Of a stretch of DNA of 64,000 nucleotides, positions 1 to 64,000 are shown piece after piece; position 1 is the stretch's first letter; every line of letters begins with the position of its first letter. The DNA comes from Phycisphaerales bacterium (lineage in GTDB: Bacteria; Planctomycetota; Phycisphaerae; WQYP01). Below the pieces are notes generated by a model. The model had not been told where the DNA came from, searched no databases, and saw only the letters and a program-made list of their open reading frames with translations. Location: positions 26,210 through 90,209 of the forward strand of contig DAIDJN010000029.1 in the NCBI GenBank assembly GCA_027451365.1, in the 5' to 3' direction. The position numbers were made by a program, and so were the translations under genes.

Positions 1-503
1 ATGACAAAGTTGAATTGGCCCTCATATTCTTTGCGGATTTCACCGCCAAAGAAGGAGGTTACAATATTTCCAAAAAATGGAAAGAAATCGCCTTTGACCG
101 CAATGAACTCGGCGGAGATGAAAAATTCTTCGACCTGCTGGAGGAAACGTTAAAAGACCCCAGCCCGGCGGCAACCGATCGGCTGGGCGTTTTTTACACC
201 TGTTTGGGACTGGGTTTTACCGGCTGGTATGCCGGGCAGCCCGAATATCTGCGGAAAAAAATGCGGGAAATTCGCGCCCGGCTGGATGGCGGCGCGCGCG
301 ATGCGGACTTGCGGAAGATTTGCCCGGAGAGCTATGAACATGTCAACACCGCCGACCTGATTGAGCCGCCGGGTGTTAAACTATTTGGAATCGCCGTGGT
401 GCTGGCGGTTTGCATCCTGACACTTCTGATCGCAAATTTTTATTTGTTTCATCGAAGTGTGGGGCAGTTGAATCAGGCGTTGGACCTGATTCTGCGTAAA
501 TAG
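1..503 (+). CDS. tssL: Type VI secretion membrane protein TssL/DotU (ImpK), 5' partial
   Basis: DotU motifs GGDEKFFDLLE and VFYTCLGLGFTGWY, with a single C-terminal TM helix and no OmpA domain. The frame is open to the window edge and the gene lies directly upstream of tssM. Confidence 0.9.
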   Translation, partial: DKVELALIFFADFTAKEGGYNISKKWKEIAFDRNELGGDEKFFDLLEETLKDPSPAATDRLGVFYTCLGLGFTGWYAGQPEYLRKKMREIRARLDGGARDADLRKICPESYEHVNTADLIEPPGVKLFGIAVVLAVCILTLLIANFYLFHRSVGQLNQALDLILRK

Positions 504-581
504 GACACCTTTTTGCGGCGGTCGTAAATTCCGCCATGGAACACAGAACCTGAACTTTTTGATGCTGCGGGTAACATTGCT

Positions 582-3500
582 ATGAACTTCCTTTCAATTT
601 TCGGAAATCTATCGCCAAACGCCAAACTGGGGGCAACCGCGGGCGGAACCGCCGGAGTGATGACCGCCCTGGCGCTGGCCATCAGCGGGCACTGGCAATT
701 GTTGATCCTGCTGGTGCTGCTGGTGGTGATGGCGACGGTGGCCTTTATTATTTTTCGCCTGGCGCTGGGCTGGTGGAAGAAGCGAAAATCCCGGCCGATG
801 GAAAAGAGTCTGGCGGGCAACACAAGTTCCGCGCCCCAGCAGGTAAGCGGGGCCAAAAAACTGGCCGATCTGGATTCCCTGAGGCGCGTGTTTTCCACTG
901 GGGTTGAAAAGTTCCGATCAGCAGGTAAAGACCTTTACAGTCTTCCGTGGTACGTTCTGGTTGGCCAGCCCGGTTCGGGCAAGACCGAAGCGATTCGGCA
1001 CTCGGCCATCGGCTTTCCGCCCGGTCTTCAGGATCAGCTTCAGGGGGCGGGCGGCACCATTAACATGAACTGGTGGTTTACAAATCATGCGATCATACTG
1101 GACACCGCCGGCCGACTGATGTTTGAAGAAGTCGCCCCCGGTTCCACCAGCGAATGGCAGGAATTTCTTAAACTGCTGCGGCAACATCGGCCCAATTGTC
1201 CGATCAACGGCATGCTGCTGGTAATACCCGCGGACAGTCTGCTGAAAGACTCCACCGAGGTCATCGCCCGGAATGCCGGCAAAATTGCCCAGCAACTGGA
1301 CAACATTCAGCGTTCGCTGGGAGTGCGGTTCCCGGTGTTTATTTTCATAACCAAATCTGACTATCTGCCCGGTTTCAGTCAGTTTTTCGACGACCTTACC
1401 GATCCGCAACTGCAACACCAGATTATGGGATGGTCTAATCCGGCACCGCTGGATGATCCGTTTAATGTTGATGCTGTGGAAACCCACCTGCGGGAGGTTC
1501 GCAACCGGCTTGCGGAAAGGCGTCAACGGCTGCTGGCGGACCCCGTGAATACTGAAGATCCAGGTGGCCATCGGCTGGATCAGGTGGATTCGCTGTTCGC
1601 GTTTCCCGAAGCGATTCTGAAAATTTCACCCCGGCTCAAACAGTACCTGGAAACGATTTTCGTTCCGGGCGAATGGTCGGCCAAACCACTGTTCTTACGC
1701 GGCATTTACTTTACATCGTCCATGTCCGAGGGAAAATCGCTGGATGCCGACCTTGCCGCGGCATTGGGCGTGCCGGTGGACGCCCTGCCGGCCAGCGGCG
1801 TATGGCGCCGGGACCGGGCCTATTTTCTGCGCGACCTGTTCCTCCAGAAAATATTCAAGGAACGCGGGCTGGTGACCCGCGCCGGCAATGCGATGAAGCA
1901 GCAGCGACGCAGAAAAATTGCGGTCCTGTTAACGGGTTTTGCGGCGGTGGCGTTTCTTCTGGCGGCCACGTTTTATGCCTTTTTTCAACTTAAGAACAGT
2001 GTGGGAACTCCCGGACAGTACTGGCAGGCCGCGGCGCGTGTTTACACATCGTCAAGCCCGCGGTTCATGGCAATGATTGCGCCAAAAAGCAACGCCATCG
2101 GGACGCCGACATTTATCTATCAGGGCCATACCAACAAACTGATGGGGCGGTCGCTGGCTGAATTTTATGCCCAGGGATTTGACTTGGTCCGCAGGCCGAT
2201 CGCAGTTCCCTGGATTTTCAAACCGGTGGCGTTTTTGGGGGGACATGTCAACACCCGGCAACGCGCGGCGTTTGAGAAAATTTTTAATGCCGAGGTGCTT
2301 TCGCCGGTAATTATGGCCGCCCGGTCAAAGCTGACCGTCGCGCCGCTGCATCAGGAAACGCCCGATCTGCGGAGGCTGGAGCGCCGCACCGGCGCGTTGC
2401 TGGAAATAATCGCCATCGCGCAAAGTGTTTATTCGTCGGGCGGTGCGGCGGCGGAATTCCCGCATGGCCGTAAAAATTTTGACGTGCTTGTCGGCTATGT
2501 CCTTTCCCCGGCGGATTACAGGTCTTATAAAACGTATCAGGCCGATTCCATCCATGCTATTTTGAAATCTCTTTATCAGTCGCGGCGAACCTGGCCGCCC
2601 GCGGGGGTGGCGGCGGTCGGCGATGCCGCGCTTGCAGCGACCATTTCCCATGGTATACGCAGTGTCGTGGCGGGCTGGAACAGCGCGGTTGGAACCGGAA
2701 ATCAGTCCCTTCAGCGGCTGGTGGCGCTAAAGGCGGCGCTGCAAAAATATCAGACTTCCGAACAGGCGCTTATGAATTGGGCTGCCGGTTACCAGTCTGG
2801 GGACAGCCTCAACGGCGTGGCCGTCAGCCATGTAGCCGGAATTTTTTCCGCATTGGCGGCATCCGCGGCGGAAATTCGCCTTGACCTTCCGTCACTTGGT
2901 TCACATGGAACATTTTACGGTGCTTATCTGGCCGATGCTCATGCATTGTTGCAGCAGCGAAGCGCAGTTTTCCGTCAATTGAAGCGGCAAACCGCCTGGA
3001 TTGCCACCCTGGCCAAGGCTCCGGCGGCCGGTGGCGGCGGCACGGCGGGGATTCTGGCCGGTGCGGTTTCGCAATTGTCCGGAAAGGCGGGTCGTGCTCG
3101 CAAGCAGGCTGTGGCACTCCTTATCGCCAGCCGCACGGAACTGTTGGCCGATATTGCGGACGAAAAATCTCCGTTTGGCGCGGCGGGTCAGTCGCAAATC
3201 AGCAGCCTGGATCAAAAATTTCTCACAAGGGCGGGGCCGCGGCGTCAGATATCGTTACGCGAAGCGGTCTATGAGGCCGTGGCGGCATTGGCCAACGCGC
3301 CCAAATCTCCGGAGTCGCTTTTAACGCTCCGCACATGGCTGGAACAATTTAACGCCGCCGCACGGCAGGCCGGAGCAAATATCAGCCAGACGGCCTCAAC
3401 TTTAAAGGTCACCGGTCCGGCATCAGCAACCGCTTACAACGCCCAGTCGATGGATGCTGCCGCTAAAGCTCTAAGTCTTTTCGAAGCCAGCCGCCTGGGG

Positions 3501-5027
3501 CAGGTGATGGCTGGCGCTATTGCCGATGCGCCGTCCGGTGTTTCCGCCGTCGAAACCCTGATTCACAAGGAAGCGGACGCCGGGCACTTCACCGTGCCGG
3601 TAAAACCCGTGATTGTTTTCACTCCGGGTGCGGGAAAAGACTACGATCCGCGATTCAGCCCGGCGGGCGCGGCACAAGTGCTCGGAGGGTGGTACACCAT
3701 GGGGTCCATGCTGTTGGCCTCGGCAAAGGGGTCGGCAGACAGCCCGCCAATAGCCGACGCGGCACGGCTGCTTCGAAAATTCAGACAGTCTTCTGCGGCG
3801 TGTGGCGGCTACCGGCAAGCCTATTTCCACTATTGGCTGGCGATGTTGCGCGAAGGATTGGCGGTAACCGTGCCGGACAATCAATGGAAAACCTATCTAA
3901 CGCAACTTCAGGCGGTGCAGATTGACCAACTGTTCCTGGCACTGCAGAAGCTTGGCGTACAGGTAGCGGCGGCATTAAAGGCAGCTCCGCCGCCAGCGTC
4001 GCTGGTACGTAAAACCGCGGCGGCCCAGCGGAATATTCAAGCCGCGGACCAGATGCTTAATTTGCGTCTTTTTGCCAGATCGGTACGCCACCGGCTGGGC
4101 CGCTGGACACAACTGAGTTCCGATCCGAACGCCGCCCGTGATCAATTGCTGGCCCAAAAGCCGGTGAATCTGTATCACCGGTATATTCTGGCGGATTCGG
4201 CAAGCCCGGATTTTGCATCCACATATATTGCATCGTTGACTCTGGCCGGTTTGCGGACACTCGCTGAGCACAGCCAACGGCAGGCGAATGCCGTTCTTTC
4301 AGCGGTACGAGCGGCACCCTTTTTTCCGCTGTTTATTCCGGTCAACCCGGCGGCACCATTTGGCCATGAATGGTCGGCGACGCAACTTCGTTCCCTGGCG
4401 AAGGGCTTTTCCAGCCTGCCTCGCGCCGGACTTTTGTCCGGCCAGAACTTAACACCCGATTCCGGCGTTAACCGGCAACTGCGTATTTTGCAGGGTAATG
4501 TATCATACTTGCACTTTGGCTATTCGCGCGCAACGGTCGCGGCGATACGCAAAATTCTTGCCGCACTGATCGGCAATGGCTCCGGTCGACCGCTGGTCTG
4601 TCGACTGCGTATCACCCGTGCCATGAAAAGCGATCAGAGTGCCAACACCGTTGAGATTATCTGGCCATATTTGACTATCAATGACAACGGCGTGCGCACC
4701 GGGACAGCAAGTTTCCGGTCCGCCGCGGCCGAAGACCTTGGCAAAATATCCATTCCTGAAAAGGCCGGGGCGGCGCTGACGTTAAATTTCTATGAAACGG
4801 ACCCCGCGATGGCTGGTGCCAAAGCCGACCATTCCCTGACATTCCATGGTCCTTGGGCGGTACTGAAACTGCTGGCGCGTTACCACGGCCGCACCACGGA
4901 TGGAAAATCCTGGATGGTGACTATTACCACAATCGATCAGTTTCATAAATTGCGAACGATGCGAATGGAATTATTGTTTTCGCGGCCGTTGCCGTCGCTG
5001 ACGGCGTGGCCGCGTGCCAGGAAATAA
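582..5027 (+). CDS. tssM: Type VI secretion membrane core protein TssM/IcmF
   Basis: N-terminal TM region, LPWYVLVGQPGSGKT Walker A, WWFTNHAIILDTAGR, PINGMLL, FLRGIYFTS, a further TM at about aa 447-470, and a C-terminal GPWAVLKLL IcmF motif. Confidence 0.92.
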   Translation: MNFLSIFGNLSPNAKLGATAGGTAGVMTALALAISGHWQLLILLVLLVVMATVAFIIFRLALGWWKKRKSRPMEKSLAGNTSSAPQQVSGAKKLADLDSLRRVFSTGVEKFRSAGKDLYSLPWYVLVGQPGSGKTEAIRHSAIGFPPGLQDQLQGAGGTINMNWWFTNHAIILDTAGRLMFEEVAPGSTSEWQEFLKLLRQHRPNCPINGMLLVIPADSLLKDSTEVIARNAGKIAQQLDNIQRSLGVRFPVFIFITKSDYLPGFSQFFDDLTDPQLQHQIMGWSNPAPLDDPFNVDAVETHLREVRNRLAERRQRLLADPVNTEDPGGHRLDQVDSLFAFPEAILKISPRLKQYLETIFVPGEWSAKPLFLRGIYFTSSMSEGKSLDADLAAALGVPVDALPASGVWRRDRAYFLRDLFLQKIFKERGLVTRAGNAMKQQRRRKIAVLLTGFAAVAFLLAATFYAFFQLKNSVGTPGQYWQAAARVYTSSSPRFMAMIAPKSNAIGTPTFIYQGHTNKLMGRSLAEFYAQGFDLVRRPIAVPWIFKPVAFLGGHVNTRQRAAFEKIFNAEVLSPVIMAARSKLTVAPLHQETPDLRRLERRTGALLEIIAIAQSVYSSGGAAAEFPHGRKNFDVLVGYVLSPADYRSYKTYQADSIHAILKSLYQSRRTWPPAGVAAVGDAALAATISHGIRSVVAGWNSAVGTGNQSLQRLVALKAALQKYQTSEQALMNWAAGYQSGDSLNGVAVSHVAGIFSALAASAAEIRLDLPSLGSHGTFYGAYLADAHALLQQRSAVFRQLKRQTAWIATLAKAPAAGGGGTAGILAGAVSQLSGKAGRARKQAVALLIASRTELLADIADEKSPFGAAGQSQISSLDQKFLTRAGPRRQISLREAVYEAVAALANAPKSPESLLTLRTWLEQFNAAARQAGANISQTASTLKVTGPASATAYNAQSMDAAAKALSLFEASRLGQVMAGAIADAPSGVSAVETLIHKEADAGHFTVPVKPVIVFTPGAGKDYDPRFSPAGAAQVLGGWYTMGSMLLASAKGSADSPPIADAARLLRKFRQSSAACGGYRQAYFHYWLAMLREGLAVTVPDNQWKTYLTQLQAVQIDQLFLALQKLGVQVAAALKAAPPPASLVRKTAAAQRNIQAADQMLNLRLFARSVRHRLGRWTQLSSDPNAARDQLLAQKPVNLYHRYILADSASPDFASTYIASLTLAGLRTLAEHSQRQANAVLSAVRAAPFFPLFIPVNPAAPFGHEWSATQLRSLAKGFSSLPRAGLLSGQNLTPDSGVNRQLRILQGNVSYLHFGYSRATVAAIRKILAALIGNGSGRPLVCRLRITRAMKSDQSANTVEIIWPYLTINDNGVRTGTASFRSAAAEDLGKISIPEKAGAALTLNFYETDPAMAGAKADHSLTFHGPWAVLKLLARYHGRTTDGKSWMVTITTIDQFHKLRTMRMELLFSRPLPSLTAWPRARK

Positions 5028-5030
5028 TGG

Positions 5031-6062
5031 ATGCCGCAGCCAGCCGGCGCGGGAAAATCGGGTGCGCATTTGGGTGATTTTTTTCAGAAACTGGCGGCGC
5101 GGATTCGCCCTGCCGGGACCGCTCCGACGGGCGCGGCGCTGTGTCTGTTTGGCAAGCATCCGGGCTGGGACGACCACATGGAAGACATTGGTCCGCAAAG
5201 CCGGGAAATGCTGGATTTTAAGCGCATGCTTTATGTGGAAGGCGTGGGCGGCAATATTGATGCTGGAAACTGGGCTCATTTGCCGACGGGGGAGCGGCTT
5301 GCCGAATTTAACCATTTGTTGATTTTCAGCCGTGACGATTATTACATCCTGGCAACACTAAGCGCGTCGGCCGATGGCAAGGGGCGAAATTTGTATCCGC
5401 TGGTGGCCGCGGTTCAGGCACGCGGCGTTTCTCTGGCGGACCTGGGGCGGCATATCGGTCCGCTGCTGTTGGAATTGCGGTCGGAGATTCAGAAGACGGC
5501 GTCGGCCGCAGGGGCGCAGAGTCTTGTGCGGAACATGCAGGAGCGGCTTGGCGCTATTGGAGCGGGACTTGCTCCGGGAGCCCCGCGCCTGGACCGGATG
5601 GTAACTGGCCATCAGGCGGCCCGTTTGTTTTCCGCGGATGCGTCCGCGGCCGCGCCGCGTGTGCTGTATGCCGTGCAGCGGGCGGTGGAGGCCGTGGGGC
5701 ACGATCCGGCTAATGCCCGCACGGAAACAGTGCGGGTTCCGTTGGAGAGTCAGCAGCCCTGGTTTGCGGCGCGAATATGGTGCGCCCTGATTCGTTCCAT
5801 GCTCGGGCCGGCGGGTTCCGTGATGGTGGCGGAATATCGGCCGCCAGACGGCGCAACGGGTTCCACCCTCGGCTTTGTGGACCTGATTATCGGTAACCCG
5901 GGGCAGACCGCACTTTTTTGCCTGCGTGCCGGGCTGAATCGCATTCCGCTGGCCAGCGATATTCCATATTCACTTGACGCGCCATTTGTTAAGCGCGTGG
6001 CGGATTATCTGACCGCCTGCCGCAGTGCTGGTGACGGTTCGGCACCCGCATTTTTTCAATAA
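5031..6062 (+). CDS. TagF/ImpM-like T6SS-associated protein
   Basis: FGKHPGWDDH resembles the TagF GKxP..GDF motif and SADGKGRNLYPL resembles SxDxxGRxYP. It starts 3 nt after the tssM stop. Confidence 0.7.
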   Translation: MPQPAGAGKSGAHLGDFFQKLAARIRPAGTAPTGAALCLFGKHPGWDDHMEDIGPQSREMLDFKRMLYVEGVGGNIDAGNWAHLPTGERLAEFNHLLIFSRDDYYILATLSASADGKGRNLYPLVAAVQARGVSLADLGRHIGPLLLELRSEIQKTASAAGAQSLVRNMQERLGAIGAGLAPGAPRLDRMVTGHQAARLFSADASAAAPRVLYAVQRAVEAVGHDPANARTETVRVPLESQQPWFAARIWCALIRSMLGPAGSVMVAEYRPPDGATGSTLGFVDLIIGNPGQTALFCLRAGLNRIPLASDIPYSLDAPFVKRVADYLTACRSAGDGSAPAFFQ

Positions 6063-6242
6063 TAGTGCCAGTTGCAAGCGGAAGGTTTCCGGGCGAAACA
6101 CGAGACGGTTACGCTGATTGCAATGGGGTTGCTTCAGATGTATTTGATGTTTATTCGCAAGGGAGCCCGCGCCCGGTAATATTTATTGATCACACTGTGC
6201 GGCTGCCTCAATTGCCAACATCCTGTTTTGCATGCCGCTCGG

Positions 6243-6902
6243 TCAGGGGATTGGAATATCGTGAATTCTAAAACAGGCTCTGGTGTTGATTTCCTTCGTT
6301 AAAAGTGGAATGTCCAGCTCGGTTGGCTTTTTGCCATGATACGTTCCGGCTATGTGAAATACGCGGCCGTTCCGCCAGAACTGCTCGCCGCTCAGGTTCA
6401 ATCCCCGTTTTGAAATGTGGCCATTTGGTCCGTGCATCTGAATGTTGCTTTGTATCTGAATTTGCAGACTCTGATTCCATGCCGATTGCGGCGGACCGGG
6501 CAGCCTGGCGGTTAGATCAGCGCGCCAGGTTTCACCGGGAAGTGGTTTTAGGCCGACGAATGTAAACTTAATTCCACCGCGGAAGATACTTTGGCGCGGC
6601 CTTTTTATTAAATGGTGAAAAGCAATCACTTGACGGTCGGTAAATAAGGTCACCGGCAAATAGCCTCGAAAATCGCGAACCACTGTGGCGCCGTCGTGTG
6701 GCCAGCGAACCGGCGCGCTGCATTCGCCAACGCTCTGGATTTGGAGAGGAATGAAAGTCGGACCGGTCCAGCGGTCAATTTCAGCGGTGGTCGCCGAATT
6801 TTGCGCGTGCGACGCAGCCACAGCCACTCGCGGCGCAGCGATCATGAAACTCGCAAGAATGCAATAAGCCGCAATCCGCAGCTGGTCCAAGGTGTGACTC
6901 AT
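6243..6902 (-). CDS. Hypothetical exported protein
   Basis: 219-aa ORF with an ATG start and a signal-peptide-like N-terminus. No family recognised. Confidence 0.55.
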   Translation of the reverse strand: MSHTLDQLRIAAYCILASFMIAAPRVAVAASHAQNSATTAEIDRWTGPTFIPLQIQSVGECSAPVRWPHDGATVVRDFRGYLPVTLFTDRQVIAFHHLIKRPRQSIFRGGIKFTFVGLKPLPGETWRADLTARLPGPPQSAWNQSLQIQIQSNIQMHGPNGHISKRGLNLSGEQFWRNGRVFHIAGTYHGKKPTELDIPLLTKEINTRACFRIHDIPIP

Positions 6903-7095
6903 GATGGTCCGCCATATTTAAAAATCCGCGTGTCGCGGAGTAACCACCTTAAACGGTTCCGGCGCTTTGCCTGAGTCGGTTTGGTACCGATGCGCCACGA
7001 TTTGCGTGTTGCAATGTGGTCTTAGCCGTTACTGGCAAACGCATGGGGTTGGGCGAAGATGGCCGTCCAACGCCGTTTTATTACGCGTGTATGAT

Positions 7096-8106
7096 TTATC
7101 GTGCGGCATAACTGGCCGCGCCAATGCACAAGTACAGGACTGCCATTCGCACCGCCAGTCCGTTGCTGACTTGTCGGAGGATGGCGGAATTTGGGCCGTC
7201 CGCCACGCCGGAGGTTATTTCCAGCCCGCGGTTCATGGGGCCGGGATGCAACACCAGAATATCCTTTTTGCATCGTGTGAGGCGCTGTTCATTCATCCCG
7301 AAAAAGCGGCTGTATTCACGCACACTGGGAAATGCAGCGGATGTAATGCGTTCAAATTGCACGCGCAGCATATTCACAACATCTACTGTGGGCAGCACGT
7401 CATCGAGCGAATGGGCCACCTTCACGCCAAATTCCGCAAATGAATCCGGACAAAGCGTGGTCGGGCCGACGAGTGTTACTTTTGCTCCCAGTCTCGTGAG
7501 TCCCCATATATTGCTGCGGGCGACGCGTGAATTCGCCACATCCCCGACAATTGCTACATGCAGGTCCGCAATGCTTCGGCCATGGGCCGCAAAATGTTCC
7601 CGCATGGTGAAAAGGTCCAGCAATCCCTGGGTGGGATGTTCGTGGCTGCCGTCACCGGCATTTATCACGCTGCAATGCACCTGCCTGGCAACTGCGTGCG
7701 GCGCGCCGCTGCTGCGGTGCCGTATGACAATGGCGTCCACTCCCATTGCTTCAATATTGCGCGCGGTATCGGCCAGGGTTTCACCCTTGCTGACGGAACT
7801 GGTGGCCACAAAAAAATCCATGACATCCGCGCTCATCCGTTGAGCCGCAAGACGGAAGCTGGTGCGGGTGCGCGTGGAATCCTCAAAAAACAGATTCGCG
7901 ACAACTTTGCCGCGCAAGGCAGGGACTTTTTTGATGCTGCGCGTGGAAACTTCCTGAAGCGCTGTGGCCGTGTCCAGCAGTGCCAGAATTTCTTCCTGCG
8001 AAAGCTCTTCCAGGCCCAGAAGATGCGGCCTTTGCCAGCCACGCGGGGTGCTGCCAGCTTTTTGCGGCGTGGCGACATGAGTGGATGCGGAAGCGGTCGC
8101 GGTCAT
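7096..8106 (-). CDS. pyrB: Aspartate carbamoyltransferase catalytic subunit
   Basis: [29 protein letters not shown] and HPGPMNRG motifs. The ATG at 8106 overlaps the pyrR stop (ATGA). Confidence 0.97.
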
Positions 8107-8690
8107 GGCGGAACTCCTTGCGCTGGTCCAGGCTGCGGGAAGGCCTCTGCGGCGGGATGATCCACCCACACGCCATCGTCCGGATCGGTTGGTGCCAGGT
8201 GCACACGCACCAGTGAATCATGCGGGACCTGCATTTTACGGCTTGCGAAATCGGCATGGATCGGATACTCGCGCCCTTGGCGGTCAATCAGGACCGCGAG
8301 TCGGATAAACCGCGGGCGGCCAAAATCAACCAGAGCGTCCAATGCGGCGCGCACTGAACGGCCCGTGTGCAGCACATCATCAAAAAGAATCACCGCACGA
8401 TTATCTATGCGGAAATTCATCTCCGTACCGATGGGAATTGTGATGGGGCGCGAACCCATAACATCGTCACGGTACATGGTGATATCCAGTTTTCCCAGCA
8501 GAACTTTTCGTCCGGTTGATTGGTGAAGAATCGCCGCCACGCGGGATGCGACAATCTCCCCACGGCGGCGAATGCCAATGAGGGCCAGTTCGCCATCCTG
8601 TGTTGCCGCGATATCCGGATCATTTTCAATAGCCGAAGCGAGATTATGGATGAGTTGTGCAACGTCGGCCGCGGTAAGCATTGCTTGCAT
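8103..8690 (-). CDS. pyrR: Bifunctional pyr operon regulator / uracil phosphoribosyltransferase
   Basis: [32 protein letters not shown] and REYPIHADF motifs. Start is 8690 or 8681. Confidence 0.95.
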
Positions 8691-8749
8691 GGGACTTAGC
8701 CTAACGCGGGGCGTCGCCGCAGGCAAGGCGCGGCCGGCCTTCCACCCTG

Positions 8750-11152
8750 CTATGCCGCGGGTGGTTCAATATTCCACAAATGGCGCACCAGAAAATTCCG
8801 AGTCAGTCGCCACATGTAATTCCAGTAAGGTCCGCCACAACCGTGGTGGCCATTGGGAAAGACCTGAATCTGGAAATCACGGTTATGCAGCATCATTTGT
8901 TCGACCACCTGAAATGTGCAGGCGGGGTCTACATTGTGGTCCATCCCGCCGACTATCAGCAAAAGCTTTCCCTTGAGCTTTTGCGCGTTGGTTGCGTTGG
9001 ATTGCTGGGCATACCAGGGGCCGACCGGCCAACTCATCCATTGTTCATTCCACCAGATTTTATCCACGCGATTGTCATGGCAGCCGCTGTTGGCGACCGC
9101 AACTTTGTAAAAATCACCGAAAGCCAGCAATGCACGCAGGGCGCTCTGCCCGCCGGCGGAAGTACCGTAAATTCCGACACGGGACGTATCCATGTATGGG
9201 TATTTCGCGGCGGCTGCCTTTATCCATGCGATACGGTCCGGAAAGCCGGAATCTCCCAGATTTTTCCAGCAGACATTGTGAAATTCCTTTGACCGGTTGG
9301 ATGTGCCCATCCCATCCATTTTCACCACAATAAAGCCGAGTTCCGCCACAGTCTGCGGCCAGTAAAATGGTTCCCACGCTTTGGGCACAAACGCGCCTTG
9401 GGGTCCGGCATATATATCTTCGACAATGGGGTATCTGCGGGATGGATCAAAATGACTGGGGCGGATAATAATGCCGTAAATATCCGTCACGCCGTCGCGG
9501 CCCTTGGCGACAAACCTTTCCGGCCGCGGAATGCCGGCATTTAACAGTGCGGAAGCGTCAGCCCGTTCCAGCGGACAGACCAGTGATCCGTCTTGCGTCC
9601 GGCGGAGGTTCATTTGCGGGGGCAGATCCACGCGCGAAAACCGGTCTATCAGATATTTGCAATCTGGTGAATATTGTACACTGTGAGTGCCATTGCCGCG
9701 GGTCAGGACCGTCAGATTGCGACCATCAAAATCCACCCGGCAGAAATGGACATAGTATGGATCCTGTCCGGGGACAATTGCCCCGGCACGGAACCATATC
9801 TGCCGTTTGACGGTGTCCACATGTTCCACGCCGCGGACTACCCAGTTGCCGGTGGTTATGCGGTTTTTAACGCGCCCATGCAGGGTGTCCATAAGGTACA
9901 GATGATTCCATCCGTCGCGTTCAGACATCCAGATCATTTCATTTGATTTATCCAGGTACCACGTGAAAAATTTTCCTGAATAATCGAAAAACTTCCGGCC
10001 GTCGCGGGTGCAGTCCTCATCCACGATTGCACTTACGCGGCCGCTGGGAATATCGATCGCGATCACGCGCATGACCTGGTGGCCACGTTGGTTGAATACA
10101 AAACGAAAGCGGCGCGAATCCGGTTCCCAGCACCATTCAGTATTGGCCCATGGATTGGCATAAAGATCATCCTTTATGGGTATCTGCCGGCCGGTGGAGG
10201 CGCTGAAAATGGCCGGTTTACGAATCGTGACCGGATCACCGGCTTTCAAATATTTGAAATCCACCAGATTGCAGTCAATCGTGCCGGGTGGTGCCCACTG
10301 AACTTCATACACATGCCGGTCGGATCCGGGCTGCACACGAATGACCGCAAAATATGCACTGTCCGGCGACCAGAACACCTGCGGAGAATAAAAATGGTCC
10401 GGTTTGCCGTCAGAGGTGATCTTCCGGTGTGTTTCCAGCCGGCGGTTCAACAGCGTGACATTGTGGTTCTCGATTCGCACTTCCCATTCGCCATCGGGCG
10501 AAAACAAGTTTTGCGGTCCCCAACGGTTCGGATTGCCCGCCGTAAACGCCGGATGAATCGGTGGGATCGCAAAAGACTTGCGGCGTTCCAGATGCCCGGT
10601 GGCAAGATTGCATCTCCAGCCATGCCCCAATGCGTTAAATTCAATTTCATCCGGGGCGGGCAGATCAATTATAAAAAGGTGCAATTGCCGGGGATTCTGC
10701 ATTTTGCCCGTTGCCTTGGAAAGCGCGGCGGCCAGTCGGGCATGATCAAACGCCGGCTCGCGACTTCCGCCAGCGGGATTGACCAGAATATATTCCAGAT
10801 TGCCGCCGGCAGCGCGACTGGTAAACCAGAAGCGGCCATCAGCCAGCCAGTGCGGTTCGACATGGTCATGAAATACTTTATTTCCGGTTATTTCCCATAA
10901 ATGATCCGCCCGCCGATAATCCGCCGCCGAGGCAATTCCTCCAACTCCGGCGGGCAAAAGTTCAGGCTGGCCCTGTGTCGCAGCCGCGTGGTCAGGTGTG
11001 GAATTCTGAATTGCCGCGGGATTGGCGCGAAGCTCCATAGGAAGCTGCGATCCCAAAATGCCGACCGCGGCGGCACTAAAAAGTTGGCGCCGCGAAAGTT
11101 CTGTGGAACGCGTTGACGCGGAAGTGTGATGTGGGACAGTGGATTCATCCAT
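8750..11152 (-). CDS. S9 family (DPP IV-like) peptidase with Tat signal
   Basis: SRRQLF twin-arginine motif, DPPIV_N propeller, GTSAGG nucleophile elbow, and DHNV/HG catalytic Asp and His. Confidence 0.9.
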   Translation of the reverse strand: MDESTVPHHTSASTRSTELSRRQLFSAAAVGILGSQLPMELRANPAAIQNSTPDHAAATQGQPELLPAGVGGIASAADYRRADHLWEITGNKVFHDHVEPHWLADGRFWFTSRAAGGNLEYILVNPAGGSREPAFDHARLAAALSKATGKMQNPRQLHLFIIDLPAPDEIEFNALGHGWRCNLATGHLERRKSFAIPPIHPAFTAGNPNRWGPQNLFSPDGEWEVRIENHNVTLLNRRLETHRKITSDGKPDHFYSPQVFWSPDSAYFAVIRVQPGSDRHVYEVQWAPPGTIDCNLVDFKYLKAGDPVTIRKPAIFSASTGRQIPIKDDLYANPWANTEWCWEPDSRRFRFVFNQRGHQVMRVIAIDIPSGRVSAIVDEDCTRDGRKFFDYSGKFFTWYLDKSNEMIWMSERDGWNHLYLMDTLHGRVKNRITTGNWVVRGVEHVDTVKRQIWFRAGAIVPGQDPYYVHFCRVDFDGRNLTVLTRGNGTHSVQYSPDCKYLIDRFSRVDLPPQMNLRRTQDGSLVCPLERADASALLNAGIPRPERFVAKGRDGVTDIYGIIIRPSHFDPSRRYPIVEDIYAGPQGAFVPKAWEPFYWPQTVAELGFIVVKMDGMGTSNRSKEFHNVCWKNLGDSGFPDRIAWIKAAAAKYPYMDTSRVGIYGTSAGGQSALRALLAFGDFYKVAVANSGCHDNRVDKIWWNEQWMSWPVGPWYAQQSNATNAQKLKGKLLLIVGGMDHNVDPACTFQVVEQMMLHNRDFQIQVFPNGHHGCGGPYWNYMWRLTRNFLVRHLWNIEPPAA

Positions 11153-11458
11153 TTTCAGCGTTCTCCATTTCTGCAAGAGTCGGCGCGTGACCCTCGGATA
11201 ATAGCGTGTCCGGTTGTGGCATCGCAACTGTGGAACTATGGTTCAGCGGCTCGAGTGGCCACTTTTGTCCAGATTCCAAAATATGGAGGGTTTGGCTGTT
11301 GGCGAGCCTCTAGGCAACGCCCGCATCCCCTTGGCCGACAACAGTATTTGGGCTGAAAATCAAAATGCGGTTCTGGGTTCAATGTTCCGAATTCCGTTAA
11401 AGCGCACCCGTCTCCTATGGAATGCGCAAGCGTATGGAAGGGTACGCGACTCTGCGTA

Positions 11459-12598
11459 TTACTGTGCCGCCCCGACCACCGCATACTGACCATTGGCAAT
11501 CTGAATCAGTCGCTTAAGGGATATATTCGGCAACGGCAGCGTGAAATGAATCGTGGGCATGTTGTCGGCCTTAAATAAAAAGCGGTGGCCGTTAATGGTA
11601 ATCATGCGCGGTTTAATATTGGCCGGATTGCCCAGGCTACGTTTAAGGCTCACGGAAATGACCGATTCATGTCGGCCCGTGGCAATCCTCAGATGTTCAC
11701 TGGTGTAGGGAAACGCTTTAAGTTCCAGTACCGTGACGGTGGCCAGCCCTTTGCCGTAGACGCGGGCCAGCGCGTTTTCCAACACTGGAATGTCCCGCAC
11801 ATAAAGCGTCCCGGGACCGGTCGACCGCAAGTCCGCCGTGCCGATGATATTTCCTGTCAGGTCCACATTCACCGCGGCATGCAACGACGCCTGCCCGGTA
11901 ATGGTGAAATGTTTTGGGGAAAGAAGCGCAAATAAATACCGCTGCTGGAGGTTCCCGATTGTCAGCCGCACGTTGGCGCTGCGCGCCGCGGAAAAATATT
12001 GTCCCTGGGCCGCAACCTCGGCACGATGCCATTTGGCCGTGAAAGATCGCACTTTGATAGCCCGTCTGGAAACACTCAGCAGCGCTGTTCCTTTTGCCAG
12101 CTTCTGGTTCCAGAGAGTCAGTGCCGCAAAAGATGTCGTCACTGACGGCCAGAGCGTTACGGATACGTGCGCCGGACCGGTGAAGCGGTGAACTGTTCCG
12201 GTGAGTTGCCAGCTATCACATTTTATTTTTGATTTGCCGTGTGCCGGCCACCAAATGGTTTTGGCGCCGGCAATGACAGTTCCGTCACACTTTCGAATGA
12301 CTTTGCCGGCGCGGGAATTCGCGTATTGAAGCCGACCTGTAAATGATATGCGGCCACTGGTAATTCCAAGCCGATGGCCAGCGATGACGATGCCGTGAAA
12401 TACGGTGGAATTGCCGGTCGCCGTCGATGCCGCCAGTGCCGGCATTGGCCCCGTCATCACCGCCCGGCAGAAGGCCAGAATTGCCAGCATGGTACACGGA
12501 TAAAGTTGCCCGCGAAATTGTCGCGTGCCAGGCCGGAGCGGCCCGCAGCCCTGGCTTATGGGGTGGTCGGCGGATGATGAAAAGTTCTGGTACTTCAT
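11459..12598 (-). CDS. Exported beta-rich protein, YdbH/AsmA-like
   Basis: Hydrophobic N-terminus and beta-strand-rich body. The C-terminal GPGTL...LELKAFPYTS resembles the YdbH C-terminal motif. Start uncertain. Confidence 0.45.
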   Translation of the reverse strand: MKYQNFSSSADHPISQGCGPLRPGTRQFRGQLYPCTMLAILAFCRAVMTGPMPALAASTATGNSTVFHGIVIAGHRLGITSGRISFTGRLQYANSRAGKVIRKCDGTVIAGAKTIWWPAHGKSKIKCDSWQLTGTVHRFTGPAHVSVTLWPSVTTSFAALTLWNQKLAKGTALLSVSRRAIKVRSFTAKWHRAEVAAQGQYFSAARSANVRLTIGNLQQRYLFALLSPKHFTITGQASLHAAVNVDLTGNIIGTADLRSTGPGTLYVRDIPVLENALARVYGKGLATVTVLELKAFPYTSEHLRIATGRHESVISVSLKRSLGNPANIKPRMITINGHRFLFKADNMPTIHFTLPLPNISLKRLIQIANGQYAVVGAAQ

Positions 12599-12831
12599 CG
12601 TACGGGCATAATACCACGTTTGGTGTCCGCAACGCTGATTTCTCCAATAAAACGTGGCCGTCCCGGCCGGCTGGCAGGGACTTGTGCAGCCCATCGCGTC
12701 CGCCGCGCGGTGGTTTTATTTTATACCAGTCAGCGGAATAATCTCTCCGAATGCAATAGCACCAACCTGGCCAGCGTTATGTAATTCCCAAAAAGCGGAC
12801 AAGGTGTTTTGAAAATTTAAGGAAACGACTT

Positions 12832-15759
12832 ATGAAAAGACGCGATTTTATCAAACTGGGACTTGGCACCGTCGCGGCGGCTTCGCTTACCGGGTGTTCA
12901 CTTAAGGCACAATCCTCCATAGCCGACCAGGATGCCGCTTTTGAATTAGGCGGACCTTCATCGGCGATGCCAGTGGCAATTCTGCCGCGCCGCTGCGAAT
13001 CACTGGATTTTGACTGGCGTTTTCTGCCGTTGCCCGTAGCTTCTTCACTTCACGATTTGGTAAAGATACAAAAATGGCACTGGAAACGCGGCACGCCCGC
13101 AGATGCCCAGCAGATGACCGCACCGGATATCAACATGTCCGGTGACGGATGGCATGAGGCCACCACAGAAAATGCCCAGATGAATTTCGTCGGCGATGCC
13201 TGGTTTCGCACAGTTCTGCCCCCCTTGGATCATTCGCACCGGACGGTCCGCTTTACGCATGTGGATGATAACGGGGTTATTTATCTTAATGGTGTCCGGC
13301 TGATGAGGCACCAGGGGTGGGAAGATTCTTTCGATGTGCCCCTGGATTCCGCCTGGTCCGACACCGGACCGAATGTTCTGGCCGTACTGGTGAACAACAC
13401 ATCCGGTCCGGGCGGCATTTACGGGCCGGTGAGCTTCGGCTGGTCAACGGGGTCGGATACTTATGCCGGACCGAAGGTAGATGACGCCACCTGGCAGCGC
13501 GTGCAACTGCCGCATGATTACATCGTGGAAGGAACTTATTCCGCGAAGGCGGACACAGGCCATGGATCACTGCCGGTATTTCCCGCGTGGTATCGTCGGC
13601 AACTTCACATTTCCGCGGAGGATAAAGGAAAAAGTCTGTTCCTTTATTTTGAAGGCGTCTATCGTAACGCGCAAGTTTATATGAACGGTCAATTGATATC
13701 GCGCCATCCGGGCGGGTACACATCATTTCATGTGGATATCAGTTATGCCGTTCATTATGGCGCGGATAACACGCTGGCCGTTTATGTGGATCCTCGCGAT
13801 TTTGAGGGCTGGTGGTATGAGGGCGGCGGCATTTATCGCCATGTCTGGCTGAATGTCGTGGACAAGGTGCATGTTGCGCCCTGGGGCGCGTATGTGACCA
13901 GTCACGTAAAAAATGTTACGAGCAATCCCTCCGCCGATCTTACCATTGAAACCACCATTGCCAATCGCCATGTGCAGGCCCGCACGTGTACCCTGAGGTC
14001 CGCGGTGATGGATGCGGATGGTAAAATCGTGGGCAGTCAAAGCAGCAAGATGGTTGTGGAATCCACTCTGGCATCAATCCCGGATAATCCCACGGATACT
14101 ATTCTAAATTCCGATTCCATAGACCGGCCGAGTTATCTGCATGCGGGTACAAAAATAGTGCAGCAAATGATGCTAAACTCGGTGAACCTCTGGTCTCTGG
14201 AAAACCGCTATCGGTACCAGTTGCTGTCTGAAGTGCTGGTTGATGGTGAAGTGGTGGACCGGCATGTTCAAAAATTTGGCATCCGAACGATTCGCTTCAA
14301 CGCACAGGACGGTTTTTTTCTGAATGACATGCCCGTAAAACTGCAGGGCGTCTGTAATCATCAGGATTTTGCCGGTGTGGGTATCGGAATTCCCGACAGC
14401 CTTTTTTATTACCGCATGAAACAACTCAAGGAAAAGCTCGGCTGCAATGCGATCCGCTGTTCGCATAACCCCATGTCGCCGGCCATGTATGAAGCCTGCG
14501 ACGATCTTGGATTGCTGGTGATGGACGAAAACCGGCATCCAGGCAGCACTGTGGCGACAAAATCCTGGGTGGGGCAGCCGTACAGCAACACCTGGCATTT
14601 GGAGAATATGGTTCTGCGTGACCGCAATCATCCATCTGTGATAATGTGGTCCATGTGGAATGAAGAATGGGGTATACAAAACGATGTCTATGGCCACAAA
14701 ATGGCCAAGGCCCTGATGCAGGCGATTCATAAGCACGATACCACGCGGCCAATTTCCTGCGCCAATAATTCCGGTACGGGAAACGGTTGGATGATCGGTG
14801 TGGGTTCTGCTGAAGATTTGCTGGGTGTGAATTACAATTATCAGGATTATGACTGGCTGCATAAACAATTTCCGGATAAGCCGATTTTTGGCAGTGAAAC
14901 CGGTAGCAATTGCGAATGCCGGGGAATTTACCATACTGACAACGTCACCGCCCATTTGACCAGCTATATGTCGCCAGAGGGTGCCTGGCGACCCTTGGGT
15001 CGCCGAAAATTTGTGGCGGGCGGATTCGTCTGGACCGGGTTTGATTACCGCGGCGAAACCAACCCGTTCGGTTGGCCGGAAATTAATTCAAATTTCGGTC
15101 TTCTGGATATGTGCGGCTTCCCCAAAGATGACGCCTTTTACTATAAGGCCTGGTGGGATCGCCAGACCCCTATGGTGCACATTTTTCCGCATTGGAACTG
15201 GCCCGGTAAAGAAGGAAAGAATATCCCCGTCTGGTGTTTCAGTAATTGTGACCTGGTGGAATTGTTTTTGAATGGCAAAAGTCTTGGCCGTCAGACCATG
15301 CCGGAATTCGGTCACCTGCAATGGAATAAGATCGCATATCAGCCAGGAAAACTTGAAGCCCACGGGTACCGTAACGGTCGGTTGGAATCCCGAACTGTTG
15401 TGGAAACCACTGGTGCCCCGGCGGCGCTGCGCGTCAGTACCGGCCGAAAGCAGTTGATCGCTGACGGTCAGGATACCGCGGCGGTTGCCGTTGAAGTGGT
15501 CGATGGTCTGGGCCGAGTGGTTCCGACCGCGGGGAACAAAGTGCATTTTTCAGTCAGCGGTCCGGGCCGAAACGCCGGCGTGGGCAACGGGGATCCAAGC
15601 TGTCATGAGCCGAATCAGGCAACCTTTCGCAGTTCTTTTGCGGGGTTATGCATGGTATTGGTTCAGGCGGGGCGATCAAAGGGAAATATTCTACTGACGG
15701 CCAAATCAGATGGCTTGGTCCCGGCACAATTAGTGCTTCCCGTTATCAGCGGGCTTTAG
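12832..15759 (+). CDS. GH2 glycoside hydrolase (beta-galactosidase-like) with Tat/lipoprotein signal
   Basis: MKRRDFIK...LTGC signal, FEGVY, GGGIYRHVWL, NAIRCSHNP, RDRNHPSVIMWSMWNEE, FVWTGFDYRGE, and a C-terminal Ig-like GVGNGDP domain. Confidence 0.93.
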   Translation: MKRRDFIKLGLGTVAAASLTGCSLKAQSSIADQDAAFELGGPSSAMPVAILPRRCESLDFDWRFLPLPVASSLHDLVKIQKWHWKRGTPADAQQMTAPDINMSGDGWHEATTENAQMNFVGDAWFRTVLPPLDHSHRTVRFTHVDDNGVIYLNGVRLMRHQGWEDSFDVPLDSAWSDTGPNVLAVLVNNTSGPGGIYGPVSFGWSTGSDTYAGPKVDDATWQRVQLPHDYIVEGTYSAKADTGHGSLPVFPAWYRRQLHISAEDKGKSLFLYFEGVYRNAQVYMNGQLISRHPGGYTSFHVDISYAVHYGADNTLAVYVDPRDFEGWWYEGGGIYRHVWLNVVDKVHVAPWGAYVTSHVKNVTSNPSADLTIETTIANRHVQARTCTLRSAVMDADGKIVGSQSSKMVVESTLASIPDNPTDTILNSDSIDRPSYLHAGTKIVQQMMLNSVNLWSLENRYRYQLLSEVLVDGEVVDRHVQKFGIRTIRFNAQDGFFLNDMPVKLQGVCNHQDFAGVGIGIPDSLFYYRMKQLKEKLGCNAIRCSHNPMSPAMYEACDDLGLLVMDENRHPGSTVATKSWVGQPYSNTWHLENMVLRDRNHPSVIMWSMWNEEWGIQNDVYGHKMAKALMQAIHKHDTTRPISCANNSGTGNGWMIGVGSAEDLLGVNYNYQDYDWLHKQFPDKPIFGSETGSNCECRGIYHTDNVTAHLTSYMSPEGAWRPLGRRKFVAGGFVWTGFDYRGETNPFGWPEINSNFGLLDMCGFPKDDAFYYKAWWDRQTPMVHIFPHWNWPGKEGKNIPVWCFSNCDLVELFLNGKSLGRQTMPEFGHLQWNKIAYQPGKLEAHGYRNGRLESRTVVETTGAPAALRVSTGRKQLIADGQDTAAVAVEVVDGLGRVVPTAGNKVHFSVSGPGRNAGVGNGDPSCHEPNQATFRSSFAGLCMVLVQAGRSKGNILLTAKSDGLVPAQLVLPVISGL

Positions 15760-16051
15760 GCGGTTGGGGGTTTTGGATGGCTGCCCAAATATAATTGCCC
15801 GACCCGCGGGGGCGCGGGTGGGGTGGGCTGGATTCCAGCCGGGTAAATCATCAATGGTTCGCATGCTTACTGTCCAGCGGTGTTTCTTCAGAGCGCCGCA
15901 CAAGGCGAAAACTCGGCAAAAATCGGGCTGGCCTTGATGCACTATCGATTTTTATCGAACACCAACTGATAATTTCAGTCGCCTGAATGCTGCGTGAAGT
16001 GTTTTATGCGCAAGGGTCCCTTAATAAGCGGCCAAGGCGGCATTTTCTCAT

Positions 16052-16090
16052 TGCGCTTTTGTATATATATTTTGCGCATTATTATACTGG
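16052..16090 (+). promoter_or_regulatory. Putative operator/promoter TGCGC-N16-TGCGC-N5-TATACT
   Basis: The same architecture occurs on the minus strand at 21399-21437, upstream of the GH127/146 gene. Confidence 0.55.
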
Positions 16091-16318
16091 TATTCCTTAT
16101 CTTTTAGAGCTATAGTTAATTCGTGTCGCGGTTCGCTGCAGTTCAAAATGCACTTTTCTAACGGATCGCACAGCCGGTTTTGGCGGTCAATATCCCAATG
16201 GTTTGTCCATTAGGGAGGGCTGGATTTGAGCCGCTTTGGTTATTTGAGAGGTTTGGCAATGTCATTAGCCGCCACAGACAGTGCTGAATTTTCCGTTCCG
16301 AATGGTCAGGAGACTGAT

Positions 16319-17233
16319 ATGAAAATCCAAGTAAAGAGGCTCGGTGGATTCACATTAGTGGAGTTGCTTGTCGTGATCGCGATTATCGCGGTTCTTATCG
16401 CATTGCTGCTGCCGGCCTTGGCGGCGGCGAAAGCGGCGGCGAACCGGACGGTTTGCGCTGCCAACTTGCATGACGATGGCCAGGCGCTGGCTGTTTATGC
16501 CGCCAGCTATCGCAGTTCCTTTCCTTATGTCTACACCCGCAACGGTTCCAATGGAACGTTGAACTATAATGAAAACGGCGGGGCGTGGCTTTGGGACTTG
16601 AATTTTGGAACACGAAATGCAATGGTTCAAAGTGGCGCGGCCATGGGAACCATGTACTGTCCGTCAAGTCCGGAAATTTACACCATTACACCCGCTACAA
16701 TGTGGGGCGGGTTCCCGGCGGGTACAGTGGTAGCCCAGCCGGCAACTGCTAATACTGATCCGCAGGAAATTGGATCCGGCCTGCAATGCTGCGAGACCAC
16801 CTATTCGTGGCTGTTTGTTCATGGACCAACAAATTCGCTGCCCCTGCAAACCCAGTTTTATCAATGGAACGGTACGGGGCGCTGGATTGGGCAGGGCCCA
16901 CCCCCAGGCTACCAATCGCGTATGGACCAGCCTGTCGGATTTGACAGTGGCTATTCGCCAGCAGCGATTCCCATAATTGCCGATGGCATCGTTTATGATC
17001 AGGCCAACAACACGTTCACCAACGTTTCCGGTTACTACCAGGGCCTTAGTTCCAACCATCTGAATCAGGCCGGTCAACCGGAAGGTGGCAACGAATGCTA
17101 CATGGATGGCCATGTCGCTTGGGTGCCGATGGGGAGCCCGACGCTTATTGCAAATTTACGGGCATCCGGAGATATGAAACTTCGAGTGCAGATGGGTGGT
17201 TCCTATCTGTCGTCACCCTATTTCATATGGTAA
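16319..17233 (+). CDS. Prepilin-type N-terminal cleavage/methylation protein (DUF1559/H-X9-DG-like)
   Basis: G^[33 protein letters not shown] and a C-terminal H...[11 protein letters not shown] motif. Confidence 0.9.
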
Positions 17234-17442
17234 GAGATGTCTTGGAAGGATTGATACTTAAACGTCGATAGACATCACTTAAACCTGAGAATTGCTCTGA
17301 AAGGAGGCGGTAAAAAGGGAGATCAAAAATGCATGGTGCGCCACCATCCGGCTGGCGAGCATGCCGCGTACAACAAATAAGGTATGTTCTTTATTTGTGT
17401 TCTCATTTAACAGTTCAACTTTTTATTTGAAGGAGTTTACTT

Positions 17443-18423
17443 ATGAGTGGAAATAACAGCAGAAAAAGCGGAATAACCAGCTTGATGGGGTTGGGCCTGA
17501 CGGCAGGTTGCTTTATGGGTGTCATGGGGTTGTCGCAAGCGGCTCAGGCCACATTGATCCATGAATACAGCTTTAACGCCGGTTCTACCAGCAGTGGCAC
17601 CTATACCACGCCGGATTCCATTGGCGGTGCCAGCTATGCGGCGACGATCATGGGGTCAGCCGCCATTAGCTCCGGTCAGGTAGACCTGACCAATGCGTCC
17701 AGTTCCGGCCAGGCCGGTAATGAGTACGTTAGCGTACCGCTTTCCGCCCTGCCACCATCTTCTTCAAGCCTCACATTCGAGGAATGGTTCACGACCGGAA
17801 CCAATGGCGCCCATACTCAAAACTTGTCCTTGAACAGTGACACGGTCGGTACCGTTACCGATGCAATTACAGCTGGTGCCGGCGCAACCGCAGAAAGCTA
17901 TTTCTTTATCACCCAGGATAACGGCAACTATGGGTCTCGCACAGGCATGTCTCCGGGTGGATATACCAATGAAAAAGTTGGTGTTAATTCACTGGGGACG
18001 GGAAGCGCCGCAAACGCCGACTATTTAAGTAAGCTGGTCAACGGCAGCGCCGTGCAGCATATGGTTACGACGGTCATCGACAACACCTCAACCGTCGCGG
18101 ATCCATATGGAACGATCACCTATTATGTCGACGGCGTTCTTCAGGGAACGTCGGCCCAGACATCAGCTGATAACTGGTCGACTCTGGAATCCACATTCAC
18201 GAACATGTGGCTCGGGCGCTCGGCATTTTCGGGTGACCCAATGTTCAATGGATCAATTAATGAGTTCCGCATTTACAACAATGCGCTCAGCAGTTCGCAA
18301 GTGTCTGCGGATGCCGCCGCAGGCCCCAATACGGTCCTGACGCCTGAACCTGCCTCACTGGCGTTGTTTGGCGTCGCCGGAGCCAGCCTGCTGTTGATTC
18401 GCCGGCGCCGCGCCGCGGTCTGA
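17443..18423 (+). CDS. LamG-like jelly-roll protein with PEP-CTERM sorting signal
   Basis: Signal peptide, LIHEYSF, LTFEEWF, FNGSINEFRIYNNALS, and C-terminal TPEPASLALFG..LLLIRRRR. SD AAGGAG. Confidence 0.9.
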   Translation: MSGNNSRKSGITSLMGLGLTAGCFMGVMGLSQAAQATLIHEYSFNAGSTSSGTYTTPDSIGGASYAATIMGSAAISSGQVDLTNASSSGQAGNEYVSVPLSALPPSSSSLTFEEWFTTGTNGAHTQNLSLNSDTVGTVTDAITAGAGATAESYFFITQDNGNYGSRTGMSPGGYTNEKVGVNSLGTGSAANADYLSKLVNGSAVQHMVTTVIDNTSTVADPYGTITYYVDGVLQGTSAQTSADNWSTLESTFTNMWLGRSAFSGDPMFNGSINEFRIYNNALSSSQVSADAAAGPNTVLTPEPASLALFGVAGASLLLIRRRRAAV

Positions 18424-18456
18424 AAGCCGATCCGCAGCAAGTAAATCAAACCTCCC

Positions 18457-18510
18457 AAAAAAAATGGGGCGGTTGGACGAAACAGTTTCGTCCCCGCCCC
18501 TTTTTTATTT
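18457..18510. terminator. Probable bidirectional intrinsic terminator
   Basis: A-run, then a GGGGCGG-GGACGAAAC/GTTTCGTCC-CCGCCCC hairpin, then a T-run. It lies between convergent genes. Confidence 0.85.
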
Positions 18511-18730
18511 TGCGAGCTTCCGCGGTATGGGCATTTTGTTTTTAAATGGGCTGCGTGGCCTTCAACAAATCACGGTATGCCCGTATTGCGACCGGCCGGT
18601 TGGTTGTCCAAATAATCCCCCACTGAAACAACGCGAGCGGACAGAAACGCCGGAAAATAAGACCGCGTCCAAATCCGGCGTTCACGGTTTCGCGTGACGC
18701 AATGCAATCTCATTAAACTCCACAATTATC

Positions 18731-21214
18731 CTATCTTTTAACCACCCGGCATCCGAACAGTCCGCCAGCAATGTTCCCGGCATGTGCCGTCAGCCGGACA
18801 ATTATTTTGCTTTTGCCCTTCGTGAGCCTGTCGGGTATGGGATAGGTTATTCGTTTGATATGACCCGGATTAAGTGATTCCAGCGATTGCGTTGCAATCT
18901 TCTTTCCGTCCACCAGAATATCAAACGTGCGGGCACCTGAATCACTACCCCACCACGCGCACATCAATGCCATCGGCGTATCAGGCAGAACCTTCATGGT
19001 AAATGTAAATCCGCCTCCGCTGTTGCCGGCGATCCAGCCACGTTGCACGGTGGATATAGCCAGTGTTCCCCGGGCAAAATGTAATTCATCGCGCAGCTTG
19101 TGTGCCGCCAGCGATGCATCGCTTCCCGTATCCAGGTGATCCACGGTAATGGCGTCAAGCTTTTTTTCTTCTGCCGCATGAGTCTGACGCTGCTGCCTTA
19201 TTTTTTTCCATTCCGCCGGCGTAATTGTGTCAAAGTAGACCACATACCGCTCATGGGCAACCTGATAAAAGGGAACCAGCTTTACGTCCTTCGGTCGTCC
19301 GACACCGCTGGTGTGCCAGACCAGCGGTTCGGTCGCGTCGGGCTTTATCCAGTCATCCACCGCGAGGTTTTGCCGATTTTGCGTCAGCAAAATGGGCACG
19401 TTGACCGGGTCGGGCACATTGGCCCATTCATATTGATCGCCATTGGCATACGGAATCGGCTTTTTCATCAGCGCGTCGCCAAGTACGCCGGCCAGCACAA
19501 TAGGGCCGGCCAGAATCGCGACTTTTTCGGGATGGTGTTTCATCGGCTCTATGCGAAGCGGTGTTTGCAATTGAAGTTCCAGCGTGTCACCATTGGCCCA
19601 TGTCCGGCTGATGTCTACATAACTGCCCGGTTTTCCCGTCGCCAGCACTTTGTGATTAAGTTTTACCGACATGGACGGAGTGGACCAGTAAGGGTGGCGC
19701 AATTTGATCGTTGCCTTTATCGGAGCGCTACAGGCCACGGTTATGCGAACCGAATTTTCCTGCGGAAACCGGGTTGTCTGTGTAAGCGTCAGGCCTTTGG
19801 CTTTCCAGTTCAGGATTGATCCGATAAACAAATTAATCCAAAGCGTATCGGCATTGTGGTAATAAATGCCGCGGGCGTATTTGCTGTGGTTTTCCATGCC
19901 GGTTCCCACGCAGCACCAGAAGGAATCCCATGGCGTGGAAAAGGTCTTAAAATGCCCCGCCTGCATGGACATGTAATAGGTCATCATGCCGGTGGCCGGG
20001 TCCTGCGATCCAAGGATATGATTAAACAGGCCGCGTTCAAAAAAGTCGGCTGATTCCATATCCGCATTCCAGCAGAAATAGTGATTGGTCAATTTCAATA
20101 TGTTATACGTGCAGCAGCTTTCAGCCGTACCGGCGGTAAGTTGCTGGTACGCATCGCCCAGAGGAAAAAAGAATTCACGATTGGAATTTCCACCAAATGC
20201 GAAGGTGCGGTGTCGCGCCACGTTCCGCCAGAAAAATTCAGAACCGGCGCGGTATTTCTGTTTGCCCGTCAGTTCGTATTGCCTGGCAATGCCAATGACG
20301 CGCGGGATATACTGGTTGGAGTGGCAGCCGGTAAGAATATCATGACCGCGCATAAGCGGGTCCAGCTGCGCCTTCTGATTGAATTTTTCCGCCAGTTCCA
20401 GGTCCGCCTTGTTGCCGGTGATGCTGTATACATCCGCCAGCACTTCATTCATGCCGCCCTGCTCACTGATCAGCATTAGCTGCATCTGGTCCGCGGTGAA
20501 TCGGTCGCCAAATTGCCGCGTCCAATCTGTCATACCCAGCAAAATGGTTTTGGCTTCCGTGCGTCCGGTTTGCAGGTAAACATCGCGCAGACCCGCCATA
20601 ATTTTGTGAATGCAGTACCACGGCGACCACATGCCATCCAGACCAAATGAAAACAGAGCCTTGGGATTTCCCGGATCGATTTGGCCGGCGAGTACCCGCT
20701 TAAACGCGGCCTTGCTGCCGGGCATACCTGCACAATAGCCGCGGAATTGCGGGTCTGATTTCCCATTCGCTTTCTGACAGGCTGTCATGCGCGGCAAAAG
20801 TGAGTCAATTTTTGCGAGCAGGCGGGAATCCCGCGTGTGGGCAAACATCATAGCGGCGGAAGAAAGATAATGTCCCGTAATATGGCTTGCTAAACCGGTA
20901 TTTTCCCATCCACCATAGTTGTTGGCTCGCGGCTTAATGCCGGCCACCTTCTCAAACGGTGCCAGCAGCCGGTTGCAATCAAAAGACAGAAGATAATCCA
21001 AATCGCGCTGCTGGTTATCCTTAAAAGGACCGGGGCCGATGGTTACATCCGCCAGATCAAATTCGTAAGCCTTAAGCGGCGAAGTTCCCGATTCGACAAG
21101 TCCCTGCTGCGGCCCCTGCGAAACAATTGCCTCCGCCTGATGTGTGGCCGCCGCTGCCGCCGCCAGTGTGCCGGCGGCCAGAACATCGCGTCGTGTAACT
21201 GAATGACTAGCCAT
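18731..21214 (-). CDS. Beta-L-arabinofuranosidase-like glycoside hydrolase (GH127/GH146), Tat signal
   Basis: TRRDVL Tat motif, YGGWE, GHYLS, EQGGMNEV, HSNQYIP, ESCCTYN and FWCCVGTG (the Cys-dependent active-site motifs). Confidence 0.9.
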   Translation of the reverse strand: MASHSVTRRDVLAAGTLAAAAAATHQAEAIVSQGPQQGLVESGTSPLKAYEFDLADVTIGPGPFKDNQQRDLDYLLSFDCNRLLAPFEKVAGIKPRANNYGGWENTGLASHITGHYLSSAAMMFAHTRDSRLLAKIDSLLPRMTACQKANGKSDPQFRGYCAGMPGSKAAFKRVLAGQIDPGNPKALFSFGLDGMWSPWYCIHKIMAGLRDVYLQTGRTEAKTILLGMTDWTRQFGDRFTADQMQLMLISEQGGMNEVLADVYSITGNKADLELAEKFNQKAQLDPLMRGHDILTGCHSNQYIPRVIGIARQYELTGKQKYRAGSEFFWRNVARHRTFAFGGNSNREFFFPLGDAYQQLTAGTAESCCTYNILKLTNHYFCWNADMESADFFERGLFNHILGSQDPATGMMTYYMSMQAGHFKTFSTPWDSFWCCVGTGMENHSKYARGIYYHNADTLWINLFIGSILNWKAKGLTLTQTTRFPQENSVRITVACSAPIKATIKLRHPYWSTPSMSVKLNHKVLATGKPGSYVDISRTWANGDTLELQLQTPLRIEPMKHHPEKVAILAGPIVLAGVLGDALMKKPIPYANGDQYEWANVPDPVNVPILLTQNRQNLAVDDWIKPDATEPLVWHTSGVGRPKDVKLVPFYQVAHERYVVYFDTITPAEWKKIRQQRQTHAAEEKKLDAITVDHLDTGSDASLAAHKLRDELHFARGTLAISTVQRGWIAGNSGGGFTFTMKVLPDTPMALMCAWWGSDSGARTFDILVDGKKIATQSLESLNPGHIKRITYPIPDRLTKGKSKIIVRLTAHAGNIAGGLFGCRVVKR

Positions 21215-21398
21215 GATGTGGGTCTCCAAAAGCGGCCGGTCAGCTACAACGCTCCGCCCGCGGAACGATTGCACCATTGGAATAACATATCGGCAGGAAA
21301 ATGGGAGCCGCCGAATTTCGGGCGTATGGTATATCCTGGCCAATTTGCTTTTATCGCCGGGCCACTAGCACAAATGATAACCTTCCAAGTTCGGCGGG

Positions 21399-21437
21399 CC
21401 TATATAATTCAGCGCAAAAATCATATAAAGTTGCGCA
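21399..21437 (-). promoter_or_regulatory. Putative operator/promoter TGCGC-N16-TGCGC-N5-TATATA
   Basis: The minus strand reads TGCGC AACTTTATATGATTTT TGCGC TGAAT TATATAGG, matching the layout of 16052-16090. Confidence 0.55.
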
Positions 21438-21534
21438 GCCGTCTGTTGTGCGGGGAACCGGGCCGACCATCGGATTTAACTGCTTTTGCAAGACACACTG
21501 CCCGCTGGCAGGCCGGAAATAGAAGATACTGCAT

Positions 21535-22587
21535 TTAACGGAGCGCTCTGACCGTCGGCCACCGCTGAATTTTTGGCCAGCCATCCGAAGTAAAACACAA
21601 CCGCAGCAAAGCCAGCCGCGGGTGCCCGCGGCGCAGCGCATCATAAAAGTGGCATGTAAAAAAAAGCGTGCCACCCTGCCGAAAAATGCCCGTCTGGCCC
21701 GGCCCGATAAACGGTCCGACGCTGTCCAGCAGCAGAGTGCCCCCGTCATGCAGCATGTTGTGGCCGGATTTGTCCAGATAGGGACCTTGAATATGCCGGC
21801 TGCGACCGACGCGAATATTGTATGTGCTGTGAATTCCACGGCAGCAATAGCCCCAGTTCACAAACAAATAATAGAATCCGTTGTGTCGGAAAATGTATGA
21901 GGCCTCGATAGTGCGGTGCCATGCCAGGGAGTAGATGTGCGGGTGCGGCTGCGGCGGCTTTCCGGTGCGCCGATTCAGCTCAATCATTTTTATACCCGAA
22001 CTAAATGATCCAAATGCCATCCACAAATGTCCGGAATAATCCAGACTTACAGCCGGGTCAATCGCATTGAAATTTGTCCGGCGACTGCTTTGGAATACCA
22101 GTCCGCGATCCACCCATTTGTACCCGGGACTCCGCGGATTCAGGGTTTGGTTGACCGCCAGTCCAATGGCGGAAACGCGCGAGCTCCAAGTGGAAACCGC
22201 GTAATACAAGAGATATAGCCCATGCAGTCGAATAATATCCGGTGCCCAGAAAAAGCCGTGAAAGCCGGGAACCGCCTGGTGGGTCCAGGCCGGCGGGCGA
22301 CCGAAAACCGTCGGCCCGCGGTGCCAGTGAATCAGATCACTGGAAAATGCCGATTGAATTCCCAAACCTGTGGAAAAAATCCAGAAGGTTTTTCCGCATC
22401 GGATAATCGCCGACGGGTCATGAACCCGGATGTGACGGTACCCCATCTGATGTAATATTGCACTCTGCACGGCGGCCCGGTCTGGCGGTGCCGCTTGTGC
22501 CGGCGTCGTGGCCGCAAAATGCGCCAGACTAATCCCGATGGTAACAGATAGGATGAGTCTGAATAGAGTGCGACGTGGCGCAGGCAT
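21535..22587 (-). CDS. GH43 endo-1,5-alpha-L-arabinanase-like protein
   Basis: VHDPS, WAPDI, NAIDP, AFGSF, IEAS and GYCCRG..STYNIRVGRS motifs, plus a signal peptide. Start is 22587 or 22629. Confidence 0.9.
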   Translation of the reverse strand: MPAPRRTLFRLILSVTIGISLAHFAATTPAQAAPPDRAAVQSAILHQMGYRHIRVHDPSAIIRCGKTFWIFSTGLGIQSAFSSDLIHWHRGPTVFGRPPAWTHQAVPGFHGFFWAPDIIRLHGLYLLYYAVSTWSSRVSAIGLAVNQTLNPRSPGYKWVDRGLVFQSSRRTNFNAIDPAVSLDYSGHLWMAFGSFSSGIKMIELNRRTGKPPQPHPHIYSLAWHRTIEASYIFRHNGFYYLFVNWGYCCRGIHSTYNIRVGRSRHIQGPYLDKSGHNMLHDGGTLLLDSVGPFIGPGQTGIFRQGGTLFFTCHFYDALRRGHPRLALLRLCFTSDGWPKIQRWPTVRALR

Positions 22588-22612
22588 GAAAGAAGCCTCC
22601 TGAAAGACTGAA

Positions 22613-23074
22613 TCAATTGTTGTCGGCATTGCCGGTTCGGCTGTGCGACTCCAGCGCGGTGTGCGTCGAATCGCGGTGCAGCGCAAAGTAAAAGTCTCCG
22701 GTCAGAACCGGCCGCCCGTCCGTGGTGGCTTCGATTGTACATAAAAACAATGTTCCGAGGGACCGAACGACGCGCACGCGAATTGCGATTGTCTGGCCAC
22801 TGCGCGGCGTAGAAAAAAAATGCACGTTACGCAGTGCCGCCAGAACACCCAGCTGTGGCGGGGCGCCAGTTTGGCCGCGTGCCGCCGCGCAGGCCGCGGC
22901 CTGCGCGGCTATTTCCAGAAGCGCCGTTCGCGGCAGCAGTCCATCCATCATGAACGGCTGATCGTCTGAAAGTTTGCGAATGGCCACGACCGTTCCATCC
23001 GTTTCCCGCGTGGCATTGTCCAGCCAGTGCATCGGCGGGCGATGTGGAATATTGTCCGTCAGATTCTGTCCCAT
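22613..23074 (-). CDS. Hotdog-fold 3-hydroxyacyl-ACP dehydratase-like protein
   Basis: IPHRPPMHWLD and LLEIAAQAAA motifs. TGATG coupling to the upstream acyltransferase. Confidence 0.8.
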   Translation of the reverse strand: MGQNLTDNIPHRPPMHWLDNATRETDGTVVAIRKLSDDQPFMMDGLLPRTALLEIAAQAAACAAARGQTGAPPQLGVLAALRNVHFFSTPRSGQTIAIRVRVVRSLGTLFLCTIEATTDGRPVLTGDFYFALHRDSTHTALESHSRTGNADNN

Positions 23075-23886
23075 CAACACGCCGCCTCTTTGAATTCCGA
23101 TATCGCACTTGGCTGTGTCCGCGGGCCTGATTGCGTATTCTCTTCGTCACTTGATTCCAATGCGAGAGCGATCATATTGACGGCCCGCCGCTTCAGGTCC
23201 AGATGAGGCTTATCAAGCGAAGCGTCGGGATACAAAACCCCCAGCGGTCGAATGACCAAGGGGGAATCAACCAGGCGAAAAGTGCCGGGCGGCATTGTGG
23301 TGCCGCTGCCTCGAATCAGAACCGGAACCACCGGCACACCGGTTCTGGCTGACAGCAGAAATGCGCCATCATGAAATCGGGTCAGTTTCCCATCACGTGA
23401 CCGTGTGCCTTCGGGAAACACCAGCAGGCTCACCCCGTCGCGCAGGCTTTCCGCCGCTTTGTAAAGCACGCGAGGATCCTCCACACACAGATGCCCGCAA
23501 AGCCGCATCATTAAACCCAAAAATGGCACGCGGAAGGGCCATCGCTTAGCCCAGCAGCGGGCATCCGTCGGAAGCAGCATAAGCAGCAGAATATCGATCA
23601 GGGATTGATGATTGGCTACCAGAATACAGGGGCCTTGGATCGCGGACCAGTCGAAATCCCCGATCCGCAGATTGCTTCCGCAGAATCGGCGCACACTGAC
23701 CCGGCACATGGCCCGCAGAATCCTCCGCGGCCAGCGACCGGTTTTGTCCACCGTCAGAATTCCCAGCCATATAAATGGCGTCAGCAGCAATGCGAAAATC
23801 GCCGTGTTGGCGATCCACAGGCTTAAGCCATAGGCGCTTCGCCAGAATATCCGCAAGTTCATTTTGGAATCCGGTTGCGCTGGCAT
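23074..23886 (-). CDS. Lysophospholipid acyltransferase (PlsC family)
   Basis: ANHQSLID (HX4D) and VFPEGTRS motifs, with an N-terminal TM segment. Confidence 0.9.
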   Translation of the reverse strand: MPAQPDSKMNLRIFWRSAYGLSLWIANTAIFALLLTPFIWLGILTVDKTGRWPRRILRAMCRVSVRRFCGSNLRIGDFDWSAIQGPCILVANHQSLIDILLLMLLPTDARCWAKRWPFRVPFLGLMMRLCGHLCVEDPRVLYKAAESLRDGVSLLVFPEGTRSRDGKLTRFHDGAFLLSARTGVPVVPVLIRGSGTTMPPGTFRLVDSPLVIRPLGVLYPDASLDKPHLDLKRRAVNMIALALESSDEENTQSGPRTQPSAISEFKEAAC

Positions 23887-24095
23887 CAGGTGATTCTCAT
23901 GCAGTTATCCCAACCAGCGGCCAGCCAAAGCCGCCCGGTCTGAATTGAATAAGACCGGCAAGTCAGACGATTGGCCAGCCATTCGGTCTTTCCTGTCTGA
24001 ATCGGCACGTTTGCTTCCTTCAATCGCGCCGCTCAATCGGATATGCTGTTATTCTACCGCATGGCGGTGAATTGTGTACTATGCGATGGAACAGT

Positions 24096-25244
24096 ATGAC
24101 GCTGGCCATAATTTCAAGCTTCTCCGCGGCGACGCCCTGCTTCCCGACGCTAACTGCGATTTTCGATGCATGGATGACCCCATCACCTTCCTCGTTGCCA
24201 TCTAAATTCGGACCTTCCAGCGAATATGACAATCATGTCGACGATCCGCAAATGTTCCGCCATTTGACATTCGCGGCCATTGAGCCAGTGATATCTGAAG
24301 TTGCCGATCGCGGAACTTGCGGCTTTATTTTGGCCAGCGCAAAAGGAAATATCGGTGTTCTGCAACACTGGCTCGATCTTAGTGGCGGTTTCGCCCGAGA
24401 TGCCGCGTCACCTGGTAACCCGCCCGGCTTGATGGATTGTGCGCAGAACCTTGCCGCTGAATTTGGCCTGGGCGGTTCATGTGCCGTCGTTTCAACGGCC
24501 TGTACATCCGGCCTCTCCGGCCTGATTGAAGCGGCCATGATGGTCGATGCAGGCCAACAGACTGAAATTGTCGTATTGGCGGTGGATATTGCCAGCCTGT
24601 TTGTATGCGACGGATTCACCGCGCTTAAAGCCCTTGCGGCTCAGGCGTGTCGCCCTTTTGATCGCCACCGCGATGGCCTTGCACTCGGGTCGGCCGCGGC
24701 CGCATGTCTGGTTCAACGGTCAGATATATTTGCCGGGAAAAAGGCCGATACTTTTGCGTGCACGCTTTGCGGCCGGGGGGCGGCTATGGACGCTGTGCAT
24801 CTGACCGCGCCCGATCGCCAGGCCGGTGGCCTGATCCGTGCGGTGGAAATGGCGCTACGCACGGGCGGTCTTTCCACAAGCCAGATTGATGCGGTTCTCC
24901 TGCACGGCACCGGCACTCCTTACAACGATGCCATGGAGGCGACTGCTGTTCAAAAGATATTTTCACACAGTCCGCCCTTGACCGCCGTTAAGGGGCATAT
25001 CGGCCACACGCTAGGTGCCAGCGGATTAATCGAAACTGCCCTTGCCAGTGAAATTCTCCACCGCGGCGTGTTGCCGCCGACCACTGGCCTATCCGATTCC
25101 CAGTGGCCGGAACTTGATTTTGTCCAAACCGCACGTTCGGTTCCATCGATCCGGCGAATCCTTAAAACATCAAGCGGATTCGGTGGAATAAATGCCGCCG
25201 TTATTCTGGAAAAGCTGAAATCAAACGATATAACAGGCGCGTGA
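24096..25244 (+). CDS. Beta-ketoacyl-ACP synthase (FabF/FabB-like)
   Basis: Catalytic C-H-H in STACTSG, HGTGTPYND and KGHIGHTLGASG, with C-terminal SGFGGINA. Start uncertain (24072-24096). Confidence 0.88.
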   Translation: MTLAIISSFSAATPCFPTLTAIFDAWMTPSPSSLPSKFGPSSEYDNHVDDPQMFRHLTFAAIEPVISEVADRGTCGFILASAKGNIGVLQHWLDLSGGFARDAASPGNPPGLMDCAQNLAAEFGLGGSCAVVSTACTSGLSGLIEAAMMVDAGQQTEIVVLAVDIASLFVCDGFTALKALAAQACRPFDRHRDGLALGSAAAACLVQRSDIFAGKKADTFACTLCGRGAAMDAVHLTAPDRQAGGLIRAVEMALRTGGLSTSQIDAVLLHGTGTPYNDAMEATAVQKIFSHSPPLTAVKGHIGHTLGASGLIETALASEILHRGVLPPTTGLSDSQWPELDFVQTARSVPSIRRILKTSSGFGGINAAVILEKLKSNDITGA

Positions 25245-25247
25245 CTC

Positions 25248-25715
25248 ATGTGCGAAAATCAGATAATTCTTTGTCAGTACCCCGCGGACCTTGTCTTCCG
25301 GCGGTCTGACATATCGTGGCCCGGTTCGCCATCTCTCGGCGGTATCGCAGATATTATTGCGAAGTTGAATTCCGAGCTGCAGTTGTTCAGCAAAAACGCC
25401 CTGCTTGCGACTGGACTTTTTATGAGTGTGATTCATGATTCAATAGAGGCGGATATAGCCTTTAACACAAGCCGGCGGTTGGACGGCGGCAAATATGTCA
25501 GCCCGGCCGCCTTTCGCGAAACCCTTCCAAGTTCGCCCGCGGCGCAATTGTCCATTGCGTTGGGGCTTGGAGGCCCCATGGTGGTGTTTTGTGGTGATGC
25601 GGATGGCGCACAGGCCTTAGCCAGTGCCCGCCGCTGGTTGGAAAGCGGCGCGATTCATATGGCCGTGGTCGTGCATCCGCGCAGTAGCCAGACGACAATA
25701 ATGCCGTCATTATGA
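25248..25715 (+). CDS. Short ketosynthase N-terminal / chain-length-factor-like protein
   Basis: VSPAAFRETLPSSPAAQLSIALGLGGP matches the KS N-terminal SP..F...N..A..I motif. There is no C-terminal KS domain. Confidence 0.65.
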   Translation: MCENQIILCQYPADLVFRRSDISWPGSPSLGGIADIIAKLNSELQLFSKNALLATGLFMSVIHDSIEADIAFNTSRRLDGGKYVSPAAFRETLPSSPAAQLSIALGLGGPMVVFCGDADGAQALASARRWLESGAIHMAVVVHPRSSQTTIMPSL

Positions 25716-25999
25716 GTCGTGCTCGCCAGATTTGCGTCTGATAAACCATTTCACGTCTGATAAGCAAAAACCACGCAGAATTGTCTTGCTCACGCTGCAG
25801 GAGCGGACTAAACTCCATCTGTCGCCTGCCTGAGCTGAACCGCAAACAGGCTGACAGCTTTTTGAAACCCGGCGGGAGAGAAGGCCAAAATTCCAACGCT
25901 TCTCCTTCGCGACGTTTCATATTTCCAATTGCCGGTTGTCCGACTGCCTTTTTTCGGTTTGCCCGAACAGTCCGACAACGGAGGACAGAGGAGTAGAAG

Positions 26000-26809
26000 A
26001 TGTATAAGAACGGAATTACCCACGGCTACGCGGCAATCGCCGGATTGGCCGCACTGGTCGGCCCATTGGCTCTTTGCGGAATAGCGCAAGCCGATTTTTC
26101 CCTGGTACTCATCGATACCGGTGCATCACAAACCGTTACCCTTAGCCAACATGCCGGCACGCTTACACCCAACAGTTCCGGCGGCGTGGTTGTCCCATTT
26201 TCGGTTGGCAGTTTTTCTGGTTATTTCACCGGCGATTTTAATTCTTCGCAGAGTGCCTTGGAAAGCGGCGGTTTAAATATCAGCAACGCGGCGGCCACCG
26301 GCACTTCGGACACCTTAAAAATCTTCTGGAGTGACAATAATCTTTCGGCATCCGGCCAGACCGGTGCGTCGGTCAGCATTTCCCAGAGCGGCGGCGGAAC
26401 CGTTGTGCAAAGTGCCGGTTCTATGAGCCTGGAAACCTATATTGACCCGTCCAACTCGGTCGGGTTGCCCGGTTCCGCTTCCTATGCCGGGCCGGCTTCC
26501 GCCTCCTTTAGCAACGCATCAAATTCCCCTGAGTCCTTTACTCTGTCGGGAAACCCAACTGCTTCACTGCCGCTGCAATCGGGATCGCCATTTGCAATCG
26601 GCCAGCTTTTTACGATTCAGCTTAGCGGTGGCGGTGCATTCGCCACCACAAATGGCCAGTTCGGTATGAACATTGCATCCACCGTTGGCAGCACCATCGT
26701 CACCACACCCGAACCTGCATCGCTTGTGTTTATCGCGATCGGGGGGCTTACTTTGCTGGTCCGGCGTCGCAAGGTTGCCGATAACGGAAGTTCGTCTGAA
26801 ATTAAATAA
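26000..26809 (+). CDS. PEP-CTERM sorting domain protein (Ser/Gly-rich)
   Basis: Signal peptide and C-terminal TPEPASLVFIAIGGLTLLVRRRK. SD GAGGAG. Confidence 0.88.
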   Translation: MYKNGITHGYAAIAGLAALVGPLALCGIAQADFSLVLIDTGASQTVTLSQHAGTLTPNSSGGVVVPFSVGSFSGYFTGDFNSSQSALESGGLNISNAAATGTSDTLKIFWSDNNLSASGQTGASVSISQSGGGTVVQSAGSMSLETYIDPSNSVGLPGSASYAGPASASFSNASNSPESFTLSGNPTASLPLQSGSPFAIGQLFTIQLSGGGAFATTNGQFGMNIASTVGSTIVTTPEPASLVFIAIGGLTLLVRRRKVADNGSSSEIK

Positions 26810-26859
26810 TGCGCGAACATGAATGAACATGTCAGCGATTTTCAAGAGAGAAGGCAAAA

Positions 26860-27609
26860 ATGAAAGCGAATATGAAATCAGTTATCTGTACAAAATCGGC
26901 TGTGCTCGCCGGATTGTTTCTCGCCGCCGCAGTTGGCGCGCATCAGGCGCGAGCTAGTGTGGCCCTGGAATTCAACGGCAGTTCGACGCCGATTACTTAT
27001 CTGCCGCACTTGGTTACATACAGTCAGGCGACGCCGACCCTGCTAGTGCCGGATTTCACCATCAGCAGCATTTCGGGAAGTTCCAACGCCGGTAAAGGTG
27101 CCTTGGTTTCACAGTTGACGGAAAGCACCTACAGCATCGTGAACACGGGCAGCCAGACAGGGACGCTTACCATTGCACTTAGCGATCTCGGCTTTTCCGG
27201 ATTTGGCGAGCTTGGTTTTGCGGAATCCGGAAGCGTTACCTTTTTAACAGGCCACTCCGGCGATTCAGTTGGATTGACTTCTTATTTAAATACCAACAAC
27301 CAGCAATTTGGAACGGCGAACGCGCTGTCCGCTTCCACGGTTTATTTTCCCGCTGGCGGAGCGGCCAACATCACCTATCAAATAGGTCCGGCATCAGAAT
27401 TGGTTGATCTGGGAAACAGTTCCGCCTTCGCCTTAAACTCTGTCGTGGCGTTGAATCTTGCGGCCGGGTCCAGTGTGAACCTGTCATTTCAGACCACGGC
27501 AGAGCCGGCTGCAATGCCGGCACCCTCCACGGTCGGCTTGTGTGGCATTGGCCTCATTGGACTGGGCATTTCGGTCCTTAGAAAACGCTCGCGAACGATC
27601 GCGGCATAA
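26860..27609 (+). CDS. PEP-CTERM-like protein (MPAP variant)
   Basis: Signal peptide and C-terminal MPAPST + TM helix + RKRSR. Composition resembles the upstream gene. Confidence 0.8.
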   Translation: MKANMKSVICTKSAVLAGLFLAAAVGAHQARASVALEFNGSSTPITYLPHLVTYSQATPTLLVPDFTISSISGSSNAGKGALVSQLTESTYSIVNTGSQTGTLTIALSDLGFSGFGELGFAESGSVTFLTGHSGDSVGLTSYLNTNNQQFGTANALSASTVYFPAGGAANITYQIGPASELVDLGNSSAFALNSVVALNLAAGSSVNLSFQTTAEPAAMPAPSTVGLCGIGLIGLGISVLRKRSRTIAA

Positions 27610-27754
27610 AATCAAAATATGGTGCTGCTACCCGTCCAGTGCGTTGTGACACTCAGCTTTCAGGGACGGCAGCCCTCAAACCACGCAGGCTCTTCCGCAT
27701 AACGTCGTTGCGTACCCTAAAATTTGAATGCGACAGAGTGCCAGAAGCCCGGCG

Positions 27755-27796
27755 AAAAAAAAAGAAAAGCCCATCGACGTATGCGACAGGCTTTTC
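27755..27796 (-). terminator. Intrinsic terminator downstream of the Lys-rich microprotein
   Basis: The minus strand reads GAAAAGCC...GGCTTTTC followed by T9. Confidence 0.75.
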
Positions 27797-27953
27797 CATT
27801 CTTGTTTCCGCCGATGACCGGCTGCGGCATGAAATTGCAACAAACACAATTCCGTACGGTTGCCGTAAAGCTTGGTATTCGGCGCCACGACGCGGCATGT
27901 CCAGGCAAATTCAAACCTGGACCGGCGCGCCGGATCCCAAAAAATCATTGCGT

Positions 27954-28049
27954 TCAACGCTTCTTTGCTGATTTCTTGGTGCTTTTCTTCGCGGATTTCT
28001 TCGTGCTCTTGGCACTCTTGGATCCGGAAGCTTTCTTCTTCGTGGCCAT
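27954..28049 (-). CDS. 31-aa lysine/serine-rich histone-like microprotein (MATKKKASGSKSAKSTKKSAKKSTKKSAKKR)
   Basis: Translated by hand; it is absent from the ORF track. Perfect SD AAGGAGGTGAT just before the ATG, KKS(A/T) repeats, and a downstream terminator. Confidence 0.8.
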   Translation of the reverse strand: MATKKKASGSKSAKSTKKSAKKSTKKSAKKR

Positions 28050-28088
28050 GTTATCACCTCCTTTCATGGAAGTAAGACCGTAATTCTT

Positions 28089-28115
28089 TTATCGGCAACA
28101 GGTTGGCAGCCTCAA
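28089..28115 (-). promoter_or_regulatory. Putative sigma28 (FliA-type) promoter TTGAG-N14-GCCGATAA
   Basis: Exact sigma28 -10 consensus GCCGATAA 40 nt upstream of the microprotein ATG. The -35 match is only partial. Confidence 0.5.
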
Positions 28116-28168
28116 CATAAAAATTTGAATTTTTTCAAAAGTTTTTTCGACAAACGTCCGACACCCGC

Positions 28169-29101
28169 CTACTCGCGTGATCTCGCTGTCATCAGTGCGC
28201 GATTCAAAAGTATTTTTCTTAGCGGTTCAGAGGTGGCACACACTATCCATGGAACGCCATGCAATCGCGCCGCACCTTGCGACTGCGCAATCCATTTGGC
28301 GATATTTTTACGGTATTGCGCTGCCGCTTCAGGGCCTGCGGCGACAGGACGCCTCCGGCCGGTCTCTGAATCGATTAATTCCGACGCTGGCGCGTCGATG
28401 GGATACAGTTCCTGCGGAGATAGCACTTGCAGCACCGCCATCCGTCGATGCATTGTCGCCGACAACGGCACTATGTTCGCCATGTCGGCGGGGGGGAGAA
28501 AATCGCTTATGAACAAAAGCAGTCCGTGAGATGGAATCGTTGCCATGATCCGCCGAATTGATGATTCTGATGATTGTCTGGCGTTCGCACTTGTGTGGCG
28601 CAACCATTGAATAAGGCCAGCCGCCGCCTGCGGGCGGTCAAATTTGCGCATTGCGATATCGTCGGATGCACTACCGGCGTTTTGCGCTACCGCCAGTCGA
28701 CCTCCGTGCCGCAAAGCCGCCAGGCTGAATACCAGCGCCAGGTCGCGCGCCATTCTGAATTTGTTCGGTTGACCGAAGTTCATGCTCGCCGAGGTATCAA
28801 GAAAAATCGTCAATGGCAGCGATTTGCGATCATGAAACAGCCGTACCACAAGCTGGTCCAGCCGGGCAAGCGCATATTGATCTATAAATCGAAAGTCATC
28901 GCCTTGCGAATAAGCGCGAAAATCCGCTATCTCCAAGCCTGAGCTTTGCAGACCAGCCAGCCGCCCTCCTGCCGGCCAACGCATCGCCATTCCCCCGCCC
29001 GCCAGTTGGAACTGCTTTGCCAGTGCAAATACTTCCTTACCGGGCCACTTTGGTTCCGCGGTTTCCCCGGCTGCGTTCACTTCGCCTTTCATCGGGTTCA
29101 T
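28169..29101 (-). CDS. DUF58 / vWA-like protein
   Basis: GLEIADFRAYSQGDDFRFID, LDTSASM (MIDAS-like) and ISDFL motifs. Confidence 0.85.
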   Translation of the reverse strand: MNPMKGEVNAAGETAEPKWPGKEVFALAKQFQLAGGGMAMRWPAGGRLAGLQSSGLEIADFRAYSQGDDFRFIDQYALARLDQLVVRLFHDRKSLPLTIFLDTSASMNFGQPNKFRMARDLALVFSLAALRHGGRLAVAQNAGSASDDIAMRKFDRPQAAAGLIQWLRHTSANARQSSESSIRRIMATIPSHGLLLFISDFLPPADMANIVPLSATMHRRMAVLQVLSPQELYPIDAPASELIDSETGRRRPVAAGPEAAAQYRKNIAKWIAQSQGAARLHGVPWIVCATSEPLRKILLNRALMTARSRE

Positions 29102-29352
29102 TCAGGTATCCTTTAACATTAGTATATCGACTACTCCCGTAAAAAGTATGTGCCGGATGTGAACTTTCTTGCAGCCAATACGGCTTTGACTCCGGCGCTC
29201 GCCCATCTGGCCCCACAATTGGGACATAGAAGGCTCGGGAGTCGTCTGGCCGAAAAACCCGCGCAACGGTTTGAGTTGCCGCGATTGCCAGGTCGCAAAG
29301 GTATGCTTTTCAATTTTAGGAGGTGCATGTTCCAGGCCATGCGGTCATCCGT

Positions 29353-31494
29353 TCATCCGACATCTGCAAGCGAGAGCGTGGACGCAAACCGTGCCATCAG
29401 TTCCCGGCGTATTTCCGCATGCGCCGGCTCTATCAGGTGCGGATCATTTTGTGCCATCGCAATTGCGTCGGTTCGCGCTGTAGGCAGCAGAAACGGATCA
29501 AATAAAAGATCCGTAAAGGCCAAATCTCCATGACCGCTCTGCTGGGTTCCTATCAGTTCTCCCATGCCGCGAAGTTTCAAGTCTTCCTCGGCAATCTTAA
29601 AGCCACTGGTGTGTCGCACCATCGCCTGCATCCGCCGGGTGGCTTCCTGCGTCTGCTGGTCGCACATCAGAATGCAATAAGACTGATGCCCGCCTCGGCC
29701 AATGCGGCCGCGAAGCTGGTGAAGTTGCGCCAGCCCGAAATGGTCCGCATGTTCCACTACCATCAGCGAGGCATTGGGTACATCCACGCCGACTTCAATG
29801 ACGGTTGTGGAGACCAGTACGCTGATCTGTCCCTGCCGAAAATTCTCCATGGTTTTCATCCGCTCCTGACGGTCCATTCGGCCATGCAGCAGTCCCACCT
29901 GGCAATCGGCCAGTGGTCCAGCGCTTAATTCCGCCGCCAGTTGTACGGCGCTCTGCATGCCTGTCGGATTATCATCAATCGCTGGTGCTACCACATATAC
30001 CTGCCGCCCCTGGGCAATTAGTTTTCTAGCAAAGGCGTAGACCTCTTCGCGCTGCGGCCGCGCTACCGCCCGCGTGACGATCTTGCCCCGTCCCGGCGGG
30101 GATTCATCAATTGTGGAGACATCCAAGTCGCCAAACAGTGTCATTGCCAGCGTACGCGGAATAGGCGTGGCCGTCATGATTAATGTATGCACACCCGCGT
30201 AACGGTCGCGAATAACCGCCCGCTGTTGAACTCCGAATTTATGCTGCTCATCGACCACTAGAAGCGTCAGATTTTTAAGTTGAAGTTGCTCTCGCAGCAG
30301 TGCGTGTGTGCCCACCAGAATTCCCATTGTACCGTCCGCCGCGCCTGTAATCGTGCGACGCTTTTCCACCGCGGAAAGGCCCGCGGTCAACAGTCCCAGC
30401 TTTACCCGGCTGTTCACCAGATACCGCTGGAGCGTCAGAAAATGCTGTTCCGCCAGAAGTTCGGTCGGAGCGAGCATCGCCGCCTGGCTGCCACTGGCCA
30501 CCGCCAGAAGCATCGCATACAGCGCCACTACGGTTTTGCCGCAACCCACATCCCCCTGCACCAGACGATTCATCGGAACTGTGGACGCAAGGTCCTTCCG
30601 CAAACATGCAATCACGCGATTCTGTGCGTCCGTCAGTTTGAATTCCAGCCGCGCCCGGATGCGCTTGTCCACGGTGTCATCCGCACGCAGCGGTCTGGCA
30701 CCCGCGGCGTTCTGCTGCCGGGCGCGGCGCAGTGCCACCGCCAACTGGTAAAGAAAAAACTCGTGATAGGCCAAACTGTGTCGCGCTGCTTGCGTCTGCT
30801 TTAAATCAACCGGTTGGTGCACCGCCTGGTACGCCGCCCGCCGGCATGGCAGTTTTCGCGACGCCAGATAATCCGGGGCAAACCATTCCCGCACATTTGG
30901 CAGCAGCTGCGCCAGATTCCCAATGATAACTTGCCGGATCACCGCACTTGGAAGGTCCGCCGTCGCCGGATACGCCGGCTCGATTCTCGCGGCTGCGCGC
31001 GTGGACGATTCCTCGGTTACAACATCAAATAGGGGCTGCATTAACTGCGCCCGGCCGTTAAAAAAGTTTACCTGTCCGGTTGCCCGTAGTCGGCAGCCGG
31101 GCGCGATTTTATCCGGCAGATCCCACCGATTGAACCATACCAGAATACACCTTCCGGAAGCCTCTTCAATCAGCGCCTCAAAACGAGACCGCTTGCGGCG
31201 AATCATGCGGGTCTGAATGACGGTGCCCTCCACGGTTGCTTTTTGCCCGGACACCAGTTCCTGAACTTCGACCTGGCCTTGAAACTGCACGTAATCGCGC
31301 GGAAGAAAATCCAGCAAATCTCCAATGGTTCGCACCCCCAGTCGCGAAAAATGTTCCGCACGGCGCGGCCCGACTCCGTGCGCCTCGGCGACCGATGCGT
31401 GAAATGGTGAGCCAGGGTTAAACACCGGGAAGTTTGTTCCCGGCGGCTTATCCGCGCCGGATTCGGCGATTGAATGAATGGGAATCTGCTCCAT
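29353..31494 (-). CDS. recG: ATP-dependent DNA helicase RecG
   Basis: QGDVGCGKT, DEQHKFG, MTATPIPRTL, QLHQLRGRIGRG and an OB-fold wedge domain. Start uncertain. Confidence 0.97.
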   Translation of the reverse strand: MEQIPIHSIAESGADKPPGTNFPVFNPGSPFHASVAEAHGVGPRRAEHFSRLGVRTIGDLLDFLPRDYVQFQGQVEVQELVSGQKATVEGTVIQTRMIRRKRSRFEALIEEASGRCILVWFNRWDLPDKIAPGCRLRATGQVNFFNGRAQLMQPLFDVVTEESSTRAAARIEPAYPATADLPSAVIRQVIIGNLAQLLPNVREWFAPDYLASRKLPCRRAAYQAVHQPVDLKQTQAARHSLAYHEFFLYQLAVALRRARQQNAAGARPLRADDTVDKRIRARLEFKLTDAQNRVIACLRKDLASTVPMNRLVQGDVGCGKTVVALYAMLLAVASGSQAAMLAPTELLAEQHFLTLQRYLVNSRVKLGLLTAGLSAVEKRRTITGAADGTMGILVGTHALLREQLQLKNLTLLVVDEQHKFGVQQRAVIRDRYAGVHTLIMTATPIPRTLAMTLFGDLDVSTIDESPPGRGKIVTRAVARPQREEVYAFARKLIAQGRQVYVVAPAIDDNPTGMQSAVQLAAELSAGPLADCQVGLLHGRMDRQERMKTMENFRQGQISVLVSTTVIEVGVDVPNASLMVVEHADHFGLAQLHQLRGRIGRGGHQSYCILMCDQQTQEATRRMQAMVRHTSGFKIAEEDLKLRGMGELIGTQQSGHGDLAFTDLLFDPFLLPTARTDAIAMAQNDPHLIEPAHAEIRRELMARFASTLSLADVG

Positions 31495-31555
31495 GGCACA
31501 TCCGAAAAAGGCTGGTTTGACGGCGGCGGCTTTTTTTCCGCGTTGCCATTCAGAA

Positions 31556-32839
31556 TCAGGGTTGCTGCACCGGATCAGCCGACTGTTCATTCGTTGGCGT
31601 GCTGATGTTTATTGACAATTTTCGCTTTGGATCGCCCGCCAGGTACAGTGTACGTGTCGGGAATGCAATTTCCACGCCAAGTCTTTCCAGTTCGCGCAGC
31701 AGCGCAAGGTTGAAACGCTCACTGAATTCCATGTAACGCCAATAATCGGTCGATGGACGAAAGCAGTAATACACCGCAATATTCAGCGAATCCGCGTTAA
31801 AATCGGTGAAATAAACCCGCGGCGGATTGTCGGTCGGGTCGGTTGGATTGGTCACGGACGGACCGAATTCCGGGGAGGCCAGCAGATCGCGAATCATCTT
31901 TACCGCCTGATTCATCTTCGTCACCGGCGTGTCACAGGCGACCGTGACATTTATCGCCCGCCGGATAAACGGTCGCATGGATATATTTGTTACCGAATTG
32001 CTGACAATGTCTGAATTGGGAATGGTCACAAGCGAGCCATCCGTCTGCCGGACCCGGGTGGACCGGAACCCGATTTCCTCCACCTTTCCAGTGATGCCCT
32101 GATAGGAGACGGAATGTCCTACCAGGAACGGACGGTCCATGAAAATTGTGACGGATCCGAAAAGATTTTTCAGCGAATCCTGGGCCGCCAGCGATACCGC
32201 CAATCCCGCGATTCCCAGTCCTGCCAGCCACGAACCAATGTCGCGGTCAAATACGTTCTGCAGAATAAACAGCGCGCCGATTATGGTAACAAAAATCCGC
32301 AGCGTCTTGCGCACAATCGGCACAATCTGTTCGGTAAGGGGGGTGTCGTGACGGGCGATAAATCGTTTTAGCGCAAGTTCCACCGTGGCTACAATGTTAA
32401 AGCCATACCAGAATATTGATATCGCCAGAAGCAGAAGTAGAATTTTTCCAGAAAAAGTTTCCAGCACCGTGCTTAAATGCAGTTGGCCAAGGCCGACCAG
32501 AAGGCCGGCGGCCAGTATGGCCAGGCTCAGCGGTGAGGCCAGACTATCCACCATGACCGCTTGAAAATGCCAATTGCGCCGTTCCAGCCGCAACGCCAGT
32601 CCGCGGCAACCGGCCGCAGCCAGTCGTCCCACCACGACACCGCCCAGAATCGCCAGCAGCAGTGTCAGCCAGTTGGCCAGGCGGTTGTCGTGCAGCAGTT
32701 GCTGAAAATTAATCTGCCGCACAACCGATTGCCACAGGCTGCCCAGACTGTGCTTCGCATGAACCGCCGCCGGATGTGTTGTCGCGGGTATATTTGCGGA
32801 AATACTGGACGCTGTTTTTTTAATCATTAATTGCGGCAT
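31556..32839 (-). CDS. MscS family mechanosensitive channel
   Basis: GLGIAGLAVSLAAQDSLKNLFGS, GKVEEIGFRSTR, IPNS and IAFPTRT motifs. Confidence 0.93.
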   Translation of the reverse strand: MPQLMIKKTASSISANIPATTHPAAVHAKHSLGSLWQSVVRQINFQQLLHDNRLANWLTLLLAILGGVVVGRLAAAGCRGLALRLERRNWHFQAVMVDSLASPLSLAILAAGLLVGLGQLHLSTVLETFSGKILLLLLAISIFWYGFNIVATVELALKRFIARHDTPLTEQIVPIVRKTLRIFVTIIGALFILQNVFDRDIGSWLAGLGIAGLAVSLAAQDSLKNLFGSVTIFMDRPFLVGHSVSYQGITGKVEEIGFRSTRVRQTDGSLVTIPNSDIVSNSVTNISMRPFIRRAINVTVACDTPVTKMNQAVKMIRDLLASPEFGPSVTNPTDPTDNPPRVYFTDFNADSLNIAVYYCFRPSTDYWRYMEFSERFNLALLRELERLGVEIAFPTRTLYLAGDPKRKLSINISTPTNEQSADPVQQP

Positions 32840-32928
32840 CGGATTTTCTCAATTTTGGCGGGGCCTGTTGCGGCGTGGCATGGAAACTCGCGATTCGCGA
32901 TTCCATTTCTGCACGGTCGGTCCGCTGT

Positions 32929-34383
32929 TTAATATTCTACAAACGGCAGATATGCCGTTGTTTCCACGTAACCGGTTCTTTGTGATTTATCCAGATCATC
33001 CACTGAAATTCCCAGCGCACGAACGATCGCCTCCACATCATCAGCAACTTTGATCGGCTGATTGGCATGGCTGCCCCATGTCGGCTCCGCCGCCGGCATT
33101 TTTGCCTCTTTCGTTCGTATGCCGGTATGGTATTGCACTGTGGCGTCGGGGTCTTTTAAGCCATGGCCGGTCAGCACACAGGCCACCCGTTCATGTCGTG
33201 AAATAACCTGTGACGCCAGAAGCTGCCGCAGGCCGGCTATTGTCGCTGCGCTGGCGGGCTCGCAACCAAAGCCAAATCGACCGATCAGGGCTTTGGCTTC
33301 CAGTATTTCCTCATCGGTTACCTCGGCCACCACGCCGTTCATGCCATCCAGAGCGCGCAACGCCTTTTTCAAATTCACGGGTCGGCCGATTTCAATTGCG
33401 GACGCAATCGTGTGCGGATGAATATGCTCCGCATCCATTTTTGCATAATGGGCTTGAATCATGTCGTCGTCCGTGCGGCCGCCGTTCCAGGTCAGACCGC
33501 CGCGGACCAGCGTGTATAAGGTATTTGCGCCTCGCGCGTTAATAATCGCCAGTCGCGGTACCCGCCGGATGAGTCCCAGCGCCAGCAATTCCGCGAAAGC
33601 TTTTCCGAATGCCGAACAGTTCCCAAGGTTTCCGCCCGGCACAACAATCCAGTCCGGCACTTCCCAGTTAAGAGATTCCAGAATCCGGTACATAATCGTT
33701 TTCTGGCCTTCCAGCCTGAACGGATTGACCGAATTCATCAGATACAGTCCAAGCTGCCCGCTCACTTGACGCACTCTGGCCAGACAGGTGTCAAAATCGC
33801 CTTCAATTTGCAGCGTGCGGGCACCATAGTCCAGCGCCTGTGAGAGCTTTCCAAACGCTATTTTGCCAGTTCCTATAAACACAATTCCCTGAAAGCCGTT
33901 TTGCGCCGCATACAGCGCTAAAGATGCCGACGTATTTCCGGTGCTCGCACACGCGACACGCCGCGCGCCGACCATGCGCGCATGGGTGAACGCGGCGGTC
34001 ATTCCGTTATCCTTAAAACTGCCCGACGGGTTCATTCCCTCATATTGCAGCCATAACTGCCCGGGCCACATTCCCAGTTGTCGTCCAAGGCAGACCGCAT
34101 TCTGTAAAAATGTCTGTCCTTCGCCAATCGTGCAGACCATCGCATCGGCACAAAACGGCAGCAGGTCCCGGAAACGCCACACTCCCGAATAATCCAGCGG
34201 AAAGCGCCGGTTCTGCCAGCGCTGCTGGAAATGACGCAGCGTGGCCGGCGGATTCGCTTTCGACCAGTCATATTCGATATCCAGCAGTTCGCCGCATTTT
34301 TGACATGATGTCAATGTCCGGCTCACATCAAAGGTTGAACCACACGAAGGATTAATGCACTTCTGGAACGCGGTCGTTTTCAT
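32929..34383 (-). CDS. thrC: Threonine synthase
   Basis: NPSGSFKD (PLP lysine), CASTGNTS, VPGGNLGN, EPASA and LTGHGLKD motifs, with N-terminal CxxxxC/CxxC. Confidence 0.95.
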   Translation of the reverse strand: MKTTAFQKCINPSCGSTFDVSRTLTSCQKCGELLDIEYDWSKANPPATLRHFQQRWQNRRFPLDYSGVWRFRDLLPFCADAMVCTIGEGQTFLQNAVCLGRQLGMWPGQLWLQYEGMNPSGSFKDNGMTAAFTHARMVGARRVACASTGNTSASLALYAAQNGFQGIVFIGTGKIAFGKLSQALDYGARTLQIEGDFDTCLARVRQVSGQLGLYLMNSVNPFRLEGQKTIMYRILESLNWEVPDWIVVPGGNLGNCSAFGKAFAELLALGLIRRVPRLAIINARGANTLYTLVRGGLTWNGGRTDDDMIQAHYAKMDAEHIHPHTIASAIEIGRPVNLKKALRALDGMNGVVAEVTDEEILEAKALIGRFGFGCEPASAATIAGLRQLLASQVISRHERVACVLTGHGLKDPDATVQYHTGIRTKEAKMPAAEPTWGSHANQPIKVADDVEAIVRALGISVDDLDKSQRTGYVETTAYLPFVEY

Positions 34384-34479
34384 GTTCCGGATTTTATACG
34401 CAAACGCCCGTACCGGCCAACCGCATCAGGCCGACGATCGCCGAAGCAGTTCCCCGGCACATGTGCCGGGGCGCAATAA

Positions 34480-36108
34480 TTAACTTACCACGGCCTTCAC
34501 AGGTTCCCGCGCAGCCGCGGGCCAGTCCAGATGGCAGCGCCAGTTGATATTGTCCAACTCCGGAAAATCGGTCCGGAAATGTACGCCGCGGGTTTCTCTG
34601 CGGGCGCGTGCGGCAACCGTAATCAGCCGCGCCACTTCCAGCATGTTCTGTAATTCCCATCCGGCCGGAGCCTCAAACACTTTATCCAGCACATAGTGCG
34701 ACCAGAACTCAATTATTTCAATCGCCTCATCCAGTCGCGGGCCGTATCGCTCGATGCCCGCATTTCTCCAGAGCAGAGATTTAAGACTGCTTAATACATC
34801 GGCCATATCCAGTTCTGTCCGTTCCGAGTGGGGTATTTCCACGGTGATCCGCGGAATTTCAATCGGTCGCAACTGTCCGACAATGCGCGCCGCCGCATCT
34901 TCCCCCGCCCGTTTGCCGAATACCAGCGCCTCAATCAGTGAATTACTGGCCAGGCGATTGGCTCCGTGCAGGCCGGTATAAGATGTTTCGCCTATGGCAT
35001 AAAGATTTTCCACGCTTGTGCGGCCCGTTAAATCACATCGCACCCCACCGACCATATAATGGGCGCTGGGGTGAACGGGAATAGGCTGTTTGCCGGGATT
35101 AATTGCAAATTGCTGGCATACCTTATAAATGCTTGGAAAGCGGGCCTTAAAGCCATCCGTGCCCATGTGTCGGCAATCCAGAAATACATGGGTGGTGCCG
35201 GTTTTTGCCATCTGGGCCAGAATGCTCCGCGAAACCACGTCCCGCGGTGCGAGTTCCGCCATTGGATGGTAGGCCTTCATGAATTCTTCGCCAGCCCGGT
35301 CAATAAGTTTTGCTCCTTCGCCACGAACCGCTTCGCTTATCAGAAACCGCGCAGAACCCGCAATATAAATGGTGGTCGGATGGAATTGCACCATTTCCAT
35401 GTCGCGCAATTCCGCCTGCGCTCGCCAGGCCATAGCGTGCCCGTCCGCCGTCGCGATGGCCGGATTGGTGGTTTCACGGAACAGTGCCCCGGCCCCGCCG
35501 CTGGCCAACAGGGTCTGGTTCGCAAAAATCGCGAACATGCCGCGCTGCTGTGTCCAGGCCAAGGCGCCGACACACCGACCCTCAAGTGTGATCAGGTCCA
35601 GCACAAACGTATGTTCCAGAATGGATATCGCTTCGCGCTGCCTGGCCACCGCCAGCAGACTGTTGGCCAGTTCACGCCCTGTCGCATCGCCCAGCGCATG
35701 AATGATTCGCGCTGCCGAGTGGCCGCCTTCCCGCCCGAAGGACAGTCGTCCGTCGGTTTCCCGGTCAAAGTTCGCTCCCCAGCTTATCAGTTCATCAATG
35801 CGCGCCGGTGCCTCCCGCACGACAGTCTCTACTGCGGCCCGTTCGCTTAACCCGCAGCCGGTCGCAAGGGTGTCGGCGATATGGCTTTCAAAACTGTCAT
35901 CCGCCTTCATGACCGTCGCAATGCCACCCTGTGCATAAAACGTGTTCGATTCAGACAACTGCTGCTTGGATACCAGCAGTACCTCCGCGCTTTGGCTGGC
36001 CGCAATTGCCGCCCGCAGGCCCGCGACTCCGCTGCCTATTACCAGAATGTCGGTCACCACATGCGGCAAACGATGGCTTTTGAACGGATACAGATACCGG
36101 CGGTCCAT
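34480..36108 (-). CDS. nadB: L-aspartate oxidase
   Basis: IGSGVAG, YAQGGIA, EGGHS, QFHPT, LISEAVRGEG and GLHGANRLASNSL motifs. SD AAGGAG. Confidence 0.96.
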   Translation of the reverse strand: MDRRYLYPFKSHRLPHVVTDILVIGSGVAGLRAAIAASQSAEVLLVSKQQLSESNTFYAQGGIATVMKADDSFESHIADTLATGCGLSERAAVETVVREAPARIDELISWGANFDRETDGRLSFGREGGHSAARIIHALGDATGRELANSLLAVARQREAISILEHTFVLDLITLEGRCVGALAWTQQRGMFAIFANQTLLASGGAGALFRETTNPAIATADGHAMAWRAQAELRDMEMVQFHPTTIYIAGSARFLISEAVRGEGAKLIDRAGEEFMKAYHPMAELAPRDVVSRSILAQMAKTGTTHVFLDCRHMGTDGFKARFPSIYKVCQQFAINPGKQPIPVHPSAHYMVGGVRCDLTGRTSVENLYAIGETSYTGLHGANRLASNSLIEALVFGKRAGEDAAARIVGQLRPIEIPRITVEIPHSERTELDMADVLSSLKSLLWRNAGIERYGPRLDEAIEIIEFWSHYVLDKVFEAPAGWELQNMLEVARLITVAARARRETRGVHFRTDFPELDNINWRCHLDWPAAAREPVKAVVS

Positions 36109-36429
36109 TGAAACTCCTTTTACATTCACCTATGTTAGCCCGGAATGCCCGCAGATTCATCCGGCGCGTGGATCGGCTTATTCCGGAAGCACCCCGTTCT
36201 TGGCGGCATTTGCCCAACGGCTTGCAGCCGCAATTGTCGGTTCCTGATCAAAATCGGCAGACCCATATCCGGGGAACGCCATCCGGTTCCATCGCCGGAT
36301 CCGATACTCCCTCGCCAGGCGGTTGGAGTCAATTTTGCAATCTTGTCGGCTCTTTTGCGTTACAATGGCGAAGGTGGGTCCGGCTTGGGAATTCACGCCG
36401 AGTCGCGCCCAAATGTGAAAGGTATCATC

Positions 36430-36780
36430 ATGATGTCCAAAAAAAAAGCCGCTGCTATGCTGGCCGGGAAAAAATGTGCCCCCTGCGAAGGCGGCACCTC
36501 TCCGCTTACTCCCAAAGAGATCGCCAAACTTCTTAAATCGGTCCCGGAATGGCGGGTGGATGCCGATGTTCTAACCCGCGATTTTGAATTCCTGAATTTT
36601 CACCAGACCATGTCATTTGTAAACGCGGTCGCGTGGCTGGCCAATCTGGAAAACCATCATCCGGATATGCAGGTCGGCTATAGCCGCGTCCGCGTTGGCT
36701 TCAGTACCCATGCCATCAACGGTCTGTCACCGAACGACTTTATATGCGCCGCCAAAATCGACGCAATGCTCGCACTTTAA
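36430..36780 (+). CDS. phhB: Pterin-4-alpha-carbinolamine dehydratase
   Basis: CAPCEGG, ENHHPD and THAINGLSPNDFICAAKID motifs. Confidence 0.92.
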   Translation: MMSKKKAAAMLAGKKCAPCEGGTSPLTPKEIAKLLKSVPEWRVDADVLTRDFEFLNFHQTMSFVNAVAWLANLENHHPDMQVGYSRVRVGFSTHAINGLSPNDFICAAKIDAMLAL

Positions 36781-36791
36781 TAAAGGATGCC

Positions 36792-38060
36792 ATGGTCAAC
36801 GAACCTTACAGCGGCCGAAGAGTGCTGATTCTTTCGGCGTCCGCCGGCGCGGGGCATATCCGCGCCGCGGATGCCATTTTGAAAATCTGTGCCGGTGATT
36901 CCCGCGTTGCCCAGGTAGAGCACTGGGACATGCTAAAGTACACCAACCGGCTTTTTCGGCATATCTATTCCCAGGTCTATCTGGATTTAATCAATCGTGC
37001 GCCAAAAATGCTTGGCTGGATATACGATACCACCGACACCCCCTGGCGAAACGAGAAAAAGCGGCTCGCCTTTGAAAAATTCAATGCCGGACCCTTTCTC
37101 AAGGCGGTCACCGCTTTTAACCCTGATTTAATCATTTGCACCCATTTTACGCCTTCCACTTTGGTGGGCTGGCTATATGAAGTTGGGCGCATTGCCGTGC
37201 GCCCGGCAATCTGCGTTACCGACTTTGACTGCCATGCCATGTGGCTCACTCATATTTATCAGTATTATTTCCTGGCTTTGGAAGAAACACGCGTCCACAT
37301 GCAGCGGCTCGGCATAGATGCAGCCCGTATGAAAGTCACCGGAATTCCCGTCGATCCGGCTTTTATGGAACCAATGGAAAAATCCGAAGCCCGTCGGCGC
37401 TGCTCACTTGATCCCGCCCTTTTTACTATTCTGGTTTCCGCCGGCGGTTATGGCGTTGGCCCTATTGAACTGCTGATTGCTGAAATTCTGCGACTTAAAA
37501 TTCCCGTTCAGGTCGTCGTCATCGCTGGTCGAAGTCTGGAACTTAAAGCCACGCTCGATGAACTGGCCGCGCAACAAAATCCAAGCCAGCCGGTAAAACT
37601 GGTTCCCGTCGGATACACCACACACATGCACGAATTCATGGCCGCTGCGGATCTTCTTATTGGCAAGCCGGGTGGTCTGACCACCAGCGAAGCGATGGCC
37701 CGCAATTTGCCGGTCTGTATTGTCAATCCGATTCCCGGACAGGAGGAACGCAATTCCGATCATCTGCTGGAGCAAGGCGTCGCCATCCGCTGTAACAATT
37801 TGCCTACGCTTGCCTATAAAATCGAAAACCTTCTGGCCAATCCGGAGAGGCTTTCGGCAATGCGCGCGGCGACTCATGCCGTAGCCCGGCCTTCCGCAGC
37901 GCTGGATATTGTTCAAACTCTGCTGAACCTGCCGCAAGATCATCGCGTGGAAAAGCCGCGGCGATGGCCCTTTGCGGCTCGCAACGGAATGGCCCGCCGC
38001 ATGACCGCCGCGCGCCTGCGGGCAAGCCGCCGAGCCAGTTCAAAGCGGCATCGTGACTGA
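36792..38060 (+). CDS. MGDG synthase / UgtP-like glycosyltransferase (GT28)
   Basis: SASAGAGH, CTHF, VTDF..H, TGIPV, KPGGLTTSEA and PIPGQEERN motifs. Confidence 0.9.
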   Translation: MVNEPYSGRRVLILSASAGAGHIRAADAILKICAGDSRVAQVEHWDMLKYTNRLFRHIYSQVYLDLINRAPKMLGWIYDTTDTPWRNEKKRLAFEKFNAGPFLKAVTAFNPDLIICTHFTPSTLVGWLYEVGRIAVRPAICVTDFDCHAMWLTHIYQYYFLALEETRVHMQRLGIDAARMKVTGIPVDPAFMEPMEKSEARRRCSLDPALFTILVSAGGYGVGPIELLIAEILRLKIPVQVVVIAGRSLELKATLDELAAQQNPSQPVKLVPVGYTTHMHEFMAAADLLIGKPGGLTTSEAMARNLPVCIVNPIPGQEERNSDHLLEQGVAIRCNNLPTLAYKIENLLANPERLSAMRAATHAVARPSAALDIVQTLLNLPQDHRVEKPRRWPFAARNGMARRMTAARLRASRRASSKRHRD

Positions 38061-38237
38061 TCCGCTGCTCGTATTTCGCAAATTGTGCGCGGTTGCCACA
38101 ATTCAGTTGCCGACGATCGCAGAAAAAAATGGCCCAGGCGCTGCACCGATTACGCCTGGGCCGGTACCATTTCCGATCACAAGACCGGCGGTACGCTCTT
38201 AAAACTGCTAGTGAATCCAGTGCCGCAGGCCGCCGCG

Positions 38238-39209
38238 CTACACCAGGACCTCGCTGTTTAATGTGGCCCGCAGTTTTTCCAGCGCCCGGTTTTGAATCTG
38301 GCGCACGCGCTCTTTGGTTACGCCAATCACTTGGCCAACCTCTTCGAGTGTCATGGACGATTCTTCCTGCGTCCGGTTAATGGCAAACCGTGCTTCAATC
38401 ACACGACGTTCCACCTCGGTAAGGTTCGCACTGTTGGCCCGGATAATCCGCTGTAATTCCTCAACTGCGTCGCGGGTCACATTGTCGCGGCGGGTTTCCA
38501 TATCCTTCGAGCGTTCCATCGAAGGATCAAATTCCATCGGGAACATTGTGTGGTACCGATTGGACTTTACCGCAATGCGGCTGAAAGCCTTCAAAATAGC
38601 CCGGCACGCATAAGTGCTGAATTTAAATCCGCGGGCGGCATCGAATTTTTCCACGGCCCGCAACAGCGCCATGTTGCCTTCAGAAATCAAATCGCCAAAA
38701 TCAACATCCGCCATGCGTGTCCGTTTGGCCATGGCCAGAACGAGTGCCAGGTTGGCGTTGGTGATTAACTCACGCGTATCACGAACGCGGCCAAACCAGC
38801 GGGCAAGCTCGGCCGCTGTTTTTTTCCCCGGCTTTTCCTTAAACGCGGTCGCCAGAATACCGGCTCGCATCCGGGCATAGTTGTAACGCAGGAACAGATG
38901 CTTTTCTTCGTTGGCCTTAAGCAAAGAAGACGATGGCGTGGGTGAAGTCAACACATCTTCCATCATCGGGTGATACCATCCGGTACCAGCCCGCGCAATG
39001 TCCAGACCTTCATCAAATAATTCGCGCTCGGCATCAGCCTTGTTAAACAGCGGATTGGGCATGTAGTCCAGCGATACACTTAATGCTTCAGTAGCCAGTT
39101 CACGCTCTGAGGTTGAAAGAGCGGCCAAAGCTGCGCGATGCTTCTGGCTAGCCGGAGCAAAATAGCGGGACAGTTTCTGGTCTTTAAGGTTGGTGACATC
39201 AGTGTTCAT
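38238..39209 (-). CDS. RpoD/SigA-family alternative sigma-70 factor (short form)
   Basis: Region 2 NLALV...DLISEGN...AVEKFD..RGFKFSTYA and region 4 TLEEVG..IGVTKERVRQIQ. SD GGAGGT before the ATG at 39209. Confidence 0.92.
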   Translation of the reverse strand: MNTDVTNLKDQKLSRYFAPASQKHRAALAALSTSERELATEALSVSLDYMPNPLFNKADAERELFDEGLDIARAGTGWYHPMMEDVLTSPTPSSSLLKANEEKHLFLRYNYARMRAGILATAFKEKPGKKTAAELARWFGRVRDTRELITNANLALVLAMAKRTRMADVDFGDLISEGNMALLRAVEKFDAARGFKFSTYACRAILKAFSRIAVKSNRYHTMFPMEFDPSMERSKDMETRRDNVTRDAVEELQRIIRANSANLTEVERRVIEARFAINRTQEESSMTLEEVGQVIGVTKERVRQIQNRALEKLRATLNSEVLV

Positions 39210-39666
39210 AAAACACCTCCTGATGGTCTGTCGGCGAACATCTAATCGCCTTACATGGTTTAATACAGAACAAATTGGATGCCGGGTCATATTGTTTTAA
39301 AAAATATTGAGATAAATGTCACTAAATGCATTATTTGTATAGGGTTATATGCTTTCAAAATAATTTGAAAATATTTTTTTTCGCTGGACACCCCGCCAAT
39401 TTGGCGGACCGGTTCAGCCACAAAGGTCAAATCGCCGGTTACGCCCCGGCGTTTCGCCTGTCACCGGAAAGTTACCGCTGGCGGTCCGCCTTGTCAGTCT
39501 GTTAACTTCGCAGAGTTCTTTTGCACACGTTCCCGCCCGTCACCGTAGTCCGATAACCCGGCTTTTTGCCAATAGTTTTATTAATTTTCACTTGAAATTG
39601 CACCGCATGTTGGCCTACCATACACTTTGTGAAAACTTGTACGAAGTTTTGGCGGAAAATTTAATC

Positions 39667-41076
39667 ATGTCCATCCACTCACCACTTAATCAAAAATTTG
39701 CCAACTCAGTTGTATCGGGCGGTAAAAGAGCGGTCCATGAATCCAGCCAGCCCGTCACCTTGATGCGCTCGCGGACCGGCGCCGATCTGCTGGCAATCGG
39801 CCTGGCCACGAGCAGTGCCATGTGGACGGTCGGTTACTTGTGCAGAATGCCCGGCACTGGTGTGCCCGCCCAGGCTCTTCTGGTAATCATGTTAGCACTT
39901 CTTTTCTTTGGTGGTGTGGCCACTACGGCGCGCACAGATCGCAACTTCTGGACCGGTTCTCTTACCGGTCTGATCGCTGGCGGTTTTAACCTTCTGATTC
40001 TTGGATCTCTGGGCCACGACCTTACCACCGATCGCCGCATGATCGCTTACGCGGTGGTCTGGGTGCCGGCCGCACTGGCAATATCCGCAGTGTTGGGGTT
40101 GCTGGGTGCGGGGGTGGGGCGCTGGCTGAATCCGGGGCGCCGGCAGAAAATAGATGGCATCGCCGCACTTTCTGTTACCACCGCGCTGGCCACTCTGGTT
40201 CTTGTGATGGCGGGGGGAATGGTAACCGGATTAAACGCGGGCCTGTCCGTGCCGGACTGGCCTGACACTTTTCACTATGGAATGTTTGTATTTCCGTTAT
40301 CCCATATGACGGGAGGTGTTTATTACGAACACACCCATCGCCTGCTGGCCACACTTGTTGGTCTGGGAACGTTGGTTCAAACCATTTACCTATTTGTCAA
40401 TGAAAGCCGCAGATGGGTAAAGGGCTTGGCCGCGACGGCGTTGCTGATGGTCGTCGCCCAGGGCCTGCTGGGTGGTTTGCGCGTCACGGGCCACCTGACG
40501 CTGGCCCAGGTTCGCAGCCACATGGATCCAAGCACCACATTGGCCATTGTCCATGGTGCCTTCGGCCAGTTGTTTTTCGGGGTGCTTGTTGCCTTGGCGG
40601 CCATTTGCTCCTGGCACTGGCGATGTGGACCGCAATCCGTCGCCAAAGCCAGCGCCCGGCTGGATCGCATTCTGGCCTGGTCGCTGGTTGCTCTGCTGAC
40701 CGTTCAACTGACACTCGGCAGCGTCTTACGCCACATTGGCATGGTGCTGGCGGTGCATATTGTCGTGGCGGTGATTGTACTGCTGCTTTGCCTGTTTGTG
40801 GGCGTGCGGGCCTGGGGTATGAATCCAAACTCTCAAATCCTGCAACGCGCTGGTCTGGCCCTGCTTGGGGTGGTCACACTTCAGGTTTTGCTGGGCGTTG
40901 CAGCCGTTGCCGCCATCGGCGGCCAAGGTCCTGTTACGCATCCGTCCATGGGGCAGGCCATTGTCACCACCGCACATCAGGTTACCGGCGCGATTCTGTT
41001 GGCCACGGCCGTCCTTACCGCCTGCTGGTTCACGCGCCTTCATCGCCCGCTTCCCATGCGAGAACTCGGCCTGTAA
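39667..41076 (+). CDS. ctaA: COX15/CtaA heme A synthase family protein with extra N-terminal TM domain
   Basis: AGLSVPDWP, YEHTHRL, QGLLGG and VHG motifs plus later conserved His residues; multi-pass membrane protein. Confidence 0.8.
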   Translation: MSIHSPLNQKFANSVVSGGKRAVHESSQPVTLMRSRTGADLLAIGLATSSAMWTVGYLCRMPGTGVPAQALLVIMLALLFFGGVATTARTDRNFWTGSLTGLIAGGFNLLILGSLGHDLTTDRRMIAYAVVWVPAALAISAVLGLLGAGVGRWLNPGRRQKIDGIAALSVTTALATLVLVMAGGMVTGLNAGLSVPDWPDTFHYGMFVFPLSHMTGGVYYEHTHRLLATLVGLGTLVQTIYLFVNESRRWVKGLAATALLMVVAQGLLGGLRVTGHLTLAQVRSHMDPSTTLAIVHGAFGQLFFGVLVALAAICSWHWRCGPQSVAKASARLDRILAWSLVALLTVQLTLGSVLRHIGMVLAVHIVVAVIVLLLCLFVGVRAWGMNPNSQILQRAGLALLGVVTLQVLLGVAAVAAIGGQGPVTHPSMGQAIVTTAHQVTGAILLATAVLTACWFTRLHRPLPMRELGL

Positions 41077-41284
41077 TTGTGGGATTCATTTTTTTTTCGC
41101 CATTCAAATGGAAACCGGACAACAGGCCCGCTGGAAAAATGCACGCCAGGCGGGCCTGGGGGCATTTGTTCGACAAATGGCAACGGCCACGCGGGCAGCC
41201 CATTTTCCCGGCTGCGGCAGCAGCGAAACTGTCCTTCAGATTCATGGCCAGTACACAGCGACTGCTCTCGGTTAAAATTTCGCC

Positions 41285-42229
41285 ATGAACCAAGTCGCTT
41301 TTATTTCGCATTCCGATTGCCTGGCCCACGAATCCCGCGCCGACCACCCGGAACAACCCGCGCGGGTAAGAGTGATAGCCGAACGGATCGCCCTCTGCGG
41401 CCTGCTGGACCACCTGGATTGCCTTGACGCGCCTTTGGCCCTCGAGAGTCAGCTTGTTGCGGCTCATACCCCGGGCTACCTAAATTCTCTGCAGACTGCC
41501 CACAATCAATTGATTGCGGCACAATCCTCCGGGCCGATATATCTGGATCCCGATACAATGCTGGGGCCGCATACTCTTGCGGCCGCGCGACGGGCCGCCG
41601 GTGCGGCGGCATTGGCCGCTGATCTGGTATTAGCCGGCACGTATATCCGCGCCTTCTGCAATGTGCGCCCGCCAGGGCATCACGCGCATCGCGACCGTGC
41701 TGGTGGCTTTTGTTTTCTTAACAACGTCGCCATAGGCATATACGCTGCGCTGGCGCGCGGCGTGACGCGAATTGCCCTGATTGATTTTGATGTTCACCAC
41801 GGCGACGGCAGCGAACAGATTTTTGCCAACGACCCCCGCGTGCTTATGCTATCGACTTTTGCATTGGACCTGTTTCCCCATACGGGGCTTACACCGCTTG
41901 GTTCCAATATGATCAATGTTGGCCTGCCACCCGGAGCCGATGGAAGCGCTTTGCGCCGCGTCGTGGAAACGCGCTGGCTGCCCGCGATTGAAAAATTCCG
42001 TCCGGAACTGCTGCTTGTCTCCGCGGGGTTTGATGCCCATTTTCAGGATGCCCTTGGCAACATGCGATGGACTGATGACGACTATGCATGGCTTGCCGGT
42101 CAGATTGTGGCCATCGCCAATCGCCACTGCGGCGGACGCATCGTTTCCATTCTGGAAGGGGGGTACAATTTGGCCGCGCTGGCCCGCTGCGCGGAACTGC
42201 ATATCCGTGGTCTTATGGACATGATATAA
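41285..42229 (+). CDS. Histone deacetylase family protein
   Basis: HPEQPAR, RPPGHHA, GFCFLNN, DFDVHHGDG, SAGFDAH and LEGGY motifs. Confidence 0.95.
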   Translation: MNQVAFISHSDCLAHESRADHPEQPARVRVIAERIALCGLLDHLDCLDAPLALESQLVAAHTPGYLNSLQTAHNQLIAAQSSGPIYLDPDTMLGPHTLAAARRAAGAAALAADLVLAGTYIRAFCNVRPPGHHAHRDRAGGFCFLNNVAIGIYAALARGVTRIALIDFDVHHGDGSEQIFANDPRVLMLSTFALDLFPHTGLTPLGSNMINVGLPPGADGSALRRVVETRWLPAIEKFRPELLLVSAGFDAHFQDALGNMRWTDDDYAWLAGQIVAIANRHCGGRIVSILEGGYNLAALARCAELHIRGLMDMI

Positions 42230-42296
42230 AAGCAACGGCCCGGCGTTTTGTGTCCGTCTTGTTTTTGATGCCACTTGGGTGTCGCATACAACTGGT

Positions 42297-43055
42297 TTAC
42301 GGCCGGGGTACCACGGGCATTGTGGCCGCCGGCTTATGCACGCTTCTAACCGGGCTGCCCGCCGCAATGGCCACGTCCCTGGCGATAATGCCTCCCGTGC
42401 AGTCAGAAAAATAACTCTGACCCGCAATCGCCTGATGGTTCACCATGCTCTGCAGTGGTCGCCCATCGGCTTTCACAACTTTCCATCGTCCTTGCTTTTC
42501 CACCAGATAAATTCGATACAGGAACGGAACCCGCATATTTGGAAACGTCTGAGTTTCCCGCAGAACCAGCATCCATTCCACTGGAAAGCGCAAACTGTGC
42601 GTGGTGCGTACATCCCATCGCAAAATCTGAACCGTGACCCGGCTGGTGGTGCCGTTGGCGGCGGTTCTCATATCGTGCATTCGCATCGTCGCTGCAAGCC
42701 GCAGGATAAATCGCTTAAACGCGGCGGTTCGGGCTGGCTCAACCGCTCCAGGGCGCGACCATTGCGTGCGCTGGTCCGCCACGCCCGCCGGTGCCGACCT
42801 ATGGCCCGGCCCGCCAATAATGTCCGCGGCAGTCAAATGAAAGGCCAGCATCAGCAGGCATCCCGCCAGTACGCCAAGCAGCCCCGCGACTGCCACCACA
42901 AGTGGTCCAAACGCCAATGAGCCGCGCGGCGAAATTTCCAGTTGGTTCTGCTTTACCAGAGAGCCATGACACTGCGCACAAACCACCGAGCCTTGCCACA
43001 GATAGGGAGCCTGGGTATCCGGAATAACGCGGGTGCAATGGGTACATGTTTCCAT
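42297..43055 (-). CDS. Membrane protein with N-terminal CxxC...CxxC zinc-ribbon
   Basis: CTHC and CAQC near the N-terminus, one TM helix, then a soluble domain. Confidence 0.6.
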   Translation of the reverse strand: METCTHCTRVIPDTQAPYLWQGSVVCAQCHGSLVKQNQLEISPRGSLAFGPLVVAVAGLLGVLAGCLLMLAFHLTAADIIGGPGHRSAPAGVADQRTQWSRPGAVEPARTAAFKRFILRLAATMRMHDMRTAANGTTSRVTVQILRWDVRTTHSLRFPVEWMLVLRETQTFPNMRVPFLYRIYLVEKQGRWKVVKADGRPLQSMVNHQAIAGQSYFSDCTGGIIARDVAIAAGSPVRSVHKPAATMPVVPRP

Positions 43056-43118
43056 GAATCGGTTCCTGTCCTAGGCTGCCCGGATTTCCAGCCGGTAGAC
43101 CGACCGTGTTCATTCGCC

Positions 43119-44462
43119 CTATCGCAACCGTACATAAAAGACGTTGCACGACGAATGCGGGGCAATTGTCACGGTAAATCGCGCGGTGGTGGCCCCCCCA
43201 ATGCTTACCTGAAGGGTATTGCGGCCTGACGGCAACGCGGTGGGAATCACATAAACCGCGCGCGGCAGCATTTCCCAATAGCGCACATCCGCATGAGATG
43301 AACCCGCCAGCGCCGCGCCCAGCGCTGCCACGCCCAGACCGGCCAGAGCTGTGCCGGCACTGTCCTGATCCACGCCATTGTTGGCCACCAGCAGGCCGCC
43401 TGCGATTAAGCCCGTGCCCACCACAGCCTTGGCTTCCCGAATGGTATCCATGGTAAGCCAACGTTTGTCCTGGGCCAGTGCCAGCGTGTCAACCATATTG
43501 GATTGCGCTATTCCAGGAATCGGATGACCATTTTTCCAAGCCTCGGCCATTGGCAGCGGGCCAGCCTGATACGGTGTGGGTGTAAAAACTGTCTGTTCGC
43601 CGTACCAGCCGCGATTGCGCCTTTGCGGCCCGTAGCCGTAGTCAACAAATATGAGTGTGTTGGTGGCGGGCCGATAAAGCTTTTGCACAACACTGGAAAT
43701 GGCTGGATCAAGCTGCTGCGCATGCTGGAATGCCGCAGCGGCCAGTTGCGGTCGGTCGGTTTTCAAATAGCAAAGCCCCAGGCCGAAATAGCCCAATACA
43801 AAATTGGAATCTACGCGGTTAAGGTTGCCGGAATTGCTGGCGGAATTTTTAGAATAGGCCCGCAGCCGAAACAGACTGTTCTGAAACGCCGCCCGCGCAT
43901 TTTCATAGTCCTGTTGCATGAGAAACGTCAGCCCAAGGTAATAGTGTGCCATCGCGCGTTCAAAAGGCTGGCCTTTCCAGACTTTTACCCCGTCATACAG
44001 CACCACCGCGCCAATCACCCGGCTTCCGGTGTTGGTGTTCACGCTGTTCATCACGTTGTACGCTTTTAGAAAAGCGTGTTCGGCCTGCATGATATTGCCC
44101 GCAGCTAGTGCCGCCGAGCCATATCGACAGTTATTCAACACATAATTGCGGTTCGGCTTTTTTATAAGTGGCGCAAGTTCCTGTTGGCTTTGGGCATACT
44201 CGCCCGCGTAGTAAAAGCTTACCGCCTGAGCGACGCGCTGCGAATTTCCTGAACAGGCCGGGAGGGCCGCCAGGAAACTTATTGCCATCAGAGCCACGCA
44301 GAATCGCCCGGCGGCCCGGCGGAATTTCGTCAGCCTCTCGCCGGCTGTAACTGCGAGCTTGCCTTGGTATTGCCGCCCTGCGAATGTATTGGACTTATGT
44401 TGTACGCCTGTTGTCACAATCGCTACTTTCCAGTCTTCAAGTTTCCCCGCGCCAAGGTTCAA
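43119..44462 (-). CDS. TPR-containing putative lipoprotein
   Basis: Lipobox-like LPAC, TPR-like helices (AHYYLGL..DYENARAAF), WKGQPFERAM and ADVRYWEMLP. True start is probably downstream of 44462. Confidence 0.7.
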   Translation of the reverse strand: MNLGAGKLEDWKVAIVTTGVQHKSNTFAGRQYQGKLAVTAGERLTKFRRAAGRFCVALMAISFLAALPACSGNSQRVAQAVSFYYAGEYAQSQQELAPLIKKPNRNYVLNNCRYGSAALAAGNIMQAEHAFLKAYNVMNSVNTNTGSRVIGAVVLYDGVKVWKGQPFERAMAHYYLGLTFLMQQDYENARAAFQNSLFRLRAYSKNSASNSGNLNRVDSNFVLGYFGLGLCYLKTDRPQLAAAAFQHAQQLDPAISSVVQKLYRPATNTLIFVDYGYGPQRRNRGWYGEQTVFTPTPYQAGPLPMAEAWKNGHPIPGIAQSNMVDTLALAQDKRWLTMDTIREAKAVVGTGLIAGGLLVANNGVDQDSAGTALAGLGVAALGAALAGSSHADVRYWEMLPRAVYVIPTALPSGRNTLQVSIGGATTARFTVTIAPHSSCNVFYVRLR

Positions 44463-44788
44463 GGTGACCGAGTCGCTTTATTCAAACCCTGTTCTATTTT
44501 ACGCGGTATTGGCTGCACGGTTGCAGAATAACAACATTATTCCAGAAATCCGAATTATTCGGCTCGGGTGCCACGGGTGCCATAATTGTGTAAACCCTCG
44601 GCTGCGGGTGGGATGAACGTATGGCCCATTACCGCCAAACAGCACGGTCAAAAATTATCTGTTGAATAGTCAGCGCGGTCAAATACCATAAGGTTATTTC
44701 CATGCCTAAGGAGGTCAGCTCAAAGAATAATTCGAAAATTGAAACGCGTTTTGGAATTTATCTTCCCGGCCGATGTACCGCAGCCTAT

Positions 44789-45071
44789 CCTTGGCACCTC
44801 CTGACGGACTTTCACCCCTACGCCTTTTCGTAGCGCGGATCGCAGGCGTGAATCAGCAGCGCCCGCGGTTTTGATAGGTAGCAAAAGGGAAACGCCGAAC
44901 TATGCGGCTTCAATGTGGTATTTCGGGGAAATATTTACGACCTGCCGATTTTATCCCGGCGGGACGACGACGGGGATAACCCCCGTGGCTGGCATCATCA
45001 GGAGGCGTGCGGGACGATCTCGTGCCGCGGATAATCGGTAGACCGGGGCTGCCGGGTGGACCGGGCCAAGG
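44789..45071. ncRNA. Candidate structured non-coding RNA, unassigned
   Basis: Closing stems CCTTGGC/GCCAAGG and CCTCCTGA/TCAGGAGG enclose several hairpins inside a ~700-nt ORF-poor intergenic region. Confidence 0.4.
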
Positions 45072-45178
45072 TTGCGACCCTGCTCCTTTCGGTTATTTGT
45101 TTACCGGGCCTGCTTGCGGCTGGTTTTGCGGATATAATAAACGGCTATGTTGGCGGCTGATTGGAGTTTCCTAAAAGT

Positions 45179-46396
45179 ATGAATTGGCAGCAACCGATTC
45201 CCAAAAGATATCTGCAGATGCCGGAGGATAAGATTCGCGCGGCCGTGCTGGCCCACAAGGCTACTTTCGGCCCGGATCTGGTTATTCTGGGGCATCATTA
45301 TCAGCAGGACGAAGTGATTCAATTTGCGGATTTCACCGGCGATTCATTTCAGTTGTCGCGGGAGGCGGCGAAACTTAATGCGGCCCGCTTTGTGGTTTTC
45401 TGCGGCGTGCATTTTATGGCTGAATCCGCGGACGTGCTGACCGCGGACCATCAGAAGGTGATTCTGCCCGATATGGGCGCTGGTTGTTCCATGGCGGATA
45501 TGGCCCGCGCCGACGATGTGCAGGATGCTTGGGATACGATTGTGCGCAGCTGCGGTGATATGCCCGGCTTCCGTCTGGTTCCGATTACGTATATGAACTC
45601 AAGCGCTGCGGTGAAAAGCTTTGTAGGACATAATGGCGGCGCGGTCTGTACCAGCAGCAATTGCCAACAGATTATTTCATGGGCATTAAACGGGCAAAAG
45701 CCGGGTGACGCACCTGCGACCAAGATTATCTTTTTTCCAGATCAACACCTGGGCCGGAACACCGCTTACGGAATGGGTTTTCCACTGGACTCGATGGTGG
45801 TATGGGACTACCGCAACAGCGGTGGCCTGACGGACGAACAGCTTCGTGCTGCAACTTTTATCCTGTGGAAAGGGCATTGCAGCGTGCATCAGTTGTTTCG
45901 GCCGGAACATGTCGACCAGGTAAAATCCCGATTGCCCGGTGTAAAAGTGCTGGTACACCCGGAATGCAACTGGGAAGTGGTTCAGAAGGCCGACATGGTT
46001 GGCTCAACCGATTTTATAAGTAAACAAATTCGCGCTGCGGCGCCGGGCAGCAAATGGGCGGTGGGCACCGAGGTGCATATGGTGAATCGGCTGGCCAAAG
46101 AGCATCCAGAACAGACGATTACCATTCTTTCGGACTGCCAATGCCTGTGTACCACCATGTACCGGATCGACCCGCCACACCTGTTGTGGGTGCTGGACAA
46201 CCTGGCGGAAGGAAAGATTGTAAATCAGATTCAGGTCAATGAAGTGGATGCCTATTGGTCACGCGTGAGTTTGCAGCGCATGCTGGACATAACCGCGGGA
46301 ACGCCATTAACGCCGCCACCGCAACCAGAGCCACCGCCAGCGGAACGGCATTCATCCCCTTTACCGGTACTGGCGAACATGGACATAAAACCATGA
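45179..46396 (+). CDS. nadA: Quinolinate synthase A
   Basis: ILGHHYQ, GDSFQL, FCGVHFMAE, AGCSMAD, CTSSN, GHCSVH and HPEC motifs. TATAAT at 45133-45138. Confidence 0.97.
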   Translation: MNWQQPIPKRYLQMPEDKIRAAVLAHKATFGPDLVILGHHYQQDEVIQFADFTGDSFQLSREAAKLNAARFVVFCGVHFMAESADVLTADHQKVILPDMGAGCSMADMARADDVQDAWDTIVRSCGDMPGFRLVPITYMNSSAAVKSFVGHNGGAVCTSSNCQQIISWALNGQKPGDAPATKIIFFPDQHLGRNTAYGMGFPLDSMVVWDYRNSGGLTDEQLRAATFILWKGHCSVHQLFRPEHVDQVKSRLPGVKVLVHPECNWEVVQKADMVGSTDFISKQIRAAAPGSKWAVGTEVHMVNRLAKEHPEQTITILSDCQCLCTTMYRIDPPHLLWVLDNLAEGKIVNQIQVNEVDAYWSRVSLQRMLDITAGTPLTPPPQPEPPPAERHSSPLPVLANMDIKP

Positions 46397-46475
46397 CAAA
46401 ATTGGGGCATCCTTGCTTGTTTAGAATTAAACTTTGACCGGAAAATTGCGGCAGCTAATTTTGGAGATAACGCTT

Positions 46476-47756
46476 ATGTTTAGAAAATCTGTTTCGTGCC
46501 TCGTGCTTATGGCCTCTGCCACCGTGCTTGGATGGAGCGTACCGGTCTTGGCCGCGTCACGTTCAGATGACTTTCTGCAAGGCTATGCCGCGGCGGAATT
46601 AAAGCTGCAGTTTCACATATCGCACGCAAAGGTGCGAACGCATCACGGTAAAATTCATGTCACGCTGCCGGCTGGAACCAGTCAATCCCGTCGTCGGGCC
46701 GTGGAAAAAGCCATGATTGCAATTCCTGGTGCGTTGGATGCCAGTGTGGTCGTGGCAAGTTCGCCTGGGTCATCTCGGTCGGCATTATCAGATTCGACCG
46801 CTCCTGCACCGGATGGCGCCGCGGGACGAACCGCCGTACCGGCGGCAGGCGGGCTTACCGGAGCGGCCGGAGCTTTGGGTTTTGGGCCGCCCATGCCCAT
46901 TCCGCGATGGCTTCAACCTTATGCCGCCAATCCGGCCACGTTTCACGGCAGCATGTACCGGCTGCCCAACGGTTTTTTCCCGCGGGGCAATCTGTTTTCT
47001 CCACTGATGGCCGATCCCAAATGGCCCGGCTTTGCCGCATCCTACAGCCATTATTCCCCCTATCATCCCAACGGGTTAAAGGATGTGATTCCTGTCAGCC
47101 TGGGCGATACGCTGCCATTTTATCGCAACAATATGGGAGATGGCTGGCAATGGGAAACGGGCATGCAGGCGGATGCCTATGCCTATTTTAATGTCGACAC
47201 ACAGGCCAAAGCGCTGCAGAACACTGATTTCTTTGTGGGCGGCTACGGAGCCTTCCGCCACAATAATCTTTCGTTTATCGTCCGGTATTTTCATCAAAGC
47301 TCACATTTGGGAGATGAATTTCTTCTCGATAATCCGGCCTACTACAATGGACTGCGGCAGAAAATCAGTTACGAGCAATTAAATGGCATTGTATCAATTG
47401 ATTTGCTGAAGCGGACCTTTCGCCTTTATGCGGGAGCCGGTTATCTGACCGATATTGAACCTTCCACGCTTGGCCGTTGGATTTTTCAATATGGTGCGCA
47501 ATATCATGGTCCGACACTCTGGCACACCACAAACACCGTCTGGTCGCCGGTGGCGGGGGTTGATTTAAAAAACTGGAGCCAGAATAACTACGACACTGAC
47601 ATTTCCGCCAGGGCTGGCCTGCAAGTGACCAATGGCCACGCCGACAGTCCGCGGTTTCAGTTTCTGCTGGAATTTTATCGGGGGCATTCCTATTACGGCC
47701 AGTTTTTTGTAAACGAAATCCAATATGTCGGCTTTGGCGTGCATTTGTATTATTAA
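46476..47756 (+). CDS. DUF1207-like outer-membrane protein
   Basis: Signal peptide, LFSPLMADP, NTDFFVG, FHQSSHLGDEF, and an aromatic C-terminal beta strand. Confidence 0.75.
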   Translation: MFRKSVSCLVLMASATVLGWSVPVLAASRSDDFLQGYAAAELKLQFHISHAKVRTHHGKIHVTLPAGTSQSRRRAVEKAMIAIPGALDASVVVASSPGSSRSALSDSTAPAPDGAAGRTAVPAAGGLTGAAGALGFGPPMPIPRWLQPYAANPATFHGSMYRLPNGFFPRGNLFSPLMADPKWPGFAASYSHYSPYHPNGLKDVIPVSLGDTLPFYRNNMGDGWQWETGMQADAYAYFNVDTQAKALQNTDFFVGGYGAFRHNNLSFIVRYFHQSSHLGDEFLLDNPAYYNGLRQKISYEQLNGIVSIDLLKRTFRLYAGAGYLTDIEPSTLGRWIFQYGAQYHGPTLWHTTNTVWSPVAGVDLKNWSQNNYDTDISARAGLQVTNGHADSPRFQFLLEFYRGHSYYGQFFVNEIQYVGFGVHLYY

Positions 47757-47887
47757 TGCCCAGCCGGTGTGGCCAAGCGAACGGCCTTTTCCGGCGCGGC
47801 ACGAACCGAACGCAGGTGCAAATCGGTCAGCCAGATTGCCAGCAGGGCGACGGCCAGGAGCAGACCAAAACCGATCAGGCGCGCCAT
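47753..47887 (-). CDS. Possible 44-aa single-TM small protein
   Basis: MARLIGFGLLLAVALLAIWL hydrophobic helix. Its stop overlaps the convergent DUF1207 stop. Confidence 0.3.
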   Translation of the reverse strand: MARLIGFGLLLAVALLAIWLTDLHLRSVRAAPEKAVRLATPAGH

Positions 47888-48160
47888 ATAACCGGCCTTC
47901 GGTGGCGAAACGGCCGAGATGGTGGATGACCGCAATGCCGGAAAATTGCAATTCACTGGGCGCATGGCCACAAGTGTAACGCGGGTCGACGAAATGTACA
48001 GATTTTGTGCGCAAAAAGACCGGTTTACTTTTGCGCGTTAACTTGCGACAATCTTCCTTCCGTATGCCTTAAACGGCGGACCGTTCCGAACCGTTGGCAA
48101 TGCGGCGGAGCGGGAATCGCAATATGCCGGAAAATCGGCGATTGACAGGTGAGGATATTT

Positions 48161-48994
48161 ATGTCACATCCATCTTCCGAAAAGTCGTCCCCAACCCAGG
48201 ACGCGGCCGCGGCTATTCTCAGGCCGGCAACACCTCCCCCGGCGAGTGGCGGCCAGCATGTCCTCGCTGCCGCCGCGGCGGTATCGGCCGGTCCGGCGAC
48301 TGGCCGGCGGCGGCAATTTATTTCATTTGCTTTTTACAAACTGACCGCCGATGCCCGGCGGCTGCCACCCGAAAAACTTGCCGGCATGATGCAGGGCCTG
48401 GTGGACCTGGTTCGCGGCAATGACCCGCAGAAAATGTTCCTGCTGGTTTACAGTTGCGTCGGCACCCGCGGTGATGTGGATATCATGTTCTGGAAAATCA
48501 GCTTTGAACTTGAAGAATTGCAGCGTTTCGCCGCCCAGATGAACCGGCTGGAACTGTCTGGGTATTTATCCACGCCTTTCAGCTATCTTGCGCAAAGCAA
48601 ACGCAGCACCTATGTGGACAAAATTGAGCCATCGCACGACAACGCTCGCTCACTGATCGTACCCGGTAAAAAGAAATATATGTTTGTGTACCCATTTGTA
48701 AAAACACGCGAATGGTATCTGCTCAGCAAACAGGCCAGGCAGGGGATTATGGATGAGCATATTGAAGTCGGCAACCGGTATCCATCCGTTAAACTCAACA
48801 CAACCTACAGTTTTGGCTTTGATGACCAGGAATTTGTTGTGGCTTTTGAAACCGACAAGCCCGATGATTTTCTGGACCTGGTCCAGGAACTGCGGGAAAC
48901 CGAGGGCAGTCGCTTTACACTCCGGGATACCCCCATTTTCACCTGTGTGCAGACGCCGATTGAGGAACTCGTGCGCCAACTCGCGAATGTCTGA
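48161..48994 (+). CDS. Chlorite dismutase / coproheme decarboxylase (ChdC/HemQ-like) family protein
   Basis: YPFVKTREWY, MDEHIEVG, NTTYSFGFDDQEFVVAFE and LRETE motifs. No signal peptide. Confidence 0.85.
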   Translation: MSHPSSEKSSPTQDAAAAILRPATPPPASGGQHVLAAAAAVSAGPATGRRRQFISFAFYKLTADARRLPPEKLAGMMQGLVDLVRGNDPQKMFLLVYSCVGTRGDVDIMFWKISFELEELQRFAAQMNRLELSGYLSTPFSYLAQSKRSTYVDKIEPSHDNARSLIVPGKKKYMFVYPFVKTREWYLLSKQARQGIMDEHIEVGNRYPSVKLNTTYSFGFDDQEFVVAFETDKPDDFLDLVQELRETEGSRFTLRDTPIFTCVQTPIEELVRQLANV

Positions 48995-49045
48995 ACGGGT
49001 GATGAGCCGCAATTATTTGATTCAAATGAAATTGGAGTTAATTCC

Positions 49046-49975
49046 ATGGAATATCGGATTCTGGGCAAAACCGGCCTGAAAATTTCAGTGCTAGGGTATG
49101 GAGCTTCATCGCTGGGGGCGGTGTTTCGTGATATTAACGAAGAAGACGCCCTTCAAAGTGTCCGCGTTTCACTGGATATGGGCGTGAATTTTATCGATGT
49201 ATCCCCGTTTTACGGACTTACCCGCGCTGAATCCATGCTGGGCAAAGCGCTGAAGGGAATCCCCCGTGACCGCTATCTGATGGCCACTAAAGTCGGGCGG
49301 TATGGTCAGACCGAATTTGATTTTTCAGCCAAACGCGTTATCGCCAGTGTGGATGAAAGCCTCAGCCGTATGGGCCTGGACCACGTGGACCTGATTCAAT
49401 GCCACGACATTGAATTTGGTGATCTGGATCAGGTTATAAACGAAACGATTCCCGCCTTGCGCAAAGTGTGTCAGGCAGGCAAAGCGCGGTTTGTGGGCGT
49501 AACCGGATTCCCCCTTAAGGCACTCCAATATGTCTCGGATCGTACGCCAATTGATTCGATTCTTTCCTATTGCCATTACAGCCTGAACAACACACTTTTG
49601 CAAAATGCGATTCCCGCCTTTAAGGCCTGCGGCGTGGGCGTGATCAGCGCGTCGCCGCTGTCCATGGGGCTGCTATCCAATCGCGGAGCGCCGGCATGGC
49701 ACCCGGCCTCGGCGGACGTTCGGGATGCATGTGCCAGGGCGGCCGCCCATTGCCGTTCCAGAGGGGCGGATATTGCCCGGCTGGCGGTGCAAATGGCCAT
49801 TATGAATCCGGATATTGCCTGCACGGTGGTCGGGTCCGCCAGCAGTGCCAACATGCGGGAAAATATCAAATGGTGCGGCGAAAAGCCCGACGCGGCACTT
49901 CTTTCTGAAGTACTGGAAATACTTAAGCCGGTGCACAATAAAATATGGACCAGCGGCAAGCCTGAATACAACTGA
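49046..49975 (+). CDS. Aldo/keto reductase, L-galactose dehydrogenase-like
   Basis: LGYGASSLG, IDVSPFYG, TKVGRYG, CHDIEF, ILSYCHY and ASPLSMGLL motifs. Confidence 0.8.
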   Translation: MEYRILGKTGLKISVLGYGASSLGAVFRDINEEDALQSVRVSLDMGVNFIDVSPFYGLTRAESMLGKALKGIPRDRYLMATKVGRYGQTEFDFSAKRVIASVDESLSRMGLDHVDLIQCHDIEFGDLDQVINETIPALRKVCQAGKARFVGVTGFPLKALQYVSDRTPIDSILSYCHYSLNNTLLQNAIPAFKACGVGVISASPLSMGLLSNRGAPAWHPASADVRDACARAAAHCRSRGADIARLAVQMAIMNPDIACTVVGSASSANMRENIKWCGEKPDAALLSEVLEILKPVHNKIWTSGKPEYN

Positions 49976-50030
49976 ATCAGCCGATATTTTAAATTGTCAG
50001 AACTTCTGGAAAAATTCGATGAGCCTCAAT

Positions 50031-51047
50031 ATGAAAATAGTGGTCCTTTCCCAACCGGGTCAATTCAGGATTAGTCAATCTGAAAAGCCGGCCGCCCCCG
50101 CGGCCGGTCAGGTGCTGGTTCGCGTGGCCACCATCGGAATCTGCGGAACCGATATGCACGCCTATCGCGGCAAACAGCCTTTCTTTTCCTACCCACGCGT
50201 GTTGGGTCATGAACTTGGTGTGGAAGTGATGGCCCTCGGAGACGGTGTCAACCGCGTTAAGATCGGCGACCGCTGTGCCGTGGAACCCTACCTGAATTGC
50301 GGGCAATGCATTGCCTGTCGCCGCGGAAAATCGAACTGCTGTGTAAAACTTGCGGTGCTGGGTGTGCATGTGGATGGCGGTTTTTGTGAATACCTGATTC
50401 TGCCGCAGGAAAAACTGCATGTCTCGGCGAAATTGTCTTTTGAACAATTGTCTCTGGTGGAAACACTCGGCATAGGGGCCCACGCAGTGAACCGCGCTCA
50501 GGTGACCTCCGACGAATGGGCGCTGGTTATCGGCGCTGGTCCGATTGGTCTTGGCGTCATGCAGTTTGCGCGCGCCGCCGGCGCCAGGGTAATCGCACTG
50601 GACATCAACCCGGCGCGTCTGGATTTCTGCAGAACGCAATTGGGCGTCGATGCGGCCGTTCTGGCTGGTGAACAGGCGGCTGCCGAAGTTTCCAGCATCA
50701 CCAATGGTGACATGCCGACGGTTGTGTTTGATGCCACCGGAAATGCCGGTTCCATGATGGGGGCGTTTAATCTGGCGGCCAGTGGCGGCAAATTGGTGTT
50801 TGTAGGCCTGTTTCGCGGAGATGTGACATTTGCCGATCCGGAATTTCACCGGCGGGAATTGACGCTTCTTGGCAGCCGAAATGCCATCGGCGCGGATTTC
50901 ACCAGAATTATTGATCTGGTGGAACGCGGCGTGGTCGATACCCGTCCATGGATTACGCATCGGGCGTCGCTTTGGGATATTCCTGAAAAAATGCCGCAAT
51001 GGCTGGAGCCCGCGGCAGGAGTGATCAAGGCTGTGGTAAGCGTGTAA
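50031..51047 (+). CDS. Zn-dependent dehydrogenase, L-galactonate 5-dehydrogenase (LgoD/YjjN)-like
   Basis: GICGTD, QPFFSYPRVLGHE, a structural four-Cys Zn site, LGVHVDGG, GAGPIG and DPEFHRRELTLLGSRNA. Start is 50019 or 50031. Confidence 0.82.
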   Translation: MKIVVLSQPGQFRISQSEKPAAPAAGQVLVRVATIGICGTDMHAYRGKQPFFSYPRVLGHELGVEVMALGDGVNRVKIGDRCAVEPYLNCGQCIACRRGKSNCCVKLAVLGVHVDGGFCEYLILPQEKLHVSAKLSFEQLSLVETLGIGAHAVNRAQVTSDEWALVIGAGPIGLGVMQFARAAGARVIALDINPARLDFCRTQLGVDAAVLAGEQAAAEVSSITNGDMPTVVFDATGNAGSMMGAFNLAASGGKLVFVGLFRGDVTFADPEFHRRELTLLGSRNAIGADFTRIIDLVERGVVDTRPWITHRASLWDIPEKMPQWLEPAAGVIKAVVSV

Positions 51048-51135
51048 GACGGATGGCGACTTAACGGGCCGCTCCTTCGTGCATTTGCCGCTTGCGCGTT
51101 AAATGTGAAGTAAAAAGTTCGGAAAGGAAAATGTC

Positions 51136-52383
51136 ATGGAACTCGCAAAGTTCAGTTGCGGTATCGGAGACCGCTTTGGCCGCCAGGGACAGGCTCAACT
51201 GCAAGCCTTCATTGATTTTAAAAAATCAACCGGCATTACCCTGACCCCGGTCTGGAATAAATCGAACCGTGAGCACACCATTGTTCACACAGAGCCATCT
51301 TCAGTGCGGGCTGAAGCGGATGCCGCGGTCAAGGCTCTGGGATGGAGCGGTCCGTACCATGTGGATGCCGACCATATCAACATCAAAACTGTCGATCGGT
51401 TCATTGCCTGCAGTGATTTTTTTACTATTGATGTCGCCGATCTGATTGGCAAACCGGCGTCCGATGGCGAACTGGCTGAATTTGTGAAACAGGCTCAGTC
51501 GCTGGCCGGCAGGCTGGAACTGCCCGGGCTGTCCCATGCAATGACAATTACCGATGCGGACATTCGTCGCGTTGGCGCGACGTTTCTGGGAGCCGTTAAA
51601 GAGGCGGGGCGCGTTTACCGGCATATTCGGATTCAGCGCGGCGAAAATTTCATCCCGGAAATTTCAATGGATGAAACCGATGCTCCGCAGACACCTCCGG
51701 AACTTCTGCTGATTCTGGCCGCGATTGCCTGGGAAAAAATTCCAATTCAGACCATAGCGCCAAAATTCACCGGCCGCTTTAACAAGGGGGTGAATTATCA
51801 GGGAGACGTGCGGCAGTTTGAAAAGGAATTTCGGGATGATCTTGCGGTGATTGCCTTTGCCGTTGGCAAGTTTGGCCTGCCGCGTAACCTTAAGTTAAGC
51901 GTGCATTCCGGCAGTGATAAATTCGATATTTATGAGCCTATACGCCGCGCCATTCGGGACACCGGAGCGGGACTGCACGTAAAGACCGCCGGTACCACAT
52001 GGCTGGAGGAAGTGATTGGACTGGCAATGGCCGGCGGCCGCGGACTGGAAATAGCCCGCGGTATTTATATATCGGCTCTGGGGCGAATGGATGAACTCTG
52101 CGCGCCATATGCCACGGTCATTAGCATAGATCGAACCCTTTTGCCGACCGTTGAACAGGTCCGAAACTGGAGCGGTCCGGAATTTGCCCAGGCGCTTCGT
52201 CATGACCCGGCGTGTCCGCACTACAATCCGAATATGCGTCAGCTTGTGCATGTTGGATTCAAGGTCGCCGCACAGATGGAGGCGGAATATCTGTCCGCCT
52301 TGGATGAATTTGCGCCGGTTATCGCCAACGGGGTGAAGGAAAATATTCTTCACCGGCATCTCGAGAAAATATTCAAAATATGA
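51136..52383 (+). CDS. uxaE: Tagaturonate/fructuronate epimerase (UxaE family)
   Basis: GIGDRFG, WNKSNREH, DADHI, EISMDET, SVHSGSDKF and HVKTAGTTWLE motifs. Confidence 0.85.
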   Translation: MELAKFSCGIGDRFGRQGQAQLQAFIDFKKSTGITLTPVWNKSNREHTIVHTEPSSVRAEADAAVKALGWSGPYHVDADHINIKTVDRFIACSDFFTIDVADLIGKPASDGELAEFVKQAQSLAGRLELPGLSHAMTITDADIRRVGATFLGAVKEAGRVYRHIRIQRGENFIPEISMDETDAPQTPPELLLILAAIAWEKIPIQTIAPKFTGRFNKGVNYQGDVRQFEKEFRDDLAVIAFAVGKFGLPRNLKLSVHSGSDKFDIYEPIRRAIRDTGAGLHVKTAGTTWLEEVIGLAMAGGRGLEIARGIYISALGRMDELCAPYATVISIDRTLLPTVEQVRNWSGPEFAQALRHDPACPHYNPNMRQLVHVGFKVAAQMEAEYLSALDEFAPVIANGVKENILHRHLEKIFKI

Positions 52384-52478
52384 TTTCGGCGATGACGGCG
52401 GAGCGAACAGTTTCCGATCTGTCATTTTCCTCCGCGTACTGTTTACCCCCAGGATGGTGATTTAAATTGGAGTTCACA

Positions 52479-55400
52479 ATGATGGTTCGTACGGTTTGCC
52501 GCGGAGTAGCTTTTTGGATGGCCGCTCTCTCGCTGGCGGCACTTTTTTCAGTGACATGTGTCGCGGCGCGAGCCAATGACGATATTTTCCCGCCTCGGAC
52601 CGCAGCGGCGTCTTTTATTCATTTTGATGGCCGTGGATTCATTATTAACGGCAAACGCACGTATGTGCGTTCCGGCAGCTTCCATTATGCCCGTGTGCCA
52701 CGCGCCTTGTGGCGCGACCGGCTGGAAAAAATGAAACGGGCCGGTTTCAACACTGTGCAGACCTACGTATTCTGGAATTACCAGGAACCGCGGCCGGGGC
52801 AATTCCGCTTTACCGGCCGAGCGGATCTGGACGCATTTCTTAAACTCGCCAGAAGCGTTGGGCTTTACGCCACTGTGCGTATGGGGCCATATGACTGTGC
52901 CGAATGGGACTCGGGCGGCTATCCCGTGTTTTTGAGATTTATTCCCGGCCTCCAGGTGCGCGCCGATGATCCGGCGTTTATTCACGCTCTGGATAAATTC
53001 TGGAAGCGGCTGATACCCATTGTGGCTGAAAATCAGATCAACCATGGCGGAAATGTCATTCTGGTGCAAATGGAAAATGAGGATCCACAGGGCTGGGGCA
53101 CCGATATGCCTAATGCCTATTTCAGGCACATGTACAACATGACCCGGCGGCTGGGGATTCAGGTTCCCATTTTCTTCAGCGGGCTGCATCATGGTTCAGA
53201 TCCCGCCGGCAATAAACCCTGGAGCAGCCGCGGCCGAACGTCCCCTTGGTATTCCACTGAAACCTGGACCGGCTGGTACAACTTATACGGCAAAATGAAT
53301 CCCGGGAAATTCAGATTCACCGAAGACGCCCTCTGGCATAACGAAGCCTTTGGCGGCAATGGCCTGAATCTTTATATGCTCGTGGGCAGTACGAATTTTG
53401 GGCATTGGAACAACGATGAAATGCGGGCTTCCTATGACTACGCCGCCGGCATCGGTCAATTGGGTGATTTGCGACCGTTGTATTACCGTTATAAGCGCAT
53501 CAATTATTTTGCCCGTTCATTTCAGGCGGTTCTTGCCGACAGTGACAATGCCACCGCGCAATATGCGGACTTTGCCACCGGCAGGTCCATTCAGGTATAC
53601 GCCCGCAAAAGCCCCCAAGGCACGCTGGTGTTTCTGGCCAATACTGGGAATGTCGCGGCTGCCGCGCATTTAAAAGGCGGGGGCGTATTACACCTTCACC
53701 CGGCAGAATTCGTGCCATTGGTGCGCCATTTTGCCATCAGCAAATGGGTGAGCATTCAGCAGTCACGATCGCGGATTTTAAGTGTGGTTAAACAGGGTAA
53801 ATTTCTGACGGTCATTCTTTATGGCGCGGGCGAAGGAAATATTGAATTTAAGGTTGGTTCGCCAGACACGGTTGGCGCGCTGCCGCGTGGCTTTAGCTGG
53901 AAGAACAAAGCGGCGGGTCTGCTGGATTTTAATGTGTCATTCGCGCAACTCATGTCTCACCAGCGTTACACCTCCATTATGGCGGATGAGCCATTTCAAC
54001 GCACAATCAAAATAGGCGCGCACACGCTGCGGATTTTTTGTGAATCTTACCGGCAGGAGCATGTCACCTGGCTGGCGGGATACCATGGTATAAAGCAGAT
54101 TGTGATTGGCCCGACTTATGTGGACCGAATCGCCACGCGGTCCGGTGCCATGGCTTTGCGGATACAGCAGTTTGATCGCAAGGCACCCAATATCGCGGTG
54201 GTTTACGGTGCATCAGCCGAACCGGCTGTATTGGAAGGGAATCCGCCCGGCAGTGCGGGGCAAATTCCGGCGATACATTTCACGCATTGGCAAATGCACA
54301 CGCTTGTTGCACCCGCGGCGGCAACCTACAGCGACGCTGCCTGGGTCAAGACTCGCCTCCCGCGGCAAATGGGGTTTGACCATGGCTATCCGGGGGCGTA
54401 CACGTGGTATCGCTGCGCATTTAACTGGTCTGGCCCGCCGCAGAAAGCGGTGCTTCCGCTCTCCCATTTCGCGGATTGGGCCGCGGTATTTTTGAATGGG
54501 CAACTTGTCGGGCAGGGTACCGCGCCAATTAATCCGCGGGTTCACCTGATACCCGGAAAAAATACGCTGGCCATTTTTACTGTGAACAATGGCCGCAATA
54601 AATTGTTTGCCTATATCGGCCCCATACGCGATAAAGACCGCATGGGGTTATGGGGAACGGTCAACCTTTATAAAACCGCCGAATCGACCGTTCTGGCGCA
54701 TTGGCGCATGAAGCCGGTTGCTTCGTTGAAAGCCGGCAAGGCCATGATTGCCCGCAACCACCGCGGGGGCCATTGGAAGCCGGCGGTCGTCGGTCAAGAC
54801 GCATTTGACGGCCAGCCGGGCTTTGCGTGGTTTCATACCCGCCTGCCGGCGATTCCAGCCGGATATCTGGCTTCGGCCAAGTTCGATGATGTGGACGACA
54901 ATGGATGGATATATCTAAATGGTAAATTAATCGGCTCACATCGCGGCTGGGGGCGACCGTTTACGGTGTCGCTGGCCACGGCCCGTCATAACGGCACCAA
55001 CAGCTTTGATGTGCTGGTGCAAAACACATCCGGAGCCGGCGGTCTTATGGCAAAGGTGGTTCTGCATACTGACCAGCCGCTGGCCGGAGTCGGATCGCGG
55101 CCATTGACCCCCTGGCGAATGCGCGGCGGTCTGGGCAATTGGGCAACACACTGGCGTCCGCTGGGGGGGCATGCCCCCGGTGTTCCCTGCATGTATCAGG
55201 CTCATTTCCGCATGCCGAAAATAAAGGCCGGAACAACTGGTCTGCGCGCCCATGTCGTTTACCGTGTTTCGTGGGGACATCTGTTTGGCGGTGACGCTTG
55301 GATTAACGGCCATAACCTTGGGCGTTACCCGGACCCGCAGTGTCGGCGAGGATTGTATATCCCGTCGTGCTGGCTTAAATCCGGAACCAATTCGCTGACA

Positions 55401-55496
55401 ATTCTGGATGAAATGGGAGGGCTGCCGGACCAGGTCTATCTGCGGCCATCACAAACCGCTTCGCGATGGGTGGGGTGGCTTAAACCTCGAAAATAA
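52479..55496 (+). CDS. GH35 beta-galactosidase, secreted
   Basis: Signal peptide, SGSFHYARVP, TYVFWN, GPYDCAEWDSGG, QMENE, TETWTGW and SYDYAA motifs, plus C-terminal jelly-roll domains. Confidence 0.9.
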   Translation: MMVRTVCRGVAFWMAALSLAALFSVTCVAARANDDIFPPRTAAASFIHFDGRGFIINGKRTYVRSGSFHYARVPRALWRDRLEKMKRAGFNTVQTYVFWNYQEPRPGQFRFTGRADLDAFLKLARSVGLYATVRMGPYDCAEWDSGGYPVFLRFIPGLQVRADDPAFIHALDKFWKRLIPIVAENQINHGGNVILVQMENEDPQGWGTDMPNAYFRHMYNMTRRLGIQVPIFFSGLHHGSDPAGNKPWSSRGRTSPWYSTETWTGWYNLYGKMNPGKFRFTEDALWHNEAFGGNGLNLYMLVGSTNFGHWNNDEMRASYDYAAGIGQLGDLRPLYYRYKRINYFARSFQAVLADSDNATAQYADFATGRSIQVYARKSPQGTLVFLANTGNVAAAAHLKGGGVLHLHPAEFVPLVRHFAISKWVSIQQSRSRILSVVKQGKFLTVILYGAGEGNIEFKVGSPDTVGALPRGFSWKNKAAGLLDFNVSFAQLMSHQRYTSIMADEPFQRTIKIGAHTLRIFCESYRQEHVTWLAGYHGIKQIVIGPTYVDRIATRSGAMALRIQQFDRKAPNIAVVYGASAEPAVLEGNPPGSAGQIPAIHFTHWQMHTLVAPAAATYSDAAWVKTRLPRQMGFDHGYPGAYTWYRCAFNWSGPPQKAVLPLSHFADWAAVFLNGQLVGQGTAPINPRVHLIPGKNTLAIFTVNNGRNKLFAYIGPIRDKDRMGLWGTVNLYKTAESTVLAHWRMKPVASLKAGKAMIARNHRGGHWKPAVVGQDAFDGQPGFAWFHTRLPAIPAGYLASAKFDDVDDNGWIYLNGKLIGSHRGWGRPFTVSLATARHNGTNSFDVLVQNTSGAGGLMAKVVLHTDQPLAGVGSRPLTPWRMRGGLGNWATHWRPLGGHAPGVPCMYQAHFRMPKIKAGTTGLRAHVVYRVSWGHLFGGDAWINGHNLGRYPDPQCRRGLYIPSCWLKSGTNSLTILDEMGGLPDQVYLRPSQTASRWVGWLKPRK

Positions 55497-55689
55497 TTGA
55501 CTTTGGCCTTCTGGTAGCGTTTGTGATCCGGTAATCTCGGCAGCCGTGTTCATCGGAATTTCAATCGGATAACCGCGCGTTTCCAGGCTGAAAGCAGCCG
55601 TTTTCGGCAACCACGACAAATCCCGGTCCATTGGTGTAGAATAACCGGCGACAGGAAGGGTGGTTTGAAACGGAAAGGCAGGGTTTGTT

Positions 55690-57861
55690 ATGGCGGATAT
55701 GAAGCGTTCCGGCAGGAAATCCGGGCTGAAATCATCAGAAAAGGCTAAATCAGAATCGGTTGGCGGCGCGCCGCCGGCAAATCCGGATGGACTTGAGCCG
55801 CATGAAGCTGCGCAGGACCAACCGCGCGTCAATTACAAGGTGGTCGGGTTTGCTCCACCCTCTACAGTTGTCGCCGGCGGGATGGGTGTGGGTAACGCTG
55901 GAACACCGATCCGCAGATCTGTGGTGGTCGGTTCGGTACAAAACGCTCGTGGCGGGGGACCCAAGGCACCGGAACCGGTTTCACCCATTTGGCCCGGTCC
56001 GCCGCCAATTCCTGCGCGCAAGCCGGTGGAGAAAGTTCCGGAAACCGACGCCGGAGATGCCTCGGACGATTCCAAGCCACTTTTGTTTGAAGTGGCGTGG
56101 GAGGTCTGCTGGCAGTTGGGTGGCATTTATACGGTTATGCGCAGCAAGGCACCTTCCATGGTGGCCGCCTGGGGAGAGCGCTATTGCCTGGTGGGGCCGT
56201 ACAATGCGGAAACCGCCGCTGTGGAACTCGAATCCTGCGAGCCTGTCGGAATAGTGGCCGAGGCCGTTAAAAAGATGCGGGAACTTGGCGTCACCGTTCA
56301 TTGTGGCTATTGGCTTATCGAAGGTCGACCTCGTGTGATTCTGCTGGATTACGCCGAGGCGTTCAATCGCCTGGGTGAATTTAAATATATGCTTTGGAAA
56401 GACCACGGCATTCAAACCTACGATGACGACGGCGATACCAATAATGTTGTCGCGTTCGGGTTTCTGACGGGTCTTCTGTTTCAGGAAATCGCCCGGGCGA
56501 ACAATGGCAGGTTGCAACTGGTCGCTCATTTTCACGAATGGATGGCCGGTCTGGGCCTGATGCGTCTGGCATTTCTTAAACTTGCTGTGGCCACGGTGTT
56601 TACCACCCATGCGACGCTGCTGGGGCGGTATCTGTGCACGGATAATCCGGATTTTTATGCCAAACTCGATACGATCAATCCGGATCATGCCGCCGGGCAT
56701 TACCGCATTTATCCCCGCTATTGCATTGAACATGGCGCCAGCAACTGCGCGGACGTATTTACCACGGTTTCCGATGTGACCGCACTGGAGGCGGAAAAAC
56801 TGCTGCACCGCAAGCCGGATGTGGTGACCCCGAACGGCCTGAATATCCGCCGGTTTGAAGCCCTGCATGAATTTCAGACCATGCACCGCCAGTACAAAGA
56901 GGCGATTCACAGCTTTGTGGCTGCCCACTTTTTCCCATCCTACACGTTCGATCTTGACCGCACGCTGTATCTGTTCACCGCGGGGCGATATGAATACACC
57001 AACAAGGGAATTGATCTGTTTATTGAATCACTGGCGCGGCTGAACCACTGGCTGAAGTCCGGCGGGATTGATATGACGGTTGTGGCGTTTATCATTTCGC
57101 GGGCGCCATATAAATCTATAAATGTAGATGTATTGAGAAGTCAGGCGATGTTCGATGACCTGAAGCTGACCTGCGAACGCGTGTCCGAGGAAATGTCACA
57201 AAAACTGCTTTCCGTGGTCTGCACCGGGCGTCTGCCCGAGGGTCAGGAAATGCTTTCGCAGCAGGCGCAGGTGCGGTTGAAACGCGGGCTGCATGCCTGG
57301 CGGACCTGGCGCCAGCCGCCGATTGTCACCCACGATCTGTGGGATGACGCCAACGATTCGGTTCTGCAGAAACTCCGTGCGTGCAGGCTTTTTAATGCCA
57401 AAGATGACCGGGTAAAAGTCGTTTTCCATCCCGACTTCCTTTCCGCGACTTCGCCTCTCATCGGTCTGGATTACGATCAGTTTGTCCGCGGCTGTCACAT
57501 GGGCGTTTTCCCGAGCTATTACGAACCTTGGGGATATACGCCTATGGAATGCGTGGCCAGCGGCGTGCCCGCGGTGACCAGCGATCTGGCCGGATTCGGC
57601 AGCTATGTCAGCAAACATATTCAGGACCCCGCCAATAACGGGCTGTTTGTGGTCGGCCGCCGTTATGCCAATTTTGACCAGGCGGCGCATCAATTAACTG
57701 AAATTCTCTTTAATTATGCCCTGAAAGAACGCCGTGGAAGAATTGAATTGCGTAACCGGGTGGAACGACTCTCGGAGTATTTTGACTGGAACAATCTGGT
57801 CTCCCATTACGCGCACGCCCATCGTCTGGCTCTGTCCCGCAAGTCACAGGCCGCGGTGTAA
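55690..57861 (+). CDS. GT3 family glycogen synthase
   Basis: FEVAWEV...GGIYTV, HFHEW, FTTHATLLGR, AGRYEYTNKG and VFPSYYEPWGYTPMEC motifs. Confidence 0.93.
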   Translation: MADMKRSGRKSGLKSSEKAKSESVGGAPPANPDGLEPHEAAQDQPRVNYKVVGFAPPSTVVAGGMGVGNAGTPIRRSVVVGSVQNARGGGPKAPEPVSPIWPGPPPIPARKPVEKVPETDAGDASDDSKPLLFEVAWEVCWQLGGIYTVMRSKAPSMVAAWGERYCLVGPYNAETAAVELESCEPVGIVAEAVKKMRELGVTVHCGYWLIEGRPRVILLDYAEAFNRLGEFKYMLWKDHGIQTYDDDGDTNNVVAFGFLTGLLFQEIARANNGRLQLVAHFHEWMAGLGLMRLAFLKLAVATVFTTHATLLGRYLCTDNPDFYAKLDTINPDHAAGHYRIYPRYCIEHGASNCADVFTTVSDVTALEAEKLLHRKPDVVTPNGLNIRRFEALHEFQTMHRQYKEAIHSFVAAHFFPSYTFDLDRTLYLFTAGRYEYTNKGIDLFIESLARLNHWLKSGGIDMTVVAFIISRAPYKSINVDVLRSQAMFDDLKLTCERVSEEMSQKLLSVVCTGRLPEGQEMLSQQAQVRLKRGLHAWRTWRQPPIVTHDLWDDANDSVLQKLRACRLFNAKDDRVKVVFHPDFLSATSPLIGLDYDQFVRGCHMGVFPSYYEPWGYTPMECVASGVPAVTSDLAGFGSYVSKHIQDPANNGLFVVGRRYANFDQAAHQLTEILFNYALKERRGRIELRNRVERLSEYFDWNNLVSHYAHAHRLALSRKSQAAV

Positions 57862-57964
57862 ATCAACTTTCCGGTATCAGGCGGTTCGGTCGGACGTGCC
57901 CCGCGGGACCGCGGCTGGCGGACCATGCCCGCATGACGCCAGAAAAAATCGGCGGGGCAATGGC

Positions 57965-58675
57965 TCATGCCTCCGCTGTCGACTTGAGAGTAGCAATGAT
58001 CTCCACACTTGCCGAGCACCCCAGACGATCCGCACCGGCATTAAGCATCGCCATTGCAGTGGGCAGGTCTCGAATGCCACCGGACGCTTTCACGCGTAGA
58101 CCCCCGGCATATTGTTTCAGCCAGTGCACGGCCTGCACGGAGGCACCGCCCGTGGGATGAAATCCCGTGCTGGTCTTTACGAAATCCGCGCCTGCTTGCC
58201 GCGCCGCCCGGCATCCGAATTGAATCTGTTGTTCCGTCAGAACAGCAGTCTCAAGAATAACCTTCACAACTATTTTCGGGTTCACCCTCCGGGCCTCGCC
58301 GACCACTCGGGCCATATCATCCTGTGCTTCGGCCATATTTTCCGCCAGAATAGCCGGCAGAAACGCCACCATGTCCACTTCATCGGCCCCGGCCTGTGCG
58401 CACGCCGCGGCCTCGGCCGCCTTTATATGTGAAAAGCCGGCGCCGAGTGGAAATCCGACGCAGCCGCAGGCGGCAGGCCGATTTCCGGCCTGTCCCATGC
58501 CGCCGTCGTTATCGAGAAGTGTTCTAACCAGTGGAATCCACCGCGGGTTTACGCATACCGCCGCAAAATGGTGTTCTATCGCCTGGTGCACCAGCCGTCG
58601 GATTTGGACTTCGGTCGCTTCGGGTTTGAGCAACGTGTGGTCAATTAATCCGGCGAGTTCAATTGGTGTCATCAT
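57965..58675 (-). CDS. deoC: Deoxyribose-phosphate aldolase
   Basis: IDHTLLKP, VGFPLG, EVDMV, KVILET, FVKTSTGF and KASGGIR motifs. Confidence 0.96.
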   Translation of the reverse strand: MMTPIELAGLIDHTLLKPEATEVQIRRLVHQAIEHHFAAVCVNPRWIPLVRTLLDNDGGMGQAGNRPAACGCVGFPLGAGFSHIKAAEAAACAQAGADEVDMVAFLPAILAENMAEAQDDMARVVGEARRVNPKIVVKVILETAVLTEQQIQFGCRAARQAGADFVKTSTGFHPTGGASVQAVHWLKQYAGGLRVKASGGIRDLPTAMAMLNAGADRLGCSASVEIIATLKSTAEA

Positions 58676-58710
58676 GTGGTAATTCCATGCAGACCGGTGG
58701 ATAACATTGA

Positions 58711-61700
58711 TCAGGCGTCCTGGCGGGCGGTACCGGCATGCGTCTGCATCGGTATATCGGCACCTCGCCGGGCATAGTTCATTCCGCCAAAGGCGGTTCG
58801 GATTTTATCCATATAAATGTAAAATACGGGTGTGACAAACAGTGTCAGAAATTGAGAAAACACCAGTCCGCCAATCACCGCCAGCCCCAATGGTCGGCGG
58901 GTGTCGGCGTCCGCTCCGGTTCCCAGCGCAATCGGCAGCGTGCCGAGCAGAGCGGCCATGGTTGTCATCATGATGGGGCGAAACCGGATGGAACAGGCCT
59001 GATAAATCGCCTCGGCGGGAGAAAGGCCCTGCCGCCGCTGGGCATCAATGGCGAAATCGACCATCATAATGCCGTTCTTTTTTACCAGCCCTATCAGCAT
59101 AATCACGCCGACAAACGCATATAAATCAAGGATTTTTCCGAAGATTATCAGCGTCAGCAGTGCCCCAAGGCCCGCGAATGGAAGCGCGGTCAGAATGGTG
59201 ATCGGATGAATGAAGCTTTCATACAAAATACCCAGAACCAGATAAATCACCACCACGGCGACCAGCAGCAGCAAACCCATGTTAATGACGGCCTGTTGAA
59301 AAATCTGTGCCTCACCCTGGAAACTTGTGATAATCTGGGGCGGCAACGTCGCTTTGGCTGTGGCCTTAATTTCACTGACCGCTCTGCTTAGTGAGTAATC
59401 GGTCGCCACGTTAAAGGAAATTGTTACGGAAGGCAGAATTCCGGTCTGGTTGATGATCATTGGTCCCAGGCTTTTCGTGACCCTGGTAATTGCGTTCAGT
59501 GGCACGAGTTTGCCGGTGTTTGAAGTCACATACAACAGCCCGAGATCCGCCGGATTTCGCTGATATTTCGGCTCGGCCTCCAGTATAACTTCGTATTGCG
59601 CCTGCGGATCGTAAATTGTGCTGATTTGTTCAGCGCCGTAACTTAGGCCCAGCGCATCTTCTATTGCCTGATTGGAAACTCCCAGAATCTGGGCGCGGTT
59701 TTCATCTGGAACAATATTGACCTGTGGCGTCTTGATCAGCAGGTCGTTGTTAACTTCACGCAGACCGGGCAGCGTGGCCAGTTTTTCCGTAAATATGGGG
59801 GCGTATTTGAATAAGGCGGCCGTGTCCGGTGAAAGCAGTGTGAACTGATATTGCGCCTTGGTATTTTGACTGTCGATTGTAATCGGCGGGAGATTTTGCA
59901 TATAAGCCCGCAAGCCGACGACGCGGCTAAATTTCGGTCGCAGGCTGCTGATAAACTGATCTGTGGTAAGCGGGCGATCGCCGGAGGGCTTCAGGTGAAA
60001 AAACATCATGCCGCCGTTGCTGCCGCCAAAACGGCCGCCGCCGGCCAATGACATGAAGTTATCCACATTGGGATCATTTCCCACCAGAGAGGCCATGGCT
60101 TTCTGGTGGCGCACCAGGGAATCAAAAGAAATGCTCTGGGCGCCCTGTGTGGCCACCATCACATGTCCACTGTCACCGGCGGGAATAAAACCCTCCGGAA
60201 TAACCACCAGCAGATGCAGCGTCAGCCAGAGGGTAAGTGCCGAGCCAATCAGGACGATCGGGCCGGCCCGCAGCACACCGCGCAGCATCCAGAGATAGAG
60301 CAGGCGTGAGGAATCAAAAAATGTTTCCATGACGCGATAGAAAATATTGTGGCGGCGGCCACGCGGGTCCTTAAGCATCCGGCTGCAGAGCATTGGCGTA
60401 AGAGTAAGGGATATGCCTCCGGACATCAGAATGGCGGTGGCCAGAGTCAGGGCGAATTCGTTGAGCAGCCGGCCGATAATCCCACCTAAAAAGATGATCG
60501 GTATAAAAACCGCCACCAGCGAAAGAGTCATGGAAATAATGGTAAAGCCTATTTCGCGTGAGGCGTTTAGCGTAGCGGTCATGGGGTCTTCGCCCATTTC
60601 TATGTGCCTATATGAATTTTCCAGCATGACCACTGCGTCATCCACAATAAATCCCACCGCCAGCGTAAGGGCCAGCAGCGAAAAATAGTCAATTGTGAAA
60701 TGAAGCTCATACATCACCCCAAATGTGCCTATGATCGCCAGCGGCATGGCCAGAAACGGTATAAGCGTGGCCCGCAGCGTTCTTAAAAAGCAGAAGATGA
60801 CCAGTGTCACCAGCACCAGGGCCAGCCCCAGCGTCAGTTTCACATCATAAACTCCCTGGCGGATATCCAGCGATTTATCATACATGGTTGTGAGTACAAC
60901 CGTGGGCGGAATGCTGGACTGCAATTGCGGAATAATCTTTTTAATGTCATTGACCACTTGAATGGTATTGGCGCCGGGTTGCTTGGAAATGGCCAGAATA
61001 ATCGCGCGGCTGAATTTGCCGTTGGTGTAATACCAGGCCCGTGTTTTATCGTTGGCAACGCTGTTTATGACATGTGCCACCTGGTCCAGCCGAACCACGG
61101 CACCGGTGGCGTGATTGGTTTGAACGATCAGCGGCCGATATGCCGCCGCGTCGGTCAACTGACTGTTTGAATAAACCTGATATGTTTTGTGGGTGCCCCA
61201 AAGCGTGCCCGTTGGCTGGTTGACATTGGCCGCCTGAATGGTACTCACGAGCTGGTTGATCCCAATCCCGCGTTCCGCCAGGGCCTGCGGATTGACCTGA
61301 ATTCTGACGGCGTAAGTCTGAGCACCGAATACATTCACCTGCGCCACGCCGTTGACTTCAGAAATGGAATCTCCGAGCAGGTTTTCCGCATAATCGTCCA
61401 GTTTGTACATGGGCATGGTTTTGGATGTAAGCGCCAACAGCAAAATGGCCTGAGCCGCGGGATTGACCTTCTGAAATGTGGGCGGATTGGGCATATTATG
61501 CGGTAACTGGCCACCCGCCCGCGAAATGGCCGCCTGCACATCCAGCGCGCAGTTGTTAATATTCCGGCTCAGCGAAAAATTCAGAGTAATAGAGGTGCTG
61601 CCCTGCGAACTTTGGCTCGTCATGGATTCCAGGCCGGCAATTTGCGTAAATTGCTTTTCCAGCGGTGTTGCCACGGAGGATTCCATGGTTTCCGGATTTG

Positions 61701-61860
61701 CGCCTGGCAATGAAGCGCTTACCTGAATTGTCGGCCGCGCCACATCCGGCAAGTCGCTGACCGGTAGCTGAACGTAGGCCATGAGTCCAAAAATCACCAG
61801 AGTGACCATCAGCAATGTGGTGGCTACCGGGCGGCGTATGAATAGCTCAGATATATTCAT
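58711..61860 (-). CDS. RND efflux permease (MdtB/MdtC-like)
   Basis: FIRRPVATTLL, VGFIVDDAVVMLEN, GLVKKNGIMMVDFA and RFRPIMMTT motifs; 1049 aa. Confidence 0.95.
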   Translation of the reverse strand: MNISELFIRRPVATTLLMVTLVIFGLMAYVQLPVSDLPDVARPTIQVSASLPGANPETMESSVATPLEKQFTQIAGLESMTSQSSQGSTSITLNFSLSRNINNCALDVQAAISRAGGQLPHNMPNPPTFQKVNPAAQAILLLALTSKTMPMYKLDDYAENLLGDSISEVNGVAQVNVFGAQTYAVRIQVNPQALAERGIGINQLVSTIQAANVNQPTGTLWGTHKTYQVYSNSQLTDAAAYRPLIVQTNHATGAVVRLDQVAHVINSVANDKTRAWYYTNGKFSRAIILAISKQPGANTIQVVNDIKKIIPQLQSSIPPTVVLTTMYDKSLDIRQGVYDVKLTLGLALVLVTLVIFCFLRTLRATLIPFLAMPLAIIGTFGVMYELHFTIDYFSLLALTLAVGFIVDDAVVMLENSYRHIEMGEDPMTATLNASREIGFTIISMTLSLVAVFIPIIFLGGIIGRLLNEFALTLATAILMSGGISLTLTPMLCSRMLKDPRGRRHNIFYRVMETFFDSSRLLYLWMLRGVLRAGPIVLIGSALTLWLTLHLLVVIPEGFIPAGDSGHVMVATQGAQSISFDSLVRHQKAMASLVGNDPNVDNFMSLAGGGRFGGSNGGMMFFHLKPSGDRPLTTDQFISSLRPKFSRVVGLRAYMQNLPPITIDSQNTKAQYQFTLLSPDTAALFKYAPIFTEKLATLPGLREVNNDLLIKTPQVNIVPDENRAQILGVSNQAIEDALGLSYGAEQISTIYDPQAQYEVILEAEPKYQRNPADLGLLYVTSNTGKLVPLNAITRVTKSLGPMIINQTGILPSVTISFNVATDYSLSRAVSEIKATAKATLPPQIITSFQGEAQIFQQAVINMGLLLLVAVVVIYLVLGILYESFIHPITILTALPFAGLGALLTLIIFGKILDLYAFVGVIMLIGLVKKNGIMMVDFAIDAQRRQGLSPAEAIYQACSIRFRPIMMTTMAALLGTLPIALGTGADADTRRPLGLAVIGGLVFSQFLTLFVTPVFYIYMDKIRTAFGGMNYARRGADIPMQTHAGTARQDA

Positions 61861-63122
61861 GGCTGGCCTCTGGCCTTCGTGGTTGGCGACGGGGTGGTGG
61901 ATTCAGGCGGCCCGCCGGCACCCGGCGATTGAACCTGGCCCGCCGCGGGGGCTATCAGACCTTTTTTTACAATTTCCACCGGTTTGCCGGGAACAACGCT
62001 GATCTGGCCATCGGTGATGACCATCTGGCCAACCGATAGCCCACGGGAAATGACCGCCATATTGTTGTAAGAGAATGCCTCGATAACAGCCTGCATTTGG
62101 GCGATATTATTCTTGCCGACAATAAAAACATAGGATCCATTTTGCCCTACCTCCACCGCGCTGGAAGGCACCACAATTGCCTTTTTTCTCAGGCCGACCT
62201 GCAGCGTCGCATTGACATATTCGCCCGGCCAAAGCATCTTGCTGTTGTTGGCAAATGTTCCCATGAATTGAACGGAGCCGGTGGCGGCATCCACCGCATT
62301 GTCCACAAAACTTAAATAGCCGGTCAGGGGTGGCCCAATTTGACCATGGGCTTGCACAACGATCGGAAGCCGGGGATTGCGTTTACGCGCCTGAAGAATT
62401 TCGGTCAGATTATCTTGCGGAAGAGAAAAGGCGACATAAATCGGCTGCATCTGGTTAATGACCAGCAGATTTGTGGTGGTCGCCTGGACGGTTTGTCCGG
62501 TGAATGCAAGCAGGTTTCCGGCCCGGCCATCCATTGGGGAGCGGATGGTGCAATAGGCCAAGTTGATTTTTGCCGTTTGAATCTGCGCCTCGTCCGCTTG
62601 AACCTGCGCGGCGGCGGCTTGTGCCGTATATTTTGCCTGCAGATATTCTGTGGGGGAAGCTGCCTTTAATTTAAGCATCTGCCTTTCCTGATTGGCTATA
62701 ACGCTGTTATTGCTGGCGATGGCCTGGTCCTTTAACAAGGTCGCCCGCGCCTGTAATAGAGCTGCCTGAAAAGGTGCGGCATCCAGCTTAAAAAGTATTT
62801 CCCTCTTTTTCACGTTTTGTCCTGGTTTCACCAGAACCGCGGCCAGCCGACCACTCACCTGGGATTGCAATGTGACACTGGCCACCGGCTGTACCACGCC
62901 AATATTGGTTAATTCCACCGGAATCGGGCGTGTGGAAACCAGGGTAACCCGTACGGGTACCGGTGGAGCTGCGGTATGGGGTGTCGATTTTTTCTGACAG
63001 CCGGTTGGCAGAATGGGCAGAAAAATAGTCAGAAGGCCAGCTAAAAACAACCGGCAGGCAGCTTTGCCGCGGCGGGAGGATTGGAAGAATGCACAACGAT
63101 ATGGCAAAAGAATATTCTCCAT
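61857..63122 (-). CDS. RND periplasmic adaptor (MdtA-like)
   Basis: Lipobox-like PTGC, biotinyl-like domain, YCTIRSPMDG, DNAVDAATG and LWPGEY. ATGA overlap with the permease. Confidence 0.92.
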   Translation of the reverse strand: MENILLPYRCAFFQSSRRGKAACRLFLAGLLTIFLPILPTGCQKKSTPHTAAPPVPVRVTLVSTRPIPVELTNIGVVQPVASVTLQSQVSGRLAAVLVKPGQNVKKREILFKLDAAPFQAALLQARATLLKDQAIASNNSVIANQERQMLKLKAASPTEYLQAKYTAQAAAAQVQADEAQIQTAKINLAYCTIRSPMDGRAGNLLAFTGQTVQATTTNLLVINQMQPIYVAFSLPQDNLTEILQARKRNPRLPIVVQAHGQIGPPLTGYLSFVDNAVDAATGSVQFMGTFANNSKMLWPGEYVNATLQVGLRKKAIVVPSSAVEVGQNGSYVFIVGKNNIAQMQAVIEAFSYNNMAVISRGLSVGQMVITDGQISVVPGKPVEIVKKGLIAPAAGQVQSPGAGGPPESTTPSPTTKARGQP

Positions 63123-63126
63123 TCAG

Positions 63127-63368
63127 CCACGGTGGGGGGCGGGCGTCCCGCCCGCCGTGGGCGACAATGTCGGGCAAGATGCCCGAGACCCCCAGCTTGG
63201 GGAAAACAGGGGCAGCAAATCGGGGCTGCTCCATTTTCGCCAAACCACGCTGTCGGTGTAATACCGCCGTCCAATGCGGTGTATAACGCCTGTCATTCTA
63301 CGCGGTTGCGGGCTGAATCGTCCAACAAAAGAAAGATGACGGAATGGGGGACGGGCGTCTCGCCCGCC
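63127..63368. repeat. Two REP-like GC-rich palindromes
   Basis: GG(G/A)CGGGCGTC(C/T)CGCCCGCC at about 63137-63156 and 63349-63368, plus the hairpin TCGGGCAAGATGCCCGA at 63170-63186. Confidence 0.6.
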
Positions 63369-63411
63369 TTGGGGCGCCGAAGTCGGGTAACGCCCAAATC
63401 TCGGCCCAGTG

Positions 63412-63453
63412 AAAAAAAAGCCGCCCGTCCCGACGAATCGGAACGGGCGGCTA
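63412..63453 (-). terminator. Intrinsic terminator after the PEP-CTERM-like gene
   Basis: The minus strand reads AGCCGCCCGT..ACGGGCGGCT followed by a T run. Confidence 0.85.
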
Positions 63454-63528
63454 AAGTTTATATTCAGCGAATATTTCGCAGGCCAACAACCAGGCGCGGT
63501 CCGCGAAGCGGTCGCCCTGCGTGTGGAA

Positions 63529-64000
63529 TCAGACGAACTTCTTACGAAGCTTCACGCCACCAACCAAGGCCATCGCGGCCAAGGTGCCAAGGCCCGGCCA
63601 GAACGTCGCCGGAAGTGGCAACGGGCCAGCGGGAAGGGGTGAACCGGGAACATCGGCCGCAGCCGAAAATTCATCTGGATTCCCTGATGGATAGTATTTG
63701 GAGACCGATGAAATCCATTTTGATACGACGGTGTTTGAATCGGTGACCAGTGTGAGCGCCCCAAGCACCAGATCGTTAGTGGCACTCGTGTTAGAAATTG
63801 TGGGTCCGCTGTAGGTGAGAACAACATCCGCAACCGTCGGATCATTATAACCGTAGGCCAATGAGTTGGTATCCTGCAAGCCGCCTGACAGGTACGCATA
63901 GGTCTGACTTACGGTAAACCCACTGGCCAGCGAGCCGGTCAAGGTGGGGGTTCCAATGAAACCACCAAAGTCGACGATCGCGAACGAATCACCGGTAGCC
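63529..64000 (-). CDS. PEP-CTERM-like protein (PLPA variant), 5' partial
   Basis: The frame is open to the window end. C-terminal PLPLPATFW + TM helix + KLRKK, with a Ser/Thr-rich body. Confidence 0.8.
   Translation of the reverse strand, partial: ATGDSFAIVDFGGFIGTPTLTGSLASGFTVSQTYAYLSGGLQDTNSLAYGYNDPTVADVVLTYSGPTISNTSATNDLVLGALTLVTDSNTVVSKWISSVSKYYPSGNPDEFSAAADVPGSPLPAGPLPLPATFWPGLGTLAAMALVGGVKLRKKFV

Follow-up and report, generated by a model that had tools for sequence, protein, structure and literature searches.

A conserved stand-alone micro-gene in a planctomycete encodes a lysine-rich, candidate DNA-binding peptide behind a sigma28-type promoter

Lysine-rich tails are known in eukaryotic histone H1, HU/HupB and AlgP, and several short basic ribosomal proteins (bS22/Sra, bTHX and eL41) are Arg-rich and of fixed length. 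The chlamydial polycation Hc2 (HctB) has 165-237 aa and is reported to consist of pentamers with two basic residues arranged in 36-aa higher-order repeats, together with a C-terminal domain; it condenses DNA, also binds RNA, more strongly than Hc1, and represses translation (PMC2848022). In the account of the chlamydial regulon given in PMC12282069, sigma28 binds hctB and tsp only, late in development, with hctB verified by ChIP. BpH1 of Bordetella is described as expressed in exponential phase and dispensable. For planctomycetes, tomography of Gemmata left open which protein lies behind nucleoid condensation and allowed that condensing proteins may remain unannotated (PMC3440768).

Here, we analysed a 64,000-nt stretch of DNA from a Phycisphaerales bacterium (hereafter the window), in which an earlier note had proposed an unannotated, monocistronic-looking unit encoding a 31-aa histone-like peptide. 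The unit and its upstream neighbour comprise the following features:

28169..29101, minus strand: DUF58 gene (Pfam PF01882), the upstream neighbour, given as context and lying outside the micro-gene unit
28089..28117, minus strand: sigma28-type promoter, with the -35 element TGTTG at 28117-28113, a 16-nt spacer and the -10 element GCCGATAA at 28096-28089
about 28081, minus strand: predicted transcription start, placed by analogy with the numbering of P. aeruginosa fliC, -15 to -8 (PMC12784957)
28053..28065, minus strand: Shine-Dalgarno (SD) sequence of 13 nt, GAAAGGAGGTGAT, complementary to the 3' end of the genome's own 16S rRNA
27954..28049, minus strand: micro-gene ORF, encoding a 31-aa Lys/Ser/Ala/Thr peptide with KK(S/T)(A/T) repeats
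27798..27953, minus strand: structured 3' UTR, about 155 nt long and with little sequence conservation
27755..27797, minus strand: intrinsic terminator with a 14-pair stem and a U-tract, located by a terminator scan

Translation of the ORF (28049-27954) yielded MATKKKASGSKSAKSTKKSAKKSTKKSAKKR and confirmed the 13 Lys, the single Arg and the lack of acidic residues reported earlier; the peptide further contains 7 Ser, 5 Ala and 3 Thr, has a computed mass of 3.3 kDa and a charge of about +13.5, lacks aromatic residues and gives no tryptic fragment longer than 5 residues. At 96 nt, the ORF lies near the cut-offs of gene callers, Prodigal having a minimum ORF length of about 90 nt. An in-frame ATG farther upstream would give a 37-aa version; this start was dropped because it overlaps the SD and was seen in the same genus only. 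The genes downstream are convergent with the micro-gene. On that side of the window, positions 26000-27609 on the plus strand carry, in tandem, two genes for secreted proteins whose C-termini weakly resemble PEP-CTERM, an arrangement also present in a same-genus genome.

The peptide resembles Hc2 in its Lys/Ala/Thr repeats, in carrying two basic residues per 4-5 positions, in changing length by repeat number and in lying behind what appears to be a sigma28-type promoter in a bacterium that lacks flagellin. It differs in size, with 31 aa here and 15-37 aa in the family against 165-237 aa, and many homologues have sigma70-type promoters. The PF07382 (HC2) profile, with a cut-off of 40 bits, matched neither the 31-mer nor six other homologues and reached 16 bits (E 0.014), under the cut-off, with a 102-aa homologue; because of the low complexity of these sequences, homology to Hc2 cannot be demonstrated. 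BpH1 and the H1-like proteins of Burkholderia (NCBIfam NF038053) are likewise stand-alone Lys/Ala repeat proteins that vary in size, but they have about 180-200 aa, and only the 102-aa homologue scores against their profile (E 0.71). With the tails of H1, HupB and AlgP the peptide shares the character of a disordered K/A/S/T/P polycation, including SPKK, a histone H1 motif, in some homologues; here, in contrast, there is no globular or HU domain, and the whole protein is the tail. The short ribosomal proteins bS22/Sra, bTHX and eL41 are similar in being basic, 20-35 aa long, led by a strong SD and often missed by annotation, whereas the micro-gene product varies from 13 to 111 aa and has no family or PDB match. 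By analogy, the peptide is likely a minimal variant of Hc2/H1-tail-like polycations.

Protein databases added little to this comparison. The 31-mer matched no Pfam or NCBIfam profile, an exact-sequence look-up of ten homologues in a collection of 15 billion proteins found none (0/10), and a family profile run against the PDB gave a best solved chain at E 8.3. A protein homology search with a 42-aa homologue returned 1022 candidates, of which none reached E<=10, a result that follows from low complexity and says nothing on the absence of relatives. In the ESM Atlas, the nearest clusters were hypothetical proteins of 36-40 aa at 0.92-0.93, with a recognition score too low to be reliable; a cluster bearing HC2, at 0.84, serves as a lead only. 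In the literature, we found no description of such micro-genes, coverage of subscription journals and supplements being incomplete.

DNA-level searches were more informative. A DNA search matched 14 of 36 same-family genomes and none of 24 from other families, and in all 14 we observed an SD, an ATG, a Lys-rich ORF of 24-34 aa and a downstream hairpin. A sequence-only DNA model found matches in 40 of 45 family genomes, against 13 of 45 for a less sensitive protein HMM, and inspection of matches that included the SD region identified a stand-alone homologue of 15-37 aa at 36 of 37 same-family loci. The count of this model at the level of the phylum (118/146 genomes) was set aside as unspecific, since 16 of the 29 top loci lacked the start of an SD-led Lys-rich ORF. 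The DUF58 gene adjoined the micro-gene at 9/9 family loci tested, a neighbour kept in part of the family. Across nine pairs of sequences, which share genomes and are not independent, 10 non-synonymous changes at 609 sites stood against 32 synonymous changes at 162 sites, giving a pN/pS of 0.08 (pN 0.016) compared with 0.36 for the adjacent DUF58 gene; synonymous divergence was also lower, with a pS of 0.20 vs 0.43. These ratios indicate that the peptide is under protein-level purifying selection.

Beyond the family, homologues, whose absence the earlier note had named as a refutation, were found across the class. A strict pattern of an SD followed by KKxxKK occurred in 49 of 401 genomes and a looser one in 79 of 301 class genomes, each with a reversed control of 0; the looser-pattern matches listed show an ATG, which the pattern does not demand. 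Several class families, among them f14 (0/21), f12 (0/15) and f21 (0/14), gave no pattern match. Scanning all species genomes, we obtained at least 120 loci, at which SD conservation is by choice, the SD being part of the search pattern. Of the 120 loci listed, 104 gave a Lys-rich ORF by script; among the remaining 16, 14 carried the same ORF behind TTG, ATT, ATC or ATA, one was a domain fusion and one was false. ORF lengths among the loci listed had a median of 24 aa and a range of 13-94 aa (111 ORFs, a few of them fusions and one an HU gene). About 31 of the 80 titled records among these loci were labelled as planctomycetes and about 21 as Nitrospirota, the remainder including Methylomirabilota, Omnitrophota, Patescibacteria, Zixibacteria, Acidobacteriota and Proteobacteria. 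The class of peptide is thus not restricted to the PVC lineage, in which the earlier note had placed it, similar micro-genes occurring in many other phyla; owing to low-complexity sequence, homology past the class cannot be demonstrated.

Across 148 distinct peptides, residues were 54.5% Lys, 22% Ala, 10% Thr, 3% Ser and 2.6% Arg, only 5 contained any Asp or Glu, SPKK was present in four, and the spacing from one KK to the next was 4 or 5 in 563 of 719 cases; family peptides are nearly free of aromatic and large hydrophobic residues. Considering this Lys-rich composition, the KK every 4-5 residues and the free change in length, the peptide is most likely a disordered polycation.

Gene neighbourhoods within the class showed a further regularity. 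At 29 of 64 class loci, two others having been dropped for short flanks, a ParA-family ATPase gene in the same orientation starts at most 1.1 kb downstream; Pfam AAA_31 confirms this neighbour for 12, and the adjacency is kept across at least four families. This synteny within the class supports common descent. In the present genome, the only strong match to a ParA-family ATPase lies on another contig (C81). Separately, a lone parB occurs at L298:1899-2864(+) on contig C54, with no parA seen adjacent; it is preceded by a 9-nt SD and, at a distance of 56 nt, by a GCCGATAA box. Neighbours in other clades include lpxC, lysA, DUF58 or gpmI, one distant copy (L078) precedes HU, and the present genome carries two HU/IHF genes.

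The claim of a perfect SD was borne out beyond chance expectation. The sequence GAAAGGAGGTGA has two copies in the 4.06-Mb genome, one in the micro-gene SD and the other in the 16S gene, as the complement of its 3' end; among 2856 genes predicted with a simple gene caller, the best SD match was 10 nt, against 13 nt at the micro-gene, and no stronger SD than that of the micro-gene was found in the genome. Folding predicted that this SD is partly paired in a 5' hairpin; relatives show A-to-G variation in it, which would still allow a G-U pair. In other planctomycete copies, the SD is weaker.

At the other end of the unit, we located the proposed terminator at 27797-27755. A scan over 3 kb found 4 sites vs 4.7 in shuffles, so that the terminator alone is unconvincing; terminator-like hairpins lay 3' of 76 of 100 distant homologues vs 15 in shuffles. 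The whole predicted transcript folds at a z-score of -6.8 vs shuffles, and an Rfam search gave three matches at E 0.26-0.54, far under gathering scores and at chance level. In family f6 (L036-L056), the 3' UTR contains GGCTCC at 21/21 loci, twice or more at 16, and GCCACGGC at 21/21, usually in the terminator loop; these motifs are possibly a conserved RNA element or a protein-binding site.

Four metatranscriptome runs of one study each contained one contig of a close relative's micro-gene, running from 27789 or 27824 to 28062-28105 and covering the ORF. The runs were chosen via this stretch, and the contigs carry no strand, end or level information and could derive from DNA; with this reservation, the unit is spanned by an RNA-library contig in a close relative, where the earlier note had named a missing transcript as a refutation. 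Compared with the window, the relative's contigs have 19-21 listed substitutions and an 11-nt gap; all of these fall within the 3' UTR, and no listed difference touches the ORF. Over 19.9 kb, the micro-gene was the only piece with a full-length fit among the matches listed in all four runs, and missing RNA cover on the flanking genes cannot rank expression. Two of the four contigs extend upstream of the predicted start, by 11 and 24 nt, suggesting read-through, another promoter or DNA. Since the arrangement is conserved in relatives, chance can be excluded for the unit as a whole, and the comparisons of homologues and of substitution patterns support the view of a complete unit: the micro-gene is, on this comparative evidence, a real, conserved, stand-alone gene.

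The sigma28-type promoter was retained in one part and revised in another. The -10 box GCCGATAA has 305 copies in the genome vs 292 expected under an order-6 Markov model and is therefore unconvincing alone; it is commoner between genes (59 vs 32 per Mb) and ranks 11 of 750 octamers of the same composition, as judged with a simple gene caller. The pattern TnWTG-N15/16-G(C/T)CGATAA was present at 24 of 25 micro-gene loci from genera without flagellin and at 0 of 11 from flagellated genera, with 0 on the reverse strand and 0 in shuffles; this strict pattern was drawn from the same loci that it scored, and the split corresponds roughly to one clade division, not to independent events. The two boxes lie 39-51 nt before the start codon, or about 210 nt in genus g2. 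The box GCCGATAA thus stood. The proposed -35 element TTGAG at 28115-28111, 14 nt before it, did not, the last two bases not being conserved, and TGTTG with a 16-nt spacer takes its place. The canonical sigma28 geometry is given as TAAAG-N14 (PMC12784957), and the spacing at the micro-gene is 2 nt longer. Reading the box as a sigma70 element (TTG...GATAAT) is less likely, since conservation covers GCC/GTC but leaves out the final T.

Elsewhere, micro-genes are preceded by other promoters. TTGAC-type sigma70 promoters were found at 11/11 loci of flagellated genera, and sigma70-type promoters at 26/29 loci of other families. The -35 consensus is TnWTG in the family and TnAAG in other families, both 16 nt from the -10 box; with a loose pattern, TnAAG at this spacing occurred at 6/29 and 13/30 loci of other families (partly overlapping sets), often beside a sigma70 promoter, and the loose two-box pattern at 0/41 micro-genes of other phyla. 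Within this genome, TnAAG/TnWTG-N16-G(A/C/T)CGATAA marked 10 of 131 intergenic vs 1 of 342 coding boxes, an enrichment with p values of 0.0004 and 0.02 for the two -35 forms that are uncorrected for the 18 combinations tried and include the micro-gene site. The distribution indicates that sigma28-type control is lineage-specific, not general, with the two-box promoter in genera without flagellin and sigma70-type promoters in flagellated genera.

A factor that could read this promoter is present. The earlier note had treated the absence of a FliA-type sigma factor as a refutation; profile searches identified a single FliA/WhiG factor over the cut-off in this genome, a stand-alone gene at L001:1471-2265(-) on contig C17 (TIGR02479, 245.7 bits, cut-off 189.6), and found no flagellin, FlgM or FliD in the genome, which is 93% complete. 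Of the 45 family genomes, 43 encode FliA and 12 encode flagellin. The best FliA gene comes after flhF and flhG in three flagellated relatives; in this genome, as in two further genera lacking flagellin, it is a stand-alone gene, with 71-73% identity to the flagellar copies. Among the flagellin genes of flagellated relatives, 0/20 had GCCGATAA within 450 nt upstream and 4/20 had TCCGATAA at about 390-450 nt, so that FliA's motif preference here is unconfirmed by flagellin genes. The arrangement is reminiscent of the Chlamydia FliA/WhiG regulon without flagella in its GCCGATAA -10 box, small apparent regulon and stand-alone sigma gene, and differs in its -35 element (TnAAG/TnWTG at 16 nt vs TAAAG at 14 nt) and in that no FlgM was found. 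We consider it quite probable that FliA controls the micro-gene copy in this genome. The stand-alone factor, together with about 10 candidate TnAAG/TnWTG-N16 promoters genome-wide, offers a testable non-flagellar sigma28 regulon; in Planctopirus, fliA is assumed to be cell-cycle regulated (PMC11958385).

As to function, we lean, with somewhat better than even confidence, towards a free histone-H1-tail/Hc2-like polycation that would bind nucleoid DNA unspecifically and help its compaction; DNA binding is inferred from the composition and from the parA synteny (29/64 loci). In the proposed sequence of events, FliA retained after loss of the flagellum would direct RNA polymerase to start near 28081, the 13-nt SD would open the 5' hairpin and give high translation, and the disordered peptide would neutralise and bridge phosphate backbones, the spacing of charges counting rather than the exact sequence or length. 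The peptide could be inactivated by phosphorylation of Ser/Thr or by acetylation of Lys. A 4-Mb chromosome carries 8 million phosphates, and neutralising one tenth of them takes, by arithmetic, about 60,000 copies; a role in bulk compaction would thus place the peptide among the most abundant proteins. Several points temper the DNA role: the composition fits any polyanion; gene order, and with it parA adjacency, can be inherited, and in this genome the ParA-family gene lies on a different contig; the 31-mer matches no protein-family profile; two HU/IHF genes are also present; and the H1-like BpH1 is dispensable in Bordetella.

The first of these points bears on an alternative that we regard as possible but unlikely, namely that the peptide acts mainly on RNA or ribosomes as a small basic ribosome-associated or translation-dampening factor. 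Its size, very strong SD and stand-alone unit would suit a highly expressed ribosome-type gene, as would the low synonymous divergence relative to DUF58 (pS 0.20 vs 0.43), and Hc2 itself represses translation (PMC2848022). However, a length of 13 to 111 aa set by repeat number is unlike the fit to a fixed rRNA pocket, Arg makes up only 2.6% of residues, no solved chain scored better than E 8.3, ribosomal operons are not among the neighbours, and a 26-aa Arg-rich ORF on contig C60 presumably stands closer to bS22. Less probable still is a general encoded counter-ion with no link to the chromosome, whether a polyamine substitute, a polyphosphate binder, a stress chaperone or a lysine store. Conservation of only charge and spacing is what this reading predicts, and similar ORFs with unrelated neighbours in unrelated phyla may reflect convergence; yet the within-genus constraint on amino acids (pN 0.016) goes beyond the needs of a store, and parA adjacency recurs across at least four families.

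We think it improbable that the function is centred on the RNA or on the process of translating it, with the transcript, by virtue of its maximal SD, sensing ribosomes or acting as a sponge for 30S subunits, or with the ORF serving as a lysine-sensing attenuator leader. The unusually long SD and its predicted pairing in a hairpin, the TTG, ATT, ATC or ATA starts behind the SD in distant homologues, the constraint on synonymous sites, the 3' UTR motifs of family f6 and the lysA gene downstream in one clade all speak for it; against these stand the pN/pS of 0.08, which signals selection on the peptide, and Rfam matches at chance level only. The lysine-attenuator form was dropped, as the convergent downstream gene here leaves nothing to attenuate, and in the lysA clade that gene has its own sigma70-like promoter after a strong terminator, with no antiterminator in the folds. 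That the ORF is an untranslated, low-complexity A-rich stretch, as the absence of its homologues from the protein collection (0/10) might suggest, is very improbable, with frame, start, SD, composition and synonymous-biased change kept over the class.

Returning to the polycation that would compact nucleoid DNA, this locus contributes a sigma28-type promoter that is conserved and accompanied by a stand-alone FliA, the promoter split between flagellated and non-flagellated genera, the parA synteny, the selection data and the RNA cover. The 31-mer is a concrete candidate for a nucleoid condenser missed by standard methods (gene calling and tryptic proteomics); it is cheap to synthesise, and a 20-aa homologue (L121) occurs in a relative that has been cultured. 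A bolder extension, which we hold to be doubtful, would make a protamine-like microprotein the planctomycete nucleoid-condensing factor and an ex-flagellar sigma factor its cell-stage switch, the two forming a sigma28-polycation module that parallels chlamydial sigma28-hctB within a cross-phylum class of H1-tail peptides.

Several further observations were made among the loci. Downstream of the micro-gene and in the same orientation, one clade (L060, L083, L091, L112, L119 and L128) has lysA, whose product catalyses the final step in making lysine; the gene was identified by NCBIfam for four loci and by similar N-termini for two. A maximal SD precedes a TTG, ATT, ATC or ATA start at L061, L068, L069, L071, L075, L113, L141, L145, L148, L151, L156, L160, L165 and L173. 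Tandem micro-gene copies, each with a maximal SD, occur at L099, L102, L110, L114 and L142, and a Lys-rich N-terminus is fused to a short cysteine-rich domain at L110, L130 and L245. Two other small ORFs with an SD lie in the same genome as the micro-gene: a 26-aa Arg/Lys/His ORF at L299:334-411(+) on contig C60, which we take to resemble bS22, and a 23-aa Lys-rich ORF at L300:408-340(-) on contig C56.
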